The notes under the pieces were generated by a model that did no database searches, was not told the DNA's origin, and saw only the letters and a list, made by a program, of their open reading frames with translations. From Verrucomicrobiales bacterium (GTDB lineage Bacteria; Verrucomicrobiota; Verrucomicrobiia; Verrucomicrobiales; SLCJ01), in the NCBI GenBank assembly GCA_046075565.1, contig JBJTQJ010000040.1, forward strand, positions 25,487-89,486: 64,000 nt of DNA, read 5' to 3'. A program made the position numbers and the translations under genes. Positions 1 through 64,000 of this stretch are shown here, one piece after another. Each line of letters starts with the position of its first letter. Within the stretch, counting starts at the first letter, position 1.

Positions 1-949
1 CCTTTCTTGGTTTCCCCCGGCGGTAAGTGCCGAAGTGCTCCGCATGTTGCCGGGCCACATCCTCCAACCATGGTTCATCACCCATGGCCATCCCTTCAGA
101 AAAGGCTCGCTGACGACGCAGGCCCCGCTGCCCGCCTTTGGGTATTTCTGCACCATCTGATGCCAACTGACGAAGAGAATGCTCTAATAGGGCTACATAG
201 CGGGCAACAGCATCAATCCCGTCAACCTCACCATTGGCGGCAAGTTGATGCAAGCGGCAAAGGCCCTTCCTCGCTTCCCTATCGCCTCGGGTAGCTGCGG
301 CCAATCCGCACCAACGATACTCCCGGGGATGGTTAGCCAGACCGGCACGAACGGGATTTAGATCGATATACAAGGCCATGCATTGAAGGGCCGGTCCATT
401 CTGCACGAGCACATTACGGAACCTCTCCATCCAAATGGTGCCTTGACGGTTCCTTCGCCGATTCAGCCATCGGCTGTATCGTTCCTTAACCTCCTTGGCC
501 CAGACGCTCACATCGCACATGCGGCGTTTTATGGAGTCGATGATCTTGGCTGCTTCGTCGGCCTGTCCCCCTTGACGGGCCTCGTCCACCCGGCGGCGGA
601 GACGAAACAACGAATCGCCTTGGTAAAAAGTTGCCAGATGCTTCCAAAAGGCCACTTCTCCTTGCGGGCCTTCAAAACGGGCTAGCCATCCGGATTTTTC
701 GGGGATTTCGAGCAGGGCATGGAAATGATTTCCCATGACGGCGTGAGTGAGAAGGCGAATGCCGAGGAAATCAGCCATCTTCTTCAACAGGCGGTCTAGC
801 GCCTCTTTCTCCACGTCGTCCCAGAATTTCAGCCCTTCGACCATGCGACTCATCACATGCTGGCATGCGGAATCGGCACCGGCCAGTGCCAAGATCCGCC
901 GTCGGGCGCCCGTCCCCCGTCGAAACCCCGGCGGAGGGCAACTATCCAT
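1..949 (-). mobile_element. REP-associated tyrosine transposase (RAYT, Y1 HUH family), 3' end truncated by window edge
   Basis: Manual translation; absent from the ORF track because no stop lies in the window. Motifs: HVMSR, HAVMGNHFH (HUH), GTIWMERF, LYIDLNPVRAGL (catalytic Tyr region), EYRWCG. Alternative ATG at 991. Confidence 0.85.
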
Positions 950-1020
950 CCGCGTCTTTGCATCCACCAGCCCAAGGGAAGGATCAAACATCCGGTATTC
1001 TCACCAAATCCTCCGAAAAT

Positions 1021-1047
1021 GTCAATTGTAATATGTCTGACATATTT
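1021..1047. repeat. Palindromic RAYT-adjacent element GTCAA-N4-AATATGTC-T-GACATATT
   Basis: 8-bp arms at 1030-1046; near-identical copy at 11652-11680. Confidence 0.7.
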
Positions 1048-1063
1048 ACTTAGTTGCGAAATG

Positions 1064-1089
1064 AGCGGCTCCCCGGGTGGGGAGCCGCT
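1064..1089 (-). terminator. Hairpin, probable terminator downstream of the 1098-2048 gene
   Basis: Perfect 11-bp stem AGCGGCTCCCC/GGGGAGCCGCT; weak U-tract. Confidence 0.55.
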
Positions 1090-1097
1090 GGGTTGGG

Positions 1098-2048
1098 TCA
1101 GCATTTCCAAACGAGGTCGGCTGTGATGCGGTATTCCATGAGGTTGTCCAGGTCGTTGGTGAGCGGTAACTCGAAAGCAGCGCCGAGTTCGATGCTGTCG
1201 GTGAGGATGTAGCAGAAGCCAGCAGCAACCGTCACGATATCCGCATTGTCAGTGGCATGGCTGGACCCGAGGTTGACGAGGTCGCCTCCCTCGAATTGGG
1301 CGACCGCAGGGACGGCTCGCCCAACCTGGTTGCTGAAGCGGCTTTCGCCCGATTCATCGTCAAGGACGTGGAACCAATTCACTTCGACCAAAGGCATGAA
1401 TTTCTCCGTAAGGGCATAGCTGAGATGCGCCGAGCCGAAACCGATGGTAGAGTCACCGTCGCTAAATGGGATGCGTGCACCGATGGAGTTGGCGAACTGC
1501 CAGTCACCGGCCATTTTGAGGTTATTGAGGATGATGTTGATCGCACCGTCGCCTTCTCCTTGCCAGACTTCGCTGTCACCGAGCGGGACTTCAACGGTAG
1601 CCGTGCCGCTCATGGCGTAACCTGCTTCAGGTCGAGCGAGCAGGACGTATTTCAAACCGGCCGCGGTGTTGGCGAATCCCTCGTCCGTGGCGAAAGTAGC
1701 GTCCGGGTTGAAATCGATATAGCCGTCCTTGGTTGCGACCAAGGACAGTTTGTCGTTAAAAGCGTATTCAGCCTGAATGGCATAAACTTGGAAATCACCG
1801 CCGACGGGAAGCTCACCAAGGGTGGTGGAAACTTTGTCGGGAAGGGATTGATACATGAAGATCGGATGAATATTCGTGCGTGGAATGGCCAAATCAAAAA
1901 GCGTAGGATTGGTAATCGGCCGGCGGGCGAGGGCGAATGGATCGCTGGGCGGCGGCGGCGGGACAGGAGTTTTTCCGGAGGCGGGTTCGCCGGCGAAAGC
2001 CGGGATGGCAAGCAGGGTGGCCAAGATGGCGAGGCTATTGGTATTCAT
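1098..2048 (-). CDS. Secreted, probable outer-membrane beta-barrel protein
   Basis: Signal peptide, alternating amphipathic strands, C-terminal strand YRITADLVWKC. Confidence 0.65.
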   Translation of the reverse strand: MNTNSLAILATLLAIPAFAGEPASGKTPVPPPPPSDPFALARRPITNPTLFDLAIPRTNIHPIFMYQSLPDKVSTTLGELPVGGDFQVYAIQAEYAFNDKLSLVATKDGYIDFNPDATFATDEGFANTAAGLKYVLLARPEAGYAMSGTATVEVPLGDSEVWQGEGDGAINIILNNLKMAGDWQFANSIGARIPFSDGDSTIGFGSAHLSYALTEKFMPLVEVNWFHVLDDESGESRFSNQVGRAVPAVAQFEGGDLVNLGSSHATDNADIVTVAAGFCYILTDSIELGAAFELPLTNDLDNLMEYRITADLVWKC

Positions 2049-2261
2049 TGTGTGGGGGATGGGCAGGTGGGTTCAGTCAGATACCGGATGCGACTATCCG
2101 CATCTGGATGAGGCAAGGCTCGCACCTGCGATTGGAAAAAGCTCCGCATGGTTTCCCGCAAACCACGCATATTTACGCGTGGAATTGGTGAAAAAAGAAA
2201 CCCGCACGGCGAAATAACCGTGCGGGGTGGAGAGTTCGGAATGAGCCGAAAGGCGGAGGAA

Positions 2262-3560
2262 TCAGGCTCCAATCAGCCGGAACTTCTCCTCCATGATTTC
2301 GTCGGCCAATAACCGGACGGCCTCGTGCCCGAAGCGCTCGAAGACCTCTTCCAGGAAGCCGCCGGTAATAAGTTTCCGCGCGGCCTTTTCGGGAATCCCG
2401 CGCGCCAGAAGGTAGAAGAGTTCCTCTTTCTCGATTTGCCCGGAGGTCGAGCCGTGGCTGCACTTTACCTGGTCGGCATTGATTTCCAAGCCAGGGAGTG
2501 AATTGGCCTCGGCTTCCGGTGTCATGAGCAGATTCCGGCAAGTCTGGTAGGCATCGGTGTGGTGGGCACCTTCTCCCACGATGATGAGGCCGGAGAAAAT
2601 TGTGCGGCTCTTGTCGAACAGCGCATTCTTATAGAGCAAGTCGCTGGTGGTGTTCCGGGCTTTGTGGAACTGGTAGGTGCGTTGGTCGAACTCCTGTTCA
2701 TCGCCGGGAATGCTGGCGGAAAGAAGATTCACGTTGGCGCCTTCCCCGGTCACATGGCTCACGCTTTCCGTCCGCACCCATTTTCCGCCGGTGTTGAGAA
2801 TAAAACTACGGGCATCCGAATCCCGCGCGGCGGTGGTATTGTTGATGAAGATCCCTTTGCTCTGTTGGTTCAATCGCTGGAAGCCCGCGTATTTGAGACG
2901 TCCGCCACCGCTAGCGACGAGGTCATTTACCCCGATGACAAAGGTCGCGTCATCATTGGTGGAGATCCAATGTTCCAGCACGACAACGTCCGCACCGGCT
3001 TCCGCGACCATAAGGGTGTGGGGAAAGTGGGCCGACAACTGACCATCGATGAAATGAACAATCTCGACGGGAGCTTGGGGAATGCAGTTACGGGCGGCGT
3101 GAATGAAGACACCTGCGGTAACATTCGCCTCGTGAAGGGCGGCGAACTTCTCCGAGCCGAGAGGCGTCTCGCTGGCCATGAAATGGGGCTCGATCAAATC
3201 CGGACATTTGCGCAAGGCCTCATCGAGCGGCAGCACGGTCAAACCGTCACGCGATCCGATTCCTTCGCTGGCGACGAGGCAGCCATTATGGAAAACGAGG
3301 CGGGCGGCGTGAGCTTCGAGCGAGTGGCTGGGAATGGCGACGGGGACAGTCGGTTCCGGTGCGGCGACATAGCCTGTGAGATCGGGTTGTTTGACGGAAC
3401 TGAATCGCCATTTCTCGTCGGTGCGGAGGGGAGACGGAGTGGAGAGAAATCGGTCCCAAGCGGCTTGGCGGCGTTGGAGGAACCATGCGGGGGCGCCATC
3501 AGGGGCGGGGACCGCGGATGCAAGGACCGAATTCATGCGGACGGCTGGATCTTGAAGCAA
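2262..3560 (-). CDS. sufD: Fe-S cluster assembly protein SufD
   Basis: DEKWRFS, SLPGLEINADQVKCSHG, LFYLLARGI; operon context. Confidence 0.93.
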   Translation of the reverse strand: MLQDPAVRMNSVLASAVPAPDGAPAWFLQRRQAAWDRFLSTPSPLRTDEKWRFSSVKQPDLTGYVAAPEPTVPVAIPSHSLEAHAARLVFHNGCLVASEGIGSRDGLTVLPLDEALRKCPDLIEPHFMASETPLGSEKFAALHEANVTAGVFIHAARNCIPQAPVEIVHFIDGQLSAHFPHTLMVAEAGADVVVLEHWISTNDDATFVIGVNDLVASGGGRLKYAGFQRLNQQSKGIFINNTTAARDSDARSFILNTGGKWVRTESVSHVTGEGANVNLLSASIPGDEQEFDQRTYQFHKARNTTSDLLYKNALFDKSRTIFSGLIIVGEGAHHTDAYQTCRNLLMTPEAEANSLPGLEINADQVKCSHGSTSGQIEKEELFYLLARGIPEKAARKLITGGFLEEVFERFGHEAVRLLADEIMEEKFRLIGA

Positions 3561-3591
3561 AGTGGTCGTGGGATGAGGTGGATGGGCAGGT

Positions 3592-5013
3592 TCAACCGAC
3601 GGACCCTTCCATTTCGAGTTCGATCAGGCGCTTGAGTTCAACGCTGTATTCCATGGGGAATTCGCGCACGAGGTCGTTGATGAATCCGTTGACGGAAAGG
3701 GACATGGCTTCGCCTTCGCTGAGGCCTCGCTGGCGCATGTAGAAGATTTGTTCTTCGCTCACCTGGCTAACACTGGCCTCGTGTTGGGTGGCATGTTGGT
3801 TGCCATTTACGGTGATGGCGGGGTAGGTGTCGGTTTGCGAGCTGGAGTTAATCAACAGGGCGTCGCATTCGGTATTGTTCTTGCAGCCCTTCAGGTGGCG
3901 GGGAATATGAACTTGGCCACGGTAGGTAGCGCGTCCGGTGCCCACGCTGATGGACTTTGACACGACATTCGAACTGGTCTCGTCCGCGGCGTGGATCATT
4001 TTTGCTCCGGTATCCTGATGCTGGCCGGTATTGGCGAGAGCGATAGAAATCACCTCTCCCCGAGCTTTGCGGCCTTTCATGACGACGCCAGGGTATTTCA
4101 TCGTCAAGCGGGAGCCGATGTTACAATCGATCCAGCGAACCTCGGCTTCCTCCATGGCGAGTCCACGCTTGGTCACCAGATTGAAGACATTTGAACTCCA
4201 GTTCTGCACGGTGATGTATTGGATCTTGGCGCCTTTCAGGGCGACCAGTTCGACGACGGCGCTGTGGAGAGTGGCCGTCTCGAATTTCGGGGCGGTGCAG
4301 CCTTCCATGTAGGTCACTTCGGAGCCTTCGTCGGCAATGATGAGCGTGCGCTCGAACTGGCCGAAGTTTTCCGAGTTGATGCGGAAGTAGGCTTGCAGCG
4401 GATGTTTCACCTTCACGCCCGGAGGGACGTAGATGAAACTTCCGCCGGAGAAAACGGCGCTGTTGAGGGCGGAGAATTTATTATCACCGGTCGGGATGAC
4501 CTTGCCAAACCATTTGCGGAAAATGTCAGCGTGCTCCTTCAAACCTTCGGTACTATTGACAAAGATGACACCCTGATCCGCGAGAGCGGTTTTGATATTT
4601 GAGTATGCGGCTTCGGAATCGTATTGGGCTTCGACGCCGGCGAGGAACTTCCTCTCCTGCTCGGGAATGCCGAGGCGTTCGAAGGTGTTCTTGATGTCTT
4701 CGGGCACCTCGTCCCAGCTCCGCTTCGGCTTTTCGCCGTCGGAAAGGTAGTAACGGATCGCGTCGAAATCGATATTCTCGAGATCGCGGGTCGCCCAGTG
4801 GGTGGGCATCAGTTTCTCGCGGAAAACCTTGAGGGCGCGGTGGCGGAATTCACGCACCCAATCGGGATCACTTTTGACATCGCAGATGTAATCGATGGTC
4901 TTATCCGTGAGACCGTAACCGGCGTTGAATTTGTGACGCTCCGGGAACTGGAAATTCCCGATGTCGTCCTTTTCGACCGCCAGTTGGGCGACCATGGTGG
5001 ATTCGTCGTACAT
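3592..5013 (-). CDS. sufB: Fe-S cluster assembly protein SufB
   Basis: [33 protein letters not shown]...MEGSVG. Confidence 0.97.
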
Positions 5014-5040
5014 GGCTGTGAGTATGTTTGGGGTGGAATC

Positions 5041-5781
5041 TCAGACGGCGGCGGTTTCGTAGCCTTTTTCCTCGAGTTCGAGGGCAAGTTCCTTGCCGCC
5101 GGTCTGGCGGATGCGGCCTTCATACATGACGTGTACTTTGTCCGGCACGATGTAATTGAGCAGACGCTGGTAGTGGGTGATGACGAGGAAGCCGCGATCA
5201 GGAGAACGCATGGCATTGACTCCGTTGGAGACAATGCGCAAAGCATCGATATCGAGGCCCGAATCGGTTTCGTCGAGCACGGCGAACTTCGGCTCCAGCA
5301 TCATCATCTGCAGGATCTCGTTGCGTTTCTTTTCACCGCCGGAGAAACCCTCGTTCACAGCCCGGGCGGTGAACTTTCGGTCCATTTCAAGCTGGTCCAT
5401 GCGCGCGTAGAGTTGTTTGTAGAAGGCGACGGCATCGATTTCTTCTCCTTGGGGGAGACGGGCCTGGAGGGCGGCGCGCAGGAAATTGGCATTGCTCACA
5501 CCGGGGATTTCGTGCGGGTATTGAAAGGCGAGGAAGAAACCGGCGCGGCTGCGCTGGTCGATTTCAAGATCGAGGAGGTTGACTCCATCCATGAGGACTT
5601 CTCCGTCGGTCACTTCATACCCCTCGTGCCCGGCGAGGACTTTGGCGAGGGTGCTTTTGCCGGAGCCGTTCGGGCCCATGATGGCATGGACTTCGCCAGC
5701 GGGCAGGACGAGGTCGAGGCCCTTGAGGATTTCCTGACCGTTGACGTTGGCGTGGAGGTTGCGGATGACTAGGCTGCTCAT
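5041..5781 (-). CDS. sufC: Fe-S cluster assembly ATPase SufC
   Basis: [30 protein letters not shown]. Confidence 0.97.
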
Positions 5782-5821
5782 GATGTTAATTTGTGATTAT
5801 GTATTTGGTAGAGGGTCTGGT

Positions 5822-6268
5822 TTATTTGCGGCGGGCCGCGGCGAGGGTGCCTTTGAGGGAGATATCCGCGCGATTCACGCGGGCTCCGCGGGGCAGTTTG
5901 AAAATGCTGTGGAGATCGATGCCCTCGCGTAACTCGACGTCGAGCACTTCTCCTGTCGATTCGTCGTAGAAGTGGGCGTGTTCGCGAAGGTTTGGACAGA
6001 AGCGGGATGGGCCGCGTTCGATGTTCACCTGCCGGATGAGCCCGGCCTGGGCCAAGGTCTCAAGACAGTTGTATACCGTAGCCAACGAAATAGCCGGCAT
6101 GTGGGTTTGAGCACGAATGAAAAGCTCGGACGCGGTCGGGTGGTCGCGCGTCTCGATCAGCATCTGATAGACTTCCCGGCGCTGGCGCGTCCAGCGGAAA
6201 CCCTGCGGTCCTCCGGGCAACGGAGACTCGTTTGATGCGTTCGGCGTGATGGTTGGAGATGCTGGCAT
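5822..6268 (-). CDS. Fur-family transcriptional regulator (PerR/Irr-like)
   Basis: TRQRREV, DHPTA, SLATVYNCL, HAHF; lacks CxxC motifs; start chosen at ATG 6268. Confidence 0.9.
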   Translation of the reverse strand: MPASPTITPNASNESPLPGGPQGFRWTRQRREVYQMLIETRDHPTASELFIRAQTHMPAISLATVYNCLETLAQAGLIRQVNIERGPSRFCPNLREHAHFYDESTGEVLDVELREGIDLHSIFKLPRGARVNRADISLKGTLAAARRK

Positions 6269-6319
6269 GAAATCCTGGGTTGGCAAAGGCGCGTAACGTG
6301 CCGCAAGCCACCTTGGATT

Positions 6320-6334
6320 CAAGAATTATTCTAA
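6320..6334 (-). promoter_or_regulatory. Putative Per-box-like operator TTAGAATAATTCTTG
   Basis: 7-1-7 AT-rich imperfect palindrome about 50 bp upstream of the Fur-family gene. Confidence 0.55.
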
Positions 6335-8034
6335 TTTTTGTTCTTTTCCTCGCCTTCTTCCTGTCGCAGGGCTTCGTCGGCGGCCGCCCAGACGGAGGAG
6401 AGGGCAACGGCGGCGGCTTCGGTTCCCGCCCGGTCCCCGGTTTTTGAACGGGCATTCTGCAGCCCCCTCAGCGCCCAACCGGATTGGGGGCGTTCGCGCA
6501 CGGCTTGTTCCCAAGCGCGAACGGCGGTCGGAAAATCCCCCGCACGACCGAAAGTTGCGGCCATGGACTCGGCGGCTCCGCGCGGCCAGCGCGGAATGGC
6601 ACGGGATGCTCCCGAGATTTGTCGGCCGGTGGCTCTGCGCCACCACACGGCAGCCATGGTCCGGTCCCCGGAAAGGAATTTCTCCCCTGCTCGAAGGTCA
6701 TATTGCAGGAAATCCGCGAGCCGGAAAACCTCGGCGAATTGCGGTTCCATGCCCGCTTTTTTCGACTGTTCGACCAACTCGCCCAGTTGGGCGAAGGATG
6801 TCTCCAGTTTTTTCAGCACCTCTTTTGCCGATGCTGATTGGCCTGATTCCAGAGCGAGCTGGCCTTCGATGTAAAGACGCAGGCACTCCATGGAGCGGGC
6901 AAAAAATGGCGAGGAGGCAAGAATCGGGTGATCGATCGGAGGTAGACTGTGAATGGCCTGCCGCCATTCGCTGGCACGGGCGTGAACCCGCGCCTCCGCC
7001 GACAAGGAAAAAAAGCCGAACTCGCGGGTAGCGGAGGAGGGTGGGAGACCGCTTGGCAGATCGATCTGGCGGGCGGCACGAGCCAAGGCGAGGGCATCTT
7101 CTTTCCGGCCGGCTTCGACGAGCGCCATGGCCAGCATGTCGAGGTTGTCGAAATAAGTTGGCGCGGCGACGGGCGAAATACCCTCTTCGGCGAGGCTTTT
7201 TTCTTCGAACCGCCGGGCATCATCGAGAGCAGCAGCGGCGGCGGCAGCATCTCCGGAGCGGTAGAAAACCATCCCCGCGACCTGGCGAAAGTAGGCGGAT
7301 GGTGGCGAAAGAGCCAGCAGCAGGCGCGCTTGTCCGAGGGCTTCATCAGGACTCGGGCCGACGAGGGCGAGTTGGCACCAGGCGTGCAAGACGACCGGAT
7401 CCTCGGGATATTTTTCCAGATGAATGGCGAGCAGAGCCCGGGCAGCCTTTTGCCCGAGGTGGGGTTCGCCAGCGAGATCGTGACCGTCGCGTAGCATCAG
7501 GGGAAGCCAGACCTGGGCATTCCGGTCATCAGGGTGGGCTTTGCGGATGGCTTCAAGAGACTCGGCGAAAGCGCGGACGCCGCGCAAGTGAAGAGCGGCG
7601 AGCGCGTCCACCCACATCTGCTCGCGGGGATTGGTGCGGATGCGGAGAAGGTTGGCGCTTCGGTAACATTTCTCGCGCACCTCCTTTGCCTCGTCGCCTC
7701 TTTCAAGCAGGGCAAGGTAGAGGCCGACCCAAGCCATCGGGCAGGAATCGTCCTCGCGCAGAGCGGTTAAAAAATGCCGTGCCGCCTGGGGGCTGCGGAA
7801 AAGCTGCAGTTGGTAGAGCCCGCGGTTGGTGAGGTCGGCGGGGGAAGGCCCGGCGGCGGTCACTTCGAGGGAATATTCGGGCACCAGAGGCCCCCACTTT
7901 CCCGTCTTGATATTTTCCATGCCGCTGATGACCGGCAAGCCGTGCGGGCCCACCGCCTTGGCCTCGGGAGCGGCCCCTGCGAAGGGGATTGCGCTGCTTA
8001 GGAAGAGGAGAAAAATGAAAAATGCCACACGCAT
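6331..8034 (-). CDS. Secreted TPR-repeat protein
   Basis: Signal peptide MRVAFFIFLLF; helical repeats; CPMAWVGL, P.SGWAL.GL. Confidence 0.75.
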   Translation of the reverse strand: MRVAFFIFLLFLSSAIPFAGAAPEAKAVGPHGLPVISGMENIKTGKWGPLVPEYSLEVTAAGPSPADLTNRGLYQLQLFRSPQAARHFLTALREDDSCPMAWVGLYLALLERGDEAKEVREKCYRSANLLRIRTNPREQMWVDALAALHLRGVRAFAESLEAIRKAHPDDRNAQVWLPLMLRDGHDLAGEPHLGQKAARALLAIHLEKYPEDPVVLHAWCQLALVGPSPDEALGQARLLLALSPPSAYFRQVAGMVFYRSGDAAAAAAALDDARRFEEKSLAEEGISPVAAPTYFDNLDMLAMALVEAGRKEDALALARAARQIDLPSGLPPSSATREFGFFSLSAEARVHARASEWRQAIHSLPPIDHPILASSPFFARSMECLRLYIEGQLALESGQSASAKEVLKKLETSFAQLGELVEQSKKAGMEPQFAEVFRLADFLQYDLRAGEKFLSGDRTMAAVWWRRATGRQISGASRAIPRWPRGAAESMAATFGRAGDFPTAVRAWEQAVRERPQSGWALRGLQNARSKTGDRAGTEAAAVALSSVWAAADEALRQEEGEEKNKN

Positions 8035-8110
8035 GGCCCCATGGTGCCCGCCATGGCGGTTCCGCGCAACGGGGAATTGCGCCCGCGACGGGGCGGGGGT
8101 AGTTTCCGGC

Positions 8111-8953
8111 ATGTATCAACTCGCACTCATCGGCTGCGGAAAAATGGGCCAGGCTCTTTTGCGCGGCATTCTCCGCTCGGGCTTTTTGTCGGCATCCGAA
8201 ATCCTCGTCTGCGATGTCGCCCGCGAGCCCTTGGCCAAGCTGCTTGATGAAACCGGCGTGGCTTTCACCAACTCGCCGATGGAAGTCGCGGAAAAAGCCG
8301 CCGCCATTCTCGTGGCGGTGAAACCGAAGGACGTGTCCGCCCTTTTCCTGGACATGCCGCCGGGAAACATGGCCAGCAAACTTGTCCTTTCGGTGGCGGC
8401 GGGCGTCACCCTCGCCCAATTGGCCAACTACCTCCCGCGCGGGGCCCGCATCGTTCGCGTCATGCCGAACACGCCCGCGCTCGTGGGCAAAGGCGCGAGC
8501 GCGTATGCATGCGAGTCGGATGTGACCGCCGCGGATGTCGAATTTATTGAAAAGGTTTTCGGTTCCGTCGGGATCGTCCGGCGGGTCGAGGAAAAACTGC
8601 TCGATGCCGTCACTGGTCTCAGCGGCAGCGGTCCGGCCTATGTTTTCATGGTCATCGAGGCGCTCGCCGATGGCGGCGTGCATTGTGGTTTACCCCGGGC
8701 ATTGGCGCTTGAACTCGCCGCTGCTACCGTGGCGGGAGCAGCCGCCATGGTCTCGGAGAGCGGCGAACATCCGGCCGCCCTGCGCGATGCGGTGGCCAGT
8801 CCCGGTGGCACAACCATCGCTGGCATCGCCGCTCTCGAAGCGGATGGGCTCCGCAACGCGCTCATCCGCGCCGTCACCGCGGCCGCCCGCCGCAGCGCGG
8901 AAATGTCCCGCCCGGCCAATGGCCACGGGGCGGCGCGTCCGGAAGAAGCCTGA
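8111..8953 (+). CDS. proC: Pyrroline-5-carboxylate reductase
   Basis: IGCGKMG, VRVMPNTP, LSGSGPAY, SPGGTT. Confidence 0.96.
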   Translation: MYQLALIGCGKMGQALLRGILRSGFLSASEILVCDVAREPLAKLLDETGVAFTNSPMEVAEKAAAILVAVKPKDVSALFLDMPPGNMASKLVLSVAAGVTLAQLANYLPRGARIVRVMPNTPALVGKGASAYACESDVTAADVEFIEKVFGSVGIVRRVEEKLLDAVTGLSGSGPAYVFMVIEALADGGVHCGLPRALALELAAATVAGAAAMVSESGEHPAALRDAVASPGGTTIAGIAALEADGLRNALIRAVTAAARRSAEMSRPANGHGAARPEEA

Positions 8954-8971
8954 GCGGCGTTTGGTGTGCGC

Positions 8972-9472
8972 ATGTCCCGTCCCGCCCAATCCCGTGCCTT
9001 TCTCGTCGGCCTCGGCCTGCTCCTTGCTGTGATCGGCGGAGGATTCTGTTATTGGCTCGGAAGCAGTTATCTCCGCGTGAAGGCAGTGGATGCGTGGCCG
9101 GAACTGCGTTGCGTGATCCTGCGTTCCGAGGTCGAGGAATTCCTGCCCGTGCCGAATGTCGCCCCGCGTTACCGGGTGAAAATCGATTACTATTATGAAT
9201 ACAATGGACGCTCCTGGCATTCGGGGCGCGTGCGTTCCCGCGAACGCGCCACCGCTTTAAAGAACCGCGCCGAACAGTGGCAGGCGAAATACCCCACCGG
9301 CCGGGAGACGGTTTGTTTTGTCAATCCTGCCGATCCTTCCTTCGCCATTCTGGAGAAAGATTCAAAGGCCGTCATCTACACCATCTGGTTTCCCGGATTG
9401 TTCGTCGTCGGAGGCCTCGGCATGGCCTTGCAAGCCTTGCGGAAGAAGGGCGATGCTCCTCGCACAGCCTGA
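8972..9472 (+). CDS. DUF3592-like membrane protein
   Basis: Two TM helices flanking W...Y.Y.YNG...VNPADP. Confidence 0.7.
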   Translation: MSRPAQSRAFLVGLGLLLAVIGGGFCYWLGSSYLRVKAVDAWPELRCVILRSEVEEFLPVPNVAPRYRVKIDYYYEYNGRSWHSGRVRSRERATALKNRAEQWQAKYPTGRETVCFVNPADPSFAILEKDSKAVIYTIWFPGLFVVGGLGMALQALRKKGDAPRTA

Positions 9473-9479
9473 GGTCGCC

Positions 9480-10850
9480 TCAGCGTTTCGCCACCAGATC
9501 GTAGCCGCGCCAACCTTCGATGGTCACCGCGGCGAACTCGCCCACCGGCAACGACTCATCCACGAAGACCGTCCCATCGATCTCCGGCGCGTCCCACTCC
9601 GTGCGCGCCACGCCGGCTGATTCGACCAACACGCGCTGCCGCTGGCCGACTCTCTCCTCGTTGAGTTCGGAAGCGATCTTCTGCAATTCGGCCATGGCGC
9701 GGTTCCACCGGCTTTTGCGTGTCTGGTGGTGCAAGTGCCCGTCCATCTTGTAAGCTCGCGTGCCTTCTTCCTTCGAGTAGTTGAAGACACCCGCCCGCTC
9801 GAAACGGAATTCTCGGATGAAGCCGAGCAACTCCTGGAAATCATCTTCCGTTTCCCCGGGAAACCCGACAATAAAGGTGGTGCGGATTCCCAGCCCCGGA
9901 ATGCCCGAGCGCATCCGGCGGATCAAATCACGGATGTAATCCCCGCTCGTCTCGCGTTGCATGAGTTCCAGCATACGATCGGAAATGTGCTGCAAAGGGA
10001 TATCGACATACTTCGCCACCTTCTTGCTCTCCGCGATGGCCGCGATCAACTCGTCGCTCCAATGAGCCGGATGGGTGTAGAGCAAACGAACCCAGAAATC
10101 CCCCTCGATGGTATCCAATTCGCGGATCAAAGTCGCCAGTGATTCCCCTTTGCTCGAATCGACCGGCGAACGGGGACTCGGGCGCGCGTCTTGCCAGCGA
10201 TCCATGCCGAAATACGTCGTGTCTTGCGAGATCAAATTGATCTCCTTGCAACCGGCTTTGACCAATGCCCGCGCCTCGCGCACCACACTTTCCTGGGTGC
10301 GGCTGCGGTGCCGCCCCCGGATCTGAGGGATGATGCAGAATGTGCAGGGATGGTTACAGCCTTCCGCGATTTTAATGTAGGCGCTGTGCCTCGGCGTGAG
10401 CCGGAATCGCGGTGTGTCGTAATCGGGAATATATTTCGGCTGGCGTGTGACCAGATTCTCCGGCTCTTCTCTTTTGCTCCGGTCTTTCGCCACCAGACCT
10501 TCGATGATCGGCGCAACCTTGGTGATTTGATCCAGTCCGATAAACGCGTCCACTTCCGGCATCAACCCCGGCAACTCCTTGGAAAACCGTTGCGAGAGAC
10601 ATCCGGCTACGATGATTTTCTGGCGCGCCCGCTTTTTCGAGGAGGCCCGACCATCAACGGCTTCGCTAATCGCGCCGATGCTCTCCTGTTTCGCCATATC
10701 GATGAACGAGCAGGTATTTACAATGAGCACGTCGGCCAGCTCCGCTTCCGGGGTCATGATCATGCCCGCCTCTTGCAGGTGACCGACCATGATTTCGGAA
10801 TCGATGAGATTCTTTGCACAACCGAGGGAGATGAGACCGACACGGACCAT
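9480..10850 (-). CDS. rimO: Ribosomal protein S12 methylthiotransferase RimO
   Basis: SLGCAKNLIDSE, IAEGCNHPCTFCIIP, DAPEIDG. Confidence 0.96.
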   Translation of the reverse strand: MVRVGLISLGCAKNLIDSEIMVGHLQEAGMIMTPEAELADVLIVNTCSFIDMAKQESIGAISEAVDGRASSKKRARQKIIVAGCLSQRFSKELPGLMPEVDAFIGLDQITKVAPIIEGLVAKDRSKREEPENLVTRQPKYIPDYDTPRFRLTPRHSAYIKIAEGCNHPCTFCIIPQIRGRHRSRTQESVVREARALVKAGCKEINLISQDTTYFGMDRWQDARPSPRSPVDSSKGESLATLIRELDTIEGDFWVRLLYTHPAHWSDELIAAIAESKKVAKYVDIPLQHISDRMLELMQRETSGDYIRDLIRRMRSGIPGLGIRTTFIVGFPGETEDDFQELLGFIREFRFERAGVFNYSKEEGTRAYKMDGHLHHQTRKSRWNRAMAELQKIASELNEERVGQRQRVLVESAGVARTEWDAPEIDGTVFVDESLPVGEFAAVTIEGWRGYDLVAKR

Positions 10851-10929
10851 AAGGGCGCATATTATACATCCAATTGCCGGATGGGAAAGCAAAGCTTGAG
10901 CCCGACTCCGATTCGGGCGATACTTGCAT

Positions 10930-11613
10930 ATGTGACGGATATCCCAAGTCCTCAGCGTAGGTCTGCTTTCCCTCGCTGTCCTGCCCGCCACCACCTCCTG
11001 CGACAAGATTTCAGCGCTCGCCGACCGGGTCCGCGGAAAAAAAGACGTGGCCCAAGAAACCACCGCCCCCGCCGCACCGGGGGAAAAATTGGCCGGGGGG
11101 AAAGCCCACTACATCCAAGAAGCCGACTACGCCCGCCTCGTTCTGGTCGATTTTTACGCCGACTGGTGTGGGCCTTGTCGGGGGCTCGCTCCCACCCTCT
11201 CCACCCTCGCGTCCGAAAATCCGGATCGGCTTCTCGTCATCAAGGTCAATGTTGACGGCTCCCGTTCCTTGGCCAGCCGCCTCGGGGTGCAGGGAATCCC
11301 AGACATCCGGTTTTACCGGGGCGGCAAACAAATCGACTCCATGGTTGGGGCGGCGCCCTTGGAAGACATGCGCCGCATCGTGCAAGCCCACCTGCCTGCC
11401 AAAGAACCCGACCTGGTAGCGGACGCACCCGCCGCGCCCGTCGGCATGGTGAACAAGCTCAAACAGACCTTCACGAAAAAGGAGGAAGCCGCCGCGCCTC
11501 CTCCGACAGCGGCCCAAGTTCCCTCCGTTCCAGCCCAGCCGCCCATCCAGCCTGTCAAAAAGGGCGACGATTGGCTGCCCGAGGGGATGACTAGAGACAA
11601 GGCGCGCGCCTGA
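10930..11613 (+). CDS. Thioredoxin-domain probable lipoprotein; TGA at codon 2 interrupts the signal peptide (ORF-track start 11047)
   Basis: DFYADWCGPC; upstream in-frame M*RISQVLSVGLLSLAVLPATTSC. Confidence 0.75.
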
Positions 11614-11651
11614 TTCCGGCCTGCAGCGCTGGCCTAACGGGGGAGGGAAAC

Positions 11652-11684
11652 GTCAAGCAAAATATGTCTGACATATTTTGTGAC
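11652..11684. repeat. Solo copy of the RAYT-adjacent palindrome
   Basis: Perfect 11-bp arms CAAAATATGTC-T-GACATATTTTG (11658-11680), preceded by GTCAA. Confidence 0.7.
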
Positions 11685-11713
11685 TTACCTCTCGTGGGTC
11701 CTGGGGTCCGAAC

Positions 11714-12805
11714 TCATTTTCCTCGGAATTGATTGAGCGTGGTTTCGATGACGTAATCGGCCAGCTTGTCGAAGGCGTGGTGCCGCGCCGTGTGGTCCTG
11801 GGCCTGGCGGCCGATTTGATGAAGCCCTGCGGGCTCCTGCAGCCGGGCACGCAGAACCTGATAAAGATGGTCTCCCTCGATTCCATAGTAGAGGGCGTGA
11901 ACGCCATCGACCAGCGGAGCATGGCGATGAATGGTTGGATATTGCAGAAGGGGCGCCGAACCCATGGCGGCAGCTTCGTAAGTGCGCGTGCAGTCGTAAC
12001 CGAATCCTTCCGGACTCCAAACGGTCAATGCACGGGCACAACGGGTCAGAAACTCCGGGCGTGAAATTTTAATCTCCGGGATGTCGATGCGAAATCCCTC
12101 CTCGCGCAACCGCAGGAGATTCGCGAGACCCGCAGGACGGTTCGGGCGGTTCTCCACGCGCCCGGCGAAGAACACATCGCTTGATTTTTCCTCTTTCTGT
12201 TTGAGTCCCTTGGCCAGTATCGATGGTTCGACGCCGATGGAGATGGGACGGAGTTTTGGCAAGATGGAAGCAAAAAACGCCTGTCGGGGGATGTTCCCGT
12301 TGTCCTCGTTTTTATCTGTCGTGTAAAGAAAGGAATTGGCGGGATTTTGCGGAAGCTCCCTCTTGAAGTAGAGCTGACTGAGCGCGGCGGCATGAAATCG
12401 CCGGTTGTCGATGATTGGACGATCCTCGAGGTCAAGAACCACCAGACGCGGGGAAAATATCGAAAGTGATCTCTCCACTGCCAGAGCGCGAAGGGCGAGC
12501 GCCGGAGTCAGCGCCGCCCGAGCAAGGTTGGCCACGCGGTGGGTTAGGTTTTTTCGCGGATTCGGGAACGGGCGCGGAATCAATCCGGCGACCACAACGT
12601 CATAGAAGCCAGCCCGGAATTTCGAAATGGCCTGCTCAAGCGAAAGGCCGCGGTCCATGGCGTGACGCTGTTCGCGCAAGCCAGCGTGCACGAATTCCGA
12701 CCCCGGATGGTGGAGAAAATACCGCAGGTCACATTTGCGCTCCTCGCTCCAGCCCAAGTCTCCAAGGCAAAGAATCTTCACGCCTTTTATGCTGTCTGTC
12801 ATCAA
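11714..12805 (-). CDS. Putative GT-B glycosyltransferase
   Basis: YFKREL, DVFFAG, SPEGFGYDCTRTYEAAAMG. Confidence 0.65.
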   Translation of the reverse strand: MMTDSIKGVKILCLGDLGWSEERKCDLRYFLHHPGSEFVHAGLREQRHAMDRGLSLEQAISKFRAGFYDVVVAGLIPRPFPNPRKNLTHRVANLARAALTPALALRALAVERSLSIFSPRLVVLDLEDRPIIDNRRFHAAALSQLYFKRELPQNPANSFLYTTDKNEDNGNIPRQAFFASILPKLRPISIGVEPSILAKGLKQKEEKSSDVFFAGRVENRPNRPAGLANLLRLREEGFRIDIPEIKISRPEFLTRCARALTVWSPEGFGYDCTRTYEAAAMGSAPLLQYPTIHRHAPLVDGVHALYYGIEGDHLYQVLRARLQEPAGLHQIGRQAQDHTARHHAFDKLADYVIETTLNQFRGK

Positions 12806-12993
12806 CCGGGACCCTAACTTCCCGGCTTTGCGTTGCCAAGCCCATTCTGGCCCGAGTGGGCTTCCTCGACACGAGCAGGAGCGCCGAAACCGACTGGCCC
12901 ACCCGCGCTTTTCGGCGGGCAGGGCATGTTCGAAAGCTCAACTCCCCCGCAAAATCCCCTTTTCCAGAAGCCGGGTCCGCTGTTTTGTAAGGG

Positions 12994-14712
12994 ATGGCAT
13001 CTGAAGAGTCCGCATCCGCCCCCCGTCTCGATTTTATCCGCGAGATCATTCGTGATGATCTCGCGTCGGGCAAACATGCCGTGCCCGTCACCCGCTTTCC
13101 GCCGGAACCGAATGGCTACCTGCACATCGGCCATGCCAAGAGCATCTGCCTGAACTTCGGGGTCGCCGAGGAATACGCCGCCACGGGCGCACGCTGCCAC
13201 CTGCGTTTTGACGACACGAACCCAACCCGCGAGGATCAGGAATACGTTGATTCGATCCAGAAGGACGTGCGTTGGCTTGGATTCAACTGGGGCAAACACC
13301 TCTACTTTGCCTCCGATTATTTCGATCATTACGAGAAGTGCGCCCGCCATCTCATCGAAACCGGACGCGCCTACGTGGACGAGCAAACACCCGAGCAAAT
13401 CCGCGCCACCCGCGGCACACTCACCGAACCCGGCACACCCAGCCCGTGGAGGGACCGTCCTACGGCGGAAAGCCAGGAGCTGTTCTCTCGAATGAAAGCG
13501 GGCGAAGTCGCCGAGGGCTCGATGGTCCTGCGCGCGCGCATCGACATGGCTGCCGCCAACCTCAACTTGCGCGATCCAGTCATCTACCGCGTCATCCACG
13601 CCAGCCACCACCACGCCGGCGACAGATGGCGCATGTATCCGATGTATGATTACGCGCATCCGCTCGAGGATGCCTTGGAGGATATCACCCACTCGCTCTG
13701 CACCCTTGAATTCGAAGACCACCGGCCGCTTTACGACTGGGTTATCGAACATTGCCAACCGGTGATAGCGGAAATCAGGGGCCACGAGAGCCGTCCGCGC
13801 CAGATCGAATTCGCCCGCCTGAACCTGACGTATACGGTCATGTCGAAACGCAAACTCCTCCGCCTCGTGCAGGAGAATCTCGTTGATGGCTGGGACGATC
13901 CGCGCATGCCGACCATCTCCGGTCTGCGTCGCCGCGGCGTGCCACCGGAAGCCATCCGCCGCTTTTGCGCCACCATCGGCCTCACCAAGACGAATTCGCT
14001 CAGCGACATCGCCCTGCTCGAGCATGCGACCCGCGAAACGCTGAACCGCACCTCGCCCCGCTACATGGCCGTTCTCGATCCCATCCGGATCACCCTTTCG
14101 AACTGGGATGACGGCCGCGTGGAAAATCTAACAGGGGATTTGAACCCGGAAGATCCCGCCGCCGGTTCGCGTGCGATTCCCTTTGGCAAACATCTGCTCA
14201 TTGAACGCGATGACTTCATGGAGAATCCTCCAAAAGGATACTTCCGCCTTCAGCCCGGTGGCGAGGTGCGCTTGCGCCACGCTTGGATCATCCGCTGCGA
14301 TGAACTGATCCGGGACAGTGATGGACTAGTGATCGAACTGGTTTGTTCGGTCGATCACGACACCCTCGGAAAAAATCCCGAAGGCCGGAAAGTCAAAGGG
14401 GTTATCCATTGGGTATCGGAAGCCCATGCTGTCACGGCCGCCGTGCGCCTCTACGACCGGTTGTTCGCCATGGAAGAACCCGAAGCCGCACCCGGCGAGT
14501 TCACGGATCACATCAATCCCGCCTCGCTCTCCGAACGGGTGGCCAAGGTAGAGCCCGCGCTCGCGGCAGCAGCCACGCCGGAGAATCGCGTGCAGTTCGA
14601 GCGAATCGGTTATTTCTGCTCCGACCGCAACCATTCCACGCCCGAGCATCCGGTCTTCAACCGCACCGTCACCTTGCGTGATTCGTGGGCGAAAGCCGCT
14701 GCCAAGGCCTGA
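12994..14712 (+). CDS. glnS: Glutamine--tRNA ligase
   Basis: TRFPPEPNGYLHIGH, MSKRK, QFERIGYF. Confidence 0.97.
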   Translation: MASEESASAPRLDFIREIIRDDLASGKHAVPVTRFPPEPNGYLHIGHAKSICLNFGVAEEYAATGARCHLRFDDTNPTREDQEYVDSIQKDVRWLGFNWGKHLYFASDYFDHYEKCARHLIETGRAYVDEQTPEQIRATRGTLTEPGTPSPWRDRPTAESQELFSRMKAGEVAEGSMVLRARIDMAAANLNLRDPVIYRVIHASHHHAGDRWRMYPMYDYAHPLEDALEDITHSLCTLEFEDHRPLYDWVIEHCQPVIAEIRGHESRPRQIEFARLNLTYTVMSKRKLLRLVQENLVDGWDDPRMPTISGLRRRGVPPEAIRRFCATIGLTKTNSLSDIALLEHATRETLNRTSPRYMAVLDPIRITLSNWDDGRVENLTGDLNPEDPAAGSRAIPFGKHLLIERDDFMENPPKGYFRLQPGGEVRLRHAWIIRCDELIRDSDGLVIELVCSVDHDTLGKNPEGRKVKGVIHWVSEAHAVTAAVRLYDRLFAMEEPEAAPGEFTDHINPASLSERVAKVEPALAAAATPENRVQFERIGYFCSDRNHSTPEHPVFNRTVTLRDSWAKAAAKA

Positions 14713-14747
14713 CGCTGCCGCCGGTTTCCTAACAAATTTACGACATC

Positions 14748-15200
14748 ATGCGCGCGGTTCTCCAACGGGTCCGGCAGGCCGAGGTAACCTCCGACGGGCG
14801 GGTCACCGGATCCATCGGGCCGGGTTTGGTCATTCTGTTGGGGATTGCCACCGACGACGGACCGGCCGACCGCGACTGGTTAATCCAGAAAATACTCGGC
14901 CAGAAAATCTTCGAGGACGCGGAAGGCAAAATGAACCTCGATGTGGTGGCGGCGGAAGGCGGGCTGCTTGTGGTGAGCCAATTCACCTTGTTGGCCAGCA
15001 CACGCAAGGGCACGAAACCGAGTTGGCATCGCGCCGCCGGGCCCGGGGTAGCATGTCCGCTCTACGAGGATTTTGTTTCCCACCTTGCTGTTGCTGCTGG
15101 CCGAGAGGTGGCCACGGGAATCTTCGGCGAGGAAATGCTCGTCTCGATCTTGAACGAAGGACCGGTCACGCTGATACTCGACAGCCGGCTCAAGGAGTAA
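14748..15200 (+). CDS. dtd: D-aminoacyl-tRNA deacylase
   Basis: MRAVLQRV, VSQFTL, NEGPVT. Confidence 0.96.
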   Translation: MRAVLQRVRQAEVTSDGRVTGSIGPGLVILLGIATDDGPADRDWLIQKILGQKIFEDAEGKMNLDVVAAEGGLLVVSQFTLLASTRKGTKPSWHRAAGPGVACPLYEDFVSHLAVAAGREVATGIFGEEMLVSILNEGPVTLILDSRLKE

Positions 15201-15242
15201 GTTGGAGCCGGAATCCGAAGCCCGATGCCGCGCTTCGGCAAA

Positions 15243-15551
15243 TCAATGTCTGCGTTGTCTGGCCTCGTCCACGGCGTGGCTGGAGCCGTCGGTGGCGAGG
15301 GTGTGCAGTTTGAACCGCACGCGGCAGCCGTTTTTCTCTCCGGCCGCGTCGAGCAGGCTGCGGATAGAACTGATGACGAATCCGTTTTTCCCTATGATAC
15401 GCCCGAGGTCGCTTTCGGCGAGGGTGACGTCGAAGTGGAGCGTGTTACGCACCTCGTCGAAACGGCGGTTGATGGTGGCTTGTTCGGGGCTGTCGATGAG
15501 GGCCCCGATGACAAATTCGGTGAATTCCTGGATGGCGGCTGCGGCGTCCAT
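15243..15551 (-). CDS. khpA: KH-domain RNA-binding protein (KhpA-like)
   Basis: DLGRIIGKNG; downstream of rpsP. Confidence 0.85.
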   Translation of the reverse strand: MDAAAAIQEFTEFVIGALIDSPEQATINRRFDEVRNTLHFDVTLAESDLGRIIGKNGFVISSIRSLLDAAGEKNGCRVRFKLHTLATDGSSHAVDEARQRRH

Positions 15552-15595
15552 GATAAAGTGATGGTAGAGTGGCACAGTCCGGGCCTTGCTTCCAG

Positions 15596-15631
15596 AAAAA
15601 AGAAAGGACCGGCGAGGATTCTTGCCGGTCC
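15596..15631 (-). terminator. Intrinsic terminator after rpsP
   Basis: GGACCGGCAAG-AATC-CTCGCCGGTCC followed by TTTCTTTTTT on the minus strand. Confidence 0.7.
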
Positions 15632-15679
15632 CTCGAATGGAGCGATGGTCAAACCGCTCCGGAAGCTCTGGTCGCCGGC

Positions 15680-15931
15680 TTAGGCGAGCGCTTTTTGGCG
15701 GGCGAACTTGATGATATTCGCGACCTTGTCGGATGGCAGGGCGCCTTGACCTAGCCAGGCTTCAGCCTTGGGAAGGTCGATTTTGAAGTTTTCGCCTTCG
15801 ACGAGCGGGTCATAAACTCCGAGTTGCTCGATATAAGCACCATCGCGGCGGGCGCGTTTGTCCGTGACAACGATGCGGTAGTATGGGCGATTTTTCGTGC
15901 CTTCGCGGCGGAGACGGATAACGGCGGCCAT
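15680..15931 (-). CDS. rpsP: 30S ribosomal protein S16
   Basis: IRLRREGTKNRPYYRIVV...RDG.YIE.LG.YDP. Confidence 0.97.
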   Translation of the reverse strand: MAAVIRLRREGTKNRPYYRIVVTDKRARRDGAYIEQLGVYDPLVEGENFKIDLPKAEAWLGQGALPSDKVANIIKFARQKALA

Positions 15932-16003
15932 GTTTTTAAAGTTTTGTCAGTTAGAAGGGTGGAGAATATGGACTCCCGGAAAAATTTTGCAAATGCTCTT
16001 TTT

Positions 16004-18151
16004 TCAGGCCGTGAACCAGCCGACGAGGCGGTAGGCGGCGAAGGCCGCGATCACGGCAAACAATGACTGGTAGCCGAACTGGAACCAGGCCCATTTCCAG
16101 CGCCCGGACTCACGAGCGGTGGCGGCCAGCGTGGCGATACACTGCATGGCGAAGACGTAAAAAACCAGGAGGGAGGCGCAGGTGGCCTTGGTGAAAACAG
16201 GAGATCCGTCCGGGTGGCGGGCCTCGGCCATCCGCTCCCGGAGAAGCAAATCGCCGTCCCCTTCTTCCTCCTCGGGCTGGAAAAGCGCCCCCAGACGCTC
16301 TCCGAGCGGGGTGGCGTCGATTTCTCCCTCTTCTTCCTCGACGTGGTAAAGAATGTTCATCGTGCCAACAAAGACCTCGCGGGCGGCGAAGGAGGTGACG
16401 ACTGCCGCCCCGGTCTGCCAGTCCCATCCGAGGGGGCGCACGGCGGGTTCGATGGCATGACCAATTCGGCCAATTGCGCTGGCTTCGAGTTTTGCGGCAG
16501 CATCCGGGGCATCGCTTTTCGGATAGGTGGCCAGCGCCCAAAGCAGGATGGATAGCCCGAGAATGATCGTCCCGGCTTTCGTGAGGAACGACCAGGCTGC
16601 CGAACCCGTGGACCGCCCAACTTCCCGCCATGACGGCAACCGGTAACGGGGCAACTCGAGCAGGAAGGGCGGTGGGGCCGCCTTGTGGGGTAAGGTTCGG
16701 TCGAAGAGCCAGGCAAACCCGAAAGCACCCATGGTCCCGAGCGCGTAGAGGCCGAGCATGAACATGGGTTTTTCCATTCCGTCGCCGGGAAATATCGCGG
16801 CGAGCAAAAGGGCATAGACCGGAAGGCGCGCCGAGCAGCTCTGGAAAGGAGCAACCAGAATGGTGATCAACCGCTGGCGTGGATTCTCAATTGTTCGCGC
16901 CGCCATAATGCCGGGAATGGCGCATGCGTAACTCGACATGAGGGGCAGGAATGCCTTTCCATTTAACCCCACTTTTCCCATGACCCGATCCATGAGAAAA
17001 GCCGCCCGGGCGAGGTAGCCGCTTCCTTCGAGGATCCCGATGAATGCGAAAAGAATGATGATTTGGGGCAGGAAGATAATAACACCGCCCACACCCGCGA
17101 TGACGCCGTCGGCGATCAAATCGCGCAAATCACCTTCGGGCATGGAAAGCTTCACCTGATCAGCCAGCCAACCAAAGGTCACATCAATCATGTCCATGGG
17201 CAGGGAGGCCCATCGGAAAAGGGAAAGGAAGACGGTGGCGAATATTCCGCCCATGAGCAACCAACCGAGAACCGGATGAAGGGCGATGCGATCAAAACGA
17301 TCGGAGAAGGAGGCCCGCGCCGGGTCGGCGCCCCGAATCGCGCGCGCCAGCGCGCGGCGGATGAATTCGTAACGAGCCGCAGCCAGTTGGGTGTCCGTCT
17401 CGCCTTCCTTGTCGCCGACGGATTCCTTGGCCAGTTGCCGGGCATACTGCCGCAATGGTTCCGGCAATCTGGAGGCTCCCCCGGGCGAACGATATTGGAT
17501 ATCTCCTAACAAAAGGAGGGCATGAGCTGCGGGATGCCGCAAACCCGCTTCAAGGCAACGCGCCTCCACTCGCATGAGCGCGCTCTGCAAATGGGATGGC
17601 ACTTGCCATGGCCGGACGGGCGGAACGCCCTTCGCGAGGCCGCTCAGCGCCTGTTTCAGTTCCGTGACCCCGCGGCCCAGCGTGGCGCTCACCGCGACCA
17701 CCGGTATACCCAGATCGGCCGATAGCCCGGCGGGATCCAGGCGAAGTCCTTCCCGCTCGGCGGCATCAATTTTGTTGAGGGCCAATAAAATCGGAATGCC
17801 CAGATCGATGAGCTGGGTAACCAGATAGAGATGGCGCTCCAACTGTGAAGCATCGACTACCGCCACCACCGCATCCGGTCTTGCGGCTCCCGGCAGGTCC
17901 CCCAGCAAGGCATCACGCGACACCGCCTCATCCGGGCTTCGGGGTGACAGACTGTAAGTGCCCGGCAGATCCAGCAAGCTGACCTTCACCCCGTGCGGTG
18001 TAAAAATGGACGCTTCGGATTTTCCCACCGTGACCCCGGCGTAATTGCCAGTGCGGGCCTTCTTGCCCGTGAGCGCATTAAAGAGTGTGGACTTCCCGCT
18101 ATTCGGGTTCCCGATCAGAGCAATGCGCGGCAGTGTGGAGGTGGATTCCAT
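16004..18151 (-). CDS. feoB: Ferrous iron transporter FeoB
   Basis: GNPNSGKS, DLPGTYSL, NKID, SCSARLPVY, AMQCIAT. Confidence 0.96.
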   Translation of the reverse strand: MESTSTLPRIALIGNPNSGKSTLFNALTGKKARTGNYAGVTVGKSEASIFTPHGVKVSLLDLPGTYSLSPRSPDEAVSRDALLGDLPGAARPDAVVAVVDASQLERHLYLVTQLIDLGIPILLALNKIDAAEREGLRLDPAGLSADLGIPVVAVSATLGRGVTELKQALSGLAKGVPPVRPWQVPSHLQSALMRVEARCLEAGLRHPAAHALLLLGDIQYRSPGGASRLPEPLRQYARQLAKESVGDKEGETDTQLAAARYEFIRRALARAIRGADPARASFSDRFDRIALHPVLGWLLMGGIFATVFLSLFRWASLPMDMIDVTFGWLADQVKLSMPEGDLRDLIADGVIAGVGGVIIFLPQIIILFAFIGILEGSGYLARAAFLMDRVMGKVGLNGKAFLPLMSSYACAIPGIMAARTIENPRQRLITILVAPFQSCSARLPVYALLLAAIFPGDGMEKPMFMLGLYALGTMGAFGFAWLFDRTLPHKAAPPPFLLELPRYRLPSWREVGRSTGSAAWSFLTKAGTIILGLSILLWALATYPKSDAPDAAAKLEASAIGRIGHAIEPAVRPLGWDWQTGAAVVTSFAAREVFVGTMNILYHVEEEEGEIDATPLGERLGALFQPEEEEGDGDLLLRERMAEARHPDGSPVFTKATCASLLVFYVFAMQCIATLAATARESGRWKWAWFQFGYQSLFAVIAAFAAYRLVGWFTA

Positions 18152-18154
18152 GTC

Positions 18155-18403
18155 TCAGGGCTCACTGGAATCGGTCATCGGGACAACCCGAACATCGCGC
18201 GCCGTGTTCTTGTCTACGGCCAAGCGGGTTCCACAAACGGTGCAAACGAGGAGGTGATGATGCGCCAACTTTTCAACTCGGGCGTCCTCACAGAGACCCA
18301 TTTCACGCAAACGCTGGCAGACCGCCAGTGAGCCGGTCAGACCAGTCACCCGCAGCACCGTGCCCACACTGGCTTTCTCAAGGGTCATTTCCACAGCCGC
18401 CAC
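18155..18403 (-). CDS. feoA: FeoA family protein
   Basis: RLREMGL...GTRLAV; directly upstream of feoB. Confidence 0.9.
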   Translation of the reverse strand: MAAVEMTLEKASVGTVLRVTGLTGSLAVCQRLREMGLCEDARVEKLAHHHLLVCTVCGTRLAVDKNTARDVRVVPMTDSSEP

Positions 18404-18412
18404 TTTATACTA

Positions 18413-18429
18413 ATGAGACAAGGTATCAA
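18413..18429. promoter_or_regulatory. Putative iron-regulator operator ATGAGAC-AAG-GTATCAA
   Basis: Imperfect palindrome next to the feoA start; similar site at 52783. Confidence 0.4.
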
Positions 18430-18556
18430 CTAAAATCCGAGCGACGAATTTTAGCATTTTGCATAAACTGGCAAAAAGTGAGCCCCATAGAGCGATTTTT
18501 CTTTCCTCAAGACCAAATTATGGTAATTTCATCCCAACCACCGCTCCGTTCTAATT

Positions 18557-19402
18557 ATGAAAATCTCGCTTCTCCGACTGGCTATTCTTGCCGCGCTCAC
18601 GACGAGTCCCTAGGTGATGGCACAGAAACTCGCCGAGCCCGCGGCCCCGGCGCCCCAGCCGGTGACTTATCTGCTCGGCACAGGCGTGACTGCTCCCGGG
18701 GCGCTGATGTATCGAGCGCCCGTAGCGGGTCAGTTTCTCGCCCCGATGGTCCCTTCTTCACAGGCCAAGACGGTTTCGGCAGTGGCCGTGGCGATTCCAG
18801 CGGAAACCCTGCCCACGCCAACAGCCGGAGCATCCTCGCTCACCTGCATCCAACTCGCCGCCCGCGTCGAAGTCGAGATTGGCAAGGCGCCATCCGAGGT
18901 GCTCAATATTGTGCGCCGCGCCATGGTGGACAACGATGCCTGCGCCTGCGATGTGGTCAAAGCGGCCATCAAGGCATCCAAGGCCGACGATACCCTCACC
19001 GGCCTGATCGTCGAGACGGCGGTCAAGACCCGGCCGGCCCGGTTCAAGGAAATCGTCGAATGTGCTATTTTGGCCAAACCCACCGCCAGAGCACAGGTGC
19101 GCGCCGCCTTGGAGCGCGTCTTCGGCACCAAAGGCTCCGCCAAGGGCAGAAAAATCGTTGTTGCCAAGGCGGAATCCGCCATGCCCCGCACGGTCGTCAA
19201 AGAAATCCCTGAAATTTTCTTCCCGCCCCTGTTCACCGGCAATCCGCCCCCCAGAGACGGGGATAAGGAAAATGACAAGGACAAGGACAAAGACGGCGGT
19301 GGCGACGGTGGCGGAGCAACCCCCACAAATCCAGTTTTCGACTTCGGTTTGCAGAGTGGCGGCACCAGCTTCGATGACTCGGGCTTTGCTTTTGACTTCT
19401 GA
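18557..19402 (+). pseudogene. Secreted hypothetical protein with in-frame TAG at 18611 within the signal peptide
   Basis: MKISLLRLAILAALTTSP*VMAQKLAEP continues in frame into ORF 18614-19402. Confidence 0.6.
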
Positions 19403-19431
19403 TTCTAACGCCAACTTCTATACCCACGCAT

Positions 19432-19466
19432 CCGCCGAGGCCCAGCCCCGGCGGGTTTTCTTTTTG
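19432..19466 (+). terminator. Intrinsic terminator
   Basis: CCGCCG...CGGCGG stem followed by GTTTTCTTTTT. Confidence 0.65.
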
Positions 19467-19497
19467 CCCCGGACTTCATCCGCTTCCATTTTTGCTG

Positions 19498-20115
19498 ATG
19501 CCCGACCCTCAGATTTTTACCGGCGGTTTTGCCCAAACCAACGGCTACCTTCATGGCCACCCAAGTGGGCCCCTGCTCATCGATGCCCCCTCCGGTAGTC
19601 TTGCTTGGCTCCAAAGGATGGAGAAGAAGCCCGTCGCCTTGTTGCTCACCCACCAGCATTACGACCATGTGGAAGATGCCGCGGCCATCGCGGCATGGGC
19701 CGGATGCCCCATTATCGCGTGGAGTCCCTATGAAGAAATGCTGACCTTGGTTCCGCTCATGCGTGTGGTCGGCATGGAAATCGAGGTCGCGCCGTATTGG
19801 GTCACCACCACGCTCGAAGGGAAAACAGAGCTTCCGTTGCCGGGAGTGGATTGCCGACTGCTCCACCTACCGGGCCATGCCATCGACAGTGTGGTCTTTT
19901 ACTTCCCCGGAGAATCCATCGCCTATGTCGGCGACACGCTGATGCCCGGTGGCATGGGCCGCACCGATCTACCGGGCGGAAGCTGGCAGCAGTTGGAAGA
20001 AGGCATCCGAGAAAAACTCTTCACCTTGCCACCGGAAACCCTCGCCCTCTCCGGCCACGGACCACCCACCACCATAGGACGGGAAATGGCCACCAATCCC
20101 TTCTTGCGCGTTTGA
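19498..20115 (+). CDS. MBL-fold metallo-hydrolase (glyoxalase II-like)
   Basis: THQHYDH, PGH, GDTL, GRTDLPGG, GHGPPTT. Confidence 0.92.
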   Translation: MPDPQIFTGGFAQTNGYLHGHPSGPLLIDAPSGSLAWLQRMEKKPVALLLTHQHYDHVEDAAAIAAWAGCPIIAWSPYEEMLTLVPLMRVVGMEIEVAPYWVTTTLEGKTELPLPGVDCRLLHLPGHAIDSVVFYFPGESIAYVGDTLMPGGMGRTDLPGGSWQQLEEGIREKLFTLPPETLALSGHGPPTTIGREMATNPFLRV

Positions 20116-20169
20116 GACCCGCGGTCGTTGCGGCGTCCCCGAATATCGCTATCTTGCGCCCCTCCCCCG

Positions 20170-21522
20170 ATGCCCACCGTTTACATCAAAACCTACGGCT
20201 GCCAGATGAACGAACGCGACTCCGAGCAAGTCGGAGAAATGTTCATCGAGCGGGGCTATACCCTGACCCGACGCGAGGACGACGCCGATGTCATCCTCAT
20301 CAACACCTGCAGCGTGCGCGATCAGGCCGAACAAAAGGCGCTCGGCAAGATGGGTTTGATGGGCCGCCACCGCCGCCGCAAACCCCATCTCGTTTACGGC
20401 TTCATGGGATGTATGGCGCAAAGCCGCGGCTCGGAACTTTTCGGGACCATTCCTCACCTCGACCTCGTGGTCGGCACCCAGAAATACCATCGCGTGGTGG
20501 ATCATGTGGATACCATCGTGCGCGCCCGCGAAGAAGCCGAGATGGATGATCTGCGATTCGCCATCACCGACACGGAGGAAGAAGCTGGGTCTCAAAACAC
20601 CATCCGCGATCACGAAATCACCGATGGCCAGGCCACCGCCTTTGTTTCCATCATGCAAGGCTGCAACATGAAATGCAGTTTCTGCATCGTGCCTTACACG
20701 CGGGGTGCCGAACGCTCGCGCCCTATCACCGACATCGTGCACGAAGTTCGGGGGCTCGCGGACTGCGGCGTGAAAGAGGTCACGTTGTTAGGACAAATCG
20801 TCAATCTCTACGGTCGCACCGAATTCGAACGCATGGATGGCAAGAGTCCGTTCGTGCAATTGCTGGAAGCCGTGCACGAGGTCGGAGGCATCGAGCGCAT
20901 CCGCTTCACTTCCCCGCACCCGATTGGTTACCGCGAGGATCTCGTGGCCGCGTTCACCTATCTGCCCAAACTCTGCCCCCATATCCACTTCCCCATGCAG
21001 AGCGGCAGTGATCGTGTGCTTAAGCTCATGCGCCGTCCCTACAAGGCGGAAAAGTTCCTCGAGATCTGCAATCAGATGAAAGCCGCGCGGAAAGGGCTCG
21101 CCATCACGACCGATATCATTGTCGGTTTTCCGGGAGAAACGGAAGAAGACTATCTCGCCACGCGCGCCATGGTCGAGACCATCGGCTTCGACAACGCCTT
21201 CATCTTCCGCTATTCGACCCGCCGGGGCACGCCGGCCAGCGACTTTGAGGAACAAGTGCCGGAACGGATCAAAGAGGAACGCAACCAGGACCTGCTCGCG
21301 CTGGTCAATCGCCTTGCCATCGCCCGCAACAGCGCCCTCGTCGGCAGCGTGCAGGAAGTTCTGTGTGAAGGACCCAGCAAAACCAACAAAGAGCGCCTCA
21401 CGGGACGAACACCGCACAACAAACCCGTGATTCTTGATGGCCCCCCGCACCTGCGCGGGAAAATTTTCCCGGTCGCCATCCGCGAGACCACCGGCTTCAC
21501 CCTCTACGGCGATGTCCTGTGA
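20170..21522 (+). CDS. miaB: tRNA methylthiotransferase MiaB
   Basis: TYGCQMNERDSE, GCNMKCSFCIVPYTRG, TRAM domain. Confidence 0.96.
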   Translation: MPTVYIKTYGCQMNERDSEQVGEMFIERGYTLTRREDDADVILINTCSVRDQAEQKALGKMGLMGRHRRRKPHLVYGFMGCMAQSRGSELFGTIPHLDLVVGTQKYHRVVDHVDTIVRAREEAEMDDLRFAITDTEEEAGSQNTIRDHEITDGQATAFVSIMQGCNMKCSFCIVPYTRGAERSRPITDIVHEVRGLADCGVKEVTLLGQIVNLYGRTEFERMDGKSPFVQLLEAVHEVGGIERIRFTSPHPIGYREDLVAAFTYLPKLCPHIHFPMQSGSDRVLKLMRRPYKAEKFLEICNQMKAARKGLAITTDIIVGFPGETEEDYLATRAMVETIGFDNAFIFRYSTRRGTPASDFEEQVPERIKEERNQDLLALVNRLAIARNSALVGSVQEVLCEGPSKTNKERLTGRTPHNKPVILDGPPHLRGKIFPVAIRETTGFTLYGDVL

Positions 21523-22801
21523 CCCGAAACCACCCCAAAGGAGAGGCTGCGCCGGGAAAATCCGGTCGTCGATTCTGATTGCCGCGTTAGCGGTGATATC
21601 GTCGGGTTTGTTGTGGTTGAATGTGAGGCTCTATAGCCCTCCGCCCGGTGCGGCGCAGCGCGGCGTGGTCGCGGATGATGCGCCGCAGCAACTCGCGAAC
21701 ATCAAGCGAAGGCTTCGCGATGGCGAAGGAGGAGACATGCAGAAGATTTTCCCAGAGGGCTGGTTCTTCAGTCACGCGCTTTACGGGATGGCATGGATAA
21801 ATGTGGGAATGCAGAGCGGGGATGCTGCGGTGAAAAAACGGGCGGCGGAAGAGGCGCGCTGGGTTCTCGAGCGGATGGAATCCGCGGAAGGGCTCGCGCC
21901 TTTCACCCGCTCCACGCAAGTGCGAAACGGGGTTTTCTATCTCGGCTGGAAAAACCGGCTGCTCGGTGGATTGCTGGCGTTAAATCCCGAGCCCTCCCCC
22001 ACCCCTGCGGAGGTCGCGGCATTTCTGCGGCAGAGCGAGGAATTGGGAGCGGCGTTTCGCTCCCATCCCACCCGGCATCTCGACGCCTATCCCGGTTTGG
22101 CTTGGCCATGCGACAATGTGATGGCACTTGCTTCGCTTCGTCTGCACGACACGCTTTATGCTCCGAAGTTCGCGGATGTGATCAGCGCGTGGGTGGAATT
22201 CACCAAAGCGCATCTCGATTCCGCCACCGGGCTGATAGTTCATGAAATCGACGGGCACACGGGTGCGATGCGCGCCTCCGCGAGGGCATCTACGCAAGTT
22301 TATATCCACGCTCTCCTGCCTGAGTTGGACACCGGGTTCGCGAGAGAGCAATACACGGGATTCCGCCGATTGTTCGTCGAGGACTGGCTCGGCTACTTGC
22401 CGGTGCGCGAATACCCGAAAGGGCAATCAGGCCCGGGGGATGTGGATACCGGACCGCTCATCTTCGGAATCAGCCCATCGGCCACCGTGGTTTCCATCGC
22501 GGCGGCTCGGGCCAATGGTGATTGGGAACTGGCGGAACGCAATGTGATCCTCAGCGAAACGATCGGCTTTCCTTGGACCACCAGCGGGGAAAAATCCTTT
22601 GGCTTCGGTGCGATTGTGGTCGCCGATGCTTTCCTGGTTTGGGGCAAAACATTTGTTCCATGGACTCCAACAGCAGCCGCGGATTTTCCACCCACTACTT
22701 CACGTTGGTGGAAATGGCGCATCCACGGAATCTCGCTCGCATTGCTAGGAGCACTAATCGCCATCATCTTGCGCCGGAGAAAACCGGTGCCGGTGCAGTG
22801 A
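21512..22801 (+). CDS. Membrane-anchored linalool dehydratase/isomerase-like (alpha/alpha)6 barrel protein
   Basis: N- and C-terminal TM helices; FPEG.FF, YPG.AWPCDN..ALASL.LHD, REYP.G..G.GDVD.GP. Confidence 0.5.
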   Translation: MSCDPKPPQRRGCAGKIRSSILIAALAVISSGLLWLNVRLYSPPPGAAQRGVVADDAPQQLANIKRRLRDGEGGDMQKIFPEGWFFSHALYGMAWINVGMQSGDAAVKKRAAEEARWVLERMESAEGLAPFTRSTQVRNGVFYLGWKNRLLGGLLALNPEPSPTPAEVAAFLRQSEELGAAFRSHPTRHLDAYPGLAWPCDNVMALASLRLHDTLYAPKFADVISAWVEFTKAHLDSATGLIVHEIDGHTGAMRASARASTQVYIHALLPELDTGFAREQYTGFRRLFVEDWLGYLPVREYPKGQSGPGDVDTGPLIFGISPSATVVSIAAARANGDWELAERNVILSETIGFPWTTSGEKSFGFGAIVVADAFLVWGKTFVPWTPTAAADFPPTTSRWWKWRIHGISLALLGALIAIILRRRKPVPVQ

Positions 22802-22821
22802 TTTTTATATTATGGTGACGG

Positions 22822-24108
22822 ATGGTCCGAGCAGCGCAAAAAAGCCGTCCAGCCGCGGATTCGCCACCGGGGGTTAAGTCTTTCTTCGGTTGGCTTCCTT
22901 GCGCCTTATTGACCTGTCTCTTCCTTTCTGCCTGCGGGGAGAAGTCCCCTGCCCCAAGCGGCCCGTTGGTTCATGAGGCCTATCTCTGGCAAGACCCACA
23001 ACGACCCGGAGTCGCTGCCGCGCTCGCAACTGCCCGGGGAAAACTTTCCGCCATCGCTATCCTGGCTGCTGAAGGGTCGGCCCGCGAAGGGAAGCTTGTC
23101 TTCCGCGAGGTCAAGAATCTTCCGATTGGCCCGGACATCGCCCATGTCATCCGCCTCGGACAATCCACCATCGAACAGGTTTGGTCGCCCGAGAGTCGGG
23201 AGATGATTGCCCGGCAAGTCGCACGCCTCGCCGCCGCCCGGCCGAGGGAGATCCAGATCGACTTCGATTGCCCGGCCAGCCGCCTTGGAGACTACAAGGA
23301 GTTGCTGCTTGCCCTGCGTGCTAGCGCGGGTCCCGTGCCGCTCGTATTCACCTCCTTGCCGAACTGGCTCGATGCGCGCTCGTTTGCCGATCTCGCCCGC
23401 GCTTTTCCCCGCTTCGTGCTACAAGTCCATTCCCTCGATTTGCCTTCGAAGCCCGGGGAATCGGTCATTCTCTGTGATCCGGATGCCGCCCACCGTGCCG
23501 TAGCGAAGGCTTCCGCCCTCGGCGTTGAGTTCCGTGTCGCCCTACCGACCTACGGGAGCGAGGTGCTTTTTGATTCCAATGGGAAAGTCCTGGATGTCGT
23601 GAGCGAGGATTCTTCCCGCGTGCCTGCCGCCGCCATCGCCAGCCGCCAACGAGTCTTCGCCGATCCGGAAGTCATGAGCACACTCGTTCGCGATTGGACG
23701 GCGAATCGTCCGCGTGGGCTGACCGGCATTTGCTGGTATCGCCTCCCGGTGGAAGGTAACAGGCGAAATTGGACATGGGCGACCTTTGCTGCCGCCATGG
23801 AAGGCACGGCCCGCACGGGGATAGTGGAGGTGCATGCCGCGCCGGGAAGTGGCGGAGCATTCAATGTGACGCTGGTCAACCCGAGCGACGCCCACGCGCC
23901 GATGCCGGAAAAGATCTTTTTGCCTGCGGGAACACTTGCCGCCGATGCCACGAGGCCATATCATCCATCCAGCGGCGCTGCTCCAGTTTTTCTTCGCGAT
24001 TCCGCTGATCCAATCTGGCCCTATCTCGCTCCCGGCGAAGGTGTGGTCGTTGGTTGGTTTCGCCATCCGAATCCGCCCTCGAAACTCTCACCAAATCCCC
24101 GTCCATGA
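22822..24108 (+). CDS. DUF3142-like lipoprotein (TIM-barrel, glycoside-hydrolase-like)
   Basis: Lipobox LSAC; EAYLWQ, IQIDFDCP.SRL..Y, VLQVHS, FRVALPTYG, WYRLP. Confidence 0.7.
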   Translation: MVRAAQKSRPAADSPPGVKSFFGWLPCALLTCLFLSACGEKSPAPSGPLVHEAYLWQDPQRPGVAAALATARGKLSAIAILAAEGSAREGKLVFREVKNLPIGPDIAHVIRLGQSTIEQVWSPESREMIARQVARLAAARPREIQIDFDCPASRLGDYKELLLALRASAGPVPLVFTSLPNWLDARSFADLARAFPRFVLQVHSLDLPSKPGESVILCDPDAAHRAVAKASALGVEFRVALPTYGSEVLFDSNGKVLDVVSEDSSRVPAAAIASRQRVFADPEVMSTLVRDWTANRPRGLTGICWYRLPVEGNRRNWTWATFAAAMEGTARTGIVEVHAAPGSGGAFNVTLVNPSDAHAPMPEKIFLPAGTLAADATRPYHPSSGAAPVFLRDSADPIWPYLAPGEGVVVGWFRHPNPPSKLSPNPRP

Positions 24109-26459
24109 AATCCTCCGCCATCGGTCTTGGCCTGATCATTTCGGGCTTCCCCGTATTTGCTTGTGGCCCGTGGTTTCCAGATACCGTGCTCGACAACCCG
24201 CGATTCGCGCTACAGGTGCCACCAGTTTGTTATGAAGCGGAGATCGCCGCTCTCTTTCCGAATCGCAAAGCTCCCGCAGAGGCGCCCGCAGTCGCCAATG
24301 ACGATGTCGCCGCCGCCATCGAAAACAAAGGTTCGGATTTGCTTTTGCGGCAGATCCCCCGCGAACTCGGGGAGTTGCAAGATTGGTGGAAAAAGAAGGG
24401 ATTGAATGACGAGGAGATCTCCCGGCGCTCTAAAGCTTACGTCGATTTGCGGGTGCGTCAGCTCTCCGCCATTGGCAATGTCGCCTTCAAGGAATTCGAG
24501 GTGGCGGAACCGGATGCCGCCAACGGAATCGCCGAACGTCCTCTCGCTGATATTCTTCCTCCGGATGTGGCGGACTTTGTCGAAGCCAGTCGTCTGGTCA
24601 TCGTAGGTCGACCCGGCGAAGCGCGGACCATTTGGCAATCCATTCTTGACCGTCCAGCGGAAGAGAAAAAATTTCGCGCCGCATGGGCCGCCTGGATGTT
24701 GGCCAAGACTGGCGAGGATTGGATCGACGCGGAAAAATGGTATCTGCGCGTCCGCGAGGAAGTCGCCGCCGGTGCCTATGACTGCATCTCGCTCGGCCCG
24801 GATGCCGCCGGTTGGTTGGGCCCGCGCCAGGAAGACCCCATCCAGGGATTGAAACTGCTTGCCCAAGCCTGGTGCGAAGGCCGCAAAGAAGCCCTCATTG
24901 ATATACGGCGGCTCGCTCAGGACTTGCTCGAAAAAGCCACTCCTGAAGAACTCGCCGCTCTCGCCCGCGATCCTCTTGCCCGCCAGATCCTGAACATCGA
25001 AGTCTTCACCACCCTCGACAGTGGATGGAATGATGCGGCCATCGACCCGTCGGAACCGTTTCCCTACGCGAACTGGCTTGCCGCCATCGAGAACTATGGC
25101 GGCGGCCAAATCGAACGAGCCGAACAGATCGCTTGGGCATTGTATTCGCGCGGCCACTACGATGCCTCCCGCGCCTGGCTGGCCCGGGCCGAACCGGGCA
25201 CGGAGCGTGTGCTCTGGCTCAAAGCCAAATTTGCTCTGATGGACGGACGCTCGTCGCAAGCCGATCGCGCGCTCGAACGTGCCGTCACTATTGCCAAACG
25301 TTCGCCCGATTGGAAAGCCTCGAATCCCCTCCTTGATGAAACCAGTTGGCTCGACTCTGACGAGCGGCATTCCGCGACCAACGGTCATCTGCTCGCCGAT
25401 GCCGCTGTGCTTGATTTATCACGCGGCGAATACTCCAGTGCCCTTGCCCGCTTTACCGAAGCCGGATACTGGAGTGACGCCGCCTACATCGCGGAGCGGG
25501 TTCTCACCACCGATGAGCTCGTGGATCACGTCAATCGCCATGCACCGAAGTGGTCGGAGAATCTCACCGCTTACTGGGAGGGCAAACGCCTGGGCAACCC
25601 TGAGCCTGATGACATCAACGCTGGTGCTCTACAGCCTGTCCCAGAGCTTGAACTCGAGGACAACCCGAAGCCCGAGGACATCAAAGCCGATGCCAAACAA
25701 ATGCCGGACATGTGGAACTTCACCGATCAATTCGACACGAAGGATAGGCTCCGCTACCTGCTCGGGCGTCGCCTGACGCGCGAGTTCCGCTTCCGCGAAG
25801 CCAGAGCCTATATGCCCAAGCCTATGCTGCCACTTTACGACCACTACGTTGCGTTGCATCGCGCCGGAATATCCGGCGAATACACTGCCACGGAAAAAAT
25901 CGCCATCTTGTGGAACGAGGCCGCCATCCTGCGCGAATTCGGGTTGGTGATGATTGGCACGGAAGGTGCGCCCGATGGGTTCGAGCGTTGGGGCTCCTTC
26001 CCGGCCATCAACTACTTCTTTCTCCGTTCGCGCCGCGACGGATGGAAAAACTGGTGGGACTATGAGGAGGAATCCGCCAATCCGCCCGCATTGAAGGAAA
26101 AGCTTGAACCCCACCAGGTGGCCAATCCACGTGTGAGCATGGGTGAAATCGAGCGTGCACGCAGCCATGCCGTTGTACCAAACCTGCGTTATCATTACCG
26201 CTACCGTGCCGCCGACATCGCATGGAAAGCAGCTGAACTCGCGCCCGACAACAGCAATACCAAAGTCCACATCCTCAACACGGCTGGAAAATGGCTCGCC
26301 AGCCGAGATCCCATCGCCGCCGACCGCTTCTACAAAGCCATGGTCCGCCGCAACTGGTCGCACCCACTCGGTCAAACCGCCGACAAAAACCGCTGGTTCA
26401 TCTCCATGGATGTCCCGCCCGATCTTCCGCAATTGCCCGAAAAGTTGCGGCCGAAGTGA
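24105..26459 (+). CDS. Large secreted helical-repeat protein partnered with DUF3142
   Basis: Signal peptide then CGPWFP; DAAYIAERVLT.DEL, LGRRL.RE, RYHYRY.AA; ATGA overlap with the upstream gene. Confidence 0.75.
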   Translation: MKSSAIGLGLIISGFPVFACGPWFPDTVLDNPRFALQVPPVCYEAEIAALFPNRKAPAEAPAVANDDVAAAIENKGSDLLLRQIPRELGELQDWWKKKGLNDEEISRRSKAYVDLRVRQLSAIGNVAFKEFEVAEPDAANGIAERPLADILPPDVADFVEASRLVIVGRPGEARTIWQSILDRPAEEKKFRAAWAAWMLAKTGEDWIDAEKWYLRVREEVAAGAYDCISLGPDAAGWLGPRQEDPIQGLKLLAQAWCEGRKEALIDIRRLAQDLLEKATPEELAALARDPLARQILNIEVFTTLDSGWNDAAIDPSEPFPYANWLAAIENYGGGQIERAEQIAWALYSRGHYDASRAWLARAEPGTERVLWLKAKFALMDGRSSQADRALERAVTIAKRSPDWKASNPLLDETSWLDSDERHSATNGHLLADAAVLDLSRGEYSSALARFTEAGYWSDAAYIAERVLTTDELVDHVNRHAPKWSENLTAYWEGKRLGNPEPDDINAGALQPVPELELEDNPKPEDIKADAKQMPDMWNFTDQFDTKDRLRYLLGRRLTREFRFREARAYMPKPMLPLYDHYVALHRAGISGEYTATEKIAILWNEAAILREFGLVMIGTEGAPDGFERWGSFPAINYFFLRSRRDGWKNWWDYEEESANPPALKEKLEPHQVANPRVSMGEIERARSHAVVPNLRYHYRYRAADIAWKAAELAPDNSNTKVHILNTAGKWLASRDPIAADRFYKAMVRRNWSHPLGQTADKNRWFISMDVPPDLPQLPEKLRPK

Positions 26460-26500
26460 AGGGAAAAGGGCGAGGATGCATGGAAACCTACCGACTCAAG

Positions 26501-26573
26501 GTTGGAGTTCGGGCTTTAGCCCGTCTCATGCCGCAGTGAAAAGGATCCTACGGGCTAAAGCCCGAACTCCAAC
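26501..26573. repeat. REP doublet (REPIN-like)
   Basis: Perfect 24-bp inverted repeat GTTGGAGTTCGGGCTTTAGCCCGT (26501-26524 / 26550-26573); each arm is GGAG plus a hairpin. Confidence 0.85.
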
Positions 26574-26625
26574 AAACCAGCAGCAACCATGCCGCTCGGA
26601 TCGAAGCTCGGCTAGCGATTGTCCC

Positions 26626-27609
26626 TCACGCTTCCCAAGCGCCGCCACCCGAGATGGCATCGAGGCGCGCGAGTTCCGCGTCGCTGAAGGTTGCGCTTTC
26701 CAAAGCCCTGAGATTTTCCTCCAGTTGCGGGAGGGTGCGGGCGCCGATGAGCGCGCTTGTTAGGTAGGGCAACTGCAGGACCCAGGCGAGGGCCATGATG
26801 GAAAGTGGTTCACCGCGATCGCGTGCGACCTCCGCGAAGGCTCGGATCTTCGGCAATGCATCCGCGACTTGCCGGGTTTGCAGGAAACCTTCCGGGCGTT
26901 CGGCGCGCGATCCCGCCGGGATTCCATCGAGATACTTGTCGCTGAGCATTCCCTGGGCGAGCGGACTGAACCCGATGCAGCCCACGCCCTCCTCTTCGAG
27001 CACGGAGGGAAGAGCATTCGCTTCCGGCCAGCGGTTGAGCAAGCTGATGGGCGGTTGGTGGATCAAACAGGGCACGCCCATATCCCGGAGAATGTGGATG
27101 GCTTCTTTGGCCAGCGGGCCGGGGTATTTCGAGATGCCCACGTAGAGCGCTTTGCCCTGCTGGACGGCCGTAGCGAGCGCGCCCATGGTTTCCTCGAGGG
27201 GAGTCTCCGGATCCGGCCGGTGGGAATAAAAAATATCCACGTAATCGAGCCCGAGCCGGCGCAGGCTCTGGTCGAGGCTGGCCAGCAGGTGTTTGCGAGA
27301 TCCGCATTCGCCGTAGGGCCCATCCCACATGAGATGGCCGGCCTTGGTGGAGATGATCAATTCATCGCGATGCCCGGCAAAATCGCGGCGCAAGGCGCGG
27401 GCGAAATTCCGCTCCGCACTTCCGGGCGGCGGGCCGTAGTTGTTGGCGAGATCGAAATGGGTGATGCCCGCGTCGAAGGCCCGGCACAAAATCGCCCGAC
27501 CGGTTCGCGGAACATCGACATCACCGAAATTGTGCCAGAGCCCGAGCGAGATGGCGGGCAAGAGCAAACCGGAACGGCCACAACGGCGGTAGGGCATGGA
27601 CGAGTTCAT
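26626..27609 (-). CDS. Aldo/keto reductase (YghZ/MgrA-like)
   Basis: [33 protein letters not shown]. Confidence 0.92.
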
Positions 27610-27743
27610 GGCATAAAACATGGACCATCGGCAACCCGAGGCAATCCGAATATCTGGTCGAACCGGTAAAGCGCTTGCTCGTGGAGAAAACAAGCCGATC
27701 TTCGGGCAAGCCGCCGGTTTCCTTTCGCCGGCACCACACGCCC

Positions 27744-27956
27744 ATGCGAGAACACCCCAATGACCCGCTTCACGGCATCACTCTCGAAGCCTTGCTTCGC
27801 GAGATGGTGGATCGATATGGCTGGGAGGAAATGGCCGCGCGGATGCCCGTGCGTTGCTTCATGTTTGATCCATCCATCAAGTCGAGCCTGACTTTCCTGC
27901 GCAAGACACCATGGGCGCGCAAACGCCTCGAGGATTGGTTCGTGGCGGTGAAGTGA
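27744..27956 (+). CDS. VF530/DUF2132 family small protein
   Basis: [10 protein letters not shown]...YGWE...[17 protein letters not shown]. Confidence 0.9.
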
Positions 27957-27987
27957 AAAAGCACCTGACCAAGAGCGCCGGCGTTTT

Positions 27988-28776
27988 TCAGACGTAGTCC
28001 CTGAGCGGCACTTTTCCATTGCTGGCGCAGATGAACATTTTGCCATCGGCCGCTTCGGGGTCGGAAGCGCCGCGGAGGATAACCGTGCCGCCGGCCGCTT
28101 CGACGAGAAGGTGTCCGGCCGCGATGTCCCAGAGGCTGATTTGTTCCTCGATATAGGCATCGAGACGACCGCTGGCGATATAGGCCATGGCGAGCGCGGC
28201 ACTGCCCATGAGGCGGGTTTTCCGAACTTCATAGGCGATGCGGCGGTAGCGTTCGAATCCATGATCGAGACTGGCTTTCGATTTGGAAAATCCAACCGTG
28301 ACAATGGCCTCGGCGAGCGTGTCGCGGTCGCTCACGTGGATGGCTCTTCCATTCAGCAAGGCCGGGCCACCTTCAATGACCGTCCATGTCTCACCGAGCA
28401 TGGGATCATGAATGAGACCGAGCACGGTCCGGCCTTCGTGGCGGAGCGCGATTGAGATGCAGAAATGCGGGATGCCGTAGAAAAAATTCACCGTGCCATC
28501 GATGGGATCGATGACCCATTGCCAAGGCGCGCCCTGATCGCCGGTGCTGCCTTCCTCGCCGAGGATGACGTGGTCGGGAAAAGCGGCGAGGATGTGGCCT
28601 TCGAGGAAGAGCTGGGTCTCGCGATCCAGGGCGAGTTTGATGTCGTAGGCTTTCTTTTCATCCACCGCCAACTCGCCGCCGAAGGCCTGACGGAGGGTCT
28701 GCCCGGCAAGCAGGGCGGCATTTTCGGCGGTGGCGAGGCAGGAATTGAGGAAATCGGACGGATTGTTGTCGGGCAC
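27988..28776 (-). CDS. suhB: Inositol monophosphatase family protein
   Basis: WVIDPIDGTVNF, GSAAL, WDIAAG. Confidence 0.9.
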   Translation of the reverse strand: MPDNNPSDFLNSCLATAENAALLAGQTLRQAFGGELAVDEKKAYDIKLALDRETQLFLEGHILAAFPDHVILGEEGSTGDQGAPWQWVIDPIDGTVNFFYGIPHFCISIALRHEGRTVLGLIHDPMLGETWTVIEGGPALLNGRAIHVSDRDTLAEAIVTVGFSKSKASLDHGFERYRRIAYEVRKTRLMGSAALAMAYIASGRLDAYIEEQISLWDIAAGHLLVEAAGGTVILRGASDPEAADGKMFICASNGKVPLRDYV

Positions 28777-28850
28777 GGCGCAGGAATTGGGTTGTTGGAA
28801 CCATGGCAATGATGGCACATTTCCGGGGAGCCGCATCCGTTCTTTCCAAG

Positions 28851-30257
28851 ATGGCCAGCCGCGAAGAAAATCTACACCGCACCTATCTGAGGATGACCCG
28901 TCAGGGTCGTTCGGTGGTGCTGCGCGTGCGTCCGGCAGGCTGGCTGGCCTGCCTGCTTTCGATGAGCCTGCTCTTCCTCGGCGCGGATCCCACGCGTTCG
29001 CTGGCCTACCAGCTTTTCGCGCTGATCTTCGCATTCATCTCGGTGGCAAGCATATCGACCATGTTTTTCCGCGTGCGAGGCGAGGCGAACCGCTCGGTTT
29101 CTGCAACCGCCATACCCGGAGAACCGCTGCATGTGGAAATCGAAGTGCGCAACCTCGGCCGGCGCGCTTGGAAAAATGTCCGGCTGCTGGAAATCCCACC
29201 CGCACCCGCGCCGACGGTCGAGGAATTTTCCCGGCAAACGGAACCAGGCGAGAAGAAGCGGAATTTTTTCGACCGCTATTTCATCTTCTACCGATTCTCC
29301 TGGCTCGGGGAACGAAGGCAGACATTCCATGTCTCGGCGAGCGAAATATTTGATCTCGCACCGGGAGGGAGCACGAAGGTGAGGATCCGTCTTTTGCCTT
29401 TGCGCCGTGGCAGTCTGGAATTGCGGGATCTGCGCTTGGCCAAGGATGACCTCTTTGGTTTTTTCCGCAGGGTGCGACCGATTGATGCTCCGGTGGTCCG
29501 AGTGGCGATTCTTCCCCGGCCATTGCGTCTCGCAGCCCTTCCTTCGGCGGGCGCGGCCGCGAAACCGAGCCCAGCAGGAGCTTCGCCCGGACATCGTGCC
29601 GGCCAATCGGATGAATTTCTCACCTTGCGCGAATATCGCCCGGGTGATGCCATGCAACATATCCATTGGGCGGCTTTCGCGCGCGCCGGGATTCCGATCG
29701 TGCGCGAGTTCGAGGATATCCATCAACCGCGGGCGGCCTTGATCTTCGACTCGCTCGTGGGCGATGAGGGCGATGCGATGGAAGTGACCAAGGCCTTCGA
29801 ACTGGCGGTGCGGGTGGCCGCATCGCTGGCGGGACGATTGCGCCAGGGCGAGACTTTGCTCGAACTTCTGCTGGTGCAGGGGCGTGCGCATTCCTTCACC
29901 GGGGGACCGGGTCATTTGCAAATGCGGCGTTTGCTTGAGATCCTGGCATCGGTGCATCCGGAGACACGGGGCTCGTTCGAATCGCTGGAACGTTTGTCGC
30001 TCGCGTATGCTCCGGTCTGTGGCAGCGCCCATTTCATCACGACCCACTGGGATGAAAATCGCGAACGTCTACTCGAGCGCCTGCGCGCGCGGGGGCTTGA
30101 CGTGAAAGCCGTGCTGACGCCACCGGCAAAGCCGGCGAGGGAATGGACGGATTTGCCGGCATGGGTCACCGTGCTGCATGCGCATGAAATCGAGCGTCTG
30201 GAATTGGAACAACACGCCGATGAACCCGCAACCGAAGAGGAGGCGGTGACCGCATGA
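28851..30257 (+). CDS. DUF58 domain membrane protein
   Basis: EFLTLREYRPGD...IHWAAFAR...VREFE. Confidence 0.9.
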   Translation: MASREENLHRTYLRMTRQGRSVVLRVRPAGWLACLLSMSLLFLGADPTRSLAYQLFALIFAFISVASISTMFFRVRGEANRSVSATAIPGEPLHVEIEVRNLGRRAWKNVRLLEIPPAPAPTVEEFSRQTEPGEKKRNFFDRYFIFYRFSWLGERRQTFHVSASEIFDLAPGGSTKVRIRLLPLRRGSLELRDLRLAKDDLFGFFRRVRPIDAPVVRVAILPRPLRLAALPSAGAAAKPSPAGASPGHRAGQSDEFLTLREYRPGDAMQHIHWAAFARAGIPIVREFEDIHQPRAALIFDSLVGDEGDAMEVTKAFELAVRVAASLAGRLRQGETLLELLLVQGRAHSFTGGPGHLQMRRLLEILASVHPETRGSFESLERLSLAYAPVCGSAHFITTHWDENRERLLERLRARGLDVKAVLTPPAKPAREWTDLPAWVTVLHAHEIERLELEQHADEPATEEEAVTA

Positions 30258-32263
30258 ATCTGCCACGCCAAGTGCCGGGAGTTTACGGCCTCGCCTATTT
30301 GTTGTGGGCAAAGTCGAGCGGAGAGTGGGTTCTGGGAATACTACTCGCGCTCACTCTTGAACTTCCACGATTGCTCAACCGGCGGATCGAGGTGGACGCC
30401 CGCGCTTACCGCATGGTGTGGCTCATGTCCCTTCTGCTCGAGTGGATCCTCGCCATCAATGGCTGGCTGGAAGGCGGACGCATCGAGTCCATGCGCTCGG
30501 TCTTAAAATGGACGCCGGTAGCGCTGGCGCCATTGGCTGTCGCATCGGCCTGGGCCATCCAACCGGGCATCCCGGTTTCTTCCTTGTTGTTGCTGCTCCG
30601 CAACCGTTTCTCCCGCCCGAGTATGGGTGGCGTGGTTCCGGTGGTGCCGCGCATCGATCCGTTTTTCCCCTACCTATGGGTCCTGCTCGTGGCCACGAGT
30701 TACCAGTCGCCGGGCTCGTTGTTTTTCCCCGCGGCGGTCGTGTTGGTGGCGGCTGCGGTGTTAGCGCAACCAGAACACCGGCGGCGCTTCCATTCTTCCC
30801 TCGCCTGGATAACCATCGCCGTCGGCTTGTCCATGGTTTTTCATACCGGCATCATACGCGTTTACCGATTCGTCGAAAACGCCATCTACGGTCGCATGCA
30901 ATTGCAGGGGCCACAGGAAGTGAACCGAACCCTCGCTCGTATTGGTTCGGTCGGAGAGATCAAACTCTCAAAGCAAGTGCTCTGGTATGTGACCCACGAG
31001 AGCGGTCCGGCACCGGAGTATCTCTACGAGGCCACCTACGATGGATTTGATCCGGTGCAAAACGCGTGGCTGAATAGCCAGCGTGACAACCGGAAATTCG
31101 AACGTGTTCCTTCCAGCAGCGACATCCGACCACCGGATCAATGGTCGCTCGGGGGAACCGGCCAGATAGTCACGCGCGCGCGAGTCAGGGGGGAGATATC
31201 CGAAGAGTTCGCCGTGCTTCCCTTGCCCGAGAACGCGGCGATTATCCAATCCCTGCCCGCCTATCGATTGGATCGAAACGGCCTCGGCGTGGTGCGCGCC
31301 GATTTGGCAAGACCGGTGATCAACATGAGCGTTACGGGCACGACGGGCACGCCGCTGCGCCCGGACCCGGAACCATCCGTGGACCTCGAGCTCGGGCGCG
31401 CCCTGCCTGTCGTCGCGGAAACCGCGGAAAAACTCGGGCTCGCGAACTTGCCGCCTGAGGAAGCGGTCCGACGCATCCGTGGGTTCTTTGCGACGAATTT
31501 CAGTTACACGCGCAAAGCCGGCATGCTGTCGGCACGTTCTTTCCTTGAAACCGAACGCCTCGGGCATTGCGAATATTTCGCAAGCGGCACGGCTTTGCTC
31601 CTCCGCGCGGCGGGCATCCCCTCCCGCTACCACACGGGCTTCGCCCTCGTCGAATTGGACCCGCGCACGCGACAATGGAAAGTCCGCGGCACACACGCCC
31701 ATGCCTGGGCAACCGCATGGCTCGACGGACGTTGGCAGGTCATTGATACCACACCATCGAATTGGCTTGAACAGGATTCCGAAGGGATTGATTTCTGGCA
31801 AATGATGCAGGACTGGTGGGAGGAAAAGCGGCTCGCCTTTCAGGACTGGCGGACCTCAGGGGATACCGGCGGATTGCTTGCATGGCTCGCGCCCACCCTT
31901 GCCGCATTGGTGGTCCTTTACACCATCATTCGGATTCTTTTGCGGCGGAAGAAAAAGCGGACGGTGCGCGTCGAGCCCGTGCATGAGTTGCCCGTTTACG
32001 CAACATGGGAGGCAAATTCGCGCTGGTCGGTATTGCTGCCCGCCCTTGAACGCTCCCGTGGAATGCGGCCGGAAAACTTGCCCGCCCTCACGTGGGTGCG
32101 TGGATTCGAGGACTGGTCTCCGGCTCTGCGTGGACACGCCGCCACCCTCGTGCGCGACCACTACCGCCGCCGCTTCGGCACCGCGGGCAGCGCGGCTCTG
32201 CCAGAGGACCCAGCCCTCCTCCACGCGGAGGAATCCCTGCGCCAGCACCTCGGGATTTCCTGA
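30254..32263 (+). CDS. Membrane transglutaminase-like protein (TgpA-like)
   Basis: N-terminal TM helices; GHCEYFA, HAHAW, W..IDTTP (Cys-His-Asp triad). Confidence 0.9.
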   Translation: MNLPRQVPGVYGLAYLLWAKSSGEWVLGILLALTLELPRLLNRRIEVDARAYRMVWLMSLLLEWILAINGWLEGGRIESMRSVLKWTPVALAPLAVASAWAIQPGIPVSSLLLLLRNRFSRPSMGGVVPVVPRIDPFFPYLWVLLVATSYQSPGSLFFPAAVVLVAAAVLAQPEHRRRFHSSLAWITIAVGLSMVFHTGIIRVYRFVENAIYGRMQLQGPQEVNRTLARIGSVGEIKLSKQVLWYVTHESGPAPEYLYEATYDGFDPVQNAWLNSQRDNRKFERVPSSSDIRPPDQWSLGGTGQIVTRARVRGEISEEFAVLPLPENAAIIQSLPAYRLDRNGLGVVRADLARPVINMSVTGTTGTPLRPDPEPSVDLELGRALPVVAETAEKLGLANLPPEEAVRRIRGFFATNFSYTRKAGMLSARSFLETERLGHCEYFASGTALLLRAAGIPSRYHTGFALVELDPRTRQWKVRGTHAHAWATAWLDGRWQVIDTTPSNWLEQDSEGIDFWQMMQDWWEEKRLAFQDWRTSGDTGGLLAWLAPTLAALVVLYTIIRILLRRKKKRTVRVEPVHELPVYATWEANSRWSVLLPALERSRGMRPENLPALTWVRGFEDWSPALRGHAATLVRDHYRRRFGTAGSAALPEDPALLHAEESLRQHLGIS

Positions 32264-32333
32264 GAAATGACCGCCGGAAGCGGTTCCGGCGTTGCCCGAA
32301 CCGATTCGGCGGCGTATGGTTGTCCTCCCCGCT

Positions 32334-33557
32334 ATGACACCCGCCGCTCCATCTCCCGTTTCCCTTCCCGACGCCCACGGCCACTTCGGTCCCTTCGGTG
32401 GTATGTTTGTGCCGGAGACCCTGATGGCGGCCTTGAGGGAATTGGAAACCGCCTACGCTCAAGCACGGAAAGACCCTGCCTTCCACGCCGAGTTGGATTC
32501 CCTGCTCCACAACTACTGTGGCCGTCCGACTCCGCTTTATTTCGCCGAGCGTTGGACGGAAAAACTGGGAGGCGCGAAAATTTATCTGAAACGCGAAGAC
32601 CTCCTCCACACCGGCGCTCACAAAATCAACAACGCCCTCGGCCAGGTCCTGCTCGCCAAACGCCTCGGCAAAAAACGCATCATCGCCGAAACAGGAGCCG
32701 GACAACACGGAGTCGCCACCGCCACGGTTTGCGCGCGCTTCGGTCTCGAATGTGTCGTCTACATGGGCAAGGTCGATATGGAGCGCCAGGCTCTCAATGT
32801 CGCACGCATGCGCTTCCTCGGGGCCGAAGTGCGAGCCGTCACCGCCGGCCAGCAAACTCTCAAAGAAGCGGTCAATGAAGCGATGCGCGATTGGGTGACC
32901 AATGTCGCGCATACCCATTACATCCTTGGTTCCGCTCTCGGTTCGCATCCCTTTCCCATGATTGTCCGCGATTTCCACCGCGTCATCGGGGTCGAAGCCC
33001 GCGAACAAATTCTCGCCAAGGAAGGTCGCCTGCCGGATCTGCTGGTCGCCTGTGTCGGTGGCGGCTCGAATGCCATCGGCCTTTTCCACCCCTTCATCGA
33101 CGATACCTCGGTGCGCATGGTCGGAGTCGAAGCCGGCGGTGAAGGCATCGTGAAAGGCAAACACGCGGCCCGTTTCCAAGGAGGCAAACTCGGCGTGCTT
33201 CAGGGGACGAAAACTTTCCTACTCGCCGACGATGACGGACAAATCGAACTCACCCATTCGGTCAGCGCCGGTCTCGACTACGCGGCCATCGGCCCCGAGC
33301 ACGCTTGGCTTCAGGATCAAGGTCGCGTGGAATACACGTATGCCACCGATGACGCCGCACTTGCCGCCTTCAAGGAACTCTCTTCCGTCGAAGGTATCTT
33401 GCCAGCTCTCGAATCCGCCCACGCCATGGCCTACATCCATGACGTCGCCCCCCATCTGCCCAAGGACCAACTCATCATCGCCAACTGCTCCGGCCGTGGT
33501 GACAAGGATGTGGCACAAGCCGCGCGGATGATCTTCGGTGAGGAACTGAAGTTCTGA
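32334..33557 (+). CDS. trpB: Tryptophan synthase beta chain
   Basis: [31 protein letters not shown]. Confidence 0.97.
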
Positions 33558-33582
33558 TTTCGGAAGCATAAATTCAGATCCC

Positions 33583-34995
33583 ATGACGCGAGCCGTTCAC
33601 TTCATCGGGATCTGCGGCAAAGGCATGGGCGCACTCGCGGCTGCGCTCCACCGCGAGGGCTGGAAAGTGACCGGCTGCGACGAGAACCCGCGCCCACCGA
33701 TGAGCAGCTATCTCGAGGAGGCGGGAATCCACATCGATTCTCCTTGTTGCGCCGAAAACCTTCCGGATGACGGCGCCGAAATCATCGCGGGCAAAAGGAT
33801 ACCGTCCGACCATCCCATCCTCACCGCCCTGCTCGCAAGGCAAGGATCGTGGTCCTCCTTTCCTGCGTTTCTCTCGAAACATTTTCTCTCTAGGTCCCGC
33901 AACGCGGTCGTTGCCGGTGGTGTGGGAAAAACAACCACCACCAGCCTGCTCGCGCATATCCTCCGTCATGCCGGCCTTGATCCGGATTATCTGATCGGAG
34001 CAAAGCCGTTCGGTTTCCCCTCCCCGGCCAAACTTGCCGGAGCAGGCACGTTTGTCATCGAAGGCGATGAGTATGCATCGTGTGGCGACGATCTCCGCCC
34101 GAAGTTCGTCCATTACCATCCGGAAGTGGCGGTCATTACCAATCTGCTCGAGGACCATCCGGATCTTTATGAAAACATGGATATGCTTGCCACGGCCTTT
34201 CGGGCTTTTGTCGCCTTGCTGCCGACGCACGGGCTGCTTGTCCTACCCGATGATGATGCGGACGCCCTCGCCCTCGCCCGTCACGCCGCCTGCCCGGTGA
34301 AGCGAATCGGCTTCGGAGAAAGCGCGGATATACGTATTATTGTTAGAGAAGCCACCCCCGGCTCATCCGGATTTCTCATCGAAGGCACGGCGGTTGATTT
34401 TCCCATGAGCGGTAGGATGAATGTGCGCAACGCCGCCATGGCCATGGTCGCGGCCGGTCATTTTGGGATCCATGCATCCACCTCTGCTGCCGCACTTTCC
34501 TGTTTCGAAGGCATCGAAAAGCGACAGGAATCTCGCGCCATTGGCAGCCTGCATTTGATCACCGACAAGGCCACCCACCCTGCCGCCATCGCGGGCCTTT
34601 TCGAAGCGATCCGCCAGCGTTTTCCCGGACGCCGACTCGTCTCCATCCTGCAACCGCGAGCCACCGGCGGCAAAGCCTGGATCTACCAATCCCAACTACC
34701 GGAAACTCTATCCGCTGCCGACCTCGTCGTGCTTTTCCCGGCCTACGAACACCAGCCTGAACCAGGCCGTGAATGGAAGGGCGGCGCCTTCGATATGGAA
34801 GAACTGGCCCAGGCGACCCGCACCACCGGAACCAGAGTGGAGCAGGCCGCAGGCATCAGTGATACCGCCTCCCTTCTCCCGCGAATCCTGGAATCCGGCG
34901 ATGTCATAGTTCTCAGTCTTCCCGAACAAGCCGCCGCTCTCGATTCCGAGGTTAAAAAAACTCTGGAAAAGCTCGGGTCTCGTCTGTCTCGCTGA
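33583..34995 (+). CDS. Mur ligase family protein (Mpl/MurC-like)
   Basis: HFIGICGKGMGALA, GKTTTTS, IEGDEY, DHPDLY. Confidence 0.85.
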   Translation: MTRAVHFIGICGKGMGALAAALHREGWKVTGCDENPRPPMSSYLEEAGIHIDSPCCAENLPDDGAEIIAGKRIPSDHPILTALLARQGSWSSFPAFLSKHFLSRSRNAVVAGGVGKTTTTSLLAHILRHAGLDPDYLIGAKPFGFPSPAKLAGAGTFVIEGDEYASCGDDLRPKFVHYHPEVAVITNLLEDHPDLYENMDMLATAFRAFVALLPTHGLLVLPDDDADALALARHAACPVKRIGFGESADIRIIVREATPGSSGFLIEGTAVDFPMSGRMNVRNAAMAMVAAGHFGIHASTSAAALSCFEGIEKRQESRAIGSLHLITDKATHPAAIAGLFEAIRQRFPGRRLVSILQPRATGGKAWIYQSQLPETLSAADLVVLFPAYEHQPEPGREWKGGAFDMEELAQATRTTGTRVEQAAGISDTASLLPRILESGDVIVLSLPEQAAALDSEVKKTLEKLGSRLSR

Positions 34996-35025
34996 AGTTC
35001 AACCTCCCTCCACTCGAGAATCCCG

Positions 35026-35062
35026 TTGACACCCCATGGCTCCATGGACCATGGAGCCATGG
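35026..35062 (+). promoter_or_regulatory. TTGACA -35 box plus perfect inverted-repeat operator overlapping the antitoxin start
   Basis: TTGACA at 35026-35031; CCATGGCTCCATGG-A-CCATGGAGCCATGG at 35034-35062. Confidence 0.7.
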
Positions 35063-35295
35063 AAAAGCTCCAAGTTCTTTTTCCGCAGGATTCCATGCGA
35101 CGGCTTCGAGAAGCGGCCAAAGCCGCGGATCGGCCAATGAGCGAGATCGTGCGCAGGGTCACGGAGGATTGGCTGGACGGCCAGCCCGCGGGCTCCCTCG
35201 CCGATCCTTCCATTCCGGTCTTCAACCTTGGCCTGCGTGTCTCGGATACGGAAACACTCAAGGACCTCGCCTACATCCGGGAGGACGAACCATGA
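35059..35295 (+). CDS. Ribbon-helix-helix antitoxin (VapB-like)
   Basis: KLQVLFP...RLREAA...MSEIVRR; ATGA overlap with the PIN gene. Confidence 0.8.
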   Translation: MEKLQVLFPQDSMRRLREAAKAADRPMSEIVRRVTEDWLDGQPAGSLADPSIPVFNLGLRVSDTETLKDLAYIREDEP

Positions 35296-35735
35296 AGAGC
35301 CTCGATACGAATATTCTCGTCCATGCGCTCGACACCGGCTCACCCTACCACTCGGCCTGTTTCCCAATCTACGAGAGCCTGCTGCGCGACCGAAACGAGT
35401 GGCTCGTCGCCGACCAGATGCTGTTCGAGCTTTATCGACTGCTCCGCAATCCCGTGGTTTTCAAAAACCCGCTGGGCGCGTCGCAGGCCACGGGCCTGAT
35501 TGAACGCATCCGCAACGGCGGCGCGGCCATGCACTGCGCTTACGACGCGCGACTCTGGCCAAGAGTCATGGACCTGTTGCGCCGTTTCCCTGACCGCAAA
35601 GGCGACCTCGTTTTTGACGCGGCCTTGGCCGTAACGCTGCAATCCAAAGGGGTCAAGACATTCTACACGCGCAACACGCGCGACTACCAGGCTTTCGAAA
35701 TGTTCGATGTCGTCGACCCGGTGGCGGAAGACTGA
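35292..35735 (+). CDS. vapC: PIN-domain toxin (VapC family)
   Basis: LDTNILV, ELYR, VFDA, YTRNTRDY. Confidence 0.88.
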   Translation: MKSLDTNILVHALDTGSPYHSACFPIYESLLRDRNEWLVADQMLFELYRLLRNPVVFKNPLGASQATGLIERIRNGGAAMHCAYDARLWPRVMDLLRRFPDRKGDLVFDAALAVTLQSKGVKTFYTRNTRDYQAFEMFDVVDPVAED

Positions 35736-35778
35736 GCTACCCGCGCACCGCCTCGACGAGTTGGAACCTCGTGAATGT

Positions 35779-36303
35779 TCACCCTCGGCTGCGCGGAAGA
35801 TCGTGGGGTTGGTAAACGAGAATCCCCTGGTGGTTGCCGAAATTGCGGTCAGCGGAAGCAATTTCCTGGATCCCGAGGCGGAGGGCTACGGCCAGGAAGA
35901 GGGCATCGTTGATCATGTGTGAATAGCGCTTCTACAATTGGAGCGCGGTGATGAAGTCATCCCTCTCGACGGTTTCCAGATCGAGATTGCCATGGAGGAC
36001 AGAGGTGGTGAGCCGCTGGTAGTGATTGAGCTGGGGAATGATTCCGGACGACTTTGCGAGTTTGGCGGCGGGATTGGAGCCGGTGATGAAGCCTTTGCCA
36101 ACTGCTTCCTCCATCATTCAACGATGGCAAAGCTCGCCGAGAACGAGAGTCGTGATCACGCGATTGATGCTGCCGTTGGCGCAACGTCTGATGAACTCGG
36201 CGCATTGGCGTGAGCGCCCGCTCGACGCGTAAAGCAGGATATTGCTGTCCGCCAGCACACGCGCTCCGTCCCGGATATCATCGATGTCATGATTTTGGGT
36301 CAT
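35779..36303 (-). pseudogene. PIN-domain toxin pseudogene with two in-frame stops (TGA 36118-36120, TAG 35932-35934)
   Basis: Single frame: LADSNILLY...ELCHR*MMEEA...ALQL*KRY...NDAL...IASADRNF. Confidence 0.85.
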
Positions 36304-36539
36304 TGGTCGTAGTAGTCAGACTCGATGATTTCGGCGAATTGCTCGTCGGAAAGGCGGGTCGGGCTCCCGAGGATTCGCAGAAGGGAATCCCGCCGGGAGG
36401 TTTTTGTCGGTTTATCCCTGAGGTAGCGCTCAAGGGCGGTCTGTATCACATCTGCCATTGCCAGGCGTTCCCGGGCAGCATAGACCTTCAACGATTGCAG
36501 CAAGTCCTCCTCGATTTGGGTGCCGATTTTGACTTTCAT
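36300..36539 (-). CDS. Ribbon-helix-helix antitoxin
   Basis: KVKIGTQIEEDLLQSLK..AARE...MADVIQTALERYL; ATGA overlap with the PIN pseudogene. Confidence 0.78.
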   Translation of the reverse strand: MKVKIGTQIEEDLLQSLKVYAARERLAMADVIQTALERYLRDKPTKTSRRDSLLRILGSPTRLSDEQFAEIIESDYYDQ

Positions 36540-36696
36540 AGGGCTGACTTTTGTTGAGTTCTTTTCGGGAACACTGGCCAAACAGGGAGGTGCCAAGCAA
36601 TTTTTTCTAGAAACGTCAAGAAATCTTCCTGTTTCTAGATTGGCTCGGGGTCCGCGACAACGGACACGACCCTGCGGGATCGTGTCCCTCCGGTTG

Positions 36697-37812
36697 TCAG
36701 ATGGAATTCGCCGACGGCATTCGCAAGGCCTCCAGAATCTGGAACTTCCCTCCCAAATGCTGCGGGTGGGTGAGCGTCTGGAATTGGCGCAGTCGTTTGG
36801 CCGTATCGGGCACCGGATTCTTTTCCAAATCGAGCAACCAATCCATACCGACGCGGGTCAGCCAGCGGCCTTGATCGAGGCTGGGCGAAACCGCGAATCC
36901 CGCCTTGGCGAGGGCGGAGGCTACCCGGGTCCAGTTGACGTGGGCCGTGATGTCCGAATGCCCGATGGCGGCGAATGGATCGTCAAGAGCCCGATGGTCG
37001 CGATAGGTGCGCAGGGTGCCTTCTGTCCGCGTGCGATGAAAATAGTCTTCCTCTTCGAATCCGTAGTCGGCGAGCAAGACGAGGCCGGTGGAGAGCAGCC
37101 CCACAAGGCCTTCGGCCCAACTTCCAAATCGAGTGCAAAGCTCTGTGGTATAGCCGTCGGGAAATGGCCCGATCTCTTCGGCGGGCAGATGGCACGACCA
37201 TTCGCAAGGCCATGGAGTCGATGCCCATTGGAAAGATGAGGACTCGGTATCATATCCAACGCCCAACCGCGACCACTGACCATTTTCAAACCGGAGGCGT
37301 TCGATCGGAAAAGCATCGAGCAATTCGTTGGCGAAGTAGACAGTCGGCAACGCGGGTTCCATGGCCGATGGGGTTTTCAGCCAGCGTGGCGTGGCACCTA
37401 GCGCGGCCATTGTTTCCGTCTGCACTGCGCGAGTGCGCTCCGATGGCTCGATGATCACGATCTCGGCTGCAGCCCGGCAGGGTTCGGGAAGCGAAGAGAT
37501 CACATCGGCCAACAATCTCCCGTCATTTGCACCCTGTTCCGCCAATTGCCAAGCCGACGGCTTGCCATTTTCTTCCCACCACCTCGCGATGCGTTTTCCC
37601 AACAGAACGCCATAGACTTCTCCCACGCTCACGCTCGTGAAAAAATCACCGCCGCGACCGACGCGGGCGCGCCCGGACCCATAGTAACCATGCTCCGGAT
37701 CATAAAGAGCGGCTTCCATAAAGCGGTCGAAAGAAATCCATCCTTCCGCGTCGGCGATTTCCTCGCGCAAACGAGCGACCAGCTTCGGATCGGATTCGGC
37801 AAGAGTAGTCAC
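36697..37812 (-). CDS. SAM-dependent methyltransferase, MidA/NDUFAF7 family
   Basis: FMEAALYDP.HGYY, GDFFTS, ANELLDAFP, DYG, DITAHVN. Confidence 0.92.
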   Translation of the reverse strand: MTTLAESDPKLVARLREEIADAEGWISFDRFMEAALYDPEHGYYGSGRARVGRGGDFFTSVSVGEVYGVLLGKRIARWWEENGKPSAWQLAEQGANDGRLLADVISSLPEPCRAAAEIVIIEPSERTRAVQTETMAALGATPRWLKTPSAMEPALPTVYFANELLDAFPIERLRFENGQWSRLGVGYDTESSSFQWASTPWPCEWSCHLPAEEIGPFPDGYTTELCTRFGSWAEGLVGLLSTGLVLLADYGFEEEDYFHRTRTEGTLRTYRDHRALDDPFAAIGHSDITAHVNWTRVASALAKAGFAVSPSLDQGRWLTRVGMDWLLDLEKNPVPDTAKRLRQFQTLTHPQHLGGKFQILEALRMPSANSI

Positions 37813-37828
37813 GTTGGAAAGGGGAAAG

Positions 37829-37899
37829 AAAACCACAGTTTTCTCAGATGAGCAAGAATCCAGGTTTATTCGTGTTACTTCGTGTCCATTCGTGGTTTT
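37829..37899. repeat. Small palindromic element with 10-bp periodic TTCGTG repeats
   Basis: Terminal IR AAAACCAC/GTGGTTTT; TTCGTG at 37869, 37879, 37889. Confidence 0.6.
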
Positions 37900-37927
37900 T
37901 CGGCCGTCCTCATTTCAGGATTCGGGC

Positions 37928-39082
37928 TCATGTTTTCAAAGCAGCTACCGCCGCCGCCATACGACGCAGTCCTTCGGCAAGCAGCTCGGGCGGACATCCG
38001 AAATTGAGGCGCAGGAATCCGGGCGCGCCGAAATCACGCCCAGACGAAAGATAGACATCCGCCTTCTCGAGGAAAAACGCATGGGCATCCTCGACCCCGA
38101 GACGATGGGCGTCGATCCACATCAGATAGGTGGCTTCCACCGGATAGGCGTGCAGGCCGGGCAGGGCATTGATGGCGGCGAGGGCGGTGGCATGGTTCGC
38201 GCGAAGAATCCCAAGCACTTCCTCCAGCCAAGAACCACCATGGCGGTAGGCTGTTTCGGCGGCGGTGAGGCTGAGAGAATTCGGATACGGCACGAGGCCG
38301 CCCATGGCGCGTTGGAAAGACCGCCGCAGCGATTCATCGGGAATCACTGCATACGAGAGCCCGAGCCCCGCGATGTTGTAGGTCTTGCTCGGTGCATGCA
38401 GTGTAATCGTGCGCAATCCATTTTCGCCTTCCCAATGGATAGCCGTCTCATGCGGCGTCTTCTGTTTGTCGAGAATCAAATCACAATGGATTTCATCCGA
38501 ACAAAGCACGAGCTGGTGACGCACGCAGAAGGCGCGGATGTCCGCCAGTTCCTCGGCGGTGAAAGCGCGCCCGACCGGATTGTGCGGGTGGCAGAGCAGA
38601 AGCAACCGCGTGTCCGTCGTGAGGGCGGCCTCCATCGCCTCGATATCGACGACGTATTTGTCCGCCGTTTCATCCAAACGCAAAGGGGCCTTCCGGGTTT
38701 CCATCCCGGCATCGCGGGCGGCGGTGAAAAAGGGCGGATAGACCGGAGTGTGGATCATGGCCGATTCTCCGGCTTGGCCCACCGCTCGGCAGGCTACCGA
38801 CAAAGCGGGCACCATACCCGGCAACCAGACCAGCCATTCCGCAGGCACCTCGGCTCCGTGGGTCCCCCGAAGATAGTCGCGCACTGCCTCGACCAATCCC
38901 GGAGTGGCATTGCCATAGCCGAAGACCCCGTGGTCCACCCGCGCCCGCAGGGCCTCGATCACCTCAGGCGGCGAAGTGAAATCCATGTCGGCCACCCAGA
39001 ATGGGAGAATGTCGCGGCCGGGCCGGGCGTGCCGCATCCACTTGATGGAGTCGGTGCCCCGGCGATCAGGAGAAGGAATCAT
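37928..39082 (-). CDS. PatB/MalY family PLP-dependent C-S lyase
   Basis: DRRGTDSIKW, WVADMDF, PHNPVG, SDEIHCD, PSKTYNIAGL. Confidence 0.93.
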   Translation of the reverse strand: MIPSPDRRGTDSIKWMRHARPGRDILPFWVADMDFTSPPEVIEALRARVDHGVFGYGNATPGLVEAVRDYLRGTHGAEVPAEWLVWLPGMVPALSVACRAVGQAGESAMIHTPVYPPFFTAARDAGMETRKAPLRLDETADKYVVDIEAMEAALTTDTRLLLLCHPHNPVGRAFTAEELADIRAFCVRHQLVLCSDEIHCDLILDKQKTPHETAIHWEGENGLRTITLHAPSKTYNIAGLGLSYAVIPDESLRRSFQRAMGGLVPYPNSLSLTAAETAYRHGGSWLEEVLGILRANHATALAAINALPGLHAYPVEATYLMWIDAHRLGVEDAHAFFLEKADVYLSSGRDFGAPGFLRLNFGCPPELLAEGLRRMAAAVAALKT

Positions 39083-39134
39083 GATGCCCAATGAAGGCGG
39101 TTCGCGAGCCCCGGGCAAACGGAGATTGGGGAAA

Positions 39135-39773
39135 TCACTCGGCCTTTTTTGGCGCGGGCTGGGCGTAAGTCACGCGCACGGCGGTCGGTTCGCCCTCCGC
39201 GCCCGGCTCGGCCTGCATTTCGACCCATTGATCAGCGGTGGATTTCGAGACGAGTTTGACGGTCTCGCGGGTCACCTTTCCCCCGGAGCTGCGGGTGTTG
39301 CGCTCGGCAGAAAATCCTTTGCCATCCAACGCGGCCCATGCCTCGACCAAAGCCGCCGGCTTGGCTGGGCTGGTGCCCTTAAGTTTGCCTGTTAGCACCG
39401 GGCCTTCCCATTCCCGACCGAGTCCGGCCGGTTTGAATCCTTCAATGGCGGGAATCCAATCCGGCAACTTCTCGATGCGCACGCTCGGAGCCTCGGGGTC
39501 TTCACCCGGCTTCACCGGTTTTGCAGGATCATCCTTCTCGCCCTCGCCGCCTTCCTCTTTTTTTTCCTGGGCCTTCTTCACCTCATCGGCCAGTTTGCCC
39601 AGCAGCGCATCCAAATCCTCTTTCTTCACATCGGGCACCTCCACCCCCGCATCTTTGGCCGCCTTGCGGGCGGCATCAATCGCCGCCTTGGCCTGATCGG
39701 CATCCTGTGCAGCGACCGGCAATTGGGCGGTAAAGGTGATCGCAAAAATGGAAACCAGAAGGGAGTAGCGCAT
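39135..39773 (-). CDS. Secreted hypothetical protein
   Basis: Signal peptide MRYSLLVSIFAITFTAQLPVAA; charged linker. Confidence 0.7.
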   Translation of the reverse strand: MRYSLLVSIFAITFTAQLPVAAQDADQAKAAIDAARKAAKDAGVEVPDVKKEDLDALLGKLADEVKKAQEKKEEGGEGEKDDPAKPVKPGEDPEAPSVRIEKLPDWIPAIEGFKPAGLGREWEGPVLTGKLKGTSPAKPAALVEAWAALDGKGFSAERNTRSSGGKVTRETVKLVSKSTADQWVEMQAEPGAEGEPTAVRVTYAQPAPKKAE

Positions 39774-39884
39774 TGGACCCCGAGTTTGGCAGAATTCAGG
39801 GCGGTTTTCAATGAGAATCGGGGGGGTCGCCCGGACGACCCAACCCACACTTGCCGGGATGAGGGGATGGGCGGATGGTTCGGG

Positions 39885-40460
39885 ATGCCGCGCGCCCGCA
39901 CCATCATTCTGATTTTGTCCCTTCTCGCCATGGGGTTCGGGAGTTATTTGTTGTTCCAGGATCATGCGAAGCGGAATCCCGGTGGGTCGGCGGCGGGTCC
40001 GCCGTTCCGGATGAGCGACCGGATTGCCACGCTGAAGGTGGAGGGCACGGGAGAGAGCAAACGGTTTGTTTTCGAGTCGAAAAACGGACGTCGTGAGATG
40101 ACACCGGAGGAATTCGCGGTGGAAGTGGCAAAACAGCAGGAGAAGAAGCAATCGGGCGGCTGGTGGTTCCGGGTGCTCGATATCACGAGCATGCAGGGGG
40201 TCTTCTGGGTGGTGCTCGGGTTCGCGGGCCAGTTCATGTTCACCGGTCGCATGCTGGTGCAATGGATTGCCAGCGAACGGGCGAAACGCTCGGTCGTCCC
40301 TCCGGCTTTCTGGTGGATGAGCTTGTTCGGATCTTCCCTGCTCATCATCTACTTCTGGTGGCGCGTGGATGTGGTTGGCATCCTCGGCCAAGCCACGGGC
40401 TGGATTGTCTATATCCGGAACCTGCTTCTGTTGAAGAATTCCAGGACCGAAGAACCCTAG
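39885..40460 (+). CDS. Lipid-A-disaccharide synthase N-terminal (LAB_N) domain membrane protein
   Basis: GFAGQFMFTGRMLVQWIASERAKRSVVPPAFWWMSL...YIRNL. Confidence 0.88.
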   Translation: MPRARTIILILSLLAMGFGSYLLFQDHAKRNPGGSAAGPPFRMSDRIATLKVEGTGESKRFVFESKNGRREMTPEEFAVEVAKQQEKKQSGGWWFRVLDITSMQGVFWVVLGFAGQFMFTGRMLVQWIASERAKRSVVPPAFWWMSLFGSSLLIIYFWWRVDVVGILGQATGWIVYIRNLLLLKNSRTEEP

Positions 40461-40494
40461 TGTGGTCCGCCGTGCAAACGACATATCAACCGAT

Positions 40495-40598
40495 CTGATT
40501 TCCGATTGATGATTGTTGATTTTTGAAGGCTGATTGGATGGTGAAGCGTTGTGCTGCCAGTTCAAAAATCAAAAATCAGCACTCCTCACCCGTCAATC
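40495..40598. repeat. Hairpin element built of 7-bp periodic GATT/AATC repeats
   Basis: GATT at 40497, 40504, 40511, 40518; 17-bp IR 40511-40527 / 40561-40577 with one mismatch. Confidence 0.65.
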
Positions 40599-40654
40599 AC
40601 GAGGTTTCCCGATATTTTACAATCTGCTTGACGGACTACACTAGATAGGCCGGC

Positions 40655-41389
40655 TCATTCTCTAGCCATCGTCTTCTCGACTTCGGTGGCTTGTTCAGGG
40701 GTATCGACACCGGGCGCGACATCATCGGTTTCTAACACACGGATGCGGGCTCCGTTTTCGAGGGCGCGCAGTTGCTCGAGCTGTTCGAGTTTTTCCAGCG
40801 GACTCGGGGCCCAGTCGCGGTAGCGGAGAAGGAAGTCACGGCGATAGCCATAGATGCCCTTGTGCCAAAGAAAACGCGACGAGCCGATGCCGCCCGCGCG
40901 ATCCCATGGGATGGGGGCACGGGAGAAGTAGAGGGCATCACCCTTCACTCCGGTAACGACCTTGACGACATTCGGATCGGCGGCGAGGGCCGCATCTTGC
41001 ATGGGAACCGCGGCGGTGACCATGTCGAGGGAGTGGTCGGCGGCGAGGGCGGCCATGAGCCGGGCGATCAAAGCGGGACTGATGAGCGGTTCATCCCCCT
41101 GGACATTGATGATCCCCTCCCATTCGGGATTGCGTTCCATCACCTCGATGATGCGGTCGGTGCCGCTGGGGTGATCGGGGCGGGTCATTTCCACGCGGGC
41201 GCCGAAAGCGAGGGCGGCATCGCGGATGCGGCCATCATCGGTGGCGATGGCAACATCGGCGCCGCCTGCGGCCGCACGGGCGCGCTCCCAGACATGTTGG
41301 ATCATGGGCTTGCCGGCCAAGGGATGGAGCGGCTTGCCGGGGAACCGGGTCGAGGCGAAACGGGCGGGGATGACGATGGCGAGGCGCAT
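40655..41389 (-). CDS. kdsB: 3-deoxy-manno-octulosonate cytidylyltransferase
   Basis: IPARFASTRFPGKPL, SGTDR, NVQGDEP, LEQLRAL. Confidence 0.96.
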   Translation of the reverse strand: MRLAIVIPARFASTRFPGKPLHPLAGKPMIQHVWERARAAAGGADVAIATDDGRIRDAALAFGARVEMTRPDHPSGTDRIIEVMERNPEWEGIINVQGDEPLISPALIARLMAALAADHSLDMVTAAVPMQDAALAADPNVVKVVTGVKGDALYFSRAPIPWDRAGGIGSSRFLWHKGIYGYRRDFLLRYRDWAPSPLEKLEQLEQLRALENGARIRVLETDDVAPGVDTPEQATEVEKTMARE

Positions 41390-41454
41390 GAAAGGAAAAG
41401 GATTTGGCGAATGGCGGGATCTGGCTCAGATTCCGGTGAGTCAAGATACTCGCC

Positions 41455-41859
41455 ATGTCCACTCTACAAAACGATTTCGCCCGCTTCACGATTGTCAATC
41501 TGGAGCCGGATTCCCCGTCCCGGGGTCCCTTTATCGTGACCCAGAATGGCTCGGTTCCCGGTGATCCGCGGGTTAGGAACAAAATCCACCTGCTGGCCCG
41601 CGATGGCACATGGGTGGACATGGCTGTTTTGTTCACCGACCCCGCGGGCATGGCGGCGGATCTCCTTTTCGAAACGGTCACGGAAATGCTCGCCGTGATC
41701 GAAAAACTTGCCGGTCCAGCGGTCGTGCGTCCGATTAAAATCAACCCGGAGCAAAGTCTCGCGGAGATCGAACGCATCGAAGCTTCGGGCGGGTTGCGCG
41801 CCGCCATCCGGACCATGATCGAAGCACGTCACCAGGCGGGAAATAAATCCCACGACTGA
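41455..41859 (+). CDS. Hypothetical protein
   Basis: ATG-started ORF filling the intergenic space; plausible composition. Confidence 0.65.
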   Translation: MSTLQNDFARFTIVNLEPDSPSRGPFIVTQNGSVPGDPRVRNKIHLLARDGTWVDMAVLFTDPAGMAADLLFETVTEMLAVIEKLAGPAVVRPIKINPEQSLAEIERIEASGGLRAAIRTMIEARHQAGNKSHD

Positions 41860-41894
41860 CCGTCCGCCATTCCAACCCATTGATTTCCATTTCC

Positions 41895-43286
41895 ATGAAC
41901 TACCATCCTCTGCTCGCCGCAACCTTCGCTCTCGGACTCGCTTCCTGCACCTTTGGTCCCGACTATAAAAAGCCCGAAACGGCATTGCCTTCAACCATCC
42001 GCGATGGAGGCACCGGCGCGGAGTCATCGGGAGACAAACTGTGGAAAGACATGTTTCCGGACGCCGCATTGCGCGGGTTGATCGACGAGGCGCTGGCGAA
42101 CAACCGCGATCTCGTCGCGGCGACGTATCGCATCGAGGAAGCGGCGGCGGCCGCGGATGCCGCGCGTTCCCAGTTTTTCCCGACACTCGATGGGCAGGGT
42201 TCGGCCACACGCGGTCGTTCATCCCAGGAAAACGGGCCGCTTGCCCCGGGATTCAATCCCTACTACAACAGCTTCAATCTCGGCGCCTTGCTCTCCTATG
42301 AGGTGGACCTCTGGGGCCGGGTGCGCAAGTCAAACGAAAGCGCCCGCTCTCGCCTTCTCGAATCGGAGTATGCCCGGGCAACAGTGCAGTCGACTCTTGT
42401 CGCTTCGGTAGCCGCCGCCTACGTTGATTTGCGTGCGTCGGACCGCCAGCTTGAGATTGCAAAAACCACACTCGCCTCCCGGAAAGAATCGCTCGAAATC
42501 GTCCGCAAACGCGTGCAAGAGGGTGTCTCCTCGGATCTGGAAGCGGGCCAAGCGGAAGTTTTGCTCCACCAGGCCGAAGTGGCCGTGCCGACGGCGGAAC
42601 GCGCCATTACCCTGAAGGAAAATGAGATCTCCTTTTTGTTAGGAAGATTGCCGGGCGGCGCGCAACGCGGCCAGTCGCTGGAAGCCCTCGCCGGGCGGAT
42701 GCGGGTGAGCGCCGGACTTCCCACGGCCCTTCTCGAGCGCCGTCCCGACATCCTTGCCGCCGAACAAAACCTGATCGCGCAGAATGCCGACATCGGTGTG
42801 GCGAAGGCCGCCTACTTCCCCGCGTTGCGTTTGACCGGTCAAGGTGGCCTGCTCAGCAACGATGTGGATCAGCTCTTCCAATCCACCGCCCGCACCTGGG
42901 CCTTCACGCCCTCGTTGGCCGGGCCGATTTTTGACGGTGGGCGCATCCGCGCGAATGTGAAAGCCACCGAAGCAAGGCAGAAGCAGTCGCTCGCAGAATA
43001 CGAAAAGAGTATTCAACTTGCCTTCCGTGAAAGCGCGGACTCGCTCATCAGTTACGGAAAAGCAGGTGAGATTGTCGGACGGCAGAGGGATCTCGTGGCT
43101 TCCTTGCAGAAGGTGGCCGATCTGGCTTCCGCCCGTTACGAAGGCGGGGCATCCAGCTACCTCGAAGTGCTTGATGCCGAACGGAACCTCTTCGAGGGCG
43201 AACTCACCCTCACGGATGCCCTGCGCCTGCGCTTGCTGAGCGTGGTCGAAGCCTACCGCGCCCTCGGCGGCGGATGGAAACAGTGA
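41895..43286 (+). CDS. Efflux outer-membrane factor lipoprotein (NodT/OprM family)
   Basis: Lipobox LASC..GPDY..P, SYEVDLWGR, LLERRPDI.AAE, ALGGGW. Confidence 0.94.
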   Translation: MNYHPLLAATFALGLASCTFGPDYKKPETALPSTIRDGGTGAESSGDKLWKDMFPDAALRGLIDEALANNRDLVAATYRIEEAAAAADAARSQFFPTLDGQGSATRGRSSQENGPLAPGFNPYYNSFNLGALLSYEVDLWGRVRKSNESARSRLLESEYARATVQSTLVASVAAAYVDLRASDRQLEIAKTTLASRKESLEIVRKRVQEGVSSDLEAGQAEVLLHQAEVAVPTAERAITLKENEISFLLGRLPGGAQRGQSLEALAGRMRVSAGLPTALLERRPDILAAEQNLIAQNADIGVAKAAYFPALRLTGQGGLLSNDVDQLFQSTARTWAFTPSLAGPIFDGGRIRANVKATEARQKQSLAEYEKSIQLAFRESADSLISYGKAGEIVGRQRDLVASLQKVADLASARYEGGASSYLEVLDAERNLFEGELTLTDALRLRLLSVVEAYRALGGGWKQ

Positions 43287-43345
43287 GCCTCGCTCAAAGC
43301 GGCACCTTCGCCTCCAAGGCAAGCATGGAATTCGCCTCATCCAGC

Positions 43346-44224
43346 ATGTCGCACGGTGCTTTCGCCGCCCTTGAACTCGGCGGCACCAAGACAGTGGCTG
43401 CCATCGGTCGCGCAGACGGCTCGGTCATCGAAGAGATCCGCTTTCCCACGACCGGCCCGGAAAGAACCCTCGCCACAGCAACCGCCTGGTGGAAAGAACG
43501 TTTTGGTTCAGATGAACCGGATGCCATCGGTGTGGGGAGTTTTGGTCCCATCCGTGTCGCTCACCCCGCCTCCGATTTCGGAGTGATGCTGGCGACTCCG
43601 AAACCGGGATGGCAAGGATTTGCCGTAGCGGCTTTTCTCAAGTCCGCATTTCCTAACGCGGCCTTCGCCATGGACACGGATGTGAATGCCGCCGCGCTTG
43701 CGGAGAGCAAACTCGGGGCCGCGCGAGGTCACGCGGATGTGGCCTATATCACGGTTGGCACCGGACTCGGTGCGGGCGTTCTTTCCGGCGGACGATTGGT
43801 GCACGGCGCGGTGCATCCGGAGGTCGGACATCTGCGCGTCCCGCGTCATCCAGACGACACATTCGAGGGAGTATGTCCATTCCACGGTGATTGCCTGGAG
43901 GGCATGTGCAGTGGTCCGGCGATTCACCGTCGTTGGGGAATCGAAGCCAAAGATCTTCCACCAGAGCATCCGGCATGGGAGATGGAGGCATGGTATTTAG
44001 CTCACGGCATCATCGCTCTCGCGGCCGTCGTGTGTCCATCGATCGTTGTGCTCGGCGGCGGCGTGCCACAGGCCGAAGGATTGCATGAACGTGTCGCAGC
44101 GCGGGTCGCGGAATTATCGAACGGTTATTTCGAAGGCGTGGACAAACCGGGATATATCGTGCCGCCTGCGCTCGGCCAGCAAGCGGGCATTGTCGGCGCT
44201 TTGTTGCTTCCCATGCAGGCTTGA
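43346..44224 (+). CDS. ROK family sugar kinase (fructokinase-like)
   Basis: ELGGTK, TDVNAAA, VGTGLG, HPEVGH, CPFHGDCLEG. Confidence 0.92.
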   Translation: MSHGAFAALELGGTKTVAAIGRADGSVIEEIRFPTTGPERTLATATAWWKERFGSDEPDAIGVGSFGPIRVAHPASDFGVMLATPKPGWQGFAVAAFLKSAFPNAAFAMDTDVNAAALAESKLGAARGHADVAYITVGTGLGAGVLSGGRLVHGAVHPEVGHLRVPRHPDDTFEGVCPFHGDCLEGMCSGPAIHRRWGIEAKDLPPEHPAWEMEAWYLAHGIIALAAVVCPSIVVLGGGVPQAEGLHERVAARVAELSNGYFEGVDKPGYIVPPALGQQAGIVGALLLPMQA

Positions 44225-44247
44225 TCGTGAAGCTGCGCGTGGCACGC

Positions 44248-45108
44248 TCACTCGAATCTCTCGAGCAGCGGCAGGAGACGGCGGCGTGCTTTCTCCGGCC
44301 AGAGATTCCGGGGTGTCATGATCGCTCCATCAAGCGACTGGTGCTCGGGCCAATCGGCAACCAAAGGAATCTTCGGGATAACCGCCCGGATGACCTCTTT
44401 GGCAGCCTCGGAATTCGCATGCACGTGCGCCATCACGGCCTCCGCGGTAACCGGCGGCTCATCGGTTTTCCAACAATCGTAATCCGTGACCATGGCAAGG
44501 GTGGCGAGTGCGATCTCGGCCTCGCGCGCGAGTTTTGCTTCGGGCAGATTGGTCATGCCGATGACATGTCCGCCCATACGCCGGTGGTTTTCGCTTTCGG
44601 CGCGGGTGGAAAATGCGGGACCATCCATACAAACATAGGTGCCGCCATTATGAACACGGCGGCCTTGGCTGTTTGCTTCTTTTACTAGGAGCTCGCGCAG
44701 GCCCGCGCTGGTCGGTTCGGCAAAGGCGACATGCCCGACGATCCCGCTACCGAAAAACGTGTGATATTCGCGGCGGCTGGTGCGATCAATGAACTGATCG
44801 ACCACAACCATGTCTTCCGGATGCAATTCCTCGCGCAAACTACCCACGGCGGTCACGCAGATCACGAAGCGCGCCCCGAGTGAACGCAGCGCCCACAGGT
44901 TCGCCTGATGCGGGATCTCCGTCGGGAGCAATCGATGGCCGCGTCCGTGCCGGGGCAGAAAGTAGACCATGCGCCCGCCGAGTTCCCCCGCGAGGACGGC
45001 ATCGGAAGGAGCACCAAAAGGCGTCGTGACCACGATCTCCTCGCGGTTCTCGAGCCCGTCCATTTCATAAAGTCCGCTCCCGCCGATGATACCGATTGCC
45101 GTTTCCAT
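44248..45108 (-). CDS. mtnP: S-methyl-5'-thioadenosine phosphorylase
   Basis: IGIIGGSGLY, RHGRGH, GPAFSTRAES, VTDYDCW. Confidence 0.94.
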   Translation of the reverse strand: METAIGIIGGSGLYEMDGLENREEIVVTTPFGAPSDAVLAGELGGRMVYFLPRHGRGHRLLPTEIPHQANLWALRSLGARFVICVTAVGSLREELHPEDMVVVDQFIDRTSRREYHTFFGSGIVGHVAFAEPTSAGLRELLVKEANSQGRRVHNGGTYVCMDGPAFSTRAESENHRRMGGHVIGMTNLPEAKLAREAEIALATLAMVTDYDCWKTDEPPVTAEAVMAHVHANSEAAKEVIRAVIPKIPLVADWPEHQSLDGAIMTPRNLWPEKARRRLLPLLERFE

Positions 45109-45204
45109 GGCGATAGGGTAGCGAATCACCGGGCGCTGGCAAGGGCACCTGGAAAAAGAAGACCTGGTGCGAAATTGCCCCGGCGGGCGTAATGTCCCCG
45201 CTCC

Positions 45205-48200
45205 ATGGCCTCGCGCTCGAAATCGCCCAAAAGACCCGAAAAGTCCGCCTCCAAAAAAACAACGCCCCGACCAGCAGCCGCAGGACCGGTGCCCGCGGCG
45301 GTGGATGGCGAAGTCATCCGGTTGCGTGGCGTGCGCCAAAACAACCTCAAGGGATTTGACCTCGCCCTTCCACTTGGCTCATTCACCGTGGTCACCGGTC
45401 CCTCCGGCTCGGGGAAATCGTCCCTCGCCTTCCAAACACTCTATGCCGAGGGCCAGCGGCGTTACGTCGAGACCTTCTCTCCCTACGTTCGGCAATTTTT
45501 CGATCGTATGGATAAACCCCGCGTCGATCGGATCGAAGGCATCCCGCCCGCCATCGCGATCGAACAGGTTAACAACGTGCGTACGACGCGTTCCACGGTC
45601 GGGACGATCACCGAAATCAACGACTACCTGAAAGTCCTCTTCGCGCGGGTGGCAAGAGGCTACTGCCCGAAGACCGGGTTGGAGGTGCGACCGGACACGG
45701 TTGATTCGGTCCGCTCGTTCGCATTGGCGGAACTTTCCGGCCAGGCCGCGCTTGTGCTCTTTCCCGTGCCGGTGCCGACGGGCACGGCTCCGGCAGATTT
45801 CTTTTCCTTCCTGCAGCAGCAAGGATTCCTGCGCGTCCGCATCTACGGCAAAATCCATCGCACCGATGAGCCGGAGGCTTACCAGAAAAAAACATTGCCG
45901 GCCATCTTGCATGTGGTGCAGGACCGCGTCACTCCGGATGCGAAAAACATGGCGCGATTTACCGAAGCCGTCGAAAGCGCCTTCCACCTCGGCAAGGGCG
46001 AGCTGATGCTGGCATGGGATAACAAAAATGGTGAAACCAAAGAGAAGACCTTCACCCGCGATTGGCTTTGCCCGGAGTCGGGCATCCGCTTGCGTCCCCC
46101 GACCCCGGGATTGTTCTCGTTCAACTCTCCCATCGGGGCTTGTCCAAAATGCCGCGGCTTCGGAAAAGTCATCGGGCTCGATCTCGAGAAGGCGCTGCCC
46201 GACAAGTCACTGAGCATCCGCGGCGGGGTGGTGCGCGCCTTCCAAGGCGAGACCTACCGCGAAAGTCAGGATGATTTGATCAAACACGCCCGCCGTGAAG
46301 GCATCTCCCTCGAAACACCCTTCGATGAACTCGACCAGGAGGAACAGGACTGGATTCTTTATGGTGATCCCGAATGCAAGGATCCCGAGGAGGCTTGGGA
46401 AGCCGGCAAATGGTATGGCGTGAAGGGATTCTTCGACTGGCTGGAGAAACGCACCTACAAGATGCACGTGCGGGTCTTCCTCAGCCGCTTCCGATCCTAC
46501 ACGAATTGTCCCGACTGCCGTGGAGGACGTCTGCAACCCGAGGCCCTGAACTTCCGCATCGGCGGGAAAGCCCTGCCTGATCTCGCGCGGCTGCCAGTGG
46601 ACACGTTGCTCCCATTTCTGGAGCAAGAAGTGCCCCCAAGCATGAAAACACGGGATGGACAACCACTCGATCCCGCCACCGAAACCGTGCGGAAGGAAAT
46701 CCTCTCCCGCCTCCGCTATCTCGAACAAACCGGCCTTGGTTATCTGTCGTTGGATCGCGAGACCCGCACGCTCTCCGGCGGCGAAACGGCGCGCGTGAAT
46801 CTCACCACTTGCTTGGGAGCGTCGCTCACCGGCACACTTTTCGTGCTCGACGAGCCGACGGTCGGGCTTCACCCGCGCGACACAGGCAGGTTACTGGACA
46901 TCATGCGCTCGTTGCGCGATCGCGGCAACACACTGGTCGTTGTTGAACACGAGGAATCGGTCATGCGGGCCAGTGACCATCTCGTGGATATCGGGCCCGG
47001 ACGCGGCATCGAAGGTGGTGAGTTGCTATACAGCGGCGGCACCCGCGAATTTCTAGCCCATGGAGTGTCGCGGGCCTCACTCACCCATGCCTATTTGACG
47101 GGGAAAAAGGACATTGTTGCTCCCGCGAAACGCCGGAAGCCGAAAGGACGCATCGCCATCCGCCGGGCCAGCGAGCACAATTTGAAAAAGATTGATGTCG
47201 ATGTTCCCCTCGGTGTCTTCTGCTGCGTGACCGGTGTTTCCGGTTCCGGCAAGTCCACTCTGGTGCATCGGGTTCTGCATGCCCACCTCGCGCGGGAATT
47301 CGGCGCTTATGATGGTGAGCTCGAGCCAGGTCGCTGCAAATCTATCGACCACGGGGGAAAATTGCGCCAGGTCGTGCTCGTGGACCAATCGCCATTGGCG
47401 CGCACGCCACGTTCGACCCCGGCGGTTTACACAGGGATGTTCGATCCCATCCGGCAGATCTTCGCCCGCTTGCCGGAAGCCGAGGCGGCCGGGCTCACCT
47501 CCGGCTATTTTTCCTTCAATGGTGGCCCGGGACGTTGCCAGCGTTGTATGGGCATGGGCTGGGAGCGTGTGGAGATGCAATTCCTCAGCGACCTGTTCGT
47601 CACCTGTCCGGAATGTGAGGGTCGCAGATACACCAACGAGGCGCTCGTTTACAAACTCGAAGGCAAATCGATAGCCGATGTGCTGGAACTGTCCGTCGAT
47701 GAAGCCATCCCATTCTTCGCCGCCTTGCCCGGCAAGTCGCGTGATCAGCGGGTGATTGCCAATTCACTGAATGCGCTCGCCGAAGTCGGGCTCGGCTACC
47801 TGAAGCTCGGGCAACCGTTGAATACCTTGTCCGGCGGCGAAGCGCAACGGCTCAAGCTTGTTTCCCATTTGCTCGAAGCGAGTCCAGAGCGCGCTGCCTC
47901 GACTGCATTGCTTTTCGACGAACCGACCACCGGTCTTCACTTCGACGACATCGCGCGCCTGCTTGTTGTTTTCCACCGCCTCGTCGCTCAAGGCTATTCA
48001 CTTATCGTCATCGAGCACAACCTCGATGTCATCCTCCAGGCGGACCACGTGATCGATCTCGGACCGGAAGCTGGCGCGGCCGGAGGCGAAGTCGTCGCGA
48101 GTGGAACACCGGAGGAGATCGCAAAGAATCGCGCCTCGCTCACGGGCAAACATCTGAGCGAACTGCTGGCTCGGAGGTCAAGCCATGACATGCCCATGGC

Positions 48201-50871
48201 TGCCGAAGAAGCGGCTTCTTACGGGCGGAGGTCACCGGCCAACAATGCCATCACCATTCACGGGGCCCGCGAGCACAACCTGAAAAACCTTACCCTCGAT
48301 ATCCCACGCGATGAATTCGTCGTCGTGACCGGACTCTCCGGCTCCGGTAAGTCCACCCTCGCCTTCGATATCATTTTCGCCGAGGGACAACGCCGGTTCC
48401 TCGATTCGATGTCGCCGTATGCCCGGCAGTTCGCCGAGCAAATGGAAAAGCCGGACGTGGATCACATCGATGGTCTGCCGCCCACGGTTGCCATCGAGCA
48501 ACGGGTTTCGCGCGGTGGTGGAAAATCCACCGTTGGAACGGTAACGGAAGTTTATCATTTCCTCCGTTTGCTTTATGCCAAGGTCGGCATCCAGCATTGC
48601 CCGGAAAGCGGACTACCCGTCGTTGCGCAGACCCCGCAAGCCATCGCCACGACGATCCTCGAGACGATGCGCGGTGGTCCCGTGGTCGTGCTCGGTCCCG
48701 TGCTGCGCGCGAGGAAGGGCTTTCACACCGATGTGGCCGAAGCAGCGGGGAGAAAAGGCTATACGAAACTCCTCGTGGACAACCAGTTCATGGAGATTGA
48801 TGGCTTCCGCCCGCTCGAGCGATACAAACCCCACGACATCGATATCGTGGTGGAGGAGTTTGCGAAGTCGCGCCAGCCCGACGCCAAAGCCGTGCTCACC
48901 GCAGTGGAAGCCGCTCTCGCCATCGGACATGGCATGTTGCGTATCCTCGGCCCCGATAAAAAGTTCCAGCCGCTGAGCACCAAACGAGTGAGTCCAGCCA
49001 CCGGAAAGTCCTTCGATGATTTGGAGCCGAATACATTTTCCTTCAATTCTCCGCGCGGATGGTGTCCCGCCTGCCGTGGCTACGGACTCGTGCCACGACG
49101 TCCGCGCGCGCTCGACACCCAGGGAGCCGATTCCGCGCTCGAAGCCGAGATGGCTGAAGAACGCCGCATGGAAGACCAGGAGGAAATGGATCTCGTGCCC
49201 TGTGAAGTTTGCGGTGGTTCCCGTCTCCACGAATCCGCACGGGCCGTGCGGGTTCTCGGTCATCGCATTGAAGATGTGGTTTGTCATTCCGTCACCGCCG
49301 CACGCGGAATCCTCGAGGGTTTCCATTTCGACGGGCGCGAGGCCTTGATCGCCCGGGACATTCTTCCGGAAATCCTCCAGCGGCTTCGCTTCATGGAAGA
49401 AGTCGGCCTGGGCTATCTGCAATTGGATCGCAGCGCCACCACCCTTTCCGGTGGGGAAGCCCAGCGCATTCGTCTCGCTGCTCAGCTCGGGTCGAATTTG
49501 CGGGGCGTGTTGTATGTGCTCGACGAGCCAACCATCGGCTTGCACCCGCGCGACAACGAAAAATTGCTATCCACTCTCCACGCCCTCCATGCGAAGGGCA
49601 ATTCATTGCTGGTGGTGGAACATGATGAAGACACCATCCGCCGGGCCGGGCACCTCATCGACCTCGGGCCGGGAGCAGGACGCCTCGGCGGCGAGATTAT
49701 GTATTCCGGAAAGCCGGACGCGGGAGCAGAAAAGAAGGGTAAAGCCGGGAACCCGAACAACTCGGCCACCCTCCGCGCGCTCGGTGAACCCATGCAACAT
49801 CCCGTGCGCGGAAAACGTCGTCCTTTGCCCGCTCCCGGCGATCGCGCCGCTTGGCTGACAGTGGAAGGCGCGAAGCTGCACAATCTCCGGGGACTTGATG
49901 TTTCCATTCCCCGCGCCCGCTTGACGGTGATCACCGGTGTATCCGGCTCCGGAAAATCGACCTTCATGCGTGGCGTGCTTTCACCGGCCGCCGATGCCGT
50001 GGTCAAAGGCAAGGGCAAGGCCCCGAAGGATGCCCGCTGGTCCGCTTTGAAAGGATTTGAAGGATTGGAAATGGTCTATGAAGTCGATCAATCGCCCATC
50101 GGCAAGACGTCGCGTTCGACACCTGGAACCTATGTGAAAGTCTTCGATGAAATCCGTTCGCTTTACGCGCGGCTGCCGGATTCACGTTTGCGCGGTTACG
50201 AAGCCTCGCGGTTTTCCTTCAATACCGAAGGTGGACGTTGCGAGACGTGCCAAGGCAACGGACGCATCAAGATTGAAATGGCCTTTCTTCCGACGACTTG
50301 GGTGCCGTGCGAGGAATGCCGCGGACAACGCTACAACCCCGCAACCTTGGAAGTGCTCTACTATGGAAAATCCATCGGCGATGTGATGGGTATGACCATC
50401 GCCGAAGCGGCGGTGTTTTTCGAATCGCATCCGAAGATCCAGCGCACACTGGCGCTGCTCAACGACACCGGTCTCGGTTATTTGCAACTCGGCCAAGCCA
50501 GCCCCACTCTCTCCGGCGGCGAAGCCCAGCGAATCAAACTCGTTTCCCAACTCACCCGCGGCGCGGGCCGCTCGGCCACCGACAAAATGAAAGGCCGCAA
50601 ACATGGCGGCTGCCTTTATCTCATCGAGGAACCGACCATCGGGCTGCACCTTGAGGATGTCGCGCGCCTCATCGATGTGCTCCACCGTCTCGTTGATGAC
50701 GGACACACCGTGGTCGTGATCGAACACAACATCGACGTGATGAAGGAGGCCGACTATCTCATCGACATCGGACCGGAGGCCGGACCGGCCGGGGGTAAAA
50801 TCACCGCCGCCGGGACGCCGGAGCAGGTTTCGAAATCGAAGGTTTCCCGCACCGCGCCATTCTTGAGGTAA
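45205..50871 (+). CDS. uvrA: Excinuclease ABC subunit A, tandem-duplicated form (1888 aa)
   Basis: Four Walker A motifs ([32 protein letters not shown]), four LSGGE motifs, CxxC zinc sites. Confidence 0.95.
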
Positions 50872-50914
50872 CGAGGAGTGCGAACGGCTATGAATCCCTC
50901 TCGTCCATTGGACG

Positions 50915-51019
50915 GGCAGGGACCGCTGTCCTCAGCGGTCCGTGAGGTCGAGAGGTGATTGGGCTTGTGGAGGCGTCGTCGGTATTCCCCCGCGGACGTT
51001 TGGGACAAACGTCCCTGCC
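50915..51019. repeat. Inverted pair of REP-like hairpins
   Basis: Plus strand GGCAG-GGACCGCTG-TCCT-CAGCGGTCC-G (50915-50942); minus strand GGCAG-GGACGTTTG-TCC-CAAACGTCC-G (50993-51019). Confidence 0.7.
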
Positions 51020-51083
51020 TTTTTCACCCGCGTGTAGATAGGCAATTCTTGTGATAATTCCCGGTCTCAAGTAGACTGCCGGC

Positions 51084-51620
51084 ATGAGCACACCATCAGC
51101 GTCACCAGGCGATAGCCCCAATCTCGCCGGCGTCGGGCTTTTCGCCGGATTCGGTGATGATGTCTTGAGGAACATGGAGGCCCGGGCCCGCCGCATCGTA
51201 ATGGCCAAGGGAGCGGTGGTCTTCAGGGCCGGTGATACCTCCGACGAATTTTTTGTCCTGACCTCGGGCAGGCTGGAAGTGAGTGTGAACCGCAGCGGAC
51301 GCAAGGTGGTGCTCGCTACCCTCGAGCCCTCTGCCTATTTCGGGGAAATGGCCATGCTGGCCGCCGAACCACGTTCAGCGACGGTTACCGCCACCGAAGA
51401 CAGCGTGGTGATCGAGATGAGCCGCCACCTGCTCATGGAATTTTTCCGCGCTCACGAGGGATTGATGGACCAGATGGTCAAAAACATCGCCAATCGAAAA
51501 CGCGCCAATACACCCTTGCTCCAAGAAGAACCGGAGATGCCGAAAACCGGAGCCGACGACGCACCATCCGAGAGGTCCCTGTTCGAACGGATCAAACAGA
51601 TGCTTCACCTCGGGAAGTAG
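51084..51620 (+). CDS. Stand-alone cyclic nucleotide-binding domain protein
   Basis: VFRAGD, YFGEMAML..EPRSATV. Confidence 0.9.
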   Translation: MSTPSASPGDSPNLAGVGLFAGFGDDVLRNMEARARRIVMAKGAVVFRAGDTSDEFFVLTSGRLEVSVNRSGRKVVLATLEPSAYFGEMAMLAAEPRSATVTATEDSVVIEMSRHLLMEFFRAHEGLMDQMVKNIANRKRANTPLLQEEPEMPKTGADDAPSERSLFERIKQMLHLGK

Positions 51621-51640
51621 CTCGGACCGGGAACTCCCGC

Positions 51641-52000
51641 TCACCTTGTCACCATTGCCGAGCGATGGACCGCCAACACGTAGGCTCGCACGGCATCAGA
51701 GTCGGCGGAATCCAATTTCGTGAGGCGGCACATTTCCGGGAGGATTTTTCCGAGCCATTCCGACTCGGTGTAGTCGAGCACCGGTTCCGGTGAATGGCAT
51801 TTCGCGCAGGCCGTGATGTAGAGTTCGCGTCCGCGTTCCAGTTGCGTGGTCGCCGCCGTGCCGGGAGCGATAGATGCGACCGGGGGCGCGATTTGGTTGA
51901 GGCTCTCACATCCGCCCAACGCCAGAAGAACGGGCACAACGAGCCCCCCGCAGAGGAGGGCCCGTGTGCCACCAGAGAGAAGTGAAAATCGCGGAGCCAT
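51641..52000 (-). CDS. Monoheme cytochrome c lipoprotein
   Basis: Lipobox LGGC; CAKCH; distal Met (LPEM). Confidence 0.82.
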   Translation of the reverse strand: MAPRFSLLSGGTRALLCGGLVVPVLLALGGCESLNQIAPPVASIAPGTAATTQLERGRELYITACAKCHSPEPVLDYTESEWLGKILPEMCRLTKLDSADSDAVRAYVLAVHRSAMVTR

Positions 52001-52001
52001 T

Positions 52002-52754
52002 TTAGAAGTTGATGCCGGCTAAGACACGAAGTTGGCTTTCCGGCTCACCATCGACATCCGTGACCTCAAAGAGGCAGGCCGCCGTGGCGAAGAATTGATC
52101 TTTGCGGTAGGAAACATTCGGGCCAACGCTGAAGATGTGGTCGCCAGCATCTTCCCAATCCTCGAACTCGACTTCGTGCAGAGCTTCGATGCCCACCAGA
52201 AAACTCGGGTTGATTTGATAGCTCAAGCCAAAGGAGTTTTCCCACACGCCCACCTTTTCATCCAGGCTGGAGAGGCTTTCCCCTTCCCATTCGGCTTCGA
52301 CGATGAAGTTGTAGATGGCAACCAACGGACCGAAGTTTTTCTGGAGAAGAAATTTCCCCTCCAGAGCAACTTTCTCGTCTCCGACAAGAAACTCACCATA
52401 CAGGGCACTGCCGAAGGCCGCCTTGTTCGGGTCGGTCAGTTGGTAGATGAACTCGACGCCACTCGACTTCTAATCGGTCTCGGAACCTTCGCCGTCGATG
52501 TCCTCATAACGCCAATCAGCGAGGTAGAGGCCCATTTGCAGGCGCTCGGTGATTCCGTATTCGAATTCGTGGCGGAAGTCGAAACGGTCCTTGTTGTCAT
52601 AATGCTTCCAGGTCGCCCACTGCTCGTATTCCCACATCCCGGCCGGGATAGTGGTGGTTTCGTAATTATAAACGAAGCGGCGTTCATGGGCGCTGGCTTG
52701 CGGGGCGAGGGCGGCAGCGCAAAAAGCGGCCACCAATAGGATGGATGATTTCAT
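52002..52754 (-). pseudogene. Probable outer-membrane beta-barrel protein (DUF6662-like) with in-frame TAG at 52470-52472
   Basis: Signal peptide; ...GSETD*KSSGVEFIYQL... continues in frame to C-terminal VLAGINF. Confidence 0.75.
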
Positions 52755-52782
52755 GGTGTTGAAGGATGGAAGCCGGACGCTA

Positions 52783-52799
52783 TTGCGACACGGTCTCGA
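52783..52799. promoter_or_regulatory. Putative operator TTGCGAC-ACG-GTCTCGA
   Basis: Resembles the feoA upstream palindrome. Confidence 0.35.
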
Positions 52800-52949
52800 A
52801 AGCAATAGGAAATCTCTCGATGGGTTCAAAACCAAGCGGGGCGGACAGCCGGGCCCGGGAAGCGAGGATGCGCTACGCCGCCCCGATGGGAAGGCGCAAG
52901 TCGCAGGAGGACACGGGGGTGACCAATTCCGGGCAACCTCGAAAAAGTC

Positions 52950-53732
52950 TCAGGGGTGCCGCAGGGCGCGCACGGCCGAGGGCACATCGTCGCTACGCAT
53001 GAGGGTCTCGCCAACGAGCAAGGCGCGGGCTCCGGCATCGCGGGCAAAGCGGGCGTCTGCGGGAGTGCGGATGCCGCTTTCGCTGACAAGCAGGTGTTTT
53101 TCTCCGGTCATCTTGGCCAGACGCGCGGTGGTTTCGAGGTCGGTCTGGAAGGTGCGGAGGTTGCGGTTGTTGATACCGATGAGGGTGGCCTCGGTTGCGA
53201 GGGCGCGTTCCATTTCCTCCTCGTCGTGCACTTCGACGAGGACGTCGAGTCCGAGGGTGGTGGCCACCTCGAGAAATCGCCGCAATTCGTCCTGCGGCAG
53301 GGCGGCGACGATGAGCAGGATGGCATCGGCCCCCATGGCGGCGGATTCGTAAATCTGGGCCTCGTGCACGGTGAAATCCTTGCGGAGCACGGGCACTTGC
53401 ACTTTGGAGCGGATGCGCACGAGGTAGTCGAGTTTGCCGGAGAAGAACTTTTCGTCGGTGAGCACGGAGATGGCACTGGCTCCCGATTCGGCGTAAGTGA
53501 TAGCCTGGGCAATGGGGTCGACTTCCGCATTGATGATGCCAGCGGAGGGTGAGGCTTTTTTCACTTCCGCGATGAGGCCCAGCCCTCCATCGAGGGCGTG
53601 CTGGGCGAGTATCCCCGCCATGGGGCGGATACCGGTTCGTTCGGCGGCGGCCGCCTTCAGGCGGGCGAGTTTCGCAACCACGGGAGCGATTTCCTGACGC
53701 TTGTGGGCAAGGATTTCCTGGAGTTTGTCCAT
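52950..53732 (-). CDS. trpC: Indole-3-glycerol phosphate synthase
   Basis: IAEVKKASPSAG, LRKDF, GINNRNL, VSESGI. Confidence 0.96.
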   Translation of the reverse strand: MDKLQEILAHKRQEIAPVVAKLARLKAAAAERTGIRPMAGILAQHALDGGLGLIAEVKKASPSAGIINAEVDPIAQAITYAESGASAISVLTDEKFFSGKLDYLVRIRSKVQVPVLRKDFTVHEAQIYESAAMGADAILLIVAALPQDELRRFLEVATTLGLDVLVEVHDEEEMERALATEATLIGINNRNLRTFQTDLETTARLAKMTGEKHLLVSESGIRTPADARFARDAGARALLVGETLMRSDDVPSAVRALRHP

Positions 53733-53834
53733 CAGCCCGGAACCATCGCCTTTCCCGGGGCGGAGTCCACGAAAATCCCTAAATTTTTCATTGCGCGGCA
53801 GCGGGAAACGTGTATTTGTTCCCTCCCGTGTCAT

Positions 53835-53909
53835 GCGGGTGTAGCTCAGTGGTAGAGCGCCACCTTGCCAAGGTGGATGTCGTGAGTTCGAATCTCATCA
53901 CCCGCTCCA
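53835..53909 (+). tRNA. tRNA-Gly (GCC)
   Basis: GCGGGTG/CACCCGC acceptor stem, CCACC-TTGCCAA-GGTGG anticodon arm, GTTCGAA T-loop, encoded CCA. Confidence 0.97.
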
Positions 53910-54032
53910 GTATTGCTTCGGATACTGGTTTACCCCCAACCCTTGGACGGTTATGCCAAGGTTGTTCCATGCTGTTTTCGTCGCCGACAATCCGGGACTC
54001 TTTTGACACAACAAAAGTGAATTTGGCCAATC

Positions 54033-54383
54033 TCAGCGTCGGCGACGCAGGACAAATGCGCCCACGGCCAGTCCGAGCAGCAAAGCTGAACCAGGTTCGG
54101 GGACGCGCGTCAGGCTGGCGGCGGCGGATCCGGCGGGCAGGAACGCGGGGGAAGGCTGGATAGTGATTTCGCGCGCGACCGGTGTGGCGTCCACCTGCAT
54201 CTGGACGGGTTCCACGGCGACGACTCTTTGGGGAGTAAGATATCCCACCCAACCTAAGCCAGCCACGGTCATGGCATCTCCCCGGCCATCCTGGGGCACA
54301 CCTGAATAATCAATGCCAGAAGCCTCGGTCGGCGTGACCAAACTTTCAAAAAGGACCATCGCGACGGCGATAATTCTTAGCAT
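54033..54383 (-). CDS. Small PEP-CTERM sorting domain protein
   Basis: Signal peptide; C-terminal VPEPGSALLLGLAVGAFVLRRRR. Confidence 0.85.
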   Translation of the reverse strand: MLRIIAVAMVLFESLVTPTEASGIDYSGVPQDGRGDAMTVAGLGWVGYLTPQRVVAVEPVQMQVDATPVAREITIQPSPAFLPAGSAAASLTRVPEPGSALLLGLAVGAFVLRRRR

Positions 54384-54606
54384 GGTGTCAACTTTTTGCT
54401 CCTGAAAATAGATATTTATTCTAAAAAATACAGCATTTCAAGGTATCATGTCTAAAAAAATCTGATAATTGTATCAAATTTTGCAAAAAAGCAAAAAAGA
54501 CTGCCCGGTTTACTAGGGTTGCCCATTTGCGTTGTGGAAATTATATGCGGTCCGAGCACGATTTTTCTTCCGGAAAGGCGGGAGGTCTGGCAAGATGAGC
54601 GCCACT

Positions 54607-55011
54607 ATGAAAGCTCCATTTCTCATTACCGCTGTTGTTGGATTAAGCCTTGCCGCTTGCGGCAGCAAAGTCGAAGAAGCCAAAGAAAAGGCAAAAACCG
54701 AAGCTGCCGAAGCCCAGAAGTCCGCCGAAAAAGCGGCCGAAAAGGCGAAAGAGTCAGTAAAGGAAGCGACCGACAAAGTGAACGAAGCCGCAGGTAAAGT
54801 CAAAGAGGCGGCGGGTGAAGCCGCCGCCGTTGCCGCCGACAAAGCCAAGGAAGCAGCCACCGCTGTCGAAGGTGCGGCCAAAGAAGCGGCCACGGCCGCC
54901 GGGCAGAAAATCGAGGATGCCGCGGAGAAACTCACCGAAAAGGTCGGTGGAGAATCCGCCGATGGAGGTGGCTCGGCTGAAGAAGAGGGAGAGACACCGG
55001 GTCAGCCTTAA
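54607..55011 (+). CDS. Ala/Lys/Glu-rich low-complexity lipoprotein
   Basis: Lipobox LAAC; repetitive amphipathic helix. Confidence 0.8.
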   Translation: MKAPFLITAVVGLSLAACGSKVEEAKEKAKTEAAEAQKSAEKAAEKAKESVKEATDKVNEAAGKVKEAAGEAAAVAADKAKEAATAVEGAAKEAATAAGQKIEDAAEKLTEKVGGESADGGGSAEEEGETPGQP

Positions 55012-55037
55012 CCTGAAAAGGCGGACGTTTCGATTCC

Positions 55038-55085
55038 AAAACCGTCGGCGGAGGGAAGATTCTCCCCTCTGACCGGCGGTGTTTT
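55038..55085. terminator. Probable bidirectional terminator between convergent genes
   Basis: Long imperfect GC stem flanked by AAAA and TTTT. Confidence 0.55.
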
Positions 55086-55866
55086 ATTTTATCTTGGGCA
55101 GGGGCGTCCCTTGGGGTAGAAGGCGGCGGGCCGAGTGGGCAGGCAATCCGATTTCAAGAATGGCTTTGGCGGCTTCGATCTGCGGGTAAGGGGTTCGCTT
55201 CAACTCGACGATACGCGTTTCGGAATCCCAAATCACCCAGGAAGCATTGGTATCGCCATCACGGGGTTGACCGACCGAGCCAACGGTTAGCGCGCATCGA
55301 CCGTCGGCGGGTATTTCGATACGGGTGCGATCAACCCACTTGGGCCGGGCCGGGCGGGATTTGTCAAAAAAGAGGCGGGTCAGGTGGGAGTGGCCGAAGA
55401 AACCGATGGGTTCGTCGAGGGCCGCTAGTGTTGGGGTAGCGACCCCTGCATCGGTGAGATAGGGCCAGTTTTCCATATCGTGGAGCGCGGCATGTGCCAG
55501 CACTGCACCCGGGAGTCGGAGCAGCATGGGCAGATTGCGCAGCCAGTCCATTCGCGGGGTGCCCCGGACTTCCCGGATGGAGTGTGCGATGCCCATCCAG
55601 ACCGGGTTGTTGGCGATTTCGGGATCGGTCTCCAGGGTGTTGAGCTGGGCTTCGAGTTTGCCTACGTAGAGGTCGTGGTTTCCCAGCACGCAGGGCGCTC
55701 CGGTGGCGACGACCCGATCGACACAAGCGCCAGGGAAGGCCCCGTAGCCCACGGTATCGCCGCCGAAAGCCATGCTGTCCACGCCGCAAGCCTCCACATC
55801 TTCCAGCACCGCTTCCAGCGCGTGCAGATTGGAGTGAATGTCGGATAAAATGGCGATGCGCGGCAT
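55084..55866 (-). CDS. Metallophosphoesterase family protein
   Basis: SDIHSN, GDTVGYG, GNHD, GHSH, GSVGQPRDG. Confidence 0.92.
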   Translation of the reverse strand: MPRIAILSDIHSNLHALEAVLEDVEACGVDSMAFGGDTVGYGAFPGACVDRVVATGAPCVLGNHDLYVGKLEAQLNTLETDPEIANNPVWMGIAHSIREVRGTPRMDWLRNLPMLLRLPGAVLAHAALHDMENWPYLTDAGVATPTLAALDEPIGFFGHSHLTRLFFDKSRPARPKWVDRTRIEIPADGRCALTVGSVGQPRDGDTNASWVIWDSETRIVELKRTPYPQIEAAKAILEIGLPAHSARRLLPQGTPLPKIK

Positions 55867-55990
55867 GGGCAAAAGACGATCCGACATCTTGGCCCGTTCC
55901 CCGCCGTCCCGCAAGTGACGGGTCATTCCTCGGAGAAGAAAGAAGCTCGCGGGGGTTGCGGTTGGCGTAGAGTCAGGCAGCTTTAACACG

Positions 55991-56818
55991 ATGAAAACGC
56001 ACGCTTGGCATTCCGTCCGCTCATTCGAGGATATCCGCTATGAAAAATCACCCGATGGGGCCATTGCGAAGATCACGATCAACCGCCCGGAGGTGCGGAA
56101 TGCGTTCCGCCCGCTCACCGTTTCCGAGCTTCTGCAGGCCTTCGATTTGGCACATGAGGATCCGGATGTCGGGGTGATCATCCTAACCGGCGAAGGACCG
56201 CTGGCTTTTTGCTCGGGCGGGGATCAGAAGGTGCGTGGTCATGCCGGTTATGTCGGAAGTGACGGCGTGCCGAGACTCAACGTGTTGGATTTGCAGAAAA
56301 AGATCCGTTCGTTGCCGAAGCCGGTCGTGGCCATGGTGGCGGGTTACGCCATCGGTGGCGGGCATGTGCTCCATGTCGTTTGCGACCTGACCATCGCCGC
56401 GGAAAACGCCCGCTTCGGCCAGACCGGCCCGAAGGTGGGAAGCTTCGATGGCGGCCTCGGCTCCAGCTACCTTGCCCGCATCGTCGGCCAGAAAAAAGCC
56501 CGAGAGATTTGGTATCTATGCCGACAATATGACGCCCGGCAGGCTTTGGAAATGGGGCTCGTGAACACGGTCGTGCCACTTGAAGATCTCGAAACAGAGA
56601 CGGTCAAATGGTGCCGCGAAATGCTGGCCCATTCACCGCTCGCCCTCCGCTGCCTCAAGTCCGCGCTCAATGCCGATTGCGACGGCCAGATGGGCCTGCT
56701 CGACCTCGCTGGCAATGCCACTTTGCTCTACTACATGTCCGAAGAAGCCAAGGAAGGCAAACAGGCCTTCATTGAGAAACGCGCTCCCGACTTCAAAAAA
56801 TTCCCCCGTGTGCCGTGA
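55991..56818 (+). CDS. menB: 1,4-dihydroxy-2-naphthoyl-CoA synthase
   Basis: [31 protein letters not shown]. Confidence 0.97.
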
Positions 56819-56836
56819 GGCCGGGGCAGACTAGCG

Positions 56837-57637
56837 TCATCCTAACTCGAGCGCGTCGTAACGGAATCGCTCGACAGCCACCGCGCGCCCGGTTTCCGTT
56901 TCGATTTCGGCAATGACCCCACACAGGGCAACCGGTCCGGAAGCCACGGGAAAACGACAGGGCAAGGAAGTCTTGAATCGTTCGACCACCGGTTCCCATT
57001 GGCGACCGAGCACGGAGTCGATCGGTCCGCACATGCCGGCGTCGGTCAGATAGGCCGTGCCCATGGGCAGCAAACGTTCATCTGCGGTTTGCACATGCGT
57101 GTGGGTGCCAACAACCAGGGAAGCCTTGCCATCGAGGTGCCAGCCCATGGCGATTTTTTCCGAGGTCGCTTCGGCGTGGAAGTCCACGACAATGATCTTC
57201 ACTCCATCGCCGTGCAGACGGGCGATTTCCGCTTCGACCAAAAGAAATGGATTCTCCGTCGCCGGTTGGACGAAGGTGCGCCCCAGGACATTGATCACGG
57301 CCACGGGCCCGTGATCGGTGGGCAGCACCACACTCCCGCTCCCCGGCGTGCCGGGAGGAAAATTGATCGGGCGCAGGAGGCGCGGCTCGGTCGGAAAATG
57401 CGGAATGATCTCCTGCTGGTCCCAGACATGATCGCCGGTCGTGATGACCGCCGCGCCGGCGCGGAGCAAATCGATGCATATCTTCGGGGTGATTCCTTTG
57501 CCGGCGGCGGCATTTTCCCCATTCACGATGACAAAATCGACCCGGTTTTCCTCCCGCAGGCGTTTCAGATGGGTAAGCACGGCCTTGCGACCGGGTTCAC
57601 CGACCACGTCGCCGAGAAAAAGAATTCGCATCGTCAT
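56837..57637 (-). CDS. YmdB/TIGR00282 family metallophosphoesterase
   Basis: GDVVG, NGEN, DFHAEATSEK, GTHTHVQTADE. Confidence 0.94.
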   Translation of the reverse strand: MTMRILFLGDVVGEPGRKAVLTHLKRLREENRVDFVIVNGENAAAGKGITPKICIDLLRAGAAVITTGDHVWDQQEIIPHFPTEPRLLRPINFPPGTPGSGSVVLPTDHGPVAVINVLGRTFVQPATENPFLLVEAEIARLHGDGVKIIVVDFHAEATSEKIAMGWHLDGKASLVVGTHTHVQTADERLLPMGTAYLTDAGMCGPIDSVLGRQWEPVVERFKTSLPCRFPVASGPVALCGVIAEIETETGRAVAVERFRYDALELG

Positions 57638-57676
57638 GCCGTAATGGTGGCACTATCCGATCTGATTTTCCAATTC

Positions 57677-58948
57677 ATGTTCCCCCGCATCCATCTGGCC
57701 GCCTTTTTCCTCGCCGTCGCCGCCCCGCTTTCCGCCGCCGAGCCGCCCACGTGGTCGCTCGAATTTTCCCCGCATCTGGCCACGCTTGGTGTCGCCCCCG
57801 ACTGGTCGCGGCTCGATCCGTGGCAGGAATCCATGACCCGGGAGGAATTCACGCGCCTGCTCGACGAACGCTATGCCCATGCGCCCGGCGAGTGGAAGCC
57901 GTGGATTGATATCACCGACACCCACGCGGCCATAGTGAAAGAAAACGCGAAACCGCAAGAGAAATACCTGCTGCGTTTCGCGGCGGCGGCCCCCGCCAAG
58001 CCACCCAAACGTTACTGGCGCACGCCTGCCGAGCTGCCGCCTGCGGCCGATTCTGCCAAACCGCTGGCTGGTTACCGCATCGCCTTGGACCCAGGCCACA
58101 TTGGCGGGGAGTGGGCCCGGCTCGAAGAAAGATTTTTCCAAATTGGTTCCAACACTCCGGTGCAGGAAGGCGACATGGTGTTGCTGGTGGCACGATTGCT
58201 CAAAGCCCGTCTGGAGGCCCTCGGGGCCGAGGTGTCGCTCATCCGCGCGAAGGCCGAACCGGTCACCCGACTCCGCCCCGCCAATGTCGATGCTTACACT
58301 AGGAAAATGCTCGCCGCTTCAGGATGGACGACGGAGATCCCGGTGGAAGTTTTCGAAAAGGCGCGCAACCGCGTATTCGCCGTCAATGCCGAGATCCGCG
58401 CCCGCGCCGCCTTGGTCAACCACAAGCTCAAACCCGATCTCGTGCTCGCGTTGCATTTCAACGGTGAACCGTGGGGCTCACCCGACAGTCCGGTTTTCTC
58501 CGACAAGAACCACCACCATGTGCTGGTCTATGGGAGTGTCGAATCATGGGAATGGGCGCAGGACGATGTCCGCTTCGAAACCATGATCAAACTCCTGCAA
58601 CGGACCCACGAAGTCGAAACCGGACTTGGAACAGTAAGCGCTGTCTCCCTCGCCAAAGCGACCGGACTGCCCGCCTTCACCTACAAGGGCGACAACGCCC
58701 GGCCGGCCGATGACACCGGCTATGTCTGGGCGCGCAACCTTCTAGCCAGCCGCATCTACCAATGCCCGGTTGTCTATCTGGAACCGCATGTGATGAACCA
58801 CAAACTAACATACCAACGGATCCAAGCCGGCCCCTACGCCGGCAAACGGGAAATCGACGGTATCGAACGACCGAACATCTTCGTCGAATATGCCGACGCG
58901 ACCACCGCAGCGGTCGAGCAGTGGTTCAAATCAGCAGCGAAGCGTTGA
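57677..58948 (+). CDS. Secreted N-acetylmuramoyl-L-alanine amidase (Amidase_3-like)
   Basis: Signal peptide; IALDPGH, EGD, LALHFN, VYLE. Confidence 0.75.
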   Translation: MFPRIHLAAFFLAVAAPLSAAEPPTWSLEFSPHLATLGVAPDWSRLDPWQESMTREEFTRLLDERYAHAPGEWKPWIDITDTHAAIVKENAKPQEKYLLRFAAAAPAKPPKRYWRTPAELPPAADSAKPLAGYRIALDPGHIGGEWARLEERFFQIGSNTPVQEGDMVLLVARLLKARLEALGAEVSLIRAKAEPVTRLRPANVDAYTRKMLAASGWTTEIPVEVFEKARNRVFAVNAEIRARAALVNHKLKPDLVLALHFNGEPWGSPDSPVFSDKNHHHVLVYGSVESWEWAQDDVRFETMIKLLQRTHEVETGLGTVSAVSLAKATGLPAFTYKGDNARPADDTGYVWARNLLASRIYQCPVVYLEPHVMNHKLTYQRIQAGPYAGKREIDGIERPNIFVEYADATTAAVEQWFKSAAKR

Positions 58949-59008
58949 CTTCCCGCGCCATCGACGCCATTCTCCGCCATCGCTTCCGCGACAGCGTCGT
59001 TCGGTTTC

Positions 59009-60607
59009 ATGAACTCCGGCACCGCCCATCAACCCCGCTTTTTGCATCGCCTTCCCCTGGACGCGGCTGTAGTATCGCTTTTTCTTGCCGCGGTCCTGCT
59101 CATTGAAACCATCGCAATTCTCGCCCTCAACAACGGGCGGTTCATTTACACCCTCGATGATCCCTATATCCATCTGGCGGTGGCGGAGAATCTCGCGCGG
59201 GCCGGGCATTACGGGGTGAACACGACTGAAGTTTCGTCCCCTTGTTCGAGTGCCCTCTGGCCGTTCTTGCTGGTGCCTTTCGCCGGCCTACCAATTTTTG
59301 AATTCGTGCCGCTTTTCCTCAACATCACGGCGGGATTCGCCACCGCCATTCTTGTGCTTGGGCGGGTGAGGAAATGGATCTCCGCGGAGAGGTCCGATCT
59401 AAAAGGACAGATTTTGAGAGCAGCGGTGGTCGGCGGTTTCCTGCTGGGAACGAACATCATCGGACTCGTCTTTACGGGCATGGAGCACAGCCTTCAGGTT
59501 CTCTTGGCCTTGATGGCGGTGGAGGGCATGCTCAGAATCACCGAGGGCAACCCGCCCGGCGTCTGGTTCGCGGCAGCTCTGATCCTTGGTCCTTGGATCC
59601 GATATGAGAACATGGCCATCACGGCACCCTCCTTGGCATTCTGTTTCCTGCTCGGTCACCGTCGTTTGACTTTCACCGCTGGGTTCACCCTCTGCGCCGG
59701 ATTGTTGCTATTTGGCTTCTATCTGACCCGGCTCGGCTTGGACCCGCTCCCCTCTTCCGTCGCCGCGAAATCCACCCTGGCGGGCGATTCCACCGCCATG
59801 GGCCTCCTGACAAATCTCAAGAACTCCCTCGAATTCGGCCGGGGCATGCTGGTCGCCATCGCCACCTCCCTGCTCGTCGGTTTCGGGCTGGCATGGCGCG
59901 GTCCAAAGCATTGGAGGTGGTTTTGCGTTTCCCTCGCCACCGCCGGATTCCTGCATCTCATCGCCGGTGCCTATGGCTGGCTGCACCGCTACGAAATCTA
60001 CATCCTCGCGGCATTGGCCCTGAGTTTGGCCTCGGTTGTCGCTGCCTTTCTCAATGTCTCCGGCTTTTCCCCTTCGCGGCGGCTCGGTTGGTTGGTATTG
60101 CCTTTGCTGCCGGTGATCGGATTTCCCTATTTAACAGGACTACTGAATCTCCCGCTGGCCGCCAATAACATTTACGAACAACAATTCCAGATGCATTGCT
60201 TCGCAACGAACCATTGGAAAAAACCAGTGGCGGTGAATGACCTCGGCTGGGTCGCTTTCCGCAACCCGGACCATGTGCTCGACCTCTGGGGACTCGCGTC
60301 CCCCGCCGCCCTGAAGGCGCGCTTGGCCGATGCGGATCCGGCATGGATGGAGGCCTTGGCAAACGATCAGAATGTGGAAGTGGTGATGATTTATCGCGAC
60401 TGGTTTCCAAAACTTCCGAAGGATTGGCGCGAAGTGGCCGTTCTCAGGCTCTCCCGAAAATCAATCATCTCCGGGCCGAAGGTAACCTTCTATGCGACCA
60501 AGCCGGAGTCCATCCCGGCCATCCAACGAAGCCTTCTTTCTTTCCAAAACGATCTGCCCCGCCCGGAGATGCTGGAGATCCTGGTCCATCGGCAGACGGA
60601 ACGTTGA
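59009..60607 (+). CDS. Polytopic membrane protein, probable GT-C glycosyltransferase
   Basis: DDPYIH after TM1, GME, many TM helices, DLGW...DLWGL. Confidence 0.7.
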   Translation: MNSGTAHQPRFLHRLPLDAAVVSLFLAAVLLIETIAILALNNGRFIYTLDDPYIHLAVAENLARAGHYGVNTTEVSSPCSSALWPFLLVPFAGLPIFEFVPLFLNITAGFATAILVLGRVRKWISAERSDLKGQILRAAVVGGFLLGTNIIGLVFTGMEHSLQVLLALMAVEGMLRITEGNPPGVWFAAALILGPWIRYENMAITAPSLAFCFLLGHRRLTFTAGFTLCAGLLLFGFYLTRLGLDPLPSSVAAKSTLAGDSTAMGLLTNLKNSLEFGRGMLVAIATSLLVGFGLAWRGPKHWRWFCVSLATAGFLHLIAGAYGWLHRYEIYILAALALSLASVVAAFLNVSGFSPSRRLGWLVLPLLPVIGFPYLTGLLNLPLAANNIYEQQFQMHCFATNHWKKPVAVNDLGWVAFRNPDHVLDLWGLASPAALKARLADADPAWMEALANDQNVEVVMIYRDWFPKLPKDWREVAVLRLSRKSIISGPKVTFYATKPESIPAIQRSLLSFQNDLPRPEMLEILVHRQTER

Positions 60608-60712
60608 TACGAACTTCCGAAATGAGAGCCAGTGATTTCCACCCGTCCGCAAAATTTTCTGTCACATCCGGCCCCGTTTGTGCCAATATCCGGGCAGCCC
60701 CCTGATCAAATC

Positions 60713-61030
60713 ATGAAACTATCCCCAACCCTCTTGAGAAACCTTACAATCACCGCCGGTATCGCCGCCACGCTTTCCACGGCCACCGCCGACGAAAAAG
60801 CGACGCCACCTGCTGGCGGCGCGGAGGCGAAACCCGCACCCAACGATGCCGTCTCACCCGAAGCCCAGGCCTTCTTCCTGCGCCACGACACGAACAAAGA
60901 TGGCAAACTCTCTCTGGAAGAATTCGACAAGGCCTTCGCGGAAATCCGGCAAGCGGCCAAGGTCGCGCCGAGACCGGCTCCGCAAGTGCTTCCTCCAGGA
61001 GACGGCTGCCCGGCCTGCGGCCTGGGATGA
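60713..61030 (+). CDS. Putative MNIO-class RiPP precursor: signal peptide, EF-hand, C-terminal CPACGLG
   Basis: 105 aa; EF loop DTNKDGKLSLEE; C-terminus resembles ChrA CPACGMG; directly upstream of DUF692. Confidence 0.85.
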   Translation: MKLSPTLLRNLTITAGIAATLSTATADEKATPPAGGAEAKPAPNDAVSPEAQAFFLRHDTNKDGKLSLEEFDKAFAEIRQAAKVAPRPAPQVLPPGDGCPACGLG

Positions 61031-61082
61031 GGAGATCCCTCTCCCCCGCGTTTGCCCAACCGCCTGCCTCTTTTCCTAAGTA

Positions 61083-61937
61083 ATGCCTCGCGTCGGCTTG
61101 TCCCTCATGCCGGAGACGGAGTTCCTCGAAGCAGCCCTGCCGCTTTTTGAGGAAGGTCTGGTCGATGCGGTGGAGTGGAGCTACGACACGGCTTGGGCCG
61201 ATGGAACACGCGAGTGGTTGTCCCATCTTATCGAGGAATACTCCGTGGCCGGGCGATTGACCGGACACGGAGTGCATTTTTCGTTGCTTTCCGCCGATTG
61301 GACCCCGCGCCAGCAGGGCTGGTTGGATCGATTCAAGGAAGAAATCCACCGGCACCACTACCTTCACCATACCGAACACTTCGGATTCATGACCGGAGGC
61401 GACTTCCACCGCGGAACGCCCCTTCCCGTCCCCCTCATCGAGAGCACCCTGAAGCTGGGACAAATGCGCTTCGCCCAGCTGGCCGCCATCGCGCCTTGCC
61501 CGATGGGTTTGGAAAATCTCGCCCTGGCCTTGAAAGTGGACGACGCATTACAGCACCACGAGTTCTTGGAAAAAATCCTCGCTCCCTCGGACGGCTTCCT
61601 CCTGCTCGACCTCCACAACATCTACTGCCAACTCTGCAACTTCGACCTCGCGCCCTCCGACCTGCTCGACAATTACCCGTTCCATCGGGTCCGGGAAATC
61701 CACCTCAGCGGAGGGTCGTGGCAATCGACCGGAACAAGCGGCAGGGTCTTGCGGCGCGATACCCACGACGACGACGTGCCGTCCGCTGTTTTCGCATTGC
61801 TGGAATTTGTCCTGCCGCGCTGCCCGAACCTCCAGGTCGTTTTTCTCGAGCGCCTTGGCCACACGCTCCAACCGGAAAGCCACACGGGCTTCCGGCGCGA
61901 TTTTCAAACCATCCGCTCCATTGTCGGCCATGGCTGA
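61083..61937 (+). CDS. DUF692 / multinuclear non-heme iron oxidative enzyme (ChrH-like)
   Basis: HGVHFSL, TEHFGF, GLENL, LLLDLHNIY, EIHLSGG, DTHD, FLER. Confidence 0.9.
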   Translation: MPRVGLSLMPETEFLEAALPLFEEGLVDAVEWSYDTAWADGTREWLSHLIEEYSVAGRLTGHGVHFSLLSADWTPRQQGWLDRFKEEIHRHHYLHHTEHFGFMTGGDFHRGTPLPVPLIESTLKLGQMRFAQLAAIAPCPMGLENLALALKVDDALQHHEFLEKILAPSDGFLLLDLHNIYCQLCNFDLAPSDLLDNYPFHRVREIHLSGGSWQSTGTSGRVLRRDTHDDDVPSAVFALLEFVLPRCPNLQVVFLERLGHTLQPESHTGFRRDFQTIRSIVGHG

Positions 61938-62187
61938 AATTTACCGCGATCCCGCACTCGCCGCCTCCCAGCAGGAAATGCTCGCGCTTTTCCATGTCAG
62001 CCGGACTACGGAGGAATTGTTAGAGAAAATCGCGGCTTCCGGTATCCAGGATGATCTGAAAACATGGCTGCTTTCCTGCGATCCCGACATGTTACAAACC
62101 GCCTGCGAGTTGGTGAGACAATGGGGATCTTTCGACCCCGCCGACGGGGTCGGAGCAGGCTCTTCTTCAGACCACGGTGCTTGTTAG
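61930..62187 (+). CDS. Small putative MNIO partner protein
   Basis: 85 aa, helical; 8-nt overlap with the DUF692 gene; LAASQQEML near the N-terminus. Confidence 0.65.
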   Translation: MAEIYRDPALAASQQEMLALFHVSRTTEELLEKIAASGIQDDLKTWLLSCDPDMLQTACELVRQWGSFDPADGVGAGSSSDHGAC

Positions 62188-62191
62188 CGAA

Positions 62192-64000
62192 TCACGGTGA
62201 GTCGGAGTATTCCACGGCGACACGACCTAAACGTGCGCTTGCTCCAGTGACCGCATCATCGACAATCACCCGTTCCCAATCCGTATCGATGATGGTCGCT
62301 GGAGGTGGAGTCCCGGTTTGCCAGCCACCGGGACCGGCGGCACCGGGATCGGAGCAGAATTGGGGCAGATACGTCAGTCCACTGGGACCGCGACGGCGGA
62401 GGTATTCGATACGAACCCGCCGACTCGCACCTTCGCCGACCACCGTGATCAAAGGCAGCCCGCTGGTTCCTCCGGCGGACATGGCTACGGCGAAAGGAAG
62501 CGGCGGCATGTTGAAGGCATAACAAAGGAGATTCCTCGTACCATCCTGGTTTGCATCTTCAAGTAGCCCATCCAATCCTCCGGGACCGAAGTTCTGGAGC
62601 GCCGCCCAGCCGCTATACCCGCCCGCAGCCGGGCCATAACTAATTGTGACCTCGTGATTGCTGCCCGCGGGGAATTCACTTCCGAGATAGCCACCGGAGC
62701 GGCCCAATCGTCCATAGGCGTCAAACAAGTCAATTTGCAGGTCATAATCGCCTTCAATCATGGCGTTTGTCAGGTTGAAGGTGACCTGATAGGTGCCATT
62801 CAAAGCGGTGCCGGAGGTGCGCTGGGCAGCACCAAAGCCACCCATGCCATAACTGGTCAGGCTAGACCCATTCGTGGTGGAAAGGGAGATCTGCCCGCTC
62901 GTGAAGCCTGAGGCATCATCCGTAATGGTCAGATTGAGGGTCACGGGAACCGGAGTGCTGACATTGGCGAAAGTGGGAAGGCCGGAAAGCGAGACGAGAA
63001 CGGGACCGGTGGAGTCAACCGCACCCGAGTTCGTTAGGTTCACCTGTCCCCCGGATTGCGGGATGAGGAATTTGTCACCGATGATATTCGATCCCGTGGG
63101 TGACCAAGTTCTGAAGCCAGCATGGGAAACATCCACGACCATATTCCAAAGTCCAGGCTCATGCCAGCCCGGCAGTTGGAAGGTGGTCTGGTAGGTGCCA
63201 TTGGTATCCGTGCCTGCGATTCTTGCGGTGCTAGGAATGTAGGAAGATAAGGCCCCGCCCCCGGAGAGACTGGTCGTCGGCGTCAGGTAGGCATTGAGAT
63301 AACTGTCCCCACTGAACGCAGTATCGCTGGCTAGATTGAGTTGGAGGGTGACCGTTTGCGGGCCCGAGGCGACATCGACGATGGAAGGCGTGAGGCTGAA
63401 ACTTGTGATTCGGGCGGCGGGCGGGGCGATGGACTCGAGGGTCAGGCTGAAGTTCCCGCCATTCGTCGTTTCGCCGAAGGCGAAGCCATAAACGGCGATG
63501 TGGTAGGTTGTTCCCGCGGTGGCCTGGAAAACCAGCGGGCCGGGCGCTTGGCTGCCGAACGAAGAATAGTTGTCGCTTCGACCCTGTTCTTGCAAAGAAG
63601 CAACCGTGGAGCCCGTGAACAAAGCAAAAATCGGACGGTTGGATCCGCTGGTGCTGGCGCTGATTCGTGTCCATCCCGTCGCGGACGCCGTCCACTCATA
63701 CCAGACCGATGCTCCGGCCCTGTCGTTCAGGTTTGATTCTCCTGTTTCCAGGGTGCCGTAGACCGTCGATCCGTTGGCGGTGACGGGCAGGGCTGGACCA
63801 AGAGTGATCCGATTGGCAAAGTCATTGTTCGCTGGCGGTGTGGCGGTGTTAACAAAGGTGGTGGTCGCACCCGGCGGCATGCCGCCGGGTGCGGCACCCG
63901 GCGGCAATGACCTTGACTCAATCAGAAGCCCATAATACCAAGCGTTGAAAGTGTTGTCTCTCCGGACAACCTCGATCTCCCGGCTCCCCGGAGAGGGGGA
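62192..64000 (-). CDS. C-terminal part of a large extracellular/surface protein, open to the window edge
   Basis: PPANNDFANR...SVWYEWTA...TYHIAVYG domain; two related Ig-like repeats; YSGWA...DANQDG.NLLCYAF tail; no stop up to 64000. Confidence 0.8.
   Translation of the reverse strand, partial: SPSPGSREIEVVRRDNTFNAWYYGLLIESRSLPPGAAPGGMPPGATTTFVNTATPPANNDFANRITLGPALPVTANGSTVYGTLETGESNLNDRAGASVWYEWTASATGWTRISASTSGSNRPIFALFTGSTVASLQEQGRSDNYSSFGSQAPGPLVFQATAGTTYHIAVYGFAFGETTNGGNFSLTLESIAPPAARITSFSLTPSIVDVASGPQTVTLQLNLASDTAFSGDSYLNAYLTPTTSLSGGGALSSYIPSTARIAGTDTNGTYQTTFQLPGWHEPGLWNMVVDVSHAGFRTWSPTGSNIIGDKFLIPQSGGQVNLTNSGAVDSTGPVLVSLSGLPTFANVSTPVPVTLNLTITDDASGFTSGQISLSTTNGSSLTSYGMGGFGAAQRTSGTALNGTYQVTFNLTNAMIEGDYDLQIDLFDAYGRLGRSGGYLGSEFPAGSNHEVTISYGPAAGGYSGWAALQNFGPGGLDGLLEDANQDGTRNLLCYAFNMPPLPFAVAMSAGGTSGLPLITVVGEGASRRVRIEYLRRRGPSGLTYLPQFCSDPGAAGPGGWQTGTPPPATIIDTDWERVIVDDAVTGASARLGRVAVEYSDSP

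Follow-up and report, generated by a model that had tools for sequence, protein, structure and literature searches.

Three adjacent genes in a 64,000-nucleotide stretch of DNA from a Verrucomicrobiales bacterium (the window) had been read, in an earlier note, as a RiPP-like system made up of a 105-aa precursor, a DUF692 enzyme and an overlapping ORF of 85 aa. What kind of system do these genes form, what does the 85-aa ORF contribute to it, and what is an EF-hand doing in the substrate of such an enzyme? Translation recovered all three ORFs, at the positions given below. We consider it likely that they make up an A-H-Hc cassette complete in itself, which belongs to the ChrH/DybH subfamily of multinuclear non-haem iron oxidases, has the split (Mel-type) layout and works by the mechanism proposed in the last section.

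Layout of the cassette and its enzyme

The features of the cassette, with the evidence for each, are as follows.

60713..61030, + strand: precursor gene, ChrA/MelA-type substrate, 105 aa plus stop (translation, 12-sequence family alignment)
60713..60790, + strand: putative Sec/SPase I signal peptide, residues 1-26, MKLSPTLLRNLTITAGIAATLSTATA (hydropathy, homologue alignment, AF2 helix)
60857..60964, + strand: single EF-hand helix-loop-helix, residues 49-84 (Pfam, conservation, AF2)
60887-60922, + strand: putative Ca-binding loop, residues 59-70, DTNKDGKLSLEE (EF-hand pattern, family alignment)
61007..61027, + strand: core motif CPACGLG, residues 99-105, with the stop codon next (translation, conservation)
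61083..61937, + strand: MelH-like MNIO (DUF692) core enzyme of 284 aa that lacks the C-terminal domain (PF05114, NCBIfam MNIO_ChrH)
61930..62187, + strand: MelHc-like Hc of 85 aa, the four-helix C-terminal domain of ChrH as a gene of its own (HMMs, hhalign, AF2)

The precursor stop and the enzyme start are 52 nt apart, and the enzyme gene overlaps the 85-aa ORF by 8 nt (ATGGCTGA), an arrangement through which the Hc gene is predicted to be translationally coupled to the enzyme gene. No protease, transporter or methyltransferase is present among the neighbouring genes, as the earlier note had observed. These neighbours were unlike in every locus that we examined and, since the flanking genes differ each time, the three genes are the unit. 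A promoter scan of positions 60300-62500 returned no promoter-like sites; the same interval held two overlapping terminator-like sites, both within the precursor gene and on the minus strand, which is no excess over shuffled sequence (mean 2.2). We found no RNA evidence for the cassette, the eight matching runs (from five studies) being all DNA or of unknown type. The best-matching runs are freshwater metagenomes of one study.

The assignment of the enzyme to DUF692 held up in an HMM search, in which PF05114 (MbnB_TglH_ChrH) matched with an E-value of 7.1e-33 (114.4 bits vs a cut-off of 25), and the genome contains no other PF05114 gene. MNIO_ChrH (NF050165) was the best NCBIfam model at 336.3 bits, far ahead of the runner-up, BufB, at 93 bits. 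This match, over profile positions 2-283 of 363, falls below the equivalog cut-off of 600 bits; the C-terminal part of the profile is unmatched because that domain is encoded by a separate gene. Judged by these scores, the enzyme is not an NCBI 'equivalog' of Chryseobacterium ChrH, yet it clearly belongs to the ChrH subfamily. It is 46-50% identical, over 99-100% of its length, to Chryseobacterium proteins annotated as 'MNIO family chryseobactin maturase'.

An alignment of 26 subfamily sequences contains 13 invariant columns (H62, E98, H99, E144, N145, D176, H178, N179, H207, D226, H228, D229, and E256). The iron ligands of DybH are H65/H102, D179/H210, and D228/H230 (PMC13733907), and the pairs H62/H99, D176/H207, and D226/H228 match them in spacing; because DybH is absent from the alignment under its name, we infer this correspondence from spacing only.

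The precursor and its conserved EF-hand

Translation confirmed that the precursor ends in GDGCPACGLG and that its only two cysteines, at residues 99 and 102, lie in this motif; the C-terminal LysC peptide is VAPRPAPQVLPPGDGCPACGLG. CPACGLG fits CPxCGxG, which PMC13056109 gives as the ChrH-subfamily consensus, and C99, P100, C102, G103, and G105 are invariant in the 12-sequence family alignment. Of the 70,914 stop-to-stop frames in the genome that reach 30 aa or more, a single one ends in C..CG.G, and in 17 of 19 related loci an ORF with this ending immediately precedes the orthologous enzyme, so the arrangement exceeds chance. The proposal in the earlier note of a ChrH-like pathway that acts on a C-terminal CPxCGxG is supported. 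The precursor also matches NCBIfam ChrA_rel_RiPP (E 5.5e-5, below the cut-off). After the predicted cleavage it is rich in proline and alanine (11 P and 15 A in 79 residues).

A canonical EF-hand loop, likewise claimed from the letters, is borne out by pattern, profile and conservation. Against the 12-residue pattern D-x-[DNS]-x-[DNS]-G-x-[ILV]-x-x-x-E, required to lie between two helices, residues 59-70 match, fitting the canonical EF-hand at positions 1, 3, 5, 6, 8, 9, and 12, with AF2 helices on either side (residues 49-57 and 68-84). Pfam EF-hand_1 matches the precursor with an E-value of 5.5e-5 and 22.9 bits, slightly under its gathering score of 25.4; EF-hand_6 and EF-hand_5 also match, with scores just below theirs, and each of the 12 sequences in the family alignment is matched by both EF-hand_5 and EF-hand_1 (E <= 0.01). 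The loop is unchanged among these 12 sequences down to 37% overall identity, with D59, N61, K62, D63, G64, K65, L66, E70, and F71 invariant. About 20 sequences combine a single EF-hand, itself invariant, with CP[AGL]CG[LMR]G, and every family member seen has one EF-hand per chain. By sequence, Ca2+ in this EF-hand would be the only metal site supported in the precursor.

EF-hands act in pairs, and a bridge at position 8 joins the paired loops. When residues 44-90 were predicted as a homodimer with two Ca, ipSAE was 0.56 in 3/3 runs, compared with 0.03 for the best of three controls, with contact agreement of at least 94% and a partner pLDDT of 78. The run used a purpose-made alignment and the ligand, which sets it apart from the calibration, where 20 of 30 solved homo-pairs and 1 of 23 single chains attained the mark. 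In the predicted homodimer the nearest approach is L66-L66, the position-8 bridge. The model suggests that the precursor EF-hand binds Ca2+ and homodimerises, and its passing score may reflect the memory that the model has of many solved EF-hand pairs.

Could the segment instead be an element that H/Hc recognise, a leader element or a folding aid, with no Ca2+ site at all? Conserved recognition helices are frequent in RiPP precursors, the Pfam scores of the cassette's own precursor are sub-threshold, and the AF2 monomer model of the whole precursor has low confidence (mean pLDDT 55). However, loop positions 1, 3, 5, and 12 plus Gly6 and Leu8 are invariant in 12/12 sequences while the flanks vary, precursors at the Prosthecobacter, Gemmataceae, and Myxococcota loci keep the motif without the EF-hand segment, and recognition depends on the minimal C-terminal motif according to PMC13056109. 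We therefore regard this explanation as improbable and retain a Ca2+-binding EF-hand as the preferred reading.

The N-terminus has K2 and R9 followed by a hydrophobic stretch (Kyte-Doolittle(11) maximum 1.77 at residues 11-21; AF2 helix at residues 5-20), and A24-T25-A26 precedes D27, [AV]-x-A before an acidic or Lys residue being kept in the closest homologues. Judged by eye and hydropathy, this is probably a Sec/SPase I signal, cleaved after A-T-A, with a Thr/Ala-rich and moderately hydrophobic h-region. The h-region composition, and a MKLxxxLL start that is conserved across phyla, would also suit a RiPP leader, whose product would stay intracellular or leave the cell by another route. Set against this are the SPase I layout itself (positive n-region, hydrophobic core of ~11 residues, [AV]-x-A before a charged residue), a lipobox-like LxGC at the same place in three related precursors (L019, L022, and L027), the lipidation of DybA and the SPI signals predicted for ChrA and MelA1 as reported in PMC13056109, and the absence of a dedicated transporter or protease from all loci examined, so that we rate a leader as quite improbable. 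The signal layout, the A-x-A pattern and the conserved loop agree with the earlier view of the substrate as a small EF-hand protein that is probably exported by Sec. A lipoprotein (DAG-RiPP) reading was rejected because the precursor, with Cys at 99 and 102 only, lacks a third Cys.

The best named matches of a housekeeping gene (Haloferula, Luteolibacter, and Akkermansiaceae) place the host in Verrucomicrobiota, in line with the earlier expectation of a phylum other than Bacteroidota. The cassette is rare and sporadic there: ChrH-level matches were found in 0/60 relatives and in 0/400 further genomes of the phylum. An orthologous cassette is present in the cultured Rubritalea profundi, and elsewhere a 94%-identical enzyme is accompanied by an 85%-identical precursor. 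A metagenome scan with the precursor alignment gave at least five loci; among the matches listed, all were generic EF-hands at 35-45% identity, and a C..CG.G-terminal frame was present in 0/5 of these loci. Such a scattered occurrence might be taken as the mark of an acquired cassette that is now silent or decaying and serves no function. We hold this to be very improbable given its three intact frames with coupled starts, the invariant ligand columns, and the retention of loop and motif in the 85%-identical precursor that stands beside the 94%-identical enzyme. Moreover, at 60.2% the GC content of the cassette sits at the 61st percentile of the genome (mean 59.6%), which gives no hint of a recent transfer.

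The 85-aa ORF is a separately encoded ChrH C-terminal domain

Hc lies directly downstream of the enzyme gene, or is fused to it, in 18 of 19 loci. We built an HMM of Hc from 12 of the 18 loci, leaving out L015, L022, L023, L025, L026, and L027, the first of which is near-identical to the training locus L014. Among 51 fused enzymes, this stand-alone-ORF HMM matched 31 (E <= 1e-3), over the last ~60 aa of each; it matched none of 69 split-length ones. The reverse HMM, made from fused tails, matched the 85-aa ORF with an E-value of 3.9e-10, and hhalign paired stand-alone Hc with fused tails at 98.5% (E 3.2e-15, 71 columns). AF2 folds the 85-aa ORF into four helices at residues 8-65 (core pLDDT 90-95), and its maximum hydropathy is 0.76. 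A Foldseek search of this model vs the PDB gave no match at E <= 0.001 (best E 2.8). The 85-aa ORF is the C-terminal helical bundle of the ChrH family, encoded separately in the manner of MelHc.

The earlier note had instead cast the 85-aa ORF as a ChrI-like partner that would assist the MNIO in the way ChrI assists ChrH, a role suggested by its place directly after the MNIO gene, the usual one for a partner gene (PMC12452194), and by the need for ChrI reported in the original ChrH paper (PMC10214503). This can be dismissed with hardly a doubt: ChrI is a DUF1772/Anthrone_oxy integral membrane protein (PMC10214503) that was later found dispensable (PMC13056109), whereas the 85-aa ORF is homologous to fused ChrH tails, has a soluble four-helix model with the low hydropathy given above, and, like the rest of a genome that is 100% complete by marker genes, contains no PF08592 match.

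Proposed maturation and relation to known systems

The closest described counterpart of the cassette is MelA1/MelH/MelHc, from a Melainabacteria MAG (PNAS 2026; PMC13056109), where MelHc was pulled down by MelH and the -4 Da change of MelA1 required the two together. Both systems have a precursor ending in CPxCGxG, a core MNIO of roughly 285-300 aa, and a helical bundle made as a separate small protein, both lack ChrI, protease, transporter, and methyltransferase, and the SPI signal of MelA1 has a putative counterpart in our precursor. MelA1, however, is a 34 kDa folded dimeric protein and its system ends in CPACGMG, whereas the Verrucomicrobiota precursor is about 79 aa after cleavage, has one EF-hand and ends in CPACGLG. 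An Obscuribacteraceae locus (L020) has the same H/Hc split and is Mel-related; our enzyme is 47% identical to its enzyme and falls in a separate 11-row clade.

With ChrA/ChrH (chryseobasin, Chryseobacterium), the cassette has in common the best NCBIfam model, the MNIO-core identity noted above, the C-terminal two-Cys motif and, putatively, an SPI-type signal. It differs in that ChrH unites core and helical bundle in one chain of 363-365 aa, in that the ChrH cluster adds ChrI, an epimerase, and an M42 peptidase, none of which the cassette has, and in that chryseobasin is S-methylated (+10 Da), as described in PMC10214503. DybA/DybH and HymA/HymH, the Bacteroidota DAG-RiPPs, represent the same reaction family, with a -4 Da macrocycle and hydantoin and a free thiol (PMC13056109; PMC13733907); HymA was modified and ends in CPGCGLG (PMC13056109), the motif of most EF-hand relatives of our precursor. 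DybA and HymA are lipoproteins with a lipobox Cys and have fused enzymes, unlike the cassette. Bufferin/oxazolin-type MNIO substrates also combine a Cys-containing core with EF-hand domains, and besides these we found no other EF-hand/MNIO link in the literature. They belong to another MNIO clade with DUF2063 partners and carry an N-terminal EGKCG core after a transmembrane helix and two EF-hand_5 domains, whereas in the cassette precursor one EF-hand precedes a ChrA-type core at the C-terminus. A literature match for DUF692 and Verrucomicrobia (PMC8692599) concerns gammaproteobacterial DUF692/DUF2063 clusters and is irrelevant here.

By analogy with the published relatives, from which we take the chemistry, the need for Hc and the export, the cassette would operate in four steps. 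The precursor would be synthesised with its N-terminal Sec signal. The active enzyme would be assembled in the cytoplasm from the 284-aa MNIO core and the 85-aa Hc, and it would subject CPACGLG to an O2-dependent four-electron oxidation: the C102 thiol would become a thioaldehyde, a hydantoin would form with the following backbone amides, and C99 would close the macrocycle, steps that together amount to -4 Da. The product may also be S-methylated (+14), which cannot be predicted. Sec would then export the modified protein, with signal peptidase I cutting near A26/D27. Outside the cytoplasm, as modelled, the single EF-hand would take up Ca2+ and pair with a second copy, and this small dimer would present two modified tails on Pro-rich linkers.

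The cassette reveals no new kind of system. ChrH-type enzymes in several phyla, split H/Hc pairs and SPI-secreted folded substrates, modified without a protease, transporter or methyltransferase, were already published in PMC13056109 (March 2026). The earlier note overstates how new the cassette is. In the main texts consulted, we found no description of the Verrucomicrobiota host lineage or of the EF-hand precursor subfamily. The same texts report the domain as a gene of its own for Cyanobacteria/Melainabacteria alone, and the loci presented here add Verrucomicrobiota, Planctomycetota, and Myxococcota to the groups that have the split H/Hc form.

They also join an invariant EF-hand to a modification whose physiological role is called unknown in PMC13056109, which suggests Ca2+, dimerisation, and extracytoplasmic roles as subjects to examine. 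As a tentative idea, more doubtful than the cassette assignment itself, the EF-hand precursors may represent a class of ChrH-type products not described before, which would remain unfolded at the low Ca2+ of the cytoplasm, as would suit both maturase and Sec, and be driven by extracytoplasmic Ca2+ to fold and homodimerise through the single EF-hand into a Ca2+-switched dimer with two thiol-bearing macrocycle-hydantoin tails. If true, such a dimer would be the first functional handle on the macrocycle-hydantoin modification.

Gene anatomy and the MNIO enzyme

Translation of the window recovered the three ORFs of the cassette at exactly the positions proposed in the earlier note, downstream of a gene for a membrane protein:

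59009-60607, forward strand: 532-aa polytopic membrane protein, 105 nt upstream of the precursor; no Pfam/NCBIfam family
60713-61030 including stop, forward strand: precursor ORF, 105 aa, C-terminus GDGCPACGLG
61083-61937, forward strand: MNIO/DUF692 enzyme ORF, 284 aa; Pfam PF05114 (MbnB_TglH_ChrH), E 7.1e-33
61930-62187, forward strand: 85-aa ORF (Hc), overlapping the end of the enzyme ORF by 8 nt (ATGGCTGA)

Precursor and enzyme genes are separated by 52 bases. The stop-to-stop frame of the precursor extends upstream to a GTG at 60632, but we placed its start at ATG 60713 because homologues begin at the MKLSP methionine, where conservation also starts. Residues 99 and 102 are its only Cys, and the mature protein is rich in Pro and Ala (11 P and 15 A in 79 residues). 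Of the 70,914 stop-to-stop frames with 30 aa or more in the entire 3.9-Mb genome, a single one ends in C..CG.G. A large convergent ORF with DUF7035/DUF7743 repeats (62192-64000, reverse strand, at least 571 aa) runs past the window end; since its stop lies 4 nt from that of the 85-aa ORF, there is no space for a terminator of the cassette's own on either strand.

The proposed assignment of the enzyme to the ChrH-like DUF692 proteins was borne out by the Pfam match and by NCBIfam, in which MNIO_ChrH (chryseobactin maturase) was by far the best model (336 bits, E 2.1e-100, under the equivalog cut-off of 600 and with the alignment ending at profile position 283 of 363), followed by BufB (93 bits), HvfB (79), and ApyH (41). 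In a search of 5.8 billion proteins, the enzyme showed 46-50% identity over 99-100% length to Chryseobacterium proteins of 364-365 aa annotated as 'MNIO family chryseobactin maturase', and Hymenobacter, Spirosoma, and Puia proteins (370-385 aa) were comparably near. The best 120 matches comprised 51 of fused length (≥350 aa, like ChrH, which joins core enzyme and C-terminal domain in one protein) and 69 of split length (≤320 aa, like MelH, whose C-terminal domain MelHc is encoded separately). When the query was aligned with 26 of these 120 (9 split length, 17 fused), H62, E98, H99, E144, N145, D176, H178, N179, H207, D226, H228, D229, and E256 were invariant. Judged by spacing, these columns would correspond to the iron ligands mutated in that enzyme, H65/H102, D179/H210, and D228/H230 (PMC13733907).

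In a FastTree phylogeny of 139 rows (first 300 residues only, locus L015 omitted as near-identical to L014, midpoint root, SH-like supports), the window enzyme fell in an 11-row and a 17-row clade (support 99 each) consisting solely of 280-291-aa enzymes, and the fused Bacteroidota enzymes nested as a 47-row group that is weakly supported (87). This topology is in line with, but no proof of, the published proposal that fusion came later.

The 85-aa ORF is a split-off ChrH C-terminal domain

The 85-aa ORF matched no Pfam or NCBIfam family. Related loci carry a small ORF of 66-76 aa directly after the orthologous enzyme, and an HMM trained on stand-alone ORFs of this kind (13 in all, from the window and 12 loci) matched 35 of 121 enzyme sequences, all of fused length; at E ≤ 1e-3 it matched 31/51 fused versus 0/69 split-length enzymes. 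The matches sit at the extreme C-terminus (approximately residues 310-396), except for two additional weak N-terminal stretches in the database proteins P0063 and P0114. Conversely, an HMM of the C-terminal 85 residues of all 51 fused enzymes matched residues 6-66 of the window ORF (E 3.9e-10), and hhalign paired the stand-alone and fused-tail alignments with 98.5% probability (E 3.2e-15, 71 columns). An AlphaFold2 model of the ORF (13-row alignment) predicts four helices (8-23, 27-36, 41-49, and 52-65; block pLDDT 90-95) with disordered ends. Searched with the HMM of stand-alone ORFs, 18 of 19 loci have the domain, either fused to the enzyme or encoded downstream of it, and L030 has none. Twelve of the 18 had supplied training sequences; the six others are L022, L023, L025, L026, L027, and L015, the last being near-identical to training locus L014.

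The window ORF is like MelHc of Melainabacteria, a ChrH-type C-terminal domain encoded as a separate protein. In Cyanobacteria/Melainabacteria, MelHc co-purifies with MelH and is required for MelA1 modification (PMC13056109). The 85-aa ORF is a separately encoded enzyme domain of the kind described in that paper. The earlier note had likened it to ChrI, a DUF1772 integral membrane protein (PMC10214503) that is dispensable according to later work (PMC13056109). Given the homology of the ORF to fused ChrH-type tails, the nature of ChrI, and the lack of any PF08592 gene in this genome, we rejected the ORF as a ChrI equivalent; the analogy was wrong.

Distribution and genomic context

Named best matches of the YmdB-type housekeeping protein of the window include Haloferula luteola, Luteolibacter, Akkermansiaceae, and 'Verrucomicrobia bacterium' (70-72% identity), and by such sequence matches the host is a member of the Verrucomicrobiota. 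The cassette, whose GC content is unremarkable for the genome, is rare in this phylum. Among 60 relatives from the same family or order, enzyme matches were weak at best (9 genomes at 43-67 bits, as is usual for other MNIO types), and a sample of 400 other genomes from across the phylum gave no match at E ≤ 1e-50.

A scan of one genome per species yielded 19 related loci. Enzyme identity was 71-74% in Rubritalea profundi, three Akkermansiaceae MAGs, and one MAG labelled Vicinamibacteria, 55% in a Prosthecobacter MAG and an Akkermansiaceae MAG, and 39-52% in Gemmataceae, Obscuribacteraceae, Pirellulaceae, Myxococcota, and one MAG labelled Alphaproteobacteria. In 17/19 loci a C..CG.G-terminated ORF lies immediately upstream of the enzyme. 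The upstream ORF of L020 (Obscuribacteraceae, 3476-3952) ends in SMGCGMG, without the first motif Cys, and, if a substrate, could not form a macrocycle. No such ORF was found upstream of the enzyme in L025 (2393-5134, Myxococcales), where enzyme and a weakly matching Hc form one 383-aa protein, preceded by a Ser/Thr kinase-Macro domain protein. Two tandem precursor genes, neither encoding an EF-hand, occur in L017 (3-419) and L018 (3403-3975), of Prosthecobacter/Akkermansiaceae type; their ends (CPGCGMG, CEGCGRG, CAGCGLG, and CPPCGRG) indicate that the motif tolerates exchanges at its Pro and Ala positions. Precursors of L019, L022, and L027 (Gemmataceae, Myxococcota) carry a lipobox-like LSGC/LAGC past a hydrophobic stretch, and DAG-RiPP-type lipidation probably also occurs with split enzymes outside Bacteroidota. 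L013 (MAG labelled Vicinamibacteria, 8.3-kb contig) and Rubritalea profundi (L012) have nearly the same cassette, with enzyme branch lengths of 0.025 and 0.023 and few residue differences in precursor and Hc, pointing to a verrucomicrobial contig that was mis-binned or to very recent transfer.

Flanking genes differ between loci (sulfatase, SASA esterase, aldo-keto reductase, Y-family polymerase, DUF2330, PSCyt proteins, and others), and the unit is therefore precursor, enzyme, and Hc. As the earlier note had observed in the window, no protease, transporter, or methyltransferase is linked to the cassette among these flanking genes. The 532-aa membrane protein, which is not beside the cassette in related loci, matched a 'Glycosyltransferase RgtA/B/C/D-like' cluster in an ESM Atlas structure search (TM 0.91) and, by features, a PMT_2-bearing cluster (38% of members), a lead to a candidate GT-C type glycosyltransferase.

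The EF-hand precursor and its proposed maturation

The precursor matched 9 proteins at E ≤ 0.01 in the large database, including itself. In an alignment of these with 3 locus translations (12 rows), M1, K2, A15, G16, A19, F55, D59, N61, K62, D63, G64, K65, L66, E70, F71, A74, I78, C99, P100, C102, G103, and G105 are invariant, down to 37% overall identity. EF-hand_5 and EF-hand_1 of Pfam were found at E ≤ 0.01 in 12/12 precursors, and the loop DTNKDGKLSLEE satisfies all canonical positions. A profile search of 1.84 billion representatives was dominated by multi-EF-hand proteins; the 150 matches listed also included at least 10 more small proteins (106-169 aa) that combine a single DxNKDGKL loop with a C-terminal CP[AGL]CG[LMR]G. 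Several of these have additional upstream Cys that the window precursor lacks. Many relatives (P0128-P0131, P0142, P0168, P0177, and P0270) have one to three additional Cys in the linker that precedes the EF-hand, for example within GCV or repeated ICE/ICK/ICR, and too distant from the N-terminus to resemble lipoboxes. Precursors adjoining more distant enzymes have no EF-hand, so the EF-hand belongs to the cargo of a single clade.

The monomer model was poor (pLDDT 55), defined only in helix 49-57, the loop, and helix 68-84. A homodimer predicted from two copies of residues 44-90 and two Ca reached ipSAE 0.56 in 3/3 runs (contact agreement at least 94%, partner pLDDT 78), where the best of 3 controls gave 0.03. 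In the calibration, 20/30 solved homo-pairs and 1/23 single chains reached the mark, and the custom alignment and ligand used here set this prediction apart from the calibration. The closest contact of the predicted dimer, L66-L66, is the position-8 bridge typical of paired EF-hand loops, and the score may stem from solved EF-hand pairs that the model has memorised.

For relatives of this system, published work describes an O2-dependent four-electron oxidation that begins at the second Cys and gives a thioaldehyde, followed by a hydantoin-forming step and, last, closure of a macrocycle through the first Cys (PMC13733907), as well as acceptance of CPGCGLG and SPI export of ChrA and MelA1 (PMC13056109). 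By analogy, the second Cys of the precursor tail would become a thioaldehyde, a hydantoin would form, and the first Cys would close the macrocycle, with Hc needed for modification as in MelH/MelHc. SPI-type export would follow the ChrA and MelA1 example, with putative signal cleavage after A24-T25-A26 (hydropathy 1.77, [AV]-x-A pattern), and the exported protein may bind Ca2+ and dimerise. Thiol methylation is not predictable, because its cause is not understood even for ChrH (PMC13056109).

The earlier note's general claims of ChrH-like chemistry outside Bacteroidota, an exported folded protein, and no protease or transporter are not novel: PMC13056109, whose main text names Cyanobacteriota, Myxococcota, and Planctomycetota, already contains them. 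Supplementary tables may list such members, but 'Verrucomicrobi', 'EF-hand', and 'calcium' have 0 occurrences in that main text, and full-text literature searches returned no paper for MNIO together with Verrucomicrobiota and, for MNIO, RiPP, and EF-hand, only the Leprevost survey (two versions). The EF-hand_5 domains described there are fused to Buf_EGKCG cores, in an MNIO clade other than that of the window enzyme. Not found described in the literature searched, the EF-hand precursor subfamily is the point of interest of this cassette.
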